A stretch of 4,919 nt of DNA from a virus (taxonomy: Duplodnaviria; Heunggongvirae; Uroviricota; Caudoviricetes). The notes beneath the pieces are model-generated. The model saw nothing but the letters and a program-made list of their open reading frames with translations, had not been told where the DNA came from and ran no database searches. Positions within the stretch are counted from its first letter, which is position 1. Each line of letters starts with the position of its first letter. Shown here one piece after another: positions 1 through 4,919 of this stretch. The stretch spans positions 1-4,919 of IMG/VR virus record IMGVR_UViG_2913123054_000007; one strand, written 5' to 3'. The translations under genes and the position numbers were made by a program.

Positions 1-342
1 ATGATGAAAAAAAGTATATTGGCGTTTTTGTTGCTCACCAGTTCCACTGCGGCGCTGGCGGCTCCTCAGGTAATTACCGTCAGCCGTTTTGAAATTGGCA
101 AAGACAAATGGGCGTTTAATCGCGAAGAAGTGATGTTGACATGCCGACCAGGTAATGCGCTGTATGTCATTAACCCCAGCACCCTGGTGCAATACCCTTT
201 GAACGATGTTGCGCAAAAAGAGGTTTCCAGTGGGAAGACTAAGGCCCAGCCTATTTCAGTGATCCAGATTGAAGATCCCAACAAACCCGGTGAAAAAATG
301 AGCCTGATGCCATTTATAGAACGAGCTGAAAAACTTTGCTGA
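1..342 (+). CDS. yebY: Small secreted/periplasmic protein with N-terminal signal peptide, YebY-like (DUF2511-type, from memory)
   Basis: ATG at 1, stop TGA 340-342, 113 aa. The N-terminus [22 protein letters not shown] is a classic Sec signal peptide with an AxA cleavage motif. The sequence matches my recollection of E. coli YebY; this was not verified by search. Confidence 0.8.
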
Positions 343-370
343 TTACCTGAATTAGGCTTTTGATTTGCCA

Positions 371-414
371 AAAAAAACGCCCAGGATCTTTTATCAGATC
401 GGGCGTTTTTTTTA
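371..414. terminator. Bidirectional rho-independent terminator (yebY on +, antisense sRNA on -)
   Basis: A8 run 371-378, GC-rich stem 379-383/402-406 (CGCCC/GGGCG) extended by GATC/GATC 386-389/398-401, 8-nt loop, then T8 run 407-414. The A-run upstream and T-run downstream let it terminate on both strands. Confidence 0.8.
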
Positions 415-479
415 CTTTTAAAACGATGATTAAGACGCTTTTTTCTGACCACTTTTCGTGTGGACTGGAAAACCTGGCG

Positions 480-498
480 TCGTCATCTATTCTTAAAG
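480..498 (+). promoter_or_regulatory. Candidate sigma-S-type promoter for sdsR
   Basis: CTATTCTTAA at 486-495 resembles the extended sigma-S -10 consensus (C at -13 followed by TAYACT-like hexamer). No clear -35, which is common for RpoS promoters. Predicted start about 499-501. Confidence 0.5.
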
Positions 499-603
499 GG
501 CTAGGCAACTAAGCCTGCATTAATGCCAACTTTTAGCGCACGGCTCTCTCCCAAGAGCCATTTCCCTGGACCGAATACAGGAATCGTATTCGGTCTTTTT
601 TTA
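499..603 (+). ncRNA. sdsR: SdsR (RyeB) RpoS-dependent small RNA
   Basis: About 104 nt downstream of yebY with three stem-loops: GCATTAATGC region (~515-527), GGCTCT/AGAGCC (543-560), and a perfect 10-bp terminator hairpin GACCGAATAC/GTATTCGGTC (569-595) followed by T7 (596-602). The sequence and the position next to yebY match what I recall of sdsR. Ends are approximate (+/-3 nt). Confidence 0.65.
580..602. other. Candidate attL core (last ~23 bp of sdsR)
   Basis: Published work that I recall (Salmonella/E. coli ryeA/ryeB locus as an insertion hot spot) places the phage attachment core in the last ~23 bp of ryeB. That corresponds to GGAATCGTATTCGGTCTTTTTTT here, and int ends 130 bp away at 734. 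The exact core limits cannot be fixed without attR or an empty site. Confidence 0.4.
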
Positions 604-614
604 ATTGTATTTAA

Positions 615-627
615 AATCAATTGGTTG
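615..627 (+). promoter_or_regulatory. Possible IHF binding site in the att arm
   Basis: AATCAATTGGTTG matches the IHF consensus WATCAANNNNTTR, in an AT-rich segment between the candidate core and int. Confidence 0.3.
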
Positions 628-636
628 CAAACGTCT

Positions 637-668
637 CCCCGAAATTCCCCGAAATTTACTCGAATTTC
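637..668. repeat. Tandem 10-bp direct repeats CCCCGAAATT x2 plus a degenerate third copy (candidate arm-type Int sites)
   Basis: CCCCGAAATT at 637-646 and 647-656, then ACTCGAATTTC at 658-668. They lie between the candidate core and the int stop, where arm-type sites are expected. Confidence 0.3.
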
Positions 669-733
669 TGTATTCCGGTCTTTTTTGGTTATATCACAAC
701 CAAAATACATTTAACAATCCATTTACGTTAAAA

Positions 734-1810
734 TCAGAGCAGTAAGTACGTTTTTTCTCTCTCATCAAGATACATTTTTGTTGTCTTCTCCGATGTGTGG
801 CCAAGTAGACGCTGAGCAAATTCTTCTCCACATGTCTCTTTGTACAATCGTCCAGCCAGACTTCTGATCTCGTGAAAAGTTGGTGGGTTTTCACTGAACT
901 GGATACCTGTTAATTTTCTGGCTGCGACAAATTTTTTTGTCAGGCCATCCGGGTGAATGCTGCCGTCAGGGCTGTTTTTTCTAATCCCGGCACTGATTAG
1001 ATAATCCCCCCTACTTACCAGGCGGCACCGTTCAACTATTGTACCAAGCCGTAATCCAGCGACCGGAAGGTTGAGTGACAGGGGGATAGCAATCATCATT
1101 CCCGTCTTAATTTGCCTGATGTGGAGACGATCATCATAAATATCACTGAACCGCATATTCGTTATGTCTTCGCGACGTTGTCCTGTTACAAGGGCTAAGT
1201 CCATAGCTAATGGGAACCATGCCGGAAGTTGGTCTGCTGCCTCCCTGATGCAGTTGTATGTCTTTAGTTTCAGTCGTTCTCTTGTAACTACTATTTTCGG
1301 TGCTCTTGTTGGCGTTACTGGATTTTGAGATATACGTCCTTCAACAATGGCCTCGCGGAACATATCAGATAACACAGAACGCATTGATCCTGCCATCGTG
1401 TTTTTCCCTCCTTCAATCCACGAATCAAGAAACTCGGCAATATGGCGAGTGGTTATTTCTGTCAGTAAAATCCCTCCCAGTTTTTCTTTTATTGTCTCCA
1501 GTTGATTTACCCGAATTTTATAAGTATTTCTGGACACTTTTCTCCTTATAAGAATCGTTTTGTAACGTTCGATCCAGTTTGACATAGTAAATGAATCGCC
1601 CCCTTTAAGTTTTTCAATTAAGGCTACAGGAGAGTAGGTTTTGTATATATAATGATTGGCTTCAATTGCCTGTGCTACCGCATCTCTTTTTGAAATTTTA
1701 CCTAGCGTAAATTCTTCTTTTGTCAGAGGATTGCGCCAGTAGTATGCTTTGTCCCTTCTTCGATATGTTAGGTTTCTAGGCAAATTGGGATCGTATTTTT
1801 TCCGCTGCAT
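734..1810 (-). CDS. int: Lambda-family tyrosine integrase
   Basis: 358 aa, ATG at 1810, stop TGA 734-736. It aligns along its length with lambda Int from memory (PNL..YYxRxPxTxKEF N-terminal arm-binding region; [11 protein letters not shown] vs lambda HELRSLSARLY; LLGH box; catalytic Tyr in KMYLDER near the C-terminus). Confidence 0.95.
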
Positions 1811-2057
1811 TTTTTAATTTCTCCAGTAACGGACTGTCTCTCCCTTGCCGACCAGTAGGCTGATGGTTTGTTATATCGGTATCAAACTTATTTGGGTTGA
1901 TATAGAATGCCTCCGGATCCACCCTGTAACTCCTCCCGTGCAGTTCAGGTGCGGGATAAATATTTCCATTCCTGGCCCACCGTCTCAGCGTTGATATTGA
2001 TGGTGGGTTATCCGGATATCTGAGTTTCCCCCACGTTTTGAGTGTCACAAGATTCAT
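1776..2057 (-). CDS. xis: Excisionase
   Basis: TLRRWARNGNIYPAPELHGRSYRV resembles the lambda Xis winged-helix region (TVRRWVRECRIFPPPVKDGREYLF). It overlaps the int start by 35 nt, as in lambda. I chose ATG at 2057 (MNLVTLK...) because AAGAGGT lies 7 nt upstream; the track's ATG at 2063 sits only 1 nt from that Shine-Dalgarno. Confidence 0.8.
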   Translation of the reverse strand: MNLVTLKTWGKLRYPDNPPSISTLRRWARNGNIYPAPELHGRSYRVDPEAFYINPNKFDTDITNHQPTGRQGRDSPLLEKLKNAAEKIRSQFA

Positions 2058-2079
2058 TGCCATACCTCTTACGATATGA

Positions 2080-2108
2080 CCGCCAGTAAATATACAGAAT
2101 ACTGGCGG
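2080..2108 (-). promoter_or_regulatory. 9-bp inverted repeat hairpin in the only sizeable intergenic gap of the operon
   Basis: CCGCCAGTA (2080-2088) and TACTGGCGG (2100-2108) flank an 11-nt loop, between the small-ORF stop (2164) and the xis start. No T-run follows on the - strand, so it is not a canonical terminator. Confidence 0.3.
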
Positions 2109-2163
2109 GCGTGGTTGATTTTTAATAATCAGCTATGAAGTTTTAATTTGAATACAATGCAAT

Positions 2164-2352
2164 TCACGAGGACTGAAGTTGCTCGCAATTAAAATTTATC
2201 AGTTTTACTTTCTGCTCTCTGGAAACGCCTGCTTCTTTTTTACCTGAGAGCATTTTTTCGCATTCTGATTTGGTTAACTTTGTTTTTGAGTACCTTGTCC
2301 AGTTGGTAGGAGAACCACCTTCCTTTTCAATAGTGGTGGTAATTTTATACAT
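2164..2352 (-). CDS. Small basic hypothetical protein (62 aa), possibly YdaC-like by synteny
   Basis: ATG at 2352 is preceded by GGAGGTG at the right spacing; stop TGA 2164-2166. The track's 86-aa version starts inside lar and lacks an RBS. Its position between xis and lar mirrors Rac (intR-xisR-ydaC-lar). I cannot confirm sequence homology from memory. Confidence 0.55.
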   Translation of the reverse strand: MYKITTTIEKEGGSPTNWTRYSKTKLTKSECEKMLSGKKEAGVSREQKVKLINFNCEQLQSS

Positions 2353-2575
2353 GAACACCTCCATTATTATTTCCAGTGGTTCGTTTATTCCATCTTTCGA
2401 GTGCTTCTTTTTCACTTCCACCATAACCGGTTCGGGATTTGCATCCGTTACACTTCGCTCGGTAATATCCTGAAATGGCTTTCACCGTTACTGATGGACA
2501 ACCACAAAATGGACATGGTTTGACTTTTGTGTATCGAACTGGTTTTTCTCCTGTGAGCTTTGTGGCTGCGCTCAT
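2345..2575 (-). CDS. lar: Lar-family restriction alleviation protein (zinc ribbon)
   Basis: 76 aa. CPFCG...CNGC forms a C-x2-C-x17-C-x2-C motif followed by EALERWNKR, typical of the Lar family as I recall it. The start ATG (2575-2573) overlaps the exo stop TGA (2574-2572) as ATGA. Confidence 0.75.
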
Positions 2576-3252
2576 TTCCATTGCTCCCCAAATACAAAAC
2601 CAATTTCAGCCAGTGCCTCGTCCATTTTTTCGATGAACTCCGGCACCATCTCGTCAAAACTCGCTATGTACTTTTCATCCCGCTCAACCACGACATAATG
2701 CAGGCCTTCACGCTTCATACGAGGGTCATAGTTGGCAAAGTACCAGGCATCTTTTCGCGTCACCCACATGCTGTACTGCACCTGGGCCATGTAAGCCGAC
2801 TTTATGGCCTCGAAACCACCGAGCCGGAACTTCATAAAATCCCGGGAGGTGAACGGGCATTTCAGCTCAAGGCCGTTGCCGTCACTGCATAAACCATCCG
2901 GAGAGCAGGCGGTACGCATACTTTCGTCGCGATAGATGATCGGGGATTCAGTAACATCCACGCCGGAAGTAAACTCAAACAGGGCTCTGGCGTCGTTCTC
3001 GTACTGTTTTCCCCAGGCCAGCGCCTTAGCGTTAACTTCAGGAGCCACACCGGTGCAAACCTCGGCAAGCAAGGTGTGGAAGTAGGACATTTTCATGTCT
3101 GGCCACTTTTTTCCTGAGCGGGGTTTTGCTATCACGTTGTGAACGTCTGAAGCTGTGATGACACCTAGCCGTAATTTGTGCCACGCATCATCTCCCTGTT
3201 CGACAGTTCTCACGTCGATCCCGGTACGCTGCAGGATAATGTCTGGTGTCAT
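2572..3252 (-). CDS. exo: Lambda exonuclease (Red alpha)
   Basis: 226 aa, [15 protein letters not shown]...GFVFGEQWK. It is essentially identical to lambda Exo from memory, with a few substitutions. The exo ATG overlaps the bet stop as ATGA. Confidence 0.97.
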
Positions 3253-4034
3253 GCTGCCACCTTCTGCCCTGCGGCTTTCTGTTTCAGGAATCCAAGAGCT
3301 TTTACCGCCTCGGCTTGTGTCAGTTCTGACGATGCGCGAATGTCGCGGCGAAGTATCTGGGAACAGAGCGGCAATAAGTCGTCATCCCATGTTTTATCCA
3401 GGGCGATCAGCAGAGTGTTAATCTCCTGCATGGTTTCCTCGTTAACCGGAGTGATGTCGCGTTCCGGTTGATGTTCTGCAGTGCATGCGGTATTTTCGAC
3501 AATGCGCTCGGCTTCATCCTTGTCATAAATACCAGCAAATCCGAAGGCCAGACGGGCACACTGAATCATGGCTTTATGCCGTAACATCCGTTTGGGATGC
3601 GACTGCCACGGTCCGGTGATTTCTTTGCCTTCTCGGGTTTTGAATGGTTCGCGACGGCACTCATCCATCCACTCGGTAACGCAGATCGGATGATTACGGT
3701 CCTTGCGGTAAATCCGGCATGTACATGATTCATTGTCCTGCTCAAAGTCCATGCCATCAAACTGCTGGTTTTCATTTATGATGCGGGACCAGCCATCAAC
3801 GCCCACCACCGGAACAATGCCGTTCTGCTTATCAGGGAAGGCGTAAATCTCTTTCGTCCACGGATTAAGTCCGTACTGGTTGGCGACGATCAGCAGCGCA
3901 ATGAATTGCGCATCGCTGGCATTACCTTTAAATGCCGTCTGGCGAAGAGTGGCGATCAGTTCCTGCGGGTCGACAGAATCCATGCCGACGCGTTCAGCCA
4001 GCTTCCCGGCCAGTGTTGCAAGTGCTGTACTCAT
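3249..4034 (-). CDS. bet: Red beta single-strand annealing protein
   Basis: 261 aa, [26 protein letters not shown]...; near-identical to lambda Bet from memory. AGAGG sits 10 nt upstream of the ATG at 4034. Confidence 0.97.
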
Positions 4035-4039
4035 TCGTT

Positions 4040-4339
4040 TTATACCTCTGAATCAATATCAACCTGGTGACGAGCAATGGTTTCAACCATGTACCGGATG
4101 TGCTCCGCCACGCGTTCCTGAAATTCAACATCGTTATCAAATGCGCGACTGATTGCCTGTTTGCTGGCACCGTGGCGTTGCAAATGGTCGATGCAGAGCG
4201 ATTCAAACAGGTGCTGGGGCAGACCTTTTTCCAGGTCGTCCGCCAGTTCCGTTTCTTTTTCTTCGCGAACGATCTTCTGGTAGTGGCGTGACCATGCCAG
4301 CTCTTCAATGCGATCAAAAATCGGGCATGTGCTCATCAT
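4040..4339 (-). CDS. gam: Gam, RecBCD inhibitor (short GamS-like form)
   Basis: 99 aa. ...[20 protein letters not shown]...[20 protein letters not shown] matches the lambda Gam C-terminal ~95 residues from memory. The start (ATG 4339 or 4336) lies inside the 3' end of the upstream ORF. Confidence 0.9.
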
Positions 4340-4919
4340 CCGTTACCCCAAAATTTTCAAGTTTGTTTGCGATCATCATTGCAATATCCGGAATTAATGG
4401 CGCTGAGGCTATACCTGCAGGATTCGCACATAAACCGTAAACCGCCGCAATCACCACTTGTCTTTTCCAGTCGAGTTTTTCTAATGATGAAGCTGCTGCT
4501 TCGCCAGTTTCATCACTGCAATCGCGATGCGGATCGCTGCCAGCATTCTCATTGTGCGTATGTTCTGTGCCTTCCATTTCCACCGGATCATTTTCCTTAG
4601 CTTCAACCTGATTCTCTTCATCGAATGTTTCCTGGTATGTTGCGTCGCCCATCACCGCACCACAGTCAGGGCAGTTATCCCCGCCAGTCTGACCGCAGGC
4701 ATTGCAGACTATTTCCGGTTCCTGTTGCACTACTGGCTCAGGTTGTTTCACATCCGGGCTGGTTTTTTCCGTTTCTGGCGTGTTTTGTTCCGTTTCTGGC
4801 TGGTTCTGGTACACAGAATCGCGAGTCTGGATCCCCTTAACCCATTTCGGATCGTTCGGGTCGCTAATTCCGTCAACAAATTCACCACGTGATGCAGCAA
4901 GCAATTTATCGGCATCGAC
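4314..4919 (-). CDS. Acidic, low-complexity protein with CxxC-x7-CxxC zinc knuckle; function unknown (5'-partial)
   Basis: The frame is open to the window edge: the track's 'M' at 4904 is a TTG and the reading frame continues (..[14 protein letters not shown]..). Stop TGA 4314-4316. About 40 D/E versus about 12 K/R by hand count. It has a PETExxT 7-aa repeat, [16 protein letters not shown] (~4660-4708) and a more hydrophobic C-terminal ~50 aa. I recognise no family. Confidence 0.6.

Follow-up and report, generated by a model that had tools for sequence, protein, structure and literature searches.

SdsR (RyeB) is a core RpoS-dependent regulator that is reported to act on mRNAs for porins, efflux and mismatch repair, among others, and RyeA is, to our knowledge, the only dedicated antagonist of SdsR that is known. 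The closest described case of a prophage at this pair of genes is phiW104 in Salmonella Typhimurium DT104; according to the passage of PMC7380047 that cites Balbontin 2008, its att site falls within the final ~23 bp of ryeB, internal to ryeA, and its integration restores ryeB and substitutes the 5' portion of ryeA, with ryeA transcription decreased and ryeB transcription increased upon lysogeny. The ryeB gene of Salmonella has also been cited as a previously known phage integration target (Bobay 2013, PMC3603311). The phenomenon was thus already described in Salmonella in 2008, the site is a known hot spot and the mechanism is not new; what is added here is a new host clade, the prevalence in E. 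coli, the mapping of the crossover, most likely to a terminator loop, the anatomy of the phage arm and a caveat on the Rfam RyeA model. For the host side of the comparison, K-12 ryeA is transcribed from a sigma-70 promoter with its transcription start site (TSS) at sdsR +142 and a -10 element, TATGGT, taken from a mutagenesis primer (Choi 2019, PMC6610125); the RyeA 3' ends fall at +261 to +270, and mutation of the promoter (PryeA) results in more SdsR and in more sdsR read-through into pphA (PMC6610125). For SdsR itself, a promoter role of C(-13) and the synteny rule that the gene lies downstream of yebY have been described (PMC3333887).

The window analyzed here (the whole stretch of 4,919 nt) is the final 4,919 nt of contig VATU01000013.1 (assembly GCA_005781255.1) of Escherichia cryptic clade II strain E4385, the host of the prophage, and the contig end falls inside the prophage, at window position 4919. 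E4385 is named among 16 draft genomes of Escherichia cryptic clade II from Hong Kong intertidal sediment (PMC6639607, PMC7716201), and a YebY protein identical to that of the window is present in unclassified Escherichia genomes. Our analysis strongly favors a model whereby a lambdoid prophage was integrated by a lambda-type Int into the terminator hairpin of sdsR, with the result that sdsR was rebuilt and ryeA was split. The features on which the argument draws are as follows, in window coordinates.

1-342, plus strand: yebY, host core gene upstream of sdsR (113-aa ORF, family YebY PF10709).
370-413, both strands: bidirectional hairpin terminator, serving yebY on the plus strand and native RyeA on the minus strand (from fold and position).
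462-606, minus strand: RyeA-homologous antisense segment lacking the native promoter and RyeA +1 to +38 (RF00101).
487-493, plus strand: sigma-S-type -10 element of sdsR, with C487 at -13 and TATTCT at 488-493 (read from the sequence).
500-602, plus strand: sdsR (ryeB) small RNA gene, intact (RF00111; +1 placed from the position of the -10 element).
568-596, plus strand: SdsR terminator hairpin, with GAATAC/GTATTC inverted repeats around the loop AGGAATC (terminator scan and fold).
577-603, no strand: att core common to attB and attP (window compared with empty sites, phage attP and an occupied site in E. coli).
579-585, no strand: proposed 7-bp overlap region, coinciding with the terminator loop AGGAATC and lying between perfect inverted repeats.
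597, plus strand: phage-type T, in place of a host C, in the U-tail of SdsR (comparison of empty sites, attR and attP).
604-631, minus strand: sigma-70-like TTTGCA-16-TACAAT, the only candidate phage antisense promoter (promoter scan, 9/12 matches).
604-733, no strand: right arm of attL, equivalent to the P' arm of phage attP (95-98% identity to attP arms, unrelated to host).
615-627, plus strand: IHF-binding consensus AATCAATTGGTTG (WATCAANNNNTTR), at the position of lambda H' (perfect consensus match).
638-667, plus strand: three tandem candidate arm-type Int sites, CCCGAAATT at 638 and 648 and CTCGAATTT at 659 (repeats).
669-686, plus strand: second core-like half-site TGTATTCCGGTCT, then a T-run (recurs at this relative position in four arm types that are divergent).
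734-1810, minus strand: int, lambda-type tyrosine integrase of 358 aa (Pfam Arm-DNA-bind_1, Phage_int_M and Phage_integrase).
1776-2063, minus strand: xis, excisionase (Pfam Exc PF07825, 54.1 bits).
2164-2352, minus strand: DUF1187 gene (Pfam match).
2168-2346, plus strand: RalA small RNA (Rfam RF02694, 205.8 bits).
2345-2581, minus strand: ralR/lar (Pfam match).
2572-3252, minus strand: exo (Pfam match).
3249-4034, minus strand: bet (Pfam match).
4040-4339, minus strand: gam (Pfam match).

On the host side of the junction, the SdsR model RF00111 matched positions 503-602 of the plus strand over its whole length (model positions 1-100 of 100), scoring 118.1 bits where the gathering threshold is 38. 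The -10 element at 488-493, together with C487, would place +1 at G500, and the sequence of this element is the same in K-12, PK8241 and conspecific strains; as in the described synteny, sdsR lies downstream of yebY on the same strand. The predicted fold of SdsR consists of three hairpins (-34.8 kcal/mol, z = -4.5) and is identical to the native fold; the stem of its Rho-independent terminator, at 568-596, has 11 bp and leads into a T-run, and 131 bp separate the terminator tail from the int stop codon. These SdsR and nearby int features of the window are far above chance, and the preliminary description, which had recognized SdsR by a sigma-S-like -10 element, three hairpins and a strong terminator, with int ~130 bp beyond, was right in every particular. 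Farther upstream, two Rfam matches to the Thr leader at 296-426 (27.7 and 21.7, against a gathering score of 55) were rejected; they reflect merely the yebY terminator.

Comparison with uninterrupted loci located the junction to the base. In each of the 5,426 complete E. coli genomes, similarity to the window (~85% identity) stops at position 603, and 228 of them continue past the break into the same int type. Similarly, eight same-species empty sites, defined as contigs carrying the exact YebY protein of the window, have yebY, sdsR and then pphA directly; their identity to the window is ~98-99% as far as 603, and from 604 the sequences are unrelated. The locus is split in ~236 of the 5,426 complete E. 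coli genomes (~4%), 228 of these having the int type of the window, and uninterrupted in ~96%; this figure counts the genomes in which the K-12 query aligned in two places (5,662 - 5,426 = 236), the query being off-centre from the core and coverage counts being uninformative. Two exact-pattern scans for the attL junction in species-representative genomes returned no match, and the exact junction 60-mer of the window is absent from the viral contigs; E4385 has no entry in IMG/VR.

The other partner of the recombination, attP with its core and right arm, was found in the phage record PP818812.1 and in the viral contig L027, where it is laid out as tail-fibre genes, then ...TTGTTGACGAAA-ACAGGAATCGTATTCGGTCT-TTTTTTA-ATTGTATTT..., and then int; the right arm in these two is 95-98% identical to window positions 604-733. 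The core shared by attB and attP comprises a 20-bp block of unbroken identity at 577-596, a mismatch at 597 (C in the host, T in the phage) and TTTTTA at 598-603. Base 597 is C in six of six gaplessly aligned same-species empty sites and in the same-species attR, whereas pPE4 and L027 have T here in attP; C also occurs at this base in 5 of 56 attL copies, and T597 is therefore a marker of one phage lineage and not a universal one. Since the window combines the host T576 with the phage T597, strand exchange took place inside 577-596. A second marker narrows this interval in E. coli: base 588 is A in all 56 attL copies from viral contigs (mostly E. coli), whereas it is G in E. coli attB and in all of the ~36 attR copies on E. 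coli viral contigs, which indicates that the exchange in E. coli always falls within 577-587. The arrangement GAATAC-AGGAATC-GTATTC conforms to the pattern of a 6-8 bp overlap flanked by inverted core-type sites, and the most likely place of strand exchange, to judge from this arrangement, is the 7-nt terminator loop between the inverted GAATAC and GTATTC core sites. The phage half of the core supplies the final bases of the rebuilt sdsR, and the tail alone is altered, from UCUCUUUUU to UCUUUUUUU.

The opposite end of such prophages is represented by several related lysogens. In E. coli PK8241, attR lies ~42 kb from attL and consists of the phage P arm, a core with the host G and C, and a K-12-type flank that includes the ryeA -10 element and pphA; ~36 further E. 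coli viral contigs carry attR, and at least nine contigs bear both attL and attR. In the species of the window, the right flank of attR (L015) has 99% identity with the conspecific empty site; this attR and the conspecific attL (L111) are on one contig of 42.5 kb. The attL side of that contig is 94.9% identical to window positions 1-2528 and divergent thereafter, the L111 element being a mosaic relative of the window's prophage and distinct from it. By analogy, the attR of E4385 would be expected to join the phage P arm (...TTGACGAAA), by way of ACAGGAATCGTATTCGGTCTC, to the native 5' end of ryeA and to pphA. The preliminary description had proposed a prophage at the 3' end of sdsR, and the empty sites, attP and conspecific attR agree in supporting it. 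The loss of collinearity that it had placed at ~603 proved exact, at 603/604, in E. coli (K-12 included) and in the conspecific empty sites, and the DNA to the right, which it took to be phage-derived, matches the attP arm and is unlike the host sequence there. The core that it had put at ~23 bp was found to be ~20-27 bp, and the matching attR core that it expected at the other prophage end is present in the conspecific lysogen and in E. coli lysogens, which are relatives of E4385.

The fate of ryeA is different from that of sdsR. The RyeA/SraC model RF00101 gave a full-length match at 606-462 of the minus strand, with 174.8 bits against a gathering score of 37; intact K-12 ryeA scores 175.1 bits. 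Because RF00101 covers the part of RyeA that overlaps sdsR and does not include the native 5' end, the model is blind to the difference between an intact and a disrupted ryeA. The hairpin at 370-413 was taken as the native RyeA terminator because the RyeA 3'-end positions fit it. The complement of the K-12 ryeA -10 element lies at 2149-2154 of L001, and this position sets the TSS at 2142 of L001, 38 nt beyond the last base that L001 has in common with the window. Conspecific empty sites and the conspecific attR contain the native ryeA promoter sequence; the host ryeA promoter (-10 TATGGT), RyeA +1 to +38 and pphA are missing from the window, which is phage DNA from 604 onward. In conspecific and E. 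coli lysogens, the ryeA promoter, the first 38 nt and pphA sit at attR, ~40 kb away.

The phage DNA that took the place of the RyeA 5' end, positions 604-733, reads as a lambda-like P' arm of attP with an IHF site and three putative arm-type Int sites, and not as a dedicated promoter. Among 26 unique variants of this arm, the substitutions in the IHF site are all at N or R positions of the consensus, and the consensus was also seen in divergent arm types, partly as judged by eye. The 9-mer CCCGAAATT has two copies in the window, 10 bp apart, with a third, degenerate copy at 659, and the P arm of attP contains a single copy of it, at ~-144. At least three other arm types have the same core, and the Int proteins of two of them are 59% and 68% identical to that of the window, which makes at least four arm/Int lineages (59-100% Int identity) that use the sdsR core site. 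Their common order is the IHF site, three repeats of the YCGAAAWT type that co-vary with Int, and the second core-like half-site.

The main alternative to this reading is that the arm carries a working phage promoter, from which a shortened RyeA of ~225 nt would start near 597 and still cover all of SdsR. The 9/12 sigma-70-like element at 631 to 604 adjoins the core on the RyeA strand, so that some antisense RNA is possible; the TTTGCA-16-TACAAT element is also present in the attP of pPE4, and the reported phiW104 effect, a lower transcription of ryeA, is compatible with residual expression. However, promoter-like matches are no more frequent than chance would give (1.9 kb has two, whereas shuffles yield 4.3 +/- 2.0), and across the 26 unique arms the hexamers are not spared, with 5 of 12 hexamer positions variable compared with 3 of 16 in the spacer. 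In 10 of the 56 loci with the same Int type, the essential A at -11 has been replaced (ATTGCA, ATAGCA or ATTTCA), and the element overlaps the perfect IHF consensus, whose pattern of variation accounts for the conservation that is seen. We consider this alternative unlikely, and the promoter-like sequence, as far as its composition and variation tell, is probably fortuitous. The claim of the preliminary description that the RyeA promoter and 5' end are now phage-encoded can thus be upheld in one half, in that phage DNA has replaced the 5' end; the phage-supplied promoter does not stand, the match being not above chance and not conserved. A second minus-strand candidate picked manually, TTGTTA-18-TATAAC at ~718 to 689, was rejected, since position 6 of its -10 element is not T and the candidate was absent from the output of the scan.

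The genes adjacent to 604-733 are those of a lambdoid prophage. The three domains of Int all score above their cut-offs (PF09003, 28.1 bits with a cut-off of 22; PF22022, 41.2; PF00589, 62.1), and the protein is 38-41% identical to the Int proteins of lambda and HK022. The early-left genes from DUF1187 to gam together span 2164-4339 on the minus strand. It could be supposed that the int-proximal DNA is a decayed remnant or an island, in which case the locus would be permanently rewired and there would be no antisense linked to induction. The window stops at the contig end, 4.9 kb into the element, where a truncation or rearrangement is possible, and some viral contigs bracketed by attL and attR span just 15-20 kb. 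Against this, int, xis, exo, bet and gam are full-length ORFs, each with a strong Pfam match, related elements that use the same att sites measure 40-50 kb and have full structural modules, and a contig break within a lambdoid prophage is the usual outcome of repeats in short-read assembly. A remnant is, on balance, quite improbable.

The integrated lambdoid prophage, which we continue to prefer, shares much with the described systems. As in phiW104, at least as that phage is summarized in PMC7380047, the site is the 3' end of ryeB, ryeB is regenerated and the 5' portion of ryeA is replaced; in contrast to phiW104, the host is Escherichia cryptic clade II instead of Salmonella, the prophage has the lambda Red genes and RalR/RalA, the crossover is mapped by markers to the stretch that contains the terminator loop, and the replacement DNA is resolved into IHF and putative arm-type sites. 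The likeness to lambda extends from Int, with arm-binding, central and catalytic domains (38% identity), and xis, which lies upstream of int and overlaps it, to the predicted attachment site, in which an IHF site beside the core and then three tandem arm-type repeats would make up the P' arm, a further repeat lies in the P arm and a 7-bp spacer appears to separate the inverted core sites. Unlike the gal-bio intergenic attB of lambda, however, the target here is the terminator hairpin of a small RNA, the core identity is ~20-27 bp compared with 15 bp, the P' arm has an extra core-like half-site, and no sib/tI-like terminator was predicted across the attP region of pPE4. In addition, as at the 3' ends of tRNA and tmRNA genes and at sites of the ryeE/CP4-44 type (Williams 2002; Bobay 2013, PMC3603311), a symmetric stem-loop at the 3' end of a conserved small-RNA gene is targeted and the phage copy of the 3' end restores the target gene; the difference is that sdsR overlaps the antisense gene ryeA, which is left unrestored, so that of the two RNAs one is disrupted by integration while the other is unaffected.

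What integration would do to the pair can be outlined from published work in other strains. PryeA, RyeA +1 to +38 and pphA would be carried to attR, where PryeA would now be directed into the phage P arm. With the prophage in place, little or no native RyeA would be made, and none from the sdsR side; sdsR would be freed of interference by convergent transcription from PryeA, so that SdsR should rise, and pphA would be uncoupled from PsdsR and from sdsR read-through. Lower RyeA and higher SdsR are expected because of what is seen in the phiW104 lysogens of Salmonella and in the K-12 promoter mutants. The ryeA -10 mutant of K-12 (Choi 2019, PMC6610125) resembles the lysogen in that convergent ryeA transcription is removed from sdsR; it differs in that the prophage moves pphA ~40 kb from sdsR and would leave PryeA active at attR, facing phage DNA.

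With regard to antisense RNA in the lysogen, the likeliest source at sdsR, judged from the sequence, is read-through from int, probably at the establishment of lysogeny or upon induction if the analogy to lambda holds. Neither the terminator scan nor folding yielded a terminator-like fold on the minus strand from 745 to 600 (z = -0.87), and a strong terminator is the hairpin at 413 to 370, whose minus-strand RNA folds with -23.5 kcal/mol (z = -4.9) and is followed by U8. With no terminator between int and this hairpin, int transcription would extend into a RyeA-like RNA antisense to all of the abundant SdsR, to which the 3' end of the int transcript would be perfectly complementary. A CII-type pI motif, TTGC-N6-TTGC, was not found in xis, and the window has seven matches with one mismatch where 6.45 are expected. 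It is tempting to go further and to propose that SdsR and int are coupled, in either direction, which would tie the control of prophage excision to a host stress small RNA, and we regard such coupling as improbable. If it were true, SdsR could be a host-supplied, trans-acting counterpart of lambda sib on the 3' extension of int: int mRNA paired with SdsR would be cut by RNase III and degraded in the 3'-to-5' direction, and excision would be damped in stationary phase. In the reverse direction, int read-through driven by induction could deplete SdsR and de-repress mutS, tolC and ompD.

The weakest explanation, that there was no insertion, the int-adjacent layout being ancestral and the yebY-sdsR-pphA arrangement the product of a deletion, has nothing in its favor except bare adjacency and is refuted by the segregation of markers among attP, attL and attR, a free attP with both phage arms, reciprocal host and phage markers in attL and attR, and the uninterrupted site of eight conspecific genomes and of E. 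coli (~96% of genomes) leaving it practically no room.

Given insertion of a prophage into the sdsR terminator, each such event is a natural knock-out of the ryeA promoter and a separation of pphA from sdsR. An Int family of 59-100% identity appears to target the loop of the sdsR terminator across Escherichia, and lysogeny at the sdsR site may be a recurrent source of strain differences in SdsR and RyeA, a point of relevance to the comparison of small RNAs across strains. Two practical warnings for annotation also follow from the locus. The Rfam RyeA model will report disrupted copies of ryeA as readily as intact ones, and the ORF that the gene caller predicted across the junction is spurious.

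In the E. coli lysogens, represented by strain PK8241 (L002 and L012), the half of the core contributed by the phage alters the SdsR terminator at window positions 588 and 597; G588A converts a terminator G-U pair into A-U, and C597T lengthens the terminator U-run. In the clade II host, C597T is the sole change arising from the phage core half. C597 is retained in 5 of 56 attL copies, and attP is therefore polymorphic at this position.

A further element that resembles the core lies within the P' arm on the phage side of the junction:

669-686, plus strand: second copy of the core 3' half, located ~66 bp inside the P' arm and reading TGTATTCCGGTCT, then a T-run

This half-site is kept at the equivalent relative position across four divergent arm types. 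It could be an additional core-type Int site or, as the other option, a weak back-up terminator blocking sdsR read-through into int.

The consensus start of the Rfam RyeA model RF00101, AauUAAAAAaAG, is closer to the phage-type junction AATTAAAAAAAG than to the K-12 native sequence AGATAAAAAGAG (empty locus L001, 2107-1963), so occupied or Salmonella-type loci may predominate in the seed alignment of the model. The public assembly annotates a gene (L054, 4210-4419) for a 69-aa minus-strand ORF at window 501-710. This ORF spans the phage/host junction and continues across sdsR in the antisense direction, and its annotation is almost certainly spurious.

The sole close phage relative is PP818812.1, 'Actinobacillus phage vB_Apl-pPE4', whose Int is 96% identical. 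The assignment to an Actinobacillus host looks doubtful, since the attP of this record is specific for the sdsR terminator seen here in Escherichia; the record may derive from an E. coli prophage or a contaminant. In the viral contigs L028 and L046, the attR copies carry a host flank of a third type, TCTATAAAGCCAGTTTGATAATGGC..., indicating that members of the same phage family are also inserted at this site in one or more additional lineages of Escherichia. Two other viral contigs, L031 and L035, carry the P arm and core followed by a different P'-like arm instead of host DNA, with a predicted IHF site AATCAACGGGTTA, CCTCGAAAT repeats and an Int fragment of 72% identity; this arrangement suggests tandem or hybrid elements at one site.

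Further into the prophage, two adjoining features were identified:

2168-2346, plus strand: complete RalA antitoxin sRNA (RF02694, 205.8 bits)
2345-2581, minus strand: ralR/lar-family ORF (PF14354)

Together they make up a type I toxin-antitoxin/restriction-alleviation module of the rac type. The prophage bearing it has the lambda Red genes exo, bet and gam, whereas E. coli PK8241 has recET in their place. A 196-aa ORF on the minus strand (4314-4904) is without a Pfam match. Shortly beyond gam, the window ends at 4919 at an assembly break within the prophage, which fixes its length and was likely caused by repeats common to other lambdoid prophages.

Follow-up and report, generated by a model that had tools for sequence, protein, structure and literature searches.

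A candidate core-type half-site beyond the P' arm repeats in the lambda-type attachment site of prophages at the sdsR terminator

The sdsR locus and its occupancy

The window (the whole stretch of DNA that was analysed; 4,919 nucleotides, positions 1 to 4,919 of the IMG/VR record IMGVR_UViG_2913123054_000007) was found to contain the host gene yebY and the small RNA gene sdsR (ryeB) with the antisense ryeA (sraC), followed by the int and xis genes of a prophage (Table 1). Beyond int and xis, the RalA sRNA with the RalR toxin was present, followed by exo, bet, and a gam-like gene, as at the left end of a lambdoid prophage. The host part of the window was matched by all the 5,426 complete E. coli genomes. 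A prophage of this type was present at sdsR in 228 of them, and in the 5,198 unoccupied genomes the homology to the window ended at position 603. Positions 577–733 belong to a lambda-type prophage inserted into the sdsR terminator and make up the phage half of its attL.

Table 1. Location of genes and attachment-site features in the window
Feature	Position	Strand	Sequence, basis or remark
yebY	1..342	+	Open reading frame; annotated as YebY family protein in matching E. coli genomes; host gene left of the sdsR locus
SraC/RyeA, conserved part	462..606	-	Rfam RF00101, 175 bits; antisense to sdsR
SdsR/RyeB sRNA gene	503..602	+	Rfam RF00111, 118 bits
B core-type half-site, host side	569..578	+	GACCGAATAC; 5' half of the sdsR terminator stem; inferred by analogy with the lambda core
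Overlap (crossover) region, inferred	579..585	+	AGGAATC, 7 bp; terminator loop; four-way att alignment
C' core-type half-site, phage side	586..595	+	GTATTCGGTC, followed by the T-run 596-602
IHF H'-like site, predicted	616..628	+	AATCAATTGGTTG; consensus WATCAANNNNTTR; lambda counterpart ATCAATTTGTTGCAAC
Arm-type repeat P'1	637..646	+	CCCCGAAATT; tandem repeat in the window, three repeats in all relatives
Arm-type repeat P'2	647..656	+	CCCCGAAATT; same basis as P'1
Arm-type repeat P'3, degenerate	658..667	+	ACTCGAATTT (aCTCGAATTT)
Extra isolated core-type half-site, candidate	670..680	+	GTATTC(C)GGTC; direct repeat of C'/B'
T6 run after the extra half-site	681..686	+	Enterobacteriaceae clades only; outside the conserved part
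Extended -10-like element	688..698	-	TGTGATATAAC; reads toward the extra half-site and sdsR antisense; clade-specific
int, lambda-family tyrosine integrase with arm-binding N-domain	734..1810	-	Pfam PF09003, PF22022, PF00589
xis, excisionase	1776..2063	-	Pfam PF07825, E = 1.6e-14; excisionase annotation in matching genomes

In the lysogen, the last ~15 nucleotides of SdsR (from about 588) were phage-derived. These comprise the 3' half of the terminator and the U-tract, where U7 replaces UCUCUUUUU and the energy of the hairpin is unchanged. The native promoter side of ryeA was likewise swapped for phage DNA, as the homology to unoccupied loci ends at 603; the SdsR end and the DNA of the normal ryeA start are thus both phage sequence in lysogens. 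The use of this site is known already. The last 23 bp of ryeB (sdsR) are reported as the attachment site of PhiW104 and other elements (Balbontin et al. 2008, summarized in PMC7380047 and PMC3333887), which share the hot spot and carry, and so regenerate, the 3' end of the sRNA. Lysogeny at the sdsR site is reported to alter the 5' part of ryeA and to change the levels of RyeA and RyeB (PMC7380047). The replacement of the 5' part and promoter side of ryeA described there for PhiW104-type lysogeny is also found here.

Core and crossover region of the attachment site

Five sequences were aligned with MAFFT, namely attL of the window, attB of K-12, attR of two lysogens, and attP of the free-phage record PP818812, in which P arm, core, and P' arm run uninterrupted into int and int is 96% identical to that of the window. 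The block common to attP and attB was ACAGGAATCGT only (window 577-587). To the right of this block attL contained the phage bases A588 and T597, followed by AATTG; attR contained a phage base to the left of the block (GAAAAC) and host bases to the right (G, C, then ATCTG). The reciprocal phage and host bases in attL and attR place the crossover within 577-587, inside the loop of the sdsR terminator, and hence a second copy of the core half-site, at 670-680, sits in the P' arm of the phage. From about 588 rightward all the DNA is phage DNA, this copy included.

The sdsR terminator hairpin has an 11-bp stem with a folding energy of -15.8 kcal/mol (RNA fold) and was also called by a terminator scan. 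Perfect 10-bp inverted half-sites flank its 7-nt loop, and the reciprocal hybrids are as in lambda-type strand exchange. On this layout, the hairpin would serve as the recombination core, with the two halves of the stem as inverted core-type sites of Int, and strand exchange would occur in the 7-nt loop AGGAATC.

Integrase and P' arm

Int of the window was 38% identical to lambda Int and 41% identical to HK022 Int over 97% of its length. The arm-binding N-domain (PF09003) scored 28.1 bits against a cutoff of 22, and the central and catalytic domains were also matched in Pfam. In all relatives, three tandem repeats of ~10–11 bp with an invariant TTCG core were found. The third repeat, degenerate in the window, is fuller in relatives; in the Salmonella phage ZC-S1_prp (L006) the three repeats read AAATTCGAG GAAATTTCGAG GAATTTCGAG. 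Similar arm-type repeats were present in the P arm of attP-form sequences, 105–150 nt from the core. At the IHF position, a AATCAAnnnnTTA-like motif was present in most, not all, relatives, with columns of 0.6–1.5 bits. By its integrase domains, its core, and its arm and IHF-like sequences, this is a lambda-type heterobivalent integrase attachment site, with the occupation of the single sites predicted from their sequence.

The likeness to lambda extends to most of the parts. In both, Int has arm-binding, core-binding, and catalytic domains and is accompanied by a lambda-type Xis; inverted core half-sites surround a 7-bp overlap; an IHF-like site resembling H' lies between C' and P'1; three tandem P' arm repeats are found at about +55 to +85, with arm-type repeats also in the P arm; and int is directed toward attP, its stop codon standing at the arm edge. 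Two differences were found. The core here is an sRNA terminator hairpin, whereas the lambda core is an intergenic AT-rich site. The functional attP of lambda ends at P'3, whereas here an isolated core-type half-site is present 5–6 nt beyond it.

Between this half-site and int, the -10-like element on the minus strand was kept as TGTGRTATAA in the E. coli, Salmonella, Pseudescherichia, Citrobacter, and Scandinavium clades and was absent where int abuts the half-site. The promoter-like elements in the arm point into sdsR antisense.

The extra half-site in the window

A preliminary description of this DNA had taken 661-686 (CGAATTTCTGTATTCCGGTCTTTTTT) as an imperfect copy of the 3' half of the sdsR terminator with its T-run (581-602, GAATCGTATTCGGTCTTTTTTT), preceded by tandem CCCCGAAATT repeats. 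The repeats were located as described, at 637-646 and 647-656. The copy holds for 670-686 only, as the CGAATTT at 661-667 is part of P'3. The real repeat consists of 670-680 with the T-run 681-686 against 586-595 with the T-run 596-602, so that GTATTCCGGTC(T6) at 670-686 repeats GTATTCGGTC(T7) at 586-602. The top local alignment between the terminator (569-602) and the rest of the window was GTATT-CGGTCTTTTTT / GTATTCCGGTCTTTTTT (670-686), with 16/16 identical positions, one inserted C, and a score of 27. Of 1000 dinucleotide shuffles of the right-hand 4.3 kb (both strands), 7 attained this score, and of 1000 shuffles of the 131-nt int-proximal intergenic arm alone, none did.

The extra half-site is identical to the core half-site of the window at 10/10 positions plus one inserted base. 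Its start is 84 bp, or about eight helical turns, from that of C'; it has the orientation of C' and lies 5–6 nt outside P'3. A variant without the extra base was also found (L009). The stem of the terminator is a perfect palindrome, so the copy matches the inverted 5' half and loop equally well, and 573-584 and 664-675 form an inverted pair of 12 nt with 92% complementarity. No inverted partner was found 7 nt upstream of the extra half-site, where 653-662 (ATTTACTCGA) is arm repeat. Lacking such a partner at 7 bp, the half-site is isolated and not a second crossover site, and it is presumably non-catalytic. Two further pairings were considered and rejected: an inverted copy of B and the overlap (flank AGAAAT against AGGAAT) is a coincidence with the arm repeat and was unconserved in other clades, and a hairpin of the copy with P'3 (CGAAT...ATTCG) is interrupted in the E. 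coli clade and gave no fold signal.

The copy is phage DNA. It was contiguous with the phage attachment site and identical in the free phage PP818812, and it was also found in other attP-form sequences (L040, L006, L145, and L159). This agrees with the earlier placement of the copy inside the prophage and with the suggestion that it belongs to the phage attachment site. In the same description, a copy at unoccupied loci as ordinary host sequence was to count against its reading. At the unoccupied K-12 locus the copy was absent: no core-like 10-mer with up to 2 mismatches was found within 400 nt downstream of sdsR, and the local alignment between the P' arm and the K-12 flank scored 16, equal to the shuffle mean of 15.9. 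MAFFT placed the K-12 sequence CTGAGTCCAGCGTTTTTT opposite the copy; with the alignment score at chance and no core-like 10-mer there, a host origin of the arm, or homology to the K-12 flank, was rejected. Thus the extra half-site is neither a scar nor a pseudo-att in host DNA. Nor is it part of the homology between attP and attB, as had also been suggested, for about 85 bp separate it from the crossover region.

The resemblance of GGTC followed by T6 to the end of the sdsR terminator raised the reading as a back-up intrinsic terminator, acting on SdsR read-through or on late phage transcription running antisense into int. The element has no upstream stem, and its fold of -2.5 kcal/mol (z = 0.1) is that of shuffled sequence; folds of 630-692, 655-692, and 630-720 on both strands were also no better than shuffles. 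The consensus scan of the window called the true sdsR terminator only, and the T-run is unconserved. The designation as a terminator 3' half plus T-run was therefore dropped, and a function as a back-up terminator is highly improbable.

Conservation among relatives

Scans with the Int protein and the Int alignment gave about 190 loci, with Int 47–97% identical, from Escherichia, Salmonella, Serratia, Yersinia, Rahnella, Rouxiella, Pectobacterium, Brenneria, Buttiauxella, Kluyvera, Enterobacter, Leclercia, Pantoea, Erwinia, and others. The host label of one record, 'Actinobacillus phage vB_Apl-pPE4', appears doubtful. Nearly all the loci were at sdsR, and Rfam confirmed the six loci sampled.

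The layout was constant. Read on the int-sense strand, the int stop codon was followed by a 10-mer near GACCGAATAY, a spacer of 5–6 nt, the three arm repeats, the IHF-like site, an A-run, GACCGAATAC, GATTCCT, and the host half-site. C' was spaced 68–70 bp from the first arm TTCG throughout, and the GACCGAATAY-like 10-mer stood about 85 bp from the core in about 60 relatives across Enterobacterales with completely diverged spacers. The columns of the copy contained ~1.0–1.6 bit, against 0.05–0.4 bit for the spacer columns beyond the arm repeats. The copy is non-coding in most clades and lies directly after the int stop codon. The T-run was not conserved; in most clades nothing but the complementary strand of the int stop codon is left of it, as with TTTTA in Serratia, Yersinia, and related clades.

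The 10-mer ending 5–6 nt before the first arm TTCG was compared, in 62 representatives, with the C' or B of the same locus. No mismatch was found in 16 of the 62, one mismatch in 11, and two in 6, so that 33/62 had at most two mismatches; control windows in the same loci averaged 5.2 mismatches. Another 15 loci had 3 ungapped mismatches, and some of these represent the 1-nt insertion form that is present in the window. Degenerate elements were also found, such as GACAGGATAT in Kluyvera, Enterobacter, and Leclercia and GCCCGGGGAT in L107, and the element was nearly lost in L137.

These comparative data are much stronger than the statistic of the single window. Taken by itself, the window gives modest evidence, with 7/1000 shuffles reaching the score, and a chance resemblance in AT-rich DNA could be invoked. 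The same 10-mer, however, is found at the same position in dozens of diverged lineages, and by this recurrence chance is effectively refuted.

The P arms were also searched. No core-like copy was present in the P arms of 11 attP-form sequences except for one stray, a 10-mer with 1 mismatch about 250 nt out in the P arm of L097. A mirror copy in the P arm was accordingly rejected, and the element is position-specific.

Relation to the arm repeats and to the core

The arm repeats switch in concert between clades, where TTCG is followed by AGT, GAC, GGA, AGG, TGG, TGT, or ATA. The perfect GACCGAATAY was found with seven arm-repeat classes. This constancy bears on whether the element is an inverted fourth arm-type site that is bound by the N-domain of Int and makes up a palindrome together with P'3. 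The motif CCGAA(A)T is found both in the core half-site and in the complement of the arm repeat, and where the arms read TTCGGAC, the copy and P'3 match at 7/8 positions as an inverted repeat (GACCGAAT ... ATTCGGAC). Despite the shared CCGAA, a fourth arm site is quite unlikely: the copy stays GACCGAATAY across at least seven arm-repeat classes, and where copies have changed they follow the core instead (L100, L099). The extra element does not covary with the arm repeats and is not of the arm type by this measure.

Changes of the core were mirrored in two lineages. In S. fonticola (L100), core and copy had the same A-to-G change, with GACCGAGTAC in the former and GACCGAGTAT in the latter. The S. 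rubidaea lineage (L099, L195, and L196) no longer occupies sdsR and is integrated upstream of a peroxidase gene; L197 and L198, which are nearest to it by Int (75% identical), have remained at sdsR. In this lineage the element was replaced, and both flanks were identical to those of the Serratia sdsR phages. The best match of the new element TAAAAAGTAACTAT in the 4-kb locus, on either strand, was the predicted new C' (AAAAAGTATACCTATCG). In this lineage, which switched attachment site, the element has changed to resemble the new core. Int of this lineage was 82% identical to its sdsR relatives in the N-domain, against 73% and 74% in the core-binding and catalytic domains, respectively; a modular domain swap was considered and rejected, as these identities show no clear domain boundary.

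Mirroring was not found everywhere. Host-specific core variants were unmirrored in the copy in L105, L107, L118/119, L127, and L142. Among lineages at sites other than sdsR, weak and low-complexity matches of the element to the own core were present in L125 and L185, and no match in L123, L124, L174, and L187. Further IMG/VR scans with the integrases of such lineages gave no new informative lineages.

An old tandem integration or an aberrant excision could also have given rise to the second copy, as a duplicated att core with no present function, and the preliminary description had proposed a scar of an earlier integration at the same hot spot. A duplication origin is possible. The core is directly repeated together with the T-run in the E. 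coli clade, tandem prophages are found at this hot spot (L088/L097 and L130/L140), and the two copies can recombine, L008 being without exactly the 84–85 bp between them. However, the register and sequence are fixed in about 60 lineages in which the neighboring spacers are saturated, and the register is kept where Int is only 47–60% identical and the adjacent spacers are without similarity. Free-phage attP contains the copy and unoccupied loci lack it, and in the S. rubidaea lineage it was replaced along with the core rather than decayed. A passive relic is therefore unlikely, and the interpretation as a scar was abandoned.

A conserved, position-specific motif beside the int stop codon might instead be recognized by some other protein, such as Xis or a regulator from the host or the phage, and resemble the core by coincidence. 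Indirectly against this, an identity of 9–10/10 with the core half-site is not expected by coincidence, the element has no IHF consensus, and it was co-switched with the core in L099. The Xis sites of lambda lie in the P arm, which counts against an Xis site at 670-680. We consider the site of another protein very unlikely.

Transcription and RNA pairing

The last alternative acts at the level of RNA. The copy could be the minus-strand 5' end of a phage-promoted RyeA-like transcript, or part of the int 3' UTR, that pairs with the other half of the sdsR/RyeA terminator stem. The TGTGRTATAA element lies 2–8 nt upstream in the Enterobacteriaceae clades, 573-584 and 664-675 are complementary over 12 nt, and altered RyeA and RyeB levels in lysogens are reported (PMC7380047). 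In most clades, however, the promoter-like element is absent and the copy, abutting the int stop codon, is still conserved. Folds of either strand were no better than shuffles (z from -0.3 to -1.3), and the local terminator hairpin (-15.8 kcal/mol) would out-compete the long-range helix. The same logic of an element following its core holds in the S. rubidaea lineage, where the target is not an sRNA. A role at the RNA level is thus improbable.

Proposed role of the extra half-site

Site-specific recombination of lambda is the textbook model of regulated, directional recombination. The accepted set of parts for its attP is four half-sites of the core, of which two belong to attB, together with five arm sites and sites for bending proteins. 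On the comparative evidence above, the best reading of 670-680 is an auxiliary, non-catalytic core-type docking site for Int. The lasting equality with the core half-site would be explained most simply by recognition through the same surface of Int. The comparisons establish 670-680 as a phage-encoded, position-specific, and selectively maintained copy of the core half-site. The joint statement that this copy is a fifth core-type half-site with a docking role for Int has, in our judgment, an even chance of being correct. Our confidence is higher for a functional attP element as such and lower for the specific role with the P'3 protomer that is set out below.

In this docking model, the core-binding and catalytic domains of an Int protomer would bind 670-680, most probably those of the protomer whose N-domain occupies the adjacent P'3. 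[quoted passage not shown] The extra half-site would offer the P'3 protomer a docking place in cis, which would raise the occupancy of Int at the weak outer end of the arm and would hold the catalytic domain until it is handed over to the bacterial half-site at synapsis. Several points speak against docking: the weak binding of isolated core half-sites by lambda Int, the 1-nt insertion in the copy of the window, the degenerate or nearly lost elements of some clades, the core variants that the copy does not mirror, the weak or missing self-matches in the other lineages away from sdsR, and the absence of an evident equivalent in lambda and HK022. More specifically, the fifth, non-catalytic core-type site may act as a cis surrogate of the bacterial half-site that pre-loads or parks the catalytic domain of the outermost protomer; we put this forward tentatively, as a possibility that is on balance doubtful.

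A site of this kind must match the core specificity of Int and would consequently co-evolve with the attachment site. If the model is true, the extra half-site could serve as an internal readout of the target specificity of the phage. It would add an element to the architecture of the lambda-type attP, and it provides a testable idea on what holds those Int protomers whose catalytic domains are unoccupied until attB is captured. For annotation, it makes the prophage boundary and the att site at the sdsR hot spot more precise.

Comparison with known systems

The conserved P'-distal core-type half-site appears to be new, whereas the use of sdsR as an attachment site, the change of ryeA, and the lambda-type architecture were known already. 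No description of a P'-distal copy of a core half-site was found in the literature searched, which covered the work of Balbontin et al. through PMC7380047 and PMC3333887. To our knowledge, no core-type site beyond P'3 has been described for lambda or HK022, and no comparable element was evident in the lambda or HK022 sequence. The only candidate equivalent, CAATTTTGT, lies inside the int coding sequence, matches lambda C' at 7/9 positions in the opposite orientation, and was rejected; it is common to HK022, whose core differs, and is thus not comparable to the extra half-site.

In attL of KplE1, Int sites of IntS overlap a promoter (PMC2951348), and here the half-site lies at the start of a predicted promoter-like element of the minus strand in the Enterobacteriaceae clades. 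In KplE1 the promoter is that of the integrase gene itself and the Int sites are of the arm type (PMC2951348), whereas the promoter-like element here is predicted and clade-specific, and it reads away from int into sdsR antisense.

Deletion between the two copies

In the IMG/VR locus L008, exactly the 84–85 bp between the two copies were lost, together with the IHF site and all three arm sites. This deletion marks the direct repeat as a deletion liability, and the direct repeat explains a deletion allele that removes the arm sites. If the docking model is true, the liability would be built in, as the P' arm is deleted when the direct repeats recombine, which would lock the prophage in, as in L008. 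No deletion of this type was found among the best 30 of the 228 occupied E. coli genomes, all of which were full-length, with two pieces spanning 200–201 bp. Tandem prophages were found at the site in Serratia.

Deletion between the two half-site copies

The extra half-site, a core-type copy lying outside the third arm repeat of P', was found in direct orientation with C', the phage-side core half-site. In the prophage L008 (IMG/VR UViG_2728369554_000022), positions 2620-2650 corresponded to window 596-680. The 84-85 bp separating the extra half-site from C' was precisely missing in L008, with the junction AACCAAAAAAGACCG|AATACGATTCC; recombination between the two direct copies is evidently possible. 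This deletion took with it the IHF-like site and the complete set of three P' arm repeats, so the L008 prophage is probably locked in. The full-length form was present in all 30 of the best-matching complete E. coli genomes (the best 30 were examined).

SdsR terminator and minus-strand elements

In the lysogen, the SdsR terminator was phage DNA in its 3' half and in its U-tract (window 586-603, compared with 1622-1645 of L003). This region was GTATTCGGTCTTTTTTT in the lysogen whereas it was GTGTTCGGTCTCTTTTT in the unoccupied K-12 locus; the predicted hairpin energy was the same in both. The lysogen U-tract consisted of seven uracils without interruption. A rise of RyeB (SdsR) in lysogens has been reported (PMC7380047), and the uninterrupted, phage-derived U7 might bear on it.

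Two promoter-like elements were also observed in the phage arm, both directed into the sdsR antisense. The TGTGRTATAA form of the second was conserved in Enterobacteriaceae clades only. These elements may stand in for the displaced native promoter of ryeA.

Promoter-like elements and toxin-antitoxin module of the window
Feature	Position	Strand	Basis or remark
Promoter-like TTTGCA-16-TACAAT	604-631	-	sequence
Extended -10-like TGTGATATAAC	688-698	-	just upstream of extra half-site
RalA antitoxin sRNA	2168-2346	+	Rfam, 206 bits; overlaps toxin ORF
RalR-like toxin ORF	2345-2581	-	overlaps RalA

The RalA/RalR-like pair is a Rac-type type I toxin-antitoxin module, and its neighbours in this window were the lambda-type exo, bet, and gam genes, not recET.

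Occupancy and switching of the site in Serratia

Related prophages were found in tandem at sdsR in Serratia montpellierensis (L088/L097) and Serratia aquatilis (L130/L140), each pair on one contig with a spacing of 41-55 kb and with an attP-like hybrid as the junction between its members. These tandem prophages confirmed the hot-spot behaviour of the sdsR site. In a sub-lineage of this integrase family, found in Serratia rubidaea (L099, L195, and L196), the attachment site was changed from sdsR to a position upstream of a catalase-peroxidase-like gene. Its nearest relatives (L197 and L198, Int 75% identical) still adjoined yebY and sdsR.

Doubtful database records

The int gene and attP of 'Actinobacillus phage vB_Apl-pPE4' (PP818812.1) were ~96% identical to those of the prophages at sdsR in E. 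coli, and the core of this phage matched the E. coli sdsR terminator; Actinobacillus as the stated host looks doubtful. In the lambda record NC_001416, P'1 to P'3 occupied 27786-27816 and the GenBank feature 'int 4' was not placed over them, being located at 27814-27854, past P'3 and within the int coding sequence, which is probably a coordinate slip of the record. Several indels and substitutions in the sdsR gene and terminator of Shigella flexneri SFBU1023 (L080, 2700-2760; GACCAACATGATTCCTGTATTGGGTC, GGAAATGG) seem to be assembly errors, not true biological variation.

Follow-up and report, generated by a model that had tools for sequence, protein, structure and literature searches.

Predicted arm-type integrase sites and a predicted IHF site in the P' arm of a lambdoid prophage at the sdsR/ryeB terminator

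The tandem repeats at 636-667 of the window, which is the whole analysed stretch of 4,919 nucleotides, were analysed together with the adjacent IHF-like sequence at 615-627. On the evidence of sequence and comparison, the repeats are very probably the arm-type integrase sites P'1, P'2 and P'3, and 615-627 an IHF site of the H' type, within a lambda-type attachment site that has its own arm specificity. Bases 597-686 are quite likely the P' arm of this attachment site, seen here as attL, of a prophage that recombined inside the terminator hairpin of the sdsR/ryeB gene. The architecture is that of the known lambda-type attP, and the arm-site consensus and an apparent code in a hairpin of the integrase are new.

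By alignment, the window contains an attL junction, at which a lambdoid prophage has entered the sdsR/ryeB terminator hairpin. The left part holds yebY (1-342) and two overlapping host small RNA genes, sdsR/ryeB (503..602, plus strand; Rfam RF00111, 118 bits, full length), whose terminator hairpin coincides with the attachment core, and the antisense gene sraC/ryeA (462-606, minus strand; RF00101). On the minus strand these are followed by int (734..1810, 358 aa, with its stop codon at 734), the excisionase gene xis (1776..2063; Pfam PF07825, E 1.6e-14), the RalR/RalA toxin-antitoxin pair, exo, bet and gam. The host flank was only 88-93% identical to E. coli, and in genomes with an identical YebY the empty site has pphA directly after yebY. 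A tRNA was sought in the window as integration target and none was found. Further along, a RalR-like toxin ORF (2164-2424, minus strand) lies between xis and exo in a Rac prophage-like arrangement and is accompanied by a full-length RalA antitoxin sRNA (2168-2346, plus strand; RF02694, 205.8 bits). A 21-bp tandem repeat at 4762-4800 (1.9 copies, 94% matches) is located inside a 196-aa ORF (4314-4904, minus strand) and encodes a repeated PETE-type peptide.

Four sequences were aligned over the core, namely the window (attL), a same-species empty site (attB, L151), an attR of E. coli (L147) and the attP of a phage record (PP818812.1, L001). The segment common to phage and host was CGAA(A/T)ACAGGAATCGT(A/G)TTCGGTCT. 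In attL the left side has the host's variant and the right side that of the phage, and attR shows the reverse order, which places the exchange within 577-587, ACAGGAATCGT. The window first departs from the same-species empty site at position 597, so phage DNA starts no later than this base, and homology to empty E. coli sites stops near 603. By this alignment the Rho-independent terminator of sdsR (569-595) is the recombination core, with its stems as the inverted core half-sites and its 7-nt loop as the overlap. The candidate half-site B, GACCGAATAC (569..578, plus strand), is host-derived, forms the left stem and makes a perfect 10-bp inverted repeat with 586-595; the phage attP carries TGACGAAAAC at this position. 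The candidate half-site C', GTATTCGGTC (586..595, plus strand), forms the right stem. Between them the overlap or crossover region AGGAATC (579..585, plus strand) occupies the loop, lies within the 6-8 bp range of such overlaps and is identical in attP and attB. As the matching right half is supplied by the phage, the sdsR terminator is retained. The ryeA gene loses its own 5' part and its promoter upon insertion. The phage record used for attP is named "Actinobacillus phage vB_Apl-pPE4"; it is 97.7% identical to the enterobacterial prophage end found here and its attP fits the enterobacterial sdsR terminator, so the Actinobacillus host label looks doubtful.

The same target has been described before. 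According to PMC7380047 and PMC3333887, which summarise Balbontin et al. 2008, the Salmonella phage PhiW104 integrates at the last 23 bp of ryeB, and this 3' end of ryeB/sdsR, internal to ryeA, is also the target of other elements; Salmonella relatives of the present Int (72-74% identical) were located at that site. Expression of the ryeA and ryeB genes has been reported to be altered by lysogenisation at the ryeB site (PMC7380047). The core and the sRNA effects of PhiW104-type elements are described in these two papers, and arm-type and IHF sites do not figure in that account. A description of arm sites for the ryeB/sdsR-integrating phages of this Int family was not found in the literature searched, although existing reports are possible.

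The integrase is a lambda-family heterobivalent tyrosine integrase. It was 38% identical to lambda Int and about 41% identical to HK022 Int, the closest experimentally studied Int among the phage-record matches. HK022 has a lambda-type att organisation with lambda-like arm sites, and its core and attB differ from those found here. The Pfam domains PF09003 (28.1 bits, cut-off 22), PF22022 and PF00589 were detected, and the protein carries an N-terminal arm-DNA-binding domain besides the core-binding and catalytic domains. The N-terminus matched the structures of the lambda arm-binding domain (PDB 1KJK/2WCC, E 1.2e-4), and in the AlphaFold model it forms a three-stranded sheet with a helix (strands 14-17, 22-26 and 33-37, helix 41-58). 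The best fold matches of Int were the full-length lambda Int structures 1Z1B, 1Z1G and 5J0N.

As the sequence-only reading had placed them, the repeats and the IHF match follow the recombination core (569-595) and precede the int stop codon (734). The two perfect 10-bp direct repeats of that reading are exact: CCCCGAAATT occurs in tandem at 637-646 and 647-656, and Tandem Repeats Finder reported 636-656 with period 10, 2.1 copies and 100% matches. A perfect tandem duplication of period 10 arose in 16 of 5000 shuffles of the window (0.3%). These two are the only perfect copies in the window, and loose matches (at most three mismatches) numbered 46 against 44 expected. The third repeat, ACTCGAATTT at 658-667, had been called degenerate. 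It is indeed present and matches at 7 of 10 positions with a spacing of 11, not 10, but the comparison with relatives shows a conserved third site with a different tail rather than a decayed copy; other phages have this AGTA tail as their main one. In terms of predicted arm-type sites, all on the plus strand, P'1 is TCCCCGAAATT (int-sense AATTTCGGGGA) at 636..646, P'2 is the same TCCCCGAAATT at 646..656, and P'3 is TACTCGAATTT (int-sense AAATTCGAGTA) at 657..667. The comparison of arms resolves the repeat into a conserved core CGAA(A/T)(A/T) and CCCC as the phage-specific part.

The relatives comprised 61 genome loci (one genome per species) and 80 viral contigs, nearly all at the sdsR terminator. 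Int identity in the 61 loci was 35-93% by best tblastn segment, and at least 45% among those anchored on the sdsR core. The P' arms were anchored on the overlap without gaps and searched for TTCG, the int-sense form of CGAA. The motif stood at att positions +58, +68 and +79 (+/-1) in 96-97 of the 99 distinct P' arms, which came from about 50 species of many genera with Ints 45-97% identical. In plus-strand terms, CGAA of P'1 (+58..+61) and of P'2 (+68..+71) was kept in 97 arms each and that of P'3 (+79..+82) in 96, and the surrounding sequence had freely diverged. Many of the 99 arms are close E. coli variants, and the pattern holds equally in the one-per-species set. Recurrence of the repeats in related phages with related Ints, which had been set beforehand as a test of the arm-site reading, was thereby observed.

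Copies were also sought at the other end of the prophage, as the same reading had advised, and were present. The P arm lies at attR, outside the window, and eight P arms were obtained from true attP sites or tandem-prophage junctions (L001, L097, L127, L141, L146, L020, L021, L052). TTCG in the same orientation occurred at -144 in seven of the eight and at -146 in the eighth. Four arms had a copy at -133, and L146 as a fifth had it at -132; a copy at -123 was present in four, with -124 in L146. The attR of the E. coli lysogen (L147) holds TCCCGAAATT at -150..-141 and ACTCGAAAAA at -129..-120. Repeated arm-type sequences distinct from the core were thus found in both arms, with three P' sites and two to three P-arm sites. 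Within one phage, the tails of the P arm were often unlike those of the P' arm. Beside the P-arm sites is a conserved stretch of the ATTCAATTAGTTA type, which resembles an IHF site with one mismatch.

The exact IHF consensus match of the sequence-only reading was reproduced at 615-627 (plus strand), where AATCAATTGGTTG fits WATCAANNNNTTR, and it is the sole match in the window. The expected number was 0.29, and since 46 of 200 shuffles gave at least one match, the match alone is not significant; what lends it weight is where it lies and that it is conserved. With TTTTTTTAATTGTATTTAA upstream, the predicted IHF site has the consensus together with an A/T-rich 5' tract. It lies between the core and the arm sites at +33..+45 from the overlap centre, as the equivalent of lambda H', and this placing of a predicted bending-protein site was conserved in relatives. 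There an IHF-like site was kept in either of two fixed placements, the lambda-like one (+33..+45) or an inverted one (+20..+32), and the predicted dyad is near +32/33 in both. Among 52 related loci, 17 had the exact consensus, 34 had at most one mismatch and 49 at most two, compared with 2.4% having at most two mismatches at random placements in the same loci. The consensus had the lambda-like orientation in the Escherichia/Salmonella group and the inverted one in the Serratia/Yersinia/Pectobacterium group.

The geometry was compared with lambda attP (NC_001416), offsets being counted from the overlap centre (582 in the window). The IHF consensus occupies +33..+45 in both, as TATCAATTTGTTG in lambda H' and as the AATCAATTGGTTG match in the window, and the site letters are nearly alike (ATCAATTGGTTGCAA in the window, ATCAATTTGTTGCAA in lambda). 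The three repeats (637-646, 647-656 and 658-667) span +55..+85 and lambda P'1-P'3 span +53..+84, with lambda P'1 at +53..+63. Also as in lambda, the heterobivalent Int has the same three domains, a 7-bp overlap lies between inverted core half-sites, and a distal P-arm site is found near -144, lambda P1 being at -144..-132. The arm sequence differs, being (tail)CGAA(A/T)(A/T) here and C/AAGTCACTAT in lambda. With at most two mismatches, the lambda/HK022 arm consensus C/AAGTCACTAT had no match in 480-760, and its five matches in the window were all elsewhere and at chance level. The repeat is accordingly unlike the lambda consensus, as had been noted from the letters. The absence of that consensus from the att region places this site outside the lambda/HK022 arm-specificity group and, as the sequence-only reading had further predicted, suggests a different arm specificity of Int. 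Unlike lambda, the P-arm sites here form a tandem array in one orientation (-123, -133, -144), and no inverted P2-like site was seen in the eight P arms. Further differences are an extra C'-like element at +88..+104, the use of an sRNA-gene terminator hairpin as core, and the flipping of the IHF site in many relatives of this Int with the dyad in place.

The tails of the arm sites were then related to the integrase. The three to four bases beside CGAA were alike among the sites of one phage and different between phages, and they followed the Int residue that aligns with D20, which belongs to the beta1-beta2 hairpin of the N-terminal domain. Arginine at this residue went with the tail GACA, tyrosine with TG(G/T)A, glycine with AGTA, valine with ATAA, aspartate with (A/G)GGA and serine with GA(A/G)A. 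The same pairing occurred in up to seven independent clusters of the C-terminal domain, and four classes occurred within one cluster. Every Int column was scanned in 36 representatives of less than 90% identity, and D20 ranked first for P'2, P'3 and P'1 with permutation z of 12.2, 10.8 and 8.5; R19 took second place for P'2 and P'3 (7.0 and 6.5). All other Int columns stayed at about 5 or below, and the permutation ignores phylogeny, so the absolute z-scores are inflated and the meaningful part is D20 against all other columns. The codons of the hairpin turn, R18-R19-D20-K21 (1748..1759, minus strand), are a candidate specificity determinant in the arm-binding domain. In the pairs L012/L021 and L015/L016 the N-domains differ almost only in the hairpin, and the tails differ. 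As the coding region of the C-terminal domain separates the hairpin codons from the P' arm, simple linkage is a poor explanation. The pair L126/L134 was considered as a natural swap of the hairpin alone and rejected, because alignment showed the whole int-attP cassette to be exchanged; it is thereby uninformative, the informative pairs being the two named above. The lambda hairpin is said to contact bases, according to the work on 2WCC and 1Z1B.

These co-variation data bear on the proposal of additional core-type sites, in which the core-binding and catalytic domains of Int, and not its N-terminal domain, would hold the repeats. TTCGG is common to the repeats and the core half-site GTATTCGGTC, which formally allows some binding by the core-binding domain, and a C' copy adjoins the repeats at 668-686. 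The proposal was nevertheless judged very unlikely, as the tails vary by phage (GACA, TGTA, ATAA and others) against an invariant core, the top co-varying residues are in the N-domain hairpin with no column of the core-binding domain near them, and position and number equal those of lambda P'1-P'3. The adjoining copy itself is a fourth conserved element, CTGTATTCCGGTCTTTTTT (668..686, plus strand), a near copy of C' and its T-run (586-602) that forms the direct repeat D1 with 586-610 and directly follows P'3. In most relatives it is present as AAAAGACCGAATAT at the fixed position att +88..+104. Core and element change together in L024, where each has GAGTA, and also in L023, whose integration site is different; compared with the predicted cores of L044/L045, which have a different core, the element gave no clear match, and no significant RNA fold was found at this element. 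It may represent one more core-type site, or else an arm-type site in inverted orientation.

A role in transcription was given a similarly small probability. The region would then hold a phage promoter or operator that acts on the truncated RyeA/SraC of lysogens, or would serve as terminator for int or for sdsR read-through, which would suit the reported change of ryeA/ryeB expression by lysogenisation at this site (PMC7380047). A promoter-like TTTGCA-16-TACAAT (minus strand, 631..604, 9/12 match) does occur in the phage DNA, and it is placed to start the truncated RyeA/SraC near 597-606. It lies over the IHF site and not over the repeats, however, and with 0.8 such matches expected per region it is not above chance. 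The folds of 630-692 on either strand were no better than those of shuffles (z -0.28 and -0.44), and a transcriptional role leaves the P-arm copies and the Int co-variation unexplained.

That the repeats bind a factor other than Int (the excisionase, Fis, a phage regulator or the like) was considered very improbable indeed. Tandem direct repeats are typical of Xis sites too, and xis adjoins int. The lambda Xis sites, on the other hand, are in the P arm and not in the P' arm (PMC4880445). The Xis columns remained at background, the best reaching z 4.7 against 12.2 for Int D20, and L126 and L134 share an identical Xis while their tails differ. The last alternative, a functionless chance or slippage duplication in AT-rich intergenic DNA, is suggested by the presence of just two perfect copies and the chance-level number of loose matches and has a negligible likelihood, given the rarity of such tandems in shuffles, the CGAA core at three positions in nearly all arms of many genera with diverged flanks, and related loci that, with Int identity down to 45%, are not recent copies of one element.

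The reading of the repeats as arm-type Int sites beside a DNA-bending site, put forward from the letters alone, is therefore favoured by geometry, conservation, P-arm copies and co-variation taken together. Lambda uses IHF at H' to fold its P' arm over the Int tetramer, and in attL P'1 and P'2 bridge to C' and B, P'3 being used for integration (PMC4880445). By this analogy we infer the binding, bending and bridging of the present site. IHF on 615-627 would bend the DNA sharply around a point about 32 bp away from the crossover and bring P'1 (636-646), P'2 (646-656) and P'3 (657-667) back over the core. Each P' site would be held by the small N-terminal arm-binding domain of one Int protomer, whose large C-terminal domain would clamp a core half-site (569-578 or 586-595) and cut at the edges of the 7-bp overlap (579-585). 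For excision P'1 and P'2 would bridge to C' and B in attL, and integration would use all three P' sites and one P-arm site. Xis would work with Int on the P arm. The conserved CGAA(A/T)(A/T) is common to the whole Int family, and the adjacent three to four bases (CCCC here) would be read by the beta1-beta2 hairpin, above all by D20.

A broader proposal is tentative and somewhat doubtful at present. The integrases using the sdsR core may have diverged into seven or more classes of arm-site specificity, determined for the most part by one or two residues in the beta-hairpin of the N-domain, which would amount to a switchable code (residue 20: R/GAC, Y/TG, G/AGT, V/ATA, D/GGG, S/GA) giving orthogonal intasomes. 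Tandem prophages at one sdsR site, having P'-core-P junctions between them, were observed as L012/L021 (Serratia montpellierensis), L041/L052 (S. aquatilis) and L020 with its neighbour (Yersinia thracica). The neighbours in all three arrays belonged to different tail classes, an outcome also likely by chance.

The finding itself belongs to the usual make-up of a lambda-like prophage junction, as arm sites and a bend are required by every such integrase. It provides a precise map of the attachment site for very widespread enterobacterial prophages which enter and alter the SdsR/RyeA small-RNA locus. In the relatives, variants of the integrase hairpin come matched with variants of the arm sites on a core that stays constant, and this natural series could reveal how arm specificity is encoded and could yield orthogonal Int/att pairs for genome engineering. 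If the proposed code is true, phages sharing one attB, tandem prophages included, would integrate and excise without cross-talk.

Follow-up and report, generated by a model that had tools for sequence, protein, structure and literature searches.

The window analysed here (4,919 nucleotides, positions 1 to 4,919 of IMG/VR virus record IMGVR_UViG_2913123054_000007) begins with the host genes yebY and sdsR (ryeB) and continues, from position 734 onward, as a lambdoid prophage with int, xis, RalA/RalR and then exo/bet/gam-like ORFs (Table 1). The YebY protein (PF10709) was identical to that of conspecific genomes, and in the genomes encoding it the site was empty, with sdsR followed by pphA. The host was not E. 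coli, the best identity among 5,426 E. coli genomes being 93%. The conserved body of RyeA/SraC, antisense to sdsR, scored far above the gathering score of its Rfam model (37 versus 174.8 bits here); the model is without the 5' leader, which in the window is phage-derived. The terminator at 372-413 folded on the minus strand with -23.5 kcal/mol (z = -6.6), followed by U8, and its position relative to yebY is that of the K-12 RyeA 3' end. The integrase was approximately 40% identical to the Int proteins of HK022 and HK97 and 96% identical to that of phage pPE4; its PF09003 match is the lambda Arm DNA-binding domain.

Table 1. Features of the host-prophage junction in the window, with positions counted from its first nucleotide.
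Feature	Position	Strand	Basis or remark
yebY	1..342	+	113-aa ORF; host gene upstream of sdsR
Bidirectional intrinsic terminator (yebY/ryeA)	372..413	both	minus-strand RyeA 3' end expected near 370
RyeA/SraC conserved body, antisense to sdsR	462..606	-	Rfam RF00101, 174.8 bits, full length
sdsR (ryeB) small-RNA gene	503..602	+	Rfam RF00111, 118.1 bits, full length
sdsR terminator hairpin	568-596		within sdsR
att core ACAGGAATCGTATTCGGTCT, 20 bp	577..596		common to attB, attP and attL; crossover inside
Alternative pair: TTGCAA (630-625), 15-nt spacer, TACAAT (609-604)	604..631	-	also readable as TTTGCA-N16-TACAAT
IHF consensus WATCAANNNNTTR, exact match AATCAATTGGTTG	615..627	+	read from sequence
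Three tandem repeats CCCCGAAATT, CCCCGAAATT, (T)ACTCGAATTT	637..667	+	read from sequence
CTGTATTCCGGTCTTTTTTG	668..687		resembles the right half of the core plus the sdsR terminator (CGTATTCGGTCTTTTTTT); holds the predicted start region
Predicted RyeA start, A residue 5-9 nt after the -10	679..683	-	predicted from the standard -10 distance
Candidate extended -10, TGTG-A-TATAAC = TGTGATATAAC	688..698	-	TRTG at -17 to -14, variable base at -13, hexamer at -12 to -7
Candidate -35, TTGTTA	712..717	-	4/6 consensus positions; ATGTTA in most related arms
A-rich UP-element-like block	718..733	-	family consensus TTTTcTGTAAAAGAA; between int stop codon and -35
int, lambda-family tyrosine integrase, 358 aa	734..1810	-	Pfam PF00589, PF22022, PF09003
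xis (excisionase)	1776..2063	-	Pfam PF07825, E = 1.6e-14

Further into the prophage, a RalR/RalA type I toxin-antitoxin pair was present. The RalA sRNA was detected at full length at 2168-2346 on the plus strand (205.8 bits), and the RalR toxin sequence lay within an overlapping minus-strand ORF (2164-2424) with a homologue annotated as ralR in a related E. coli prophage. A lambda Red-like module at 2572-4339 comprised ORFs of 226, 261 and 99 aa, putatively exo, bet and gam. A closely related E. coli prophage carried recT and recE after ralR, where the window has the Red-like module; the recombination modules after ralR are a case of mosaic exchange between the two.

By gene order and alignment, the window is a lambda-type attL (B-O-P') that reads yebY, sdsR, core, P' arm (597-733), int and xis. 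The core was delimited in a four-way alignment of the window, the empty conspecific site, K-12 and the attP of phage pPE4, in which the window followed the host sequence up to 576 and the phage sequence from 597. It comprises the loop and the right half of the sdsR terminator; sdsR itself ends in phage-derived bases, beginning at 597. This position agrees with the published attachment site, the last 23 bp of ryeB, as described for Balbontin 2008 in the account given by PMC7380047. As with Salmonella phage PhiW104, the prophage lies in the last ~23 bp of ryeB, and the 5' end and promoter of ryeA are replaced. The matching attR was seen in the E. coli lysogen S163-2. The K-12 ryeA promoter is situated wholly beyond the core, on the side far from sdsR, and in S163-2, which carries the same phage, the resident ryeA promoter was found at attR, approximately 42 kb from sdsR, from where it fires toward the phage P arm. 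As read from these alignments, the insertion separates the RyeA body from its resident promoter and leaves the body and its terminator intact. At the S163-2 attR (L203 7840-8080), the native ryeA promoter aims at pinE and the invertible segment of the tail fibre, so that a further chimeric RNA, composed of a host 5' end and a phage body, may arise in lysogens.

The known sites of the lambda P' arm are H' and P'1-3. The predicted IHF site of the window, a sequence match located between the core and the arm-type repeats, is likely the H' site, and related arms carried an ATCAA...TT motif at the equivalent place. The three tandem repeats are likely the arm-type Int sites P'1-3. Their CCCGAAAT motif also occurred in the P arm, at the attR of the E. 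coli lysogen, and the presence of the repeats in both arms next to an integrase with PF00589 and PF09003 points to putative Int binding. The segment at 668-687 was the same in E. coli-type and Salmonella-type arms, save for one T fewer in the T-run; from its sequence, it may serve as an additional Int site of the core type or belong to the start of the transcript. A reading of 661-686 (CGAATTTCTGTATTCCGGTCTTTTTT) as a second terminator shielding int was rejected, as this segment did not fold (-2.6 kcal/mol, z = 0.5), and no terminator was found between int and the candidate promoter site. The A-rich block next to int had a high information content across the 23 species-level loci described below. 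Within the phage database, the arm was present in two records only, pPE4 and a Salmonella remnant. No sequenced free phage other than pPE4 (PP818812.1) had this integrase and attP. The int and attP of pPE4 were 96-98% identical to those of E. coli prophages and the core of its attP was the enterobacterial sdsR terminator; the record is labelled 'Actinobacillus phage vB_Apl-pPE4', a host label that looks doubtful.

The initial annotation had placed in this arm, on the minus strand, a near-consensus extended -10 promoter consisting of TTGTTA, a 17-nt spacer and a -10 element at 690-698, and had proposed it as a phage-supplied ryeA promoter. TTGTTA was indeed the complement of 712-717, and the outward direction also held: the site lies in phage DNA just past the int stop codon, which is 16 nt upstream of TTGTTA, and is aimed across the att core into sdsR. 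Other details required correction. The extended -10 sequence, TGATATAAC, was the complement of 688-696. In the register with A at -11, the hexamer TATAAC occupies 693-688, with A at 694 and TGTG at 698-695, and is separated from TTGTTA by 18 nt. The wording 'near-consensus' was too strong, with the -35 matching at 4/6 positions and the -10 at 5/6, without the usually critical T at -7. The window has C at this position, and the family of arms has either C or G.

Because T is absent at -7, the site at 688-717 was omitted by the promoter scan. It scored 7.29 bits on a simple sigma-70 weight matrix, ranking 22nd in the window; the verified K-12 ryeA promoter scored 8.8 bits on the same matrix. Dinucleotide shuffles of the whole window yielded 36 ± 6 sites of at least 7.29 bits, versus 22 observed, and when the 149-nt AT-rich arm (31% G+C) was shuffled, 74% of the sequences had at least one equal or better minus-strand site. 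Since shuffles match or exceed its score, the promoter motif by itself is no more than chance gives, and its significance comes from conservation and context. The proposed role as a phage-supplied ryeA promoter was supported in part, by the displaced resident promoter and the conserved arm module and not by the score. TG was present at -15/-14, as in extended -10 promoters, and a -35-like hexamer, an optional element of this class at 16-18 nt, stood at 18 nt; with C or G at -7 and an 18-nt spacer, the candidate promoter may be weak, if active. Three other readings of the same bases were rejected: the -10 registers GATATA and ATATAA, which lack A at -11 and scored at most 2.3 bits; a plus-strand promoter via TATATC/TATACC, whose hexamers were, by inspection, poor in most family members; and a CRP half-site at TGTGA, which, also by inspection, was TGTGG in most relatives and had no second half-site.

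Close relatives of the arm were retrieved via the integrase protein, independently of the promoter, which gave 72 viral-contig loci and, from these, 41 distinct arms. Among the 137 aligned columns 33 were polymorphic. None of the 14 positions of the -35, TG and -10 elements varied in the 41 arms; polymorphism was found at 5 of the 15 spacer positions and at the 'n' of -13. The hypergeometric probability for the invariant promoter positions was P = 0.017, a value that ignores kinship among the 41 relatives. The invariant stretches (678-693 and 709-728) were longer than the hexamers. In view of this excess, they may also have an overlapping protein-binding role.

Conservation was also followed across species, in 120 loci obtained by a scan for sdsR in a single genome of each species. 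The module was present downstream of sdsR in 23 species from many enterobacterial genera, with a consensus of TTTTnTGTAAAagAAaTGTTAA, a T-rich variable spacer of fixed length and TGTGnTATAA. This set was picked with a pattern covering TG and five -10 bases, so that the presence of TGTG in all 23 loci is partly a result of the selection, a bias that does not touch the -35, the UP-like block or the spacing. In the 41 arms retrieved via the integrase, TGTG was invariant. The -35 block, outside the selection pattern, recurred at a constant distance from the -10. Seventeen of the 23 loci were without an integrase. In an ungapped comparison with the consensus of the integrase-bearing arms, these 17 loci retained an identity of 0.86 in the UP-like block and 0.79 in the -35, versus 0.32 at the int 3' end and 0.36 in the arm-repeat region. 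The retention of the module in loci without int therefore argues against conservation for recombination: a recombination site need not outlive its recombinase, whereas a promoter on which the host depends would. The window-type module persisted in Klebsiella, Raoultella, Citrobacter and other integrase-less loci, and one Shigella flexneri genome contained the window's arm with 1 mismatch in 150 nt. By sequence comparison at these three levels (close relatives, genera and int-less remnants), no part of the arm other than the primary candidate retains promoter-like conservation. In Shigella flexneri SFBU1023 (L094), the sdsR terminator (TCCTGGACCCAATACAGGAATCATGTTGG) was unlike all others and the adjacent integrase matched residues 1-312 only; these oddities may reflect real decay or assembly errors.

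Considering the junction anatomy, the displaced resident promoter and the conservation pattern together, we think it fairly likely that the minus strand of 688-733 is an extended -10 sigma-70 promoter in the int-proximal (P') arm, replacing the lost ryeA promoter. A supporting analogy is that the verified K-12 promoter occupies the equivalent int-proximal position in a second family of sdsR-targeting elements. According to the mechanism we propose, a lambdoid prophage would integrate in the last sdsR bases and part the RyeA/SraC body from the resident promoter, and the phage module (A-rich upstream block, TTGTTA, 18-nt spacer and TGTGaTATAAC) would initiate near 681. The predicted transcript would traverse the Int sites of the arm, then the IHF site and the core, cover the whole of sdsR in antisense and end near 370, at the bidirectional yebY/ryeA terminator. 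From these predicted ends, the product is likely a chimeric RyeA of approximately 312 nt, of which the first ~80 nt would be phage sequence. SdsR would remain paired and restrained, through an antisense partner or through convergent transcription, although probably at a reduced level. Outward transcription could also spare int and xis antisense read-through.

Published data on RyeA can be compared with this prediction. In K-12, RyeA measures 272 nt; Choi et al. 2019 (PMC6610125) verified its promoter, with the -10 TATGGT and a start 38 nt beyond the sdsR 3' end, through primer extension, RACE and mutagenesis of the -10. The same study reported that ryeA transcription lowers sdsR expression and read-through via transcriptional interference and not via the RNA itself, and that RyeA pairs with SdsR, leading to RNase III cleavage (PMC6610125). 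The TATAAC of the window lies 40 bp further from sdsR than the K-12 -10. In Frohlich et al. 2012 (PMC3333887), SraC of Shigella and Salmonella was approximately 35 nt longer than that of E. coli on northern blots, which was attributed to a potential -10 box ~35 bp further upstream; judged by its position, that box would be 688-693. The predicted length of ~312 nt versus 272 nt is consistent with the longer Shigella SraC, with the reservation that the blotted Shigella strain may differ from the genome compared here. For Salmonella, PhiW104 lysogeny altered the 5' part of ryeA, with RyeA down and RyeB up (Balbontin 2008, as related in PMC7380047), and a weaker, non-consensus replacement promoter fits the drop in RyeA that this account describes. 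A literature search found no usable start-site map for sraC/ryeA in lysogens.

Three other explanations were weighed. The promoter could be real and yet be kept for the phage and not for the sake of RyeA, its function being collision with sigma-S-driven read-through from sdsR that would be antisense to int and xis; in a variant, transcription across attL/attP would modulate recombination. In either form, the RyeA-like RNA would be a by-product. The module is present in the attP of the free phage genome pPE4, ryeA transcription in K-12 cuts sdsR read-through by interference (PMC6610125), and the second terminator-like element proved to be no terminator, so that int would otherwise be unshielded from read-through. 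On the other hand, int-less remnants keep the module, which indicates host-side selection independent of int protection, and in attP no sense-oriented phage gene lies ahead of the promoter. We regard a phage-serving purpose as rather improbable; it concerns the purpose and not the mechanism, and is compatible with the explanation that we prefer.

Somewhat less probable still, and in our view unlikely, is that the motif arose by chance in an AT-rich attP arm and that its conservation stems from recombination or int functions (Int, IHF, Xis, Fis or the int 3'-UTR). Any antisense RNA over sdsR in lysogens would then be int read-through, or there would be none. The site score, which is not above that of shuffles, and the base other than T at -7 are in keeping with this explanation, as are the extent of the invariant stretches beyond the hexamers, the lack of a terminator between int and the arm, and the location of the site, with the int stop codon on one side and the arm-type sites on the other, a region in which one expects conserved sites for protein binding. 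A promoter, however, predicts the pattern seen, with TG and TATAA conserved, -13 variable and the spacer variable in sequence but fixed in length, and the lambda-like P' sites are already accounted for by 615-667. The module was found with the same spacing in 17 loci in which int and the arm repeats had decayed to background and in which recombination functions could no longer be selected. The int gene is normally silent in a repressed lysogen, yet RyeA/SraC was detected in Salmonella lysogens and in Shigella (PMC7380047, PMC3333887).

The alternative pair TTGCAA/TTTGCA-N15/16-TACAAT (631-604), which would start at ~597 in the T-tract of the sdsR terminator, was correctly located by the initial annotation (625-630 and 604-609) and was described there as weaker, although it scored higher than the primary candidate (9.0 versus 7.29 bits), was the only minus-strand site of the region in the promoter scan and would have a start coinciding with 606, where the Rfam RyeA model has its 5' edge. 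As the actual outward promoter it is very improbable, and from sequence comparison it is probably non-functional: in close relatives it was polymorphic at 3/6 positions of the -10 and 3/7 of the -35, with the A at -11 lost in some (TACAAT to TGCAAT); neither relatives with a 74% identical integrase nor the Salmonella arm had it; the pair and the IHF consensus at 615-627 overlap; and its RNA would be shorter than K-12 RyeA, yet Shigella, with the same arm, makes a longer one (PMC3333887).

The junction of the window belongs to a wider pattern downstream of sdsR. Phage-arm hallmarks were present just downstream of sdsR (first ~110 nt) in 84 of 117 species-level loci. At least two NCGAAW repeats occurred in 42 of the 117 loci (1.6 expected) and a strict IHF consensus in 12 (0.4 expected), and a homologous integrase (42-97% identity) followed sdsR in the same orientation in 33 of 123 sequences screened. 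By these counts, the sdsR hot spot reported for Salmonella extends across Enterobacterales. The K-12 ryeA promoter region itself aligned with the 3' end of a second integrase family, encoded immediately after sdsR in Lelliottia, Enterobacter, Kluyvera and Citrobacter (L012, L047, L115, L118 and L066). The K-12 sequence (L001 700-800) reads GAATGTTAAAAAACGCTGGAC...GTGTGTTATGGTTGA, compared with integrases ending in ...KKYLDARGAEYVMV (..AEYVMV), and the K-12 -10 TATGGT corresponds to the codons for Y-V-M-V of this family. In this alignment, the native K-12 ryeA promoter looks like a fossil integrase end. Whether the outward promoter is a portable standard part of sdsR-targeting elements, and every 'resident' ryeA promoter a relic of one, appears to us evenly balanced.

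RyeA is a proposed antitoxin and antisense antagonist of SdsR, a conserved regulator that depends on RpoS and acts on porin, efflux and mismatch-repair mRNAs, among others. If the relic reading is true, RyeA would be an antisense gene that phages have imposed on a conserved host sRNA, and this would account for sraC promoters that differ from species to species next to an unvarying sdsR. If prophages bring their own ryeA promoter, lysogeny would reset the SdsR/RyeA balance and would not destroy the system, and strains with different elements at sdsR may differ in SdsR-dependent stress and mutagenesis phenotypes. The phage would in effect repair an interrupted gene pair, in the way that some phages rebuild the 3' end of a tRNA gene.

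Among known systems, the window resembles the P' arm of lambda attP in having an arm-binding tyrosine integrase, int and xis next to att, and an IHF site followed by three arm-type repeats; its core is likewise lambda-like, with an inverted repeat around a ~7-bp loop. The arm of the window exceeds that of lambda by ~50 bp, which are taken up by the promoter-like module; no outward promoter is known from the lambda P' arm. With extended -10 (TRTGn) promoters the candidate shares TGTG (-17 to -14), A (-11), a base at -13 that varies and a -35 that is weak, and it is unlike them in the C or G for T at -7 of its family and in the 18-nt spacer.

Closer to the locus itself, the K-12 ryeA promoter is a sigma-70 promoter with TG upstream of its -10 (TGtTATGGT), as at the window site, and both lie just outside the sdsR 3' end and converge on the sdsR promoter. 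K-12 RyeA spans all of sdsR and ends at the yebY terminator, as does the RNA proposed for the window. The K-12 promoter differs in its sequence, in being 40 bp closer to sdsR and in having T at -7. The potential -10 of sraC in Shigella and Salmonella, placed ~35 bp further upstream (PMC3333887), may be the hexamer of the window; a S. flexneri genome carries the window's arm. The nearest case is PhiW104 in Salmonella, which, by the account of Balbontin 2008 in PMC7380047, uses the same site at the ryeB end and replaces the 5' part of ryeA with phage DNA. The host here is an Escherichia species other than E. coli and there Salmonella; RyeA was still made in the PhiW104 lysogen at a changed level (PMC7380047). 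A phage-altered ryeA is already published for Salmonella and a -10 near this place is suggested for Shigella and Salmonella; what the present analysis adds is a precise candidate element and its wide conservation. New with respect to PhiW104 are the conservation of the module across genera and its retention in int-less remnants.

Follow-up and report, generated by a model that had tools for sequence, protein, structure and literature searches.

A Rac-type ralR–ydaC/ralA prophage cassette joined to lambda-type recombination genes: an antisense sRNA gene within a ydaC reading frame that appears to be coding

The 4,919-nucleotide stretch of Caudoviricetes DNA analysed here (the window) carries int, xis, a 62-residue ORF, a 76-residue ORF, exo, bet and gam, in that order and all on the minus strand (Table 1). 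The interval 2164–2575 holds a cassette already known from Rac-type Escherichia coli prophages, ralR (Lar)–ydaC/rcbA–ralA, joined to lambda-type recombination genes, and both of its ORFs (2345–2575 and 2164–2352) are real, already known genes; the closest E. coli loci and phage Rac-SA53 are annotated in RefSeq in agreement with the RalR and YdaC identities. The main feature of the interval, missed in a preliminary description of this DNA, is the RalA sRNA gene on the opposite strand.

Table 1. Features of the window, with positions counted from its first nucleotide
Feature	Position	Strand	Match or basis
int	734–1810	−	
xis	1776–2063	−	
Rac-derived cassette, 437 bp	2114–2550		sequence comparison with Rac
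ydaC/rcbA, DUF1187, 62 aa	2164–2352	−	PF06688, NF007283, phrog_5753
ralA sRNA, 179 nt, wholly antisense to ydaC	2168–2346	+	RF02694
RalA 16-nt interaction site, TGCTTCTTTTTTACCT	2230–2245	+	
RalA 3' hairpin (model helix 6) and U-rich tail	2313–2346	+	
ralR (lar), 76 aa from the exo-overlapping ATG	2345–2575	−	NF007260, TIGR03655, PF14354
GGAGG, ydaC Shine-Dalgarno sequence, inside ralR coding sequence, 5 nt before ATG	2358–2362	−	
RalA target in ralR mRNA, AAGTGAAAAAGAAGCA, codons S-E-K-E-A	2402–2417	−	
Canonical RalR start-codon position	2537–2539	−	alignment; GTT here
ATGA overlap, exo TGA 2574–2572 / ralR ATG 2575–2573	2572–2575	−	read from sequence
exo, bet, gam, lambda type	2572–4339	−	

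The identification of the 76-residue ORF as Lar, already made in the preliminary description, is borne out by the NCBIfam RalR equivalog NF007260 (154.8 bits, cut-off 113, residues 13–76 aligned) and by PF14354 (Lar_restr_allev; 4.9e-14, 52.8 bits, cut-off 28.6); the product also passes TIGR03655, the Lar subfamily model (53.4 bits, cut-off 39.6). Residues 13–76 are the counterpart of the canonical 64-residue RalR, with 94–97% identity to E. coli RalR, and the sole differences from the K-12-type protein are D4T, N5K and E34K. The zinc ribbon (CPFC...CNGC) is present, with C21, C24, C42 and C45 invariant in the alignment, and positions 14, 37, 39, 49, 51 and 52 (64-residue numbering), which are reported to be needed for RalR toxicity (PMC4041452), are identical to those of K-12-type RalR. 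Comparison of RalR with PDB sequences gave only spurious matches to CbpD, and PADLOC gave no match.

At the position aligned with the canonical ralR start, Rac and Citrobacter have ATG, the closest E. coli relatives have GTG and the window has GTT; a canonical start with its own Shine-Dalgarno sequence is absent from the window. The ralR frame has in-frame ATG codons at 2575 and 2581 and no start codon further downstream, and usable Shine-Dalgarno spacing is found only for that at 2575, which has GGGGAG 8 nt upstream and which, as had been described earlier, shares an ATGA with the exo stop codon. Since the canonical codon is GTT and no other downstream start is present, RalR would be made from the exo-coupled ATG only, or be silenced. 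It can be inferred that RalR of the window is a 76-residue form coupled translationally to exo, with a 12-residue N-terminal extension, or is not made. This shift of the start codon, forcing coupling to exo, is a modest new point of the present analysis.

The downstream ORF encodes a basic, lysine-rich protein (pI 9.4, 10 K, 2 R), as the preliminary description had it, but one that belongs to a named family, DUF1187, i.e. YdaC/RcbA, the 'double-strand break reduction protein'. The Pfam, NCBIfam and PHROG matches are full length (PF06688, 1.6e-36, 124.9 bits, cut-off 20.7; NF007283, 132.4 bits, cut-off 92; phrog_5753, 3.6e-40). The protein is 90–97% identical to E. coli copies and, at 62 residues, is shorter than the 69-residue K-12 form; it carries two substitutions, A6T and T14S. 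It has its own GGAGG, again as described, but the start given there, 2 nt beyond the lar stop, is wrong; the ydaC ATG (2352–2350) lies upstream of the lar TAA (2347–2345), giving an 8-nt overlap (ATGTATAA).

Among 22 unique E. coli-type coding sequences of ydaC, 32 sites are polymorphic, distributed 7/3/22 by codon position (binomial P = 4.5e-5), with 25 synonymous and 9 non-synonymous changes (pN/pS 0.10), whereas in the other five frames across ydaC the changes are mostly non-synonymous. Pairwise dN/dS values for DUF1187 are likewise low in Citrobacter (0.04–0.06), Buttiauxella (0.06–0.10) and the Salmonella clades (0.10–0.15), the multi-copy DUF1187 genes of Symbiopectobacterium being the only relaxed group (0.4–0.8). 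Clustering divides the family into 197 groups at 90% identity and 109 at 50%, and all members with a named source organism come from Enterobacterales. Nearly all members are small proteins and keep the pattern MYKITA..W.R.S...T..QCEK...F.C and their own Shine-Dalgarno sequence; ORF length, Shine-Dalgarno sequence and motif are conserved down to ~40% identity.

AlphaFold2 gives a confident beta-beta-alpha-beta model of YdaC (pLDDT 81.4). The structure and profile check proposed earlier for the 62-residue protein thus yields a fold and a family, but not a link to a larger family: an exhaustive profile search with DUF1187 returned small DUF1187-like proteins only, YdaC had no match among PDB sequences, and BFVD gave uncharacterised proteins only. 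The literature on ydaC holds phenotypes from overexpression screens and the RcbA break-reduction phenotype, with no evidence on translation found in it. The clear purifying selection on the DUF1187 frame argues against the published claim that ydaC is non-coding, and suggests that it truly encodes a protein; this coding evidence, with an sRNA gene nested on the opposite strand, is a second modest new point. Our best guess, held with low confidence, is that YdaC is a small basic phage accessory protein which binds nucleic acid or a host factor.

RalA itself is identified by an Rfam scan with RF02694 (205.8 bits against a gathering score of 170, E 9e-50, model positions 1–179). Its interaction site and the target in ralR are complementary at 14 of 16 positions, plus one G-U pair, with 11 contiguous pairs; the site is rich in A and T, and 14/16 is also reached by 3 of 100 mononucleotide shuffles for that reason, so that the complementarity is only marginally above chance. 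The core of the 16-nt site is kept in most E. coli-type loci, in a site table that is offset by one base. The structure alignment of 21 distinct RalA sequences has 95.8% of its cells paired, with almost no variation; helix 5 is broken in more than half of the sequences (78% paired), and the MFE z-score of −0.57 is no better than that of shuffles. A single compensatory pair, which is anecdotal, occurs in the 3' hairpin of the window (G-C to A-U; 2313–2338 on the plus strand, ydaC codons 6 and 13–14), and corresponds to the A6T substitution of YdaC and a synonymous change in codon 13. The covariation count is uninformative, since the E. coli clade barely varies; the RalA structure is thus without independent evolutionary or thermodynamic support here, for which low divergence may be the reason.

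A simple consensus scan upstream of RalA found no sigma-70 promoter; the ~54 bp upstream of RalA are nearly identical to those of Rac, and a TACAAT hexamer can be seen by eye at 2153–2158. Only Escherichia gives a strong Rfam match; the scores in Citrobacter are low (35 and 29 bits), and elsewhere there is no match. In the Citrobacter-type cassettes a 16-mer scan and RNAduplex found no RalA-type complementarity beyond that of shuffles, and the RalR–DUF1187 pair is kept, so that the RNA explanation may fail there.

That explanation comes from work on Rac by Guo et al. in 2014 (PMC4041452), in which RalR was found to be a toxic non-specific DNase that is neutralised by ydaC DNA. Mutation of the ydaC start codon, or an inserted stop codon, did not abolish neutralisation, the active antitoxin being a 179-nt Hfq-dependent sRNA transcribed opposite ydaC, with 16-nt pairing to the ralR coding region. 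His-tagged YdaC protein was undetected, and it was concluded that ydaC encodes no protein; the RcbA break-reduction phenotype was reinterpreted as loss of RalA. The same study disputed the restriction-alleviation role of RalR, a phenotype for which it cites King and Murray 1995. The insert of the construct pCA24N-ralR-ralA used there runs from the start of ralR to the stop of ydaC (PMC4041452). The mapped RalA 5' end lies only 1–2 nt inside this boundary, so RalA must have been transcribed from vector sequence, a caveat to that work.

The association of the two genes is asymmetric. Starting from RalR, DUF1187 lies directly downstream in 39 of 40 distinct loci in viral contigs, the exception being cut by the contig end; conservation of the small ORF with lar, which the preliminary description had left to a co-occurrence analysis, therefore holds from this side, as does the pairing in Rac that it mentioned. 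Starting from DUF1187, RalR is upstream in 69 of 70 E. coli-type and 5 of 5 Citrobacter-type loci, but outside these two clades Lar is upstream in 0 of ~45 distinct loci, which derive from Salmonella, Klebsiella, Buttiauxella, Izhakiella and Symbiopectobacterium genomes and from unassigned viral contigs; association with Lar is not obligate for DUF1187, and the pairing is not constant across the family as had been supposed. The neighbourhoods without Lar include the nin region, after an ORF6N gene and beside RelE/ParE modules, a place between dNTP pyrophosphohydrolase and DNA methylase genes, and another between antiterminator Q and lysis genes. Hence RalR was never found without the ydaC locus, and DUF1187 is an independent small mobile phage accessory gene. 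An antitoxin located in the ydaC locus leads one to expect that RalR is never apart from it; alternatively, the pairing may be synteny that goes back to a common ancestor.

In some Salmonella prophages and in one viral contig clade, DUF1187 adjoins DNA methyltransferase genes (loci L106–L108, 2686–4900; L196, 1684–2406), which may hint at a connection with restriction-modification or DNA damage.

The cassette comprises ydaC/ralA, ralR with its Shine-Dalgarno sequence, and the ~54 bp that precede the RalA 5' end, at 93–96% identity to Rac. It borders a different xis/int at one end and lambda-type exo at the other, both flanks being non-homologous relative to Rac. The 'acidic ORF' at 4314–4904 (minus strand), which the preliminary description had grouped with the anti-defence functions of the operon, is instead an internal fragment of RecE/ExoVIII (NF007259, 2.9e-76, residues 469–600 of 877) that ends 26 nt inside the gam start region; the restriction-alleviation role of RalR is itself disputed, as set out above. 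The RecE fragment indicates that a lambda-type gam-bet-exo block replaced the RecE C terminus and RecT of a Rac-like prophage, and other E. coli strains carry recE-recT at this yebY site.

The best E. coli genomes have only ~94% identity to the whole window, including the core gene yebY, so that the source is probably a divergent Escherichia lineage and not a typical E. coli. Between yebY and the prophage integrase lies the sRNA pair SdsR/RyeB (503–602, plus strand, 118 bits) and, convergent with it, SraC/RyeA (606–462, minus strand, 175 bits), which means that the prophage end abuts the SdsR terminator. In Salmonella, the SdsR/RyeA locus has been described as a hot spot of insertion, and the same sRNA pair lies ~1.5 kb downstream of a Buttiauxella DUF1187 locus (L015).

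The gene identities and their overlaps, the RalA match, its complementarity to ralR, the coding constraint on ydaC and the asymmetric co-occurrence, all seen directly in the window and its relatives, are probably explained by three overlapping genes: a RalA antitoxin gene antisense within a truly coding ydaC, and a ralR that is coupled to exo or unmade. Toxicity, antitoxin action and Hfq dependence are here carried over from the literature on Rac. RalR is the zinc-ribbon protein to which restriction alleviation was ascribed at first and DNase toxicity later, and RalA, lying wholly inside ydaC on the opposite strand, would pair with its 16-nt site in the ralR coding region and block RalR synthesis, as reported for Rac, the two thus forming a type I toxin-antitoxin arrangement. 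The published work accounts for the RalR–ydaC pairing through ralA in ydaC DNA; ydaC/rcbA would be a separate protein gene, with ralA embedded in its antisense strand and its product independent of RalR, as the several other prophage contexts of DUF1187 suggest. Exchange of the C-terminal part of recE and recT for the lambda gam-bet-exo block would have put ralR directly behind exo, and with the canonical start mutated to GTT, translation would begin at the ATG overlapping the exo stop, adding 12 N-terminal residues, or not occur; use of the coupled start is inferred.

Of the alternatives, the one nearest to the preliminary description, which had suggested a shared role for the two proteins, makes YdaC a functional partner of Lar, for example as a co-factor in restriction alleviation or as a protein antitoxin, co-translated through the overlapping stop and start. 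Pairing that is complete from the RalR side, an 8-nt overlap with its own GGAGG that allows coupling, the conservation of YdaC as a real protein, and the Citrobacter-type cassettes, which retain the pair without detectable RalA complementarity, are all in keeping with this proposal. RalR is, however, still neutralised by the ydaC start-codon and stop-codon mutants, which favours the published RNA explanation via RalA (PMC4041452), DUF1187 exists without Lar in ~45 distinct loci, with at least three further gene neighbourhoods among them, and the pairing could be synteny inherited within one prophage lineage. The proposed Lar–YdaC protein partnership is therefore not supported, and we regard it as improbable. 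Still less credible is the published view that ydaC is not a gene, its ORF having arisen by chance from the RalA sRNA gene opposite, even though RalA spans essentially the whole ORF, no YdaC protein was detected and the ydaC mutants were without effect on antitoxin activity (PMC4041452). It would have to accommodate a third-position excess and a pN/pS of ~0.1 in the ydaC frame only, dN/dS values of 0.04–0.15 in clades that include ones without RalR and RalA, a family of many divergent clusters across Enterobacterales and a confident predicted fold, and it would do so for an RNA with neither a covariation nor a stability signal.

There is somewhat more to be said for decay of ralR in the window, in which loss of the canonical start silences the toxin and leaves the cassette as a functionless remnant. 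The series of start codons from ATG (Rac) through GTG (closest E. coli) to GTT is what decay might produce, and toxins are commonly inactivated in prophage toxin-antitoxin modules, which also speaks for it. Against decay, the upstream frame is open to an ATG that has GGGGAG at 8 nt and overlaps the exo stop, the remainder of RalR is intact, including the six toxicity positions, and RalA and its target site are intact, so decay seems unlikely on balance, if the least unlikely of the three. The arrangement of three overlapping genes preferred here leaves room for a further step, to which we give slightly less than an even chance, namely that ydaC was a translated, functional phage accessory gene before its antisense strand was recruited, later and in the Escherichia lineage, for the RalA antitoxin. 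If so, one 190-bp stretch carries a protein gene and a regulatory RNA gene on opposite strands, the 'fewer chromosome breaks' phenotype of RcbA and the phenotypes of ydaC overexpression could stem partly from the protein, and in Citrobacter-type cassettes the protein itself might restrain RalR.

Compared with RalR/RalA of the E. coli K-12 Rac prophage (PMC4041452), the window has the same genes, the same 16-nt site and the same antisense-in-ydaC layout, but lies behind lambda-type exo and not recT, has lost the canonical start (GTT), with the N-terminal extension and ATGA coupling that this implies, and belongs to a prophage at the yebY/SdsR site, that of K-12 Rac being at ttcA. Phage lambda Ral historically had the same reported phenotype as RalR, and a position in the early left operon, but is essentially unrelated in sequence (24% identity; PMC4041452). 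Like RalA, the antitoxins of TisB/IstR-1, ZorO/OrzO and ShoB/OhsC, type I systems whose partly complementary sRNAs are divergently transcribed, use short imperfect complementarity (16–21 nt), without full antisense overlap with the toxin gene (PMC4041452). By contrast, RalR is a soluble zinc-ribbon toxin, the toxins of those systems being membrane peptides, and ralA, unlike their antitoxin genes, lies inside another conserved protein-coding gene.

The cassette as such is ordinary: with 437 bp annotated as ralR plus DUF1187/RcbA, it is present in about a third of complete E. coli genomes (1,922 of 5,426, ~35%), and an explanation of the pairing was published in 2014. Its interest lies elsewhere. 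The comparative data contradict the published statement that ydaC encodes no protein: DUF1187 forms a family of small phage proteins subject to purifying selection. The locus would then exemplify an sRNA gene that lies antisense inside a coding one. The mosaic indicates that the toxin-antitoxin unit travels as one compact block, the DNA upstream of ralA included, and that coupling to an upstream gene may rescue, or silence, a toxin gene that has lost its own start codon.

Two minor observations concern relatives of the cassette. In Symbiopectobacterium (L012–L022) many DUF1187 copies are present, several of them truncated and with IS elements nearby, which is consistent with pseudogenisation in a degrading symbiont genome. 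A ralR–ydaC block with 93% identity to the window occurs at 290–771 of PP818812.1, a record named 'Actinobacillus phage vB_Apl-pPE4'; the host is unexpected, and the record may be a mislabelled or contaminant sequence.

Follow-up and report, generated by a model that had tools for sequence, protein, structure and literature searches.

A lambda-like Red cassette in the probable RecE nuclease and recT slot of a Rac-family prophage integrated at sdsR

The window analysed here, a 4,919-nucleotide stretch of DNA (IMG/VR virus record IMGVR_UViG_2913123054_000007, positions 1 to 4,919), is very probably the attL (integrase) arm of a Rac-family lambdoid prophage that lies in the sdsR/ryeB terminator, next to yebY, on a non-coli Escherichia-like chromosome, and that carries a Red cassette in the slot of the RecE nuclease and recT. 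The phage genes form a leftward early operon on the minus strand in the order recE' > gam > bet > exo > ralR > rcbA > xis > int, with ralA antisense, and all genes of the window are intact. The window belongs to contig VATU01000013.1 of assembly GCA_005781255.1 and stops at a contig end inside recE'; its upstream context is taken from a sister assembly, a contig that is 99.8% identical to the window and carries about 8 kb more Rac-type backbone upstream of the cassette.

BLAST comparisons place the lambda-like DNA in a single 1.73-kb island (1734 bp, positions 2561-4294, 93.5% nucleotide identity) that comprises exo, bet and most of gam. Both sides of this island are Rac-like: 2114-2527 (rcbA, ralA and ralR) is 95.9% identical to K-12 Rac at the nucleotide level and 4491-4919, corresponding to recE codons 453-587, is 91.6% identical, while a RecET-type prophage located at the same site is collinear with the window over 1-2550. 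The additional upstream backbone of the sister contig, in which racC, ydaE, kilR, ydaF/G and ydaT lie upstream of recE, is 93-96% identical to K-12 Rac, and lambda similarity there is confined to the 1734-bp block. The blocks of the window and the sister contig together give the backbone order of the Rac family (ralR/ralA, rcbA, recE, racC, ydaE, kilR). Two further traits of the family are missing: RecT with a full-length RecE bearing a C-terminal PD-(D/E)XK nuclease, and, in the window, IntR/XisR with integration at ttcA. Relatives at the same site have recT and a full recE between ralR and racC. A preliminary description of this DNA had seen a lambda/Rac mosaic of two modules; the mosaic is real and breaks right after exo, but the lambda part is internal, with Rac-type DNA on both sides. 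The similarity profile proposed there as a check came out as expected on the integrase side, lambda similarity dropping sharply at 2561-2572 and similarity to K-12 Rac being confined to 2114-2527. The second lambda boundary, at 4294, is absent from that description.

The three Red genes occupy the minus-strand coordinates given earlier. Gene exo (Red alpha, 2572-3252) encodes a 226-aa protein with 96.0% amino acid identity to lambda Exo and a Pfam YqaJ match (1.4e-30). The residues used as criteria for a Red system, the catalytic D119, E129 and K131 and the 5'-phosphate-binding R28, are all conserved. Gene bet (Red beta, 3249-4034; 261 aa, 96.9% identical to lambda Bet, Pfam RecT family, 4.6e-33) lies directly upstream of exo and overlaps it by a 4-nt ATGA. 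The gam gene (4040-4339) encodes a short form of 98-99 aa with a Pfam Gam match (2.2e-55). It is 78.6% identical to lambda Gam over residues 41-138, so that the near-identity to lambda claimed for all three proteins holds for Exo and Bet but not for Gam. An exact look-up of the 99-aa Gam returned no match; gene callers use the 98-aa start. The dN/dS values relative to lambda are 0.105 for exo and 0.059 for bet, and those of the Red genes overall range from 0.06 to 0.15. By sequence, then, the expected components of a lambda Red system appear to be in place: an exonuclease with the Exo fold and residues, Bet encoded upstream of exo, and a Gam-family member.

The left junction of the cassette (2550-2572) lies directly 3' of the exo stop, as located by the BLAST ends and the stop position: similarity to the RecET-type prophage stops at 2550, lambda similarity begins at 2561, and the stop codon of exo occupies 2572-2574. 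The segment 2551-2571 (21 nt) weakly resembles both lambda and Rac and is ambiguous in origin. This junction sequence is identical in all four independent genomes compared. The 4-nt ATGA overlap between exo and ralR (lar) at 2572-2575 is present as described before, and the same ATGA joins exo to orf60a in lambda; the overlap therefore arrived with the lambda block and was not made by the junction. The cassette edge would thus fall within about 20 nt past the exo stop, the ATGA of the lambda exo stop and orf60a start having been kept and the orf60a-start ATG now heading an extended ralR ORF. The idea that the module boundary coincides exactly with a gene boundary holds to within these ~20 nt; beyond that it depends on the upstream ATG that matches the lambda orf60a start.

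The ralR toxin gene (2345-2575, minus strand; Pfam Lar_restr_allev, 4.9e-14) is a 76-aa ORF when read from the ATG of this overlap, and its product is 93.8% identical to K-12 RalR over 64 aa. Downstream of it on the same strand lies a 62-aa rcbA/ydaC-like DUF1187 ORF (2164-2352; Pfam DUF1187, 1.6e-36; 93.5% identical to K-12 RcbA), and these two genes are the pair of lar and a small ORF that had been recognized as Rac-type. The gene for RalA, the type I antitoxin sRNA of RalR (2168-2346, plus strand), is antisense to rcbA and adjacent to ralR, and matches Rfam RF02694 over the full length of the model (positions 1-179 of 179; 205.8 bits, threshold 170). The 16-nt repeat of the RalA/ralR pairing, at 2230-2245 and 2402-2417, is the pair known from K-12, 14 of the 16 positions being identical in both; the role of this complementarity has been described (Guo 2014, PMC4041452). 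The sRNA placement and the complementarity thus agree with the RalR/RalA system, but the ORF has no canonical start codon: the canonical 64-aa ralR start (2539-2537), 36 nt downstream of the upstream ATG, reads GTT in the window, whereas three sibling prophages have GTG, and K-12 and ETEC4085 have ATG. Since this start is lost, RalR may not be produced in the strain from which the window derives. The gene callers of the source assemblies predict a 76-aa ralR that starts at the in-frame upstream ATG at 2575.

The right edge of the cassette would have two steps, lambda similarity ending within gam and recE returning about 200 nt later. Nucleotide similarity to lambda extends to 4294, some 15 codons inside gam, and that to Rac recE starts again at 4491. 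The intervening linker (4295-4490) encodes the first ~15 gam codons and a ~59-aa C-terminal tail of RecE', and it has no similarity to lambda or K-12 Rac. It is present in 106 of 5426 E. coli genomes and, among the matches listed, always adjoins gam and lies mostly under an annotated RecE-family gene; in Stx-phage types it is 60-80% identical. The recE' gene itself (4314-4919, minus strand) is the 3' part of a nuclease-less RecE ORF that continues beyond the end of the window; the recE' stop codon overlaps the start of gam. RecE' is 88% identical to residues 453-587 of K-12 RecE, and similarity in the window ends at codon 587, ahead of the PD-(D/E)XK domain (615-850 in K-12 RecE); recT is absent from the window. 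The ORF is intact in the sister contig (673 aa) and in an E. coli genome (671 aa). The C-terminal 201 aa of RecE', tail included, match no Pfam family, and PHROGs gave only generic 'exonuclease' families that cover the RecE-like part. The tail has a dN/dS of ~0.14 against Stx phage 75/02, and recE' is unbroken and evolves under purifying selection in several lineages, Stx phages among them. Annotation pipelines label the nuclease-less RecE a pseudogene.

The integrase gene int (734-1810, minus strand) encodes a lambda-Int-type, sdsR-site-specific tyrosine integrase with arm-binding, core-binding and catalytic domains (Pfam Arm-DNA-bind_1, Phage_int_M and Phage_integrase), in which R212, K235, H313, R316, H338 and Y347 align with the six catalytic residues of the lambda RKHRHY set. 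The protein shares 38% identity with lambda Int, and blastp yielded no alignment between it and IntR of Rac. The excisionase gene xis (1776-2063, minus strand; Pfam Exc, 1.6e-14) has relatives annotated from the third codon, giving 93 aa, and its product is 33% identical to lambda Xis and does not align with XisR. The most int-proximal genes are accordingly not Rac-like, contrary to the earlier notion of a Rac-like int-proximal module. The int/xis module meets the Rac-type block at 2064-2113: similarity to K-12 Rac starts at 2114, and a five-way alignment shows prophages whose integrases differ resembling one another from ~2113 onward, immediately upstream of ralA. Int and xis form a third module that can be exchanged separately.

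Integration at sdsR, as proposed earlier, is confirmed by Rfam, which places the prophage directly after the SdsR/RyeB sRNA gene (503-602, plus strand; RF00111, 118.1 bits, threshold 38), and by two empty sites from the same host that diverge from the lysogen after 603, directly past the sdsR terminator (junction ~603/604). The attachment core lies in this terminator; a terminator-like hairpin in the SdsR/RyeB gene, at 568-596, is cited descriptively, the counts of the promoter and terminator scan being at the level expected by chance. On the opposite strand the 5' end of the SraC/RyeA sRNA gene (462-606; RF00101, 174.8 bits, threshold 37) abuts the prophage junction. The sequence shared by host and phage, attL, is put at 580-603, with phage-specific DNA from 604; its left limit is taken from the report on PhiW104, whose attachment site is given as the last 23 bp of ryeB (Balbontin 2008, in the summary passage of PMC7380047). 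The junction in the window agrees with that site and, on the attL side, with what is described for the ryeA/ryeB hot spot, a core within the final ~23 bp of ryeB. According to the same summary passage, PhiW104 and other ryeA/ryeB elements likewise integrate at the ryeB/sdsR 3' end and displace the ryeA 5' region; PhiW104 is a different phage in a different host, Salmonella. A Salmonella prophage integrase matches the int of the window at 72% nucleotide identity.

The chromosomal gene that flanks the prophage, yebY (1-342, plus strand; a 113-aa ORF whose E. coli homologue is a YebY family protein by PGAP), is 84-88% identical to E. coli at the nucleotide level, and the 6.3-kb chromosomal flank is 85.7% identical. 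The host is therefore not E. coli; the flank identity suggests a non-coli Escherichia, conceivably E. albertii. Over the prophage arm (604-4919), identity to E. coli prophages is mostly 90-100%, as against ~86% for the chromosomal flank, and this comparison points to recent cross-species spread via the conserved sdsR attachment site. Of 5426 complete E. coli genomes, 16-17 contain both junctions, at sdsR and ttcA sites: the same Red-bearing Rac backbone also occurs with true intR/xisR at ttcA, and in others with int at sdsR. Two NCBI assemblies carry identical junctions, as does one Logan read-set assembly. A probe for the right junction matched more than 2100 genomes by its recE or gam part only, and among the matches listed these are mostly full-length recE. 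The ralR/exo junction was found in none of the sequenced phages of the collection, only in bacterial chromosomes; the phage-database search was made with the recE' segment and the int-to-ralR segment separately, and with the full window for near-identical matches. Neither a 39-mer from the ralR/exo junction nor a 53-mer from the host intergenic region had an exact match in the genome-contig scans.

We propose that a gam-bet-exo cassette took the slot of the RecE nuclease domain (after codon 587) and recT. An exonuclease/annealase pair would thereby have been swapped as a unit for an analogous pair, with a RecBCD inhibitor brought along, and the N-terminal ~590 aa of RecE would have stayed on as an unbroken ORF that acquired a tail of ~59 aa. 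The donor probably already carried recE'-gam-bet-exo, since the recE'-tail-gam architecture is also found, much diverged, in Stx phages; the right crossover would then be homologous and lie within recE. The gene content, the breakpoints, the distribution and the purifying selection are observed; the direction of the exchange, which is unproven, the recombination mechanism and the expression of the genes are inferred.

The break at 2550-2572 is sharp and Exo and Bet are 96-97% identical to lambda, as one would expect if a single join at the exo stop had linked a lambda-type early-left region, the Red genes and everything upstream of them, to an int-proximal module of Rac type. Such a single join is nevertheless very improbable and, on the present comparisons, already refuted, unless the source strain differs upstream from the 99.8% identical sister contig: lambda similarity also stops at 4294 with Rac recE from 4491, the 8 kb further upstream in the sister contig is Rac-type, and int and xis are not Rac-like. 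An assembly chimera, in which reads of lambda-like and Rac-like prophages were mis-joined in a draft genome, might be suspected in a window cut off by a contig end within a repeated phage gene; it is next to impossible with identical junctions in the two NCBI assemblies and the Logan read-set assembly and in 16-17 closed E. coli chromosomes. The recurrence in closed genomes led us to reject an assembly artefact as the origin of the junctions.

The opposite polarity deserves more weight, although we consider it unlikely. Here recE'-gam-bet-exo would be ancestral, and the RecET form would have arisen later, when a nuclease domain fused to the RecE N-terminus and, with recT, replaced gam-bet-exo. 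The recE'-tail-gam arrangement does occur in diverged lineages (Stx phages and 78 E. coli genomes, at 60-80% nucleotide identity), RecE' is under purifying selection, and a third variant, Gam with an AAA_24/Sak4-like ATPase, has the same recE'-gam part. On the deeper timescale recE'-gam-bet-exo could indeed be as old as RecET, because the arrangement is found in diverged Stx phages. On the Rac backbone, however, few genomes have the Red form (16-17 of 5426), more than 2100 genomes match the right-junction probe by its recE or gam part only, and the identity of the left junction across hosts and attachment sites suggests one recent event.

The layout can be set beside several known systems. K-12 Rac (intR-xisR-rcbA-ralA/ralR-recT-recE-racC-ydaE-kilR...) shares its blocks with the window in the same order and orientation, but has recT and the RecE nuclease domain in place of gam-bet-exo, its intR/xisR are unrelated to the int/xis of the window, and its site is ttcA instead of sdsR. 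The Red region of lambda is collinear over the 1734 bp, with both the bet/exo ATGA and the exo-stop ATGA in common, whereas kil and cIII upstream and orf60a to ea8.5 downstream are all missing in the window, Int is 38% identical and the att site differs. The ORFs missing between exo and xis had been described as those of the b-region, but are orf60a, orf63, orf61, ea22 and ea8.5, which are not known as lambda b-region ORFs. Stx phages of the 75/02 / POCJ13 type (int-...-exo-bet-gam-'exodeoxyribonuclease VIII') have the same nuclease-less recE'-gam-bet-exo layout, with the recE' stop overlapping the gam start, and are 84% identical to the window over 2578-4919 at the nucleotide level (64-77% in the tail and recE' part); they lack ralR/rcbA and their integrase is unlike that of the window. 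The laboratory-selected phage lambda-rev consists of a lambda backbone with Rac recET. It thus involves the same two analogous recombination modules and the same two phage families, and is the reciprocal product of the arrangement described here, a Rac backbone with Red in natural isolates. Lambda-rev is mentioned in PMC3945230.

The window represents lambdoid mosaicism of the ordinary kind, with the nuclease-less conserved RecE as one modest curiosity. To our knowledge, what the N-terminal ~590 residues of RecE do has been an open question for decades. Three cassettes are found downstream of this N-terminus: a fused PD-(D/E)XK nuclease with RecT, Gam with Bet and Exo, and Gam with an AAA_24/Sak4-like ATPase. 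We tentatively suggest that the region might be an autonomous protein under selection, a constant partner upstream of interchangeable cassettes and not the remnant of a pseudogene, a reading that we consider somewhat less likely than not. For the most part the finding changes nothing; it adds a well-resolved natural replacement of analogous modules in lambdoid phages, the mirror image of lambda-rev. The swap would follow a logic of domains and partners, in which the exonuclease domain departed along with the annealase and the N-terminal region of RecE remained. If the suggestion about that region is true, the natural RecE' variants would be ready-made separation-of-function alleles for the role of the RecE N-terminus.

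The window matches the final 4919 nt of contig VATU01000013.1 (GCA_005781255.1) at 100% identity and thus stops at a contig end, inside an ORF (recE', 4314-4919, running past the window end) for a RecE without its nuclease domain. The sister contig PDIK01000013.1 (L016), 99.8% identical to the window, extends upstream through an intact 673-aa RecE', racC-like, ydaE, kilR, ydaF/G, a repressor/cro pair, ydaT and replication genes; K-12 Rac matches this upstream part at 93-96% identity, and lambda similarity is found only in the same 1734-bp block as in the window. In E. coli relatives found at that site of the chromosome, recT and a complete recE lie in the interval from ralR to racC. Together with the Rac backbone of L016, this arrangement identifies the element as a Rac-family prophage, in which gam-bet-exo occupies the place that recT and the 3' portion of recE normally take. 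L016 differs from the window by six indels and zero substitutions, which shorten its gene calls (int 306 aa, DUF1187 54 aa); these indels are therefore probably sequencing errors, not biology.

By ORF calls, every phage gene of the window lies on the minus strand. An identity profile was drawn up with BLAST, using lambda, K-12 Rac and three relatives as references. Positions 1-2550 match an E. coli prophage of the RecET type, likewise at yebY/sdsR (93.1% nt), 2114-2527 match K-12 Rac rcbA-ralA-ralR (95.9% nt), 2561-4294 match lambda exo-bet-gam (93.5% nt) and 4491-4919 match codons 453-587 of K-12 Rac recE (91.6% nt; 88% aa); for 4295-4490, BLAST gave no match to lambda or K-12 Rac. The lambda/Rac mosaic put forward in the preliminary description is thus real, far beyond chance, but it has three boundaries rather than one or two, and the lambda-like DNA forms an island (2561-4294). 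Near-identity of the Red proteins to lambda was borne out for Exo (2572-3252, Pfam YqaJ; 96.0% aa) and Bet (3249-4034, Pfam RecT; 96.9% aa) and not for Gam (4040-4339, Pfam Gam; 78.6% aa to lambda Gam residues 41-138). Exo keeps residues R28, D119, E129 and K131. Compared with lambda, dN/dS comes to 0.105 (exo), 0.059 (bet) and 0.148 (gam).

The left boundary is sharply defined: similarity to the RecET-type prophage stops at 2550, lambda similarity begins at 2561 and the exo stop is at 2572-2574, which places the crossover within ~20 nt 3' of exo. The ATGA overlap at 2572-2575, previously taken to mark the exact module boundary, is present, but lambda has the same ATGA linking the exo stop to the orf60a start, so the overlap was brought in by the cassette. 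At the right boundary, RecE similarity ends at codon 587; the PD-(D/E)XK domain of K-12 RecE lies at 615-850, and a review places the nuclease domain at 564-866 (PMC11611040). The missing part is essentially the nuclease domain, with the Exonuc_VIII N-terminal region retained. The third boundary, at ~2113, separates xis from the ralA promoter region; from there on, prophages with different integrases are alike. In comparison with two other loci (L004 and L014), the int/xis boundary (2075-2112) adjoins a hairpin, CCGCCAGTA...TACTGGCGG; ttcA-type modules have a different hairpin at the matching position.

The Rac-type lar/small-ORF pair was recognized correctly: RalR (2345-2575/2581, Pfam Lar_restr_allev) and the RcbA-like protein (2164-2352, Pfam DUF1187) are 93.8% and 93.5% identical in amino acids to their K-12 counterparts. 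The RalA antitoxin sRNA (2168-2346; Rfam, 205.8 bits against a threshold of 170) shares with K-12 the same 16-nt RalA/ralR pairing element. The canonical ralR start (2537-2539) is ATG in K-12, GTG in three sibling prophages and GTT in the window, where the only remaining starts are the upstream ATGs at 2575 and 2581. Gene callers start ralR at 2575, giving a predicted 76-aa RalR with 12 extra N-terminal residues, and this ATG (2573-2575) corresponds to the lambda orf60a start. A GGGGAG motif 8 nt upstream of it, in the window and lambda alike, is its putative ribosome-binding site.

The int-proximal module proved not to be Rac-like, as protein comparison gave no alignment of Int to Rac IntR or of Xis to XisR. 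Int (734-1810, 358 aa) has Pfam Phage_integrase and lambda arm-binding domains and the catalytic R-K-H-R-H-Y set, and is 38% identical to lambda Int; Xis (1776-2063, Pfam Exc) is 33% identical to lambda Xis. Record PP818812.1 (Actinobacillus phage vB_Apl-pPE4) contains the window integrase at 95.8% nt together with a Rac-like recE; its Actinobacillus host label is odd for an Escherichia-type prophage.

Integration at sdsR was confirmed with empty sites taken from prophage-free loci with identical YebY (yebY, 1-342, plus strand): lysogen and empty site part company directly after the sdsR terminator, at 603/604. SdsR/RyeB (503-602) and SraC/RyeA (462-606) both score above their curated Rfam thresholds. 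The junction agrees with the attachment core of elements at the ryeA/ryeB hot spot, given as the last 23 bp of ryeB (Balbontin 2008, summarized in PMC7380047). Compared with same-host empty-site alleles, sdsR in the window has A>T at 504 and C>T at 597; the latter, in the presumed att core, may derive from the phage attP copy. A sigma-70-like TTTGCA-16-TACAAT (604-631, minus strand), of a kind that occurs in the region at chance level, is located in the phage sequence immediately upstream of the RyeA 5' end, placing prophage DNA where the native ryeA promoter region was, a replacement also reported for Salmonella PhiW104. In segments of 100 nt, the chromosomal flank (1-500) shows 79-88% identity to E. 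coli; over 6.3 kb of flank the figure is 85.7%. From 501 on, where sdsR, itself conserved, is followed by the prophage arm, most values are 90-100%. Judged from these identities, the host is not E. coli itself but a non-coli relative, and the prophage has recently passed between species.

Among 5426 complete E. coli genomes, 16 contain the ralR|exo junction and 17 the gam|recE' junction. Ten genomes match the whole window at 93-94%; the ralR|exo junction was absent from sequenced phages of the searched phage collection. One cassette with one junction sequence occurs both at yebY/sdsR and at ttcA, the latter in true Rac prophages that carry intR/xisR; this suggests a single origin, with the integration module exchanged afterwards. 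A third variant occupies the same slot in Rac-like prophages, with recE'-gam followed by an AAA_24 ATPase, a weak match to the Sak4-like annealing protein family, in place of bet-exo or recT (2643-4042 of the E. coli CFSAN029787 locus; also one match at the yebY site).

The exchange likely took place by recombination between co-resident lambdoid prophages or with an infecting phage. Muyrers and colleagues are said to have reported in 2000 that exonuclease and annealase work as specific pairs, which would account for the joint loss of RecT and the RecE nuclease. Experiments have demonstrated Red-promoted exchange between diverged sequences and with defective prophages, Rac among them (PMC3945230; PMC2327257), and lambda-rev is the reciprocal laboratory product of the same module exchange (PMC3945230). 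The earlier observation is partly confirmed and its interpretation partly supported; the element is a novel combination inside a well-known type of mosaicism.

PGAP labels RecE' a pseudogene. Yet copies on the Rac backbone are intact ORFs of 671-673 aa; Stx phage 75/02 has one of 682 aa and the AAA_24 variant one of 648 aa. Coordinates are 6918-8939 in L016, 10315-12330 in the Red-bearing E. coli relative L001 and 3537-5585 in L005, of the Stx phage type. RecE' carries a conserved tail of ~59 aa that overlaps the gam start, and its ORF is intact in several diverged lineages, Stx phages among them; the tail segment is found in 106 of the 5426 E. coli genomes at identities from 99% to about 74%, adjoining gam in all those listed and mostly under an annotated RecE-family gene. 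Between Rac-type and Stx-type copies, the whole protein has a dN/dS of 0.21; the tail has about 0.14, a rough value (few codons, dS near saturation). Because its ORFs are intact, its tail is conserved next to gam and its dN/dS is low, RecE' looks, at sequence level, like a functional gene rather than a pseudogene. In PMC11611040 the RecE N-terminal region is given as having no known function, and the conserved nuclease-less RecE is the single modest lead from the window.

Follow-up and report, generated by a model that had tools for sequence, protein, structure and literature searches.

Organization of the locus

The window analysed here, a stretch of 4,919 nucleotides of prophage DNA, was found to carry the following phage genes, all of them on the minus strand.

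734-1810, minus strand: int
1776-2063, minus strand: xis
within 2164-2424, minus strand: DUF1187 gene
2345-2581, minus strand: Lar/RalR-family gene
2572-3252, minus strand: exo, exonuclease of the lambda exonuclease / YqaJ type (PF09588, E=1e-30)
3249-4034, minus strand: bet, annealase of the RecT superfamily (PF03837, E=5e-33)
4040-4339, minus strand: gam, host-nuclease inhibitor (PF06064, E=2e-55)
4314-4919, minus strand: ORF of 201 codons that runs in from the window edge and is closed by a TGA stop at 4316-4314

Comparison with database records revealed that the end of contig VATU01000013.1 (GCA_005781255.1) has exactly the sequence of the window in reverse complement, and since the window coincides with the contig end, we conclude that the last ORF was cut by the assembly. 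A complete copy was obtained from a sister assembly, GCA_004745385.1 (locus L006), in which this prophage occupies the identical yebY-side site and is 99.8% identical in its DNA. There the ORF spans positions 5700-7721 of the locus and encodes 673 aa, the last 201 of which are 100% identical to the window fragment. The ORF of the window (4314..4919, minus strand) is the 3′ third of this gene, codons 473-673 and the stop, the rest of it, on the 5′ side, being cut off where contig and window end. An earlier note, made from the letters of the window, had described a protein of at least 201 aa and proposed recovering the full ORF from the contig. The 201 open codons are indeed there, the true length in the sister assembly is 673 aa, and the source contig itself ends inside the gene.

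The 201-residue fragment contains 42 D/E, 13 K/R, 15 P, 11 Q and 6 C, in good agreement with the earlier hand count of about 40 acidic versus about 12 basic residues. Its net charge is -29, and that of the whole protein is -60 with a pI of 4.6.

The ORF overlaps gam by 26 nt (4314-4339) if gam starts at its first ATG, as the earlier note had stated, and by 23 nt if it starts at the second; the gene callers used on sister contigs take the second ATG, giving a Gam of 98 aa, while the first gives 99 aa. Between the two genes, no promoter-like or terminator-like site was found. The ORF is indeed tightly coupled to gam, and an overlap with neither promoter nor terminator intervening suggests that the two genes are co-translated, as had been proposed. 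In the sister contig the ORF is preceded by kilR, ydaE and a racC-like gene. The ORF had been thought to stand where lambda has kil, which is not the case: a kilR homologue lies three genes upstream in that contig, so kil is present and not replaced. Of the large genes in the early-left operon, the one with this ORF comes last; it is translationally coupled to gam-bet-exo, which replace recT.

Relationship to the non-nuclease part of RecE

No Pfam family was found in the fragment. It matched the NCBIfam model NF007259 (exodeoxyribonuclease VIII) at positions 464-600 of 877 (E=1e-79) as well as PHROGs 20376, 2082 and 607, several of which are labelled 'exonuclease'. Fragment residues 1-142 are 88% identical to residues 453-587 of RecE of the E. 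coli K-12 Rac prophage, a 7-residue insertion being counted, and 94% identical to RecE of Escherichia sp. E4742 (P0122). A full-length homologue, that of locus L001, aligned with positions 1-600 of NF007259 at 1197 bits, and PF06630 was found in the sister full-length copy (E=8e-65). In RefSeq the full-length homologues are labelled 'RecE family exodeoxyribonuclease' and have gam, bet and exo after them; the label given to the equivalent gene in Shigella phages 75/02 Stx and POCJ13 is 'exonuclease VII/VIII'. Given the NF007259 and PHROG matches, the alignment with K-12 RecE and the RefSeq label, the earlier statement that no named family was recognised is superseded; that it is not Kil-, CIII- or Ea10-like agrees with our searches, which returned no Pfam or PHROG match to those families. 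Nor is it a small acidic protein standing alone, the acidic segment being an inter-domain linker of a large multidomain protein.

The ORF is almost certainly the C-terminal 201 residues of a 673-residue nuclease-less protein of the RecE-N/YdfE type. The homology of such proteins to the N-terminal two-thirds of Rac exonuclease VIII, which are non-catalytic, is near certain. The protein is a variant of a known family, already present in sequenced phages and annotated genomes.

The homology to RecE stops at '...SDETGE' (RecE residue 587); the next 57 residues are unrelated to RecE, and a stop follows. Rac RecE (b1350, 866 aa) has the PF06630 region, the helical domain, a GISDPxDPKW motif, the acidic linker and the zinc knuckle in homologous form, and its gene occupies the same place in the early-left operon, 3′ of kilR, ydfE-like small genes and racC and 5′ of ralR/lar, xis and int. 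It differs from the window protein in that residues 588-866 form a PD-(D/E)XK nuclease, with PF12684 at 615-850, whereas the window protein has no nuclease and ends in a 57-residue two-helix tail; likewise, the downstream partner of Rac RecE is recT, whereas the window protein has gam, bet and exo instead. [quoted passage not shown] A Pfam search found PF12684 to be absent from the 657-, 673- and 682-aa proteins, and the curated NF007259 cut-off of 1269 bits was reached neither by the L001 homologue (1197) nor by the Stx-phage type (749) or the fragment (269). Because there is no nuclease domain and the scores fall under the cut-off, the product is not an exonuclease VIII but a paralogue of the RecE N-terminal region, and the 'exonuclease' labels that such nuclease-less proteins carry are misleading.

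Domain organization and conservation

The order of domains is near certain. The protein begins with an alpha/beta domain, followed by a helical one of about 270 residues and then by the GISDPxDPKW motif; a long acidic linker, in which the zinc knuckle lies, leads to a two-helix end. The window contains the following features of this arrangement.

4839..4904, minus strand: 22-residue motif conserved throughout the family (fragment aa 6-27)
4488..4820, minus strand: acidic Pro/Glu/Gln-rich linker, predicted to be disordered (fragment aa 34-144)
4762..4800, minus strand: 21-nt tandem duplication giving two PETExxT copies (TRF, 1.9 copies)
4662..4706, minus strand: zinc knuckle C-x2-C-x7-C-x2-C (C72, C75, C83, C86)
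4487..4488, minus strand: module junction '...SDETGE / AAASS...', equivalent to RecE 587/588
4317..4487, minus strand: 57-residue tail domain with two predicted helices (fragment aa 145-201)

The 22-residue motif is nearly invariant in the alignment of close homologues (A1), is also present in the consensus of distant members (A2, A3), and is kept even in members at 25-40% identity. The linker corresponds to residues 506-616 of the whole protein, has a net charge of -24 and aligns to the RecE linker that ends at 587; its acidity is kept across the family whatever its sequence (net -11 to -21 per 110 residues). A Pro/Glu/Gln-rich and probably disordered segment had been noted earlier, and both parts hold, with 15 P and 11 Q in the fragment and an AlphaFold pLDDT below 50 in the linker. 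The PETExxT heptad repeat is also present, in two copies only, which derive from the single 21-nt tandem duplication; the 7 residues so duplicated are missing in K-12 RecE, and a near-identical version was found in the Escherichia sp. E4742 RecE. The CxxC-x7-CxxC pattern of the zinc knuckle, likewise reported earlier, occurs in 235 of 240 close homologues; in alignment A1 three of the cysteines (C72, C75 and C86) never vary, and the conservation of the fourth, C83, is 90% or more. The knuckle is missing in the Salmonella clade and in most of the distant clusters.

Comparison with the Stx-phage type gave an omega of 0.05 for the motif (6-27), 0.11 for the zinc-knuckle core (72-99) and 0.42 for the acidic remainder, and for the tail an omega of 0.08 with saturated dS. 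These values point to purifying selection on the motif, the zinc core and the tail (omega 0.05-0.11).

The C-terminal tail

Around 4493-4474, close to the module junction, megablast matches change from Rac-type to Stx-phage-type records. The family consensus of the tail, LTYxQQLTIAALQGLCANPAxxxxxDDIPxMAxxLA, contains an invariant AA..G...NP, and in alignment A4 the invariant residues are A22, A23, G26, N30 and P31. In a census made by regex search and then with an HMM derived from A4, an alignment that contains the window tail, the tail was the ending of 20 of the 82 family representatives of at least 450 aa, and was always located at the extreme C-terminus. The consensus tail matched the C-terminus of phrog_26058 ('unknown function') with E=3e-16, and the window tail by itself matched weakly (E=0.075). 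The same PHROG also matches residues 246-406, the helical domain, of a full-length homologue (E=6e-32); this match was made on homologues, the helical domain lying outside the window. Judged by its conservation, the tail is a real domain of about 40 residues, predicted to form two helices, which replaces the RecE nuclease.

A PDB search with the tail profile matched no solved structure. The tip of the window tail (...DDEHMPDF), acidic and ending in Phe, was considered as an SSB-like tip and rejected, being missing from Stx-type and P0241-type tails. A stand-alone 69-aa protein with weak similarity to the tail was seen in an environmental siphovirus.

Structure prediction

AlphaFold predicted the fragment to be mostly disordered (mean pLDDT 46.9), with helices at fragment residues 151-164 and 176-188; the more hydrophobic C-terminal stretch of about 50 residues described in the earlier note is present, and it is here that the model places its two helices. 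For the full-length protein, a stand-in of 86% identity (P0123) was modelled with an alignment of 56 sequences. Its model has confident domains at 1-98 and 127-400, and past residue 400 it is of low confidence except for one helix, the knuckle, which forms weak beta elements (pLDDT 58-71), and the tail helices. Relatives of the confident N-terminal domains of the model were found among neither solved nor viral structures, and a PDB sequence search with the fragment profile returned only the RecE nuclease, which was contributed by other rows of the alignment. As the fragment model is too disordered, its fold is not comparable with that of Gam or of other DNA mimics.

Family architecture and named relatives

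Homologues of the ORF number in the hundreds. The family is small, accounting for 251 clusters (50% identity) among 1.84 billion representatives. Of its 82 representatives with a length of 450 aa or more, 21 end in a PD-(D/E)XK nuclease, 14 in a DEDDh exonuclease, 20 in the tail and 27 in no recognised domain, and a Pfam search of 56 diverse members found PF12684 in 27, PF16473 in 9 and RecT in 2. Among close relatives four endings follow '...ETGE': the K-12-type PD-(D/E)XK nuclease, a longer PF12684 nuclease, the PF16473 DEDDh exonuclease and the tail. In one nuclease-less member, a DEDDh exonuclease is encoded separately, two genes upstream. Precomputed matches to the newer Pfam families YdfE_N and YdfE_C were found on divergent members. 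Several divergent lineages, inducible Stx phages and the Stx2 prophage of O104:H4 among them, have the full-length ORF (624-683 aa) intact.

The closest counterparts in architecture are the tail-bearing relatives (phrog_26058; Shigella phages 75/02 Stx and POCJ13; HUS2011_RS10615 of the O104:H4 Stx2 prophage), which have the same domains and the tail consensus and which, in E. coli and Shigella, adjoin gam-bet-exo like the window gene. Compared with the Stx-phage type, the allele in the window is mosaic: its linker is Rac-like, identity over the acidic part is only 43%, and it has the 7-residue duplication. Its tail is 8 residues longer than in the tail-bearing relatives (...TDDEHMPDF), extending 26 nt into gam.

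The 'exonuclease' of the O157/Qin type (about 805-823 aa, phrog_2082) shares with the window protein a cassette of helix, motif, linker and knuckle, 70% identical to window aa 2-147, and the junction '...ETGE[TA]A'. It differs in its N-terminal part of about 440 residues, which is of the YdfE type, in its C-terminal PF16473 DEDDh 3′-5′ exonuclease, and in having no annealase or gam downstream. The K-12 pseudogene ydfE represents the N-terminal 256 residues of a DEDDh-type member, cut by IS2; such a member and the window protein have only the linker cassette in common.

Distribution and linkage to gam

Six independent loci have the gene next to gam or overlapping it (L001, L003, L006, L007, L009 and L010), L009 being that of the O104:H4 strain HUSEC2011, and in E. 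coli/Shigella all three tail variants adjoin or overlap gam-bet-exo. Among 5426 complete E. coli genomes, gam was found in 3186 and tail DNA in 106, and in 105 of these 106 the tail was contiguous with gam. This linkage of tail and gam in E. coli may be a matter of shared inheritance and not of function.

In the divergent tail-bearing members P0322, P0293 and P0284 the next genes are one of 67 aa, xis and int; gam, bet, exo and recT are all missing. As these members are without a recombinase, the protein does not strictly depend on a phage recombinase, and the idea that the tail is a Red-specific peptide, docking on Exo, Bet or Gam in place of a covalent bond to the nuclease, was discarded as a general rule.

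Proposed function

What the earlier note had observed in the sequence is confirmed, and its interpretation, in which the protein was a candidate anti-defence or host-takeover factor, is partly supported. Published accounts describe the N-terminal domain of RecE as of 'unknown function' (PMC11611040) and the function of the N-terminus as 'unclear' (PMC11610958), and no functional work on YdfE was found in the literature. According to a passage of PMC13642171 that summarises Fu et al. 2012, full-length RecE with RecT was about 20-fold more efficient than truncated RecE in linear-linear recombination. The reading that we tentatively favour, plausible to us though short of probable, is that the protein serves the early-left DNA-end and recombination module as an accessory or scaffold with no catalytic activity of its own; it is favoured because of the repeated fusion of the family to three unrelated DNA-end enzymes, the operon coupling and the RecE experiments. 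The segment in the window would then comprise a tether, flexible and acidic, together with the zinc knuckle and, at the very end, a helical adaptor making protein-protein contacts, either by self-association or by binding a partner; in the fused relatives an exonuclease or annealase would be covalently attached where the adaptor stands. A platform binding DNA ends directly was also considered. The strong acidity of the protein (net -60, pI 4.6) and the lack of any basic domain argue against direct DNA binding, and this candidate was weakened accordingly. The related proposal that the RecE N-terminal region is an autonomous unit, either fused to a nuclease or annealase or made as a separate tail-bearing protein, we regard as possible but rather unlikely.

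Closest to the interpretation of the earlier note is a Gam-like, anti-nuclease decoy, in which the acidic surface and linker would bind and block a host nuclease, RecBCD or another defence nuclease, and RecE would be a natural fusion of inhibitor and exonuclease, with the window prophage carrying the inhibitor separately. A Gam-like activity of large RecE is not a new idea, a passage of PMC13048471 citing Reyes 1981 for its proposal, and in that 2026 study RecET-mediated linear assembly was unaltered by Gam. The charge (net -29 in the fragment and -60 overall), with linker acidity conserved where sequence is not, is consistent with such a decoy, and so are the lack of gam in Rac, the anti-restriction Lar/RalR homologue in the same operon, and the stand-alone tail-bearing members that have no gam or recombinase and lie at the operon place of lambda gam-bet-exo. 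However, each of the six E. coli/Shigella-type loci that were examined has a true gam translationally coupled to the gene, making an anti-RecBCD role redundant there, and according to the laboratory that described full-length RecE, Red-gamma enhances RecET recombination (PMC4381043), which speaks against full Gam activity in RecE. There is also no sequence similarity to Gam (PF06064). Lambda Gam is likewise an acidic protein of the early-left operon, but it is a small folded helical dimer, a DNA mimic that inhibits RecBCD, whereas the acidic stretch here is predicted to be disordered and is the fastest-evolving part (omega 0.42), unlike known folded DNA mimics; moreover, the same linker sits within enzymes, between two domains. 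For DNA mimicry as such, composition is the sole supporting result. We therefore consider the decoy unlikely, though not negligibly so; if true, the prophage would possess a second, Gam-independent inhibitor or decoy of a host nuclease or defence.

Two further explanations have far less in their favour. The gene might be an evolutionary leftover, created when a gam-bet-exo cassette replaced the 3′ end of recE together with recT and left a functionless remnant running into gam. The gene is indeed mosaic, its linker being Rac-like (88-94%) and its tail and gam Stx-phage-like (73-81%), and the Rac and Qin prophages are known for decayed genes such as K-12 ydfE; yet the tail has invariant residues, is conserved in at least 20 clusters at 50% identity, always at the C-terminus, and has an omega of 0.08, albeit with saturated dS, and the ORF, at 624-683 aa, has stayed whole in a number of divergent lineages. 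Conservation and selection together largely refute a leftover, which we consider very improbable. Equally doubtful is a regulatory role in which the zinc knuckle binds DNA or RNA and controls expression of the early-left operon or translation of gam. The ORF does overlap the gam start, and conservation within the fragment is highest at the four cysteines and the flanking G-Q-x-G-G...P-D-C-G-x-V-M-G-D-x-T-Y, but the knuckle is confined to an E. coli-centred subset, while Salmonella and other clades are without it yet keep the acidic linker; its strongly acidic surroundings disfavour nucleic-acid binding, and no significant match to any nucleic-acid-binding zinc-finger family was obtained.

The locus bears on recombineering and direct cloning, of which RecE is a workhorse and in which its N-terminal 600 residues raise the joining of two linear DNAs about 20-fold. 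The window prophage offers a natural 'split' system, a RecE-N with its own terminal domain beside a complete Gam-Bet-Exo, in which action in trans can be asked about. If RecE-N did confer efficient linear-linear recombination in trans, the Red operons of Stx phages, including that of O104:H4, would carry an 'LLHR booster' that could be moved into lambda Red recombineering systems. The same type of gene is found in Shiga-toxin phages.

C-terminal tail of the window ORF

The tail of the window ORF, a two-helix C-terminal domain standing where RecE has its nuclease, closes with an 8-residue acidic extension whose last residue is Phe (...TDDEHMPDF; last 8 codons, window 4317-4340), and it is the stretch overlapping gam that encodes this extension. 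The extension is similar to acidic C-terminal tips, that of SSB for instance; it is absent from the Stx-phage and P0241 tail variants.

The following separate genes were found in the environmental siphovirus MW202601.1 (L014) and in L011, a P2-like (Cox/Int) element:

L014 3755-3922: putative zinc-ribbon gene, 55 aa
L014 3947-4156: stand-alone 69-aa protein with a tail-like motif (phrog_2201, E=6e-10)
L011 3209-3784: PF16473 DEDDh exonuclease, 191 aa, a separate gene
L011 4001-6043: P0272, a nuclease-less family member of 680 aa with a different C-terminus

In L014 the putative zinc-ribbon gene is directly followed by the gene for the 69-aa protein (motif REYFAALALQGLCAN...MADALI), an order that recalls the zinc knuckle followed by the tail inside the window ORF; the similarity of this protein to the tail is weak (tblastn E=0.09). 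In L011, P0272 lies two genes downstream of the DEDDh exonuclease, whereas at other loci the exonuclease and the RecE-N-type part form one fused protein.

Annotation of nuclease-less proteins

Proteins of the same type as the window ORF, without any nuclease domain, are encoded at L003 (2595-4643) and at L009 of strain HUSEC2011 (1572-3644). In phage and RefSeq records such nuclease-less RecE-N-type proteins are labelled exonuclease VII/VIII or "RecE family exodeoxyribonuclease", which is a systematic over-annotation.

Truncation of the ORF and closest relatives

The end of contig VATU01000013.1 is the exact reverse complement of the window, with its edge at 4919; the truncation of the ORF is therefore an assembly artefact. 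A probable cause of assembly breaks at this point is that each genome has RecE-like sequence in several of its prophages. In complete E. coli genomes, the number of places matching a 1020-nt query that runs from the ORF 3′ end through gam into the beginning of bet had a median of 2 per genome and reached 11; the whole query had no match above 94% in these genomes, and shorter stretches of it matched at 96-99%. The closest full-length relatives are RecE of Escherichia sp. E4385 and E4742 (P0121/P0122), with 97% identity over the N-terminal ~620 aa. A cryptic-clade Escherichia is a possible source.

Insertion site and RalR/RalA module

The following features were located in the window:

1-342: yebY, adjoining the SraC/RyeA and SdsR/RyeB pair
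within 462-606, (-): SraC/RyeA sRNA, convergent with SdsR/RyeB
within 462-606, (+): SdsR/RyeB sRNA
2168-2346, (+): RalA antitoxin sRNA (Rfam, 205.8 bits, full-length)
within 2164-2424, (-): DUF1187 gene
2345-2581, (-): Lar/RalR-family gene, 76-78 aa (PF14354)

The integrase gene ends ~130 nt from the sRNA pair, which has yebY alongside; the insertion site of the prophage is therefore next to ryeA/ryeB. At least two further prophages that are related (L010, L015/L016) occupy this site too. The RalA sRNA, identified by Rfam, lies antisense to the DUF1187 gene, and it adjoins the Lar/RalR-family gene; this set is a module of the RalR/RalA kind (type I toxin-antitoxin and restriction alleviation). 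The Rac prophage of E. coli K-12 has a module of the same sort.
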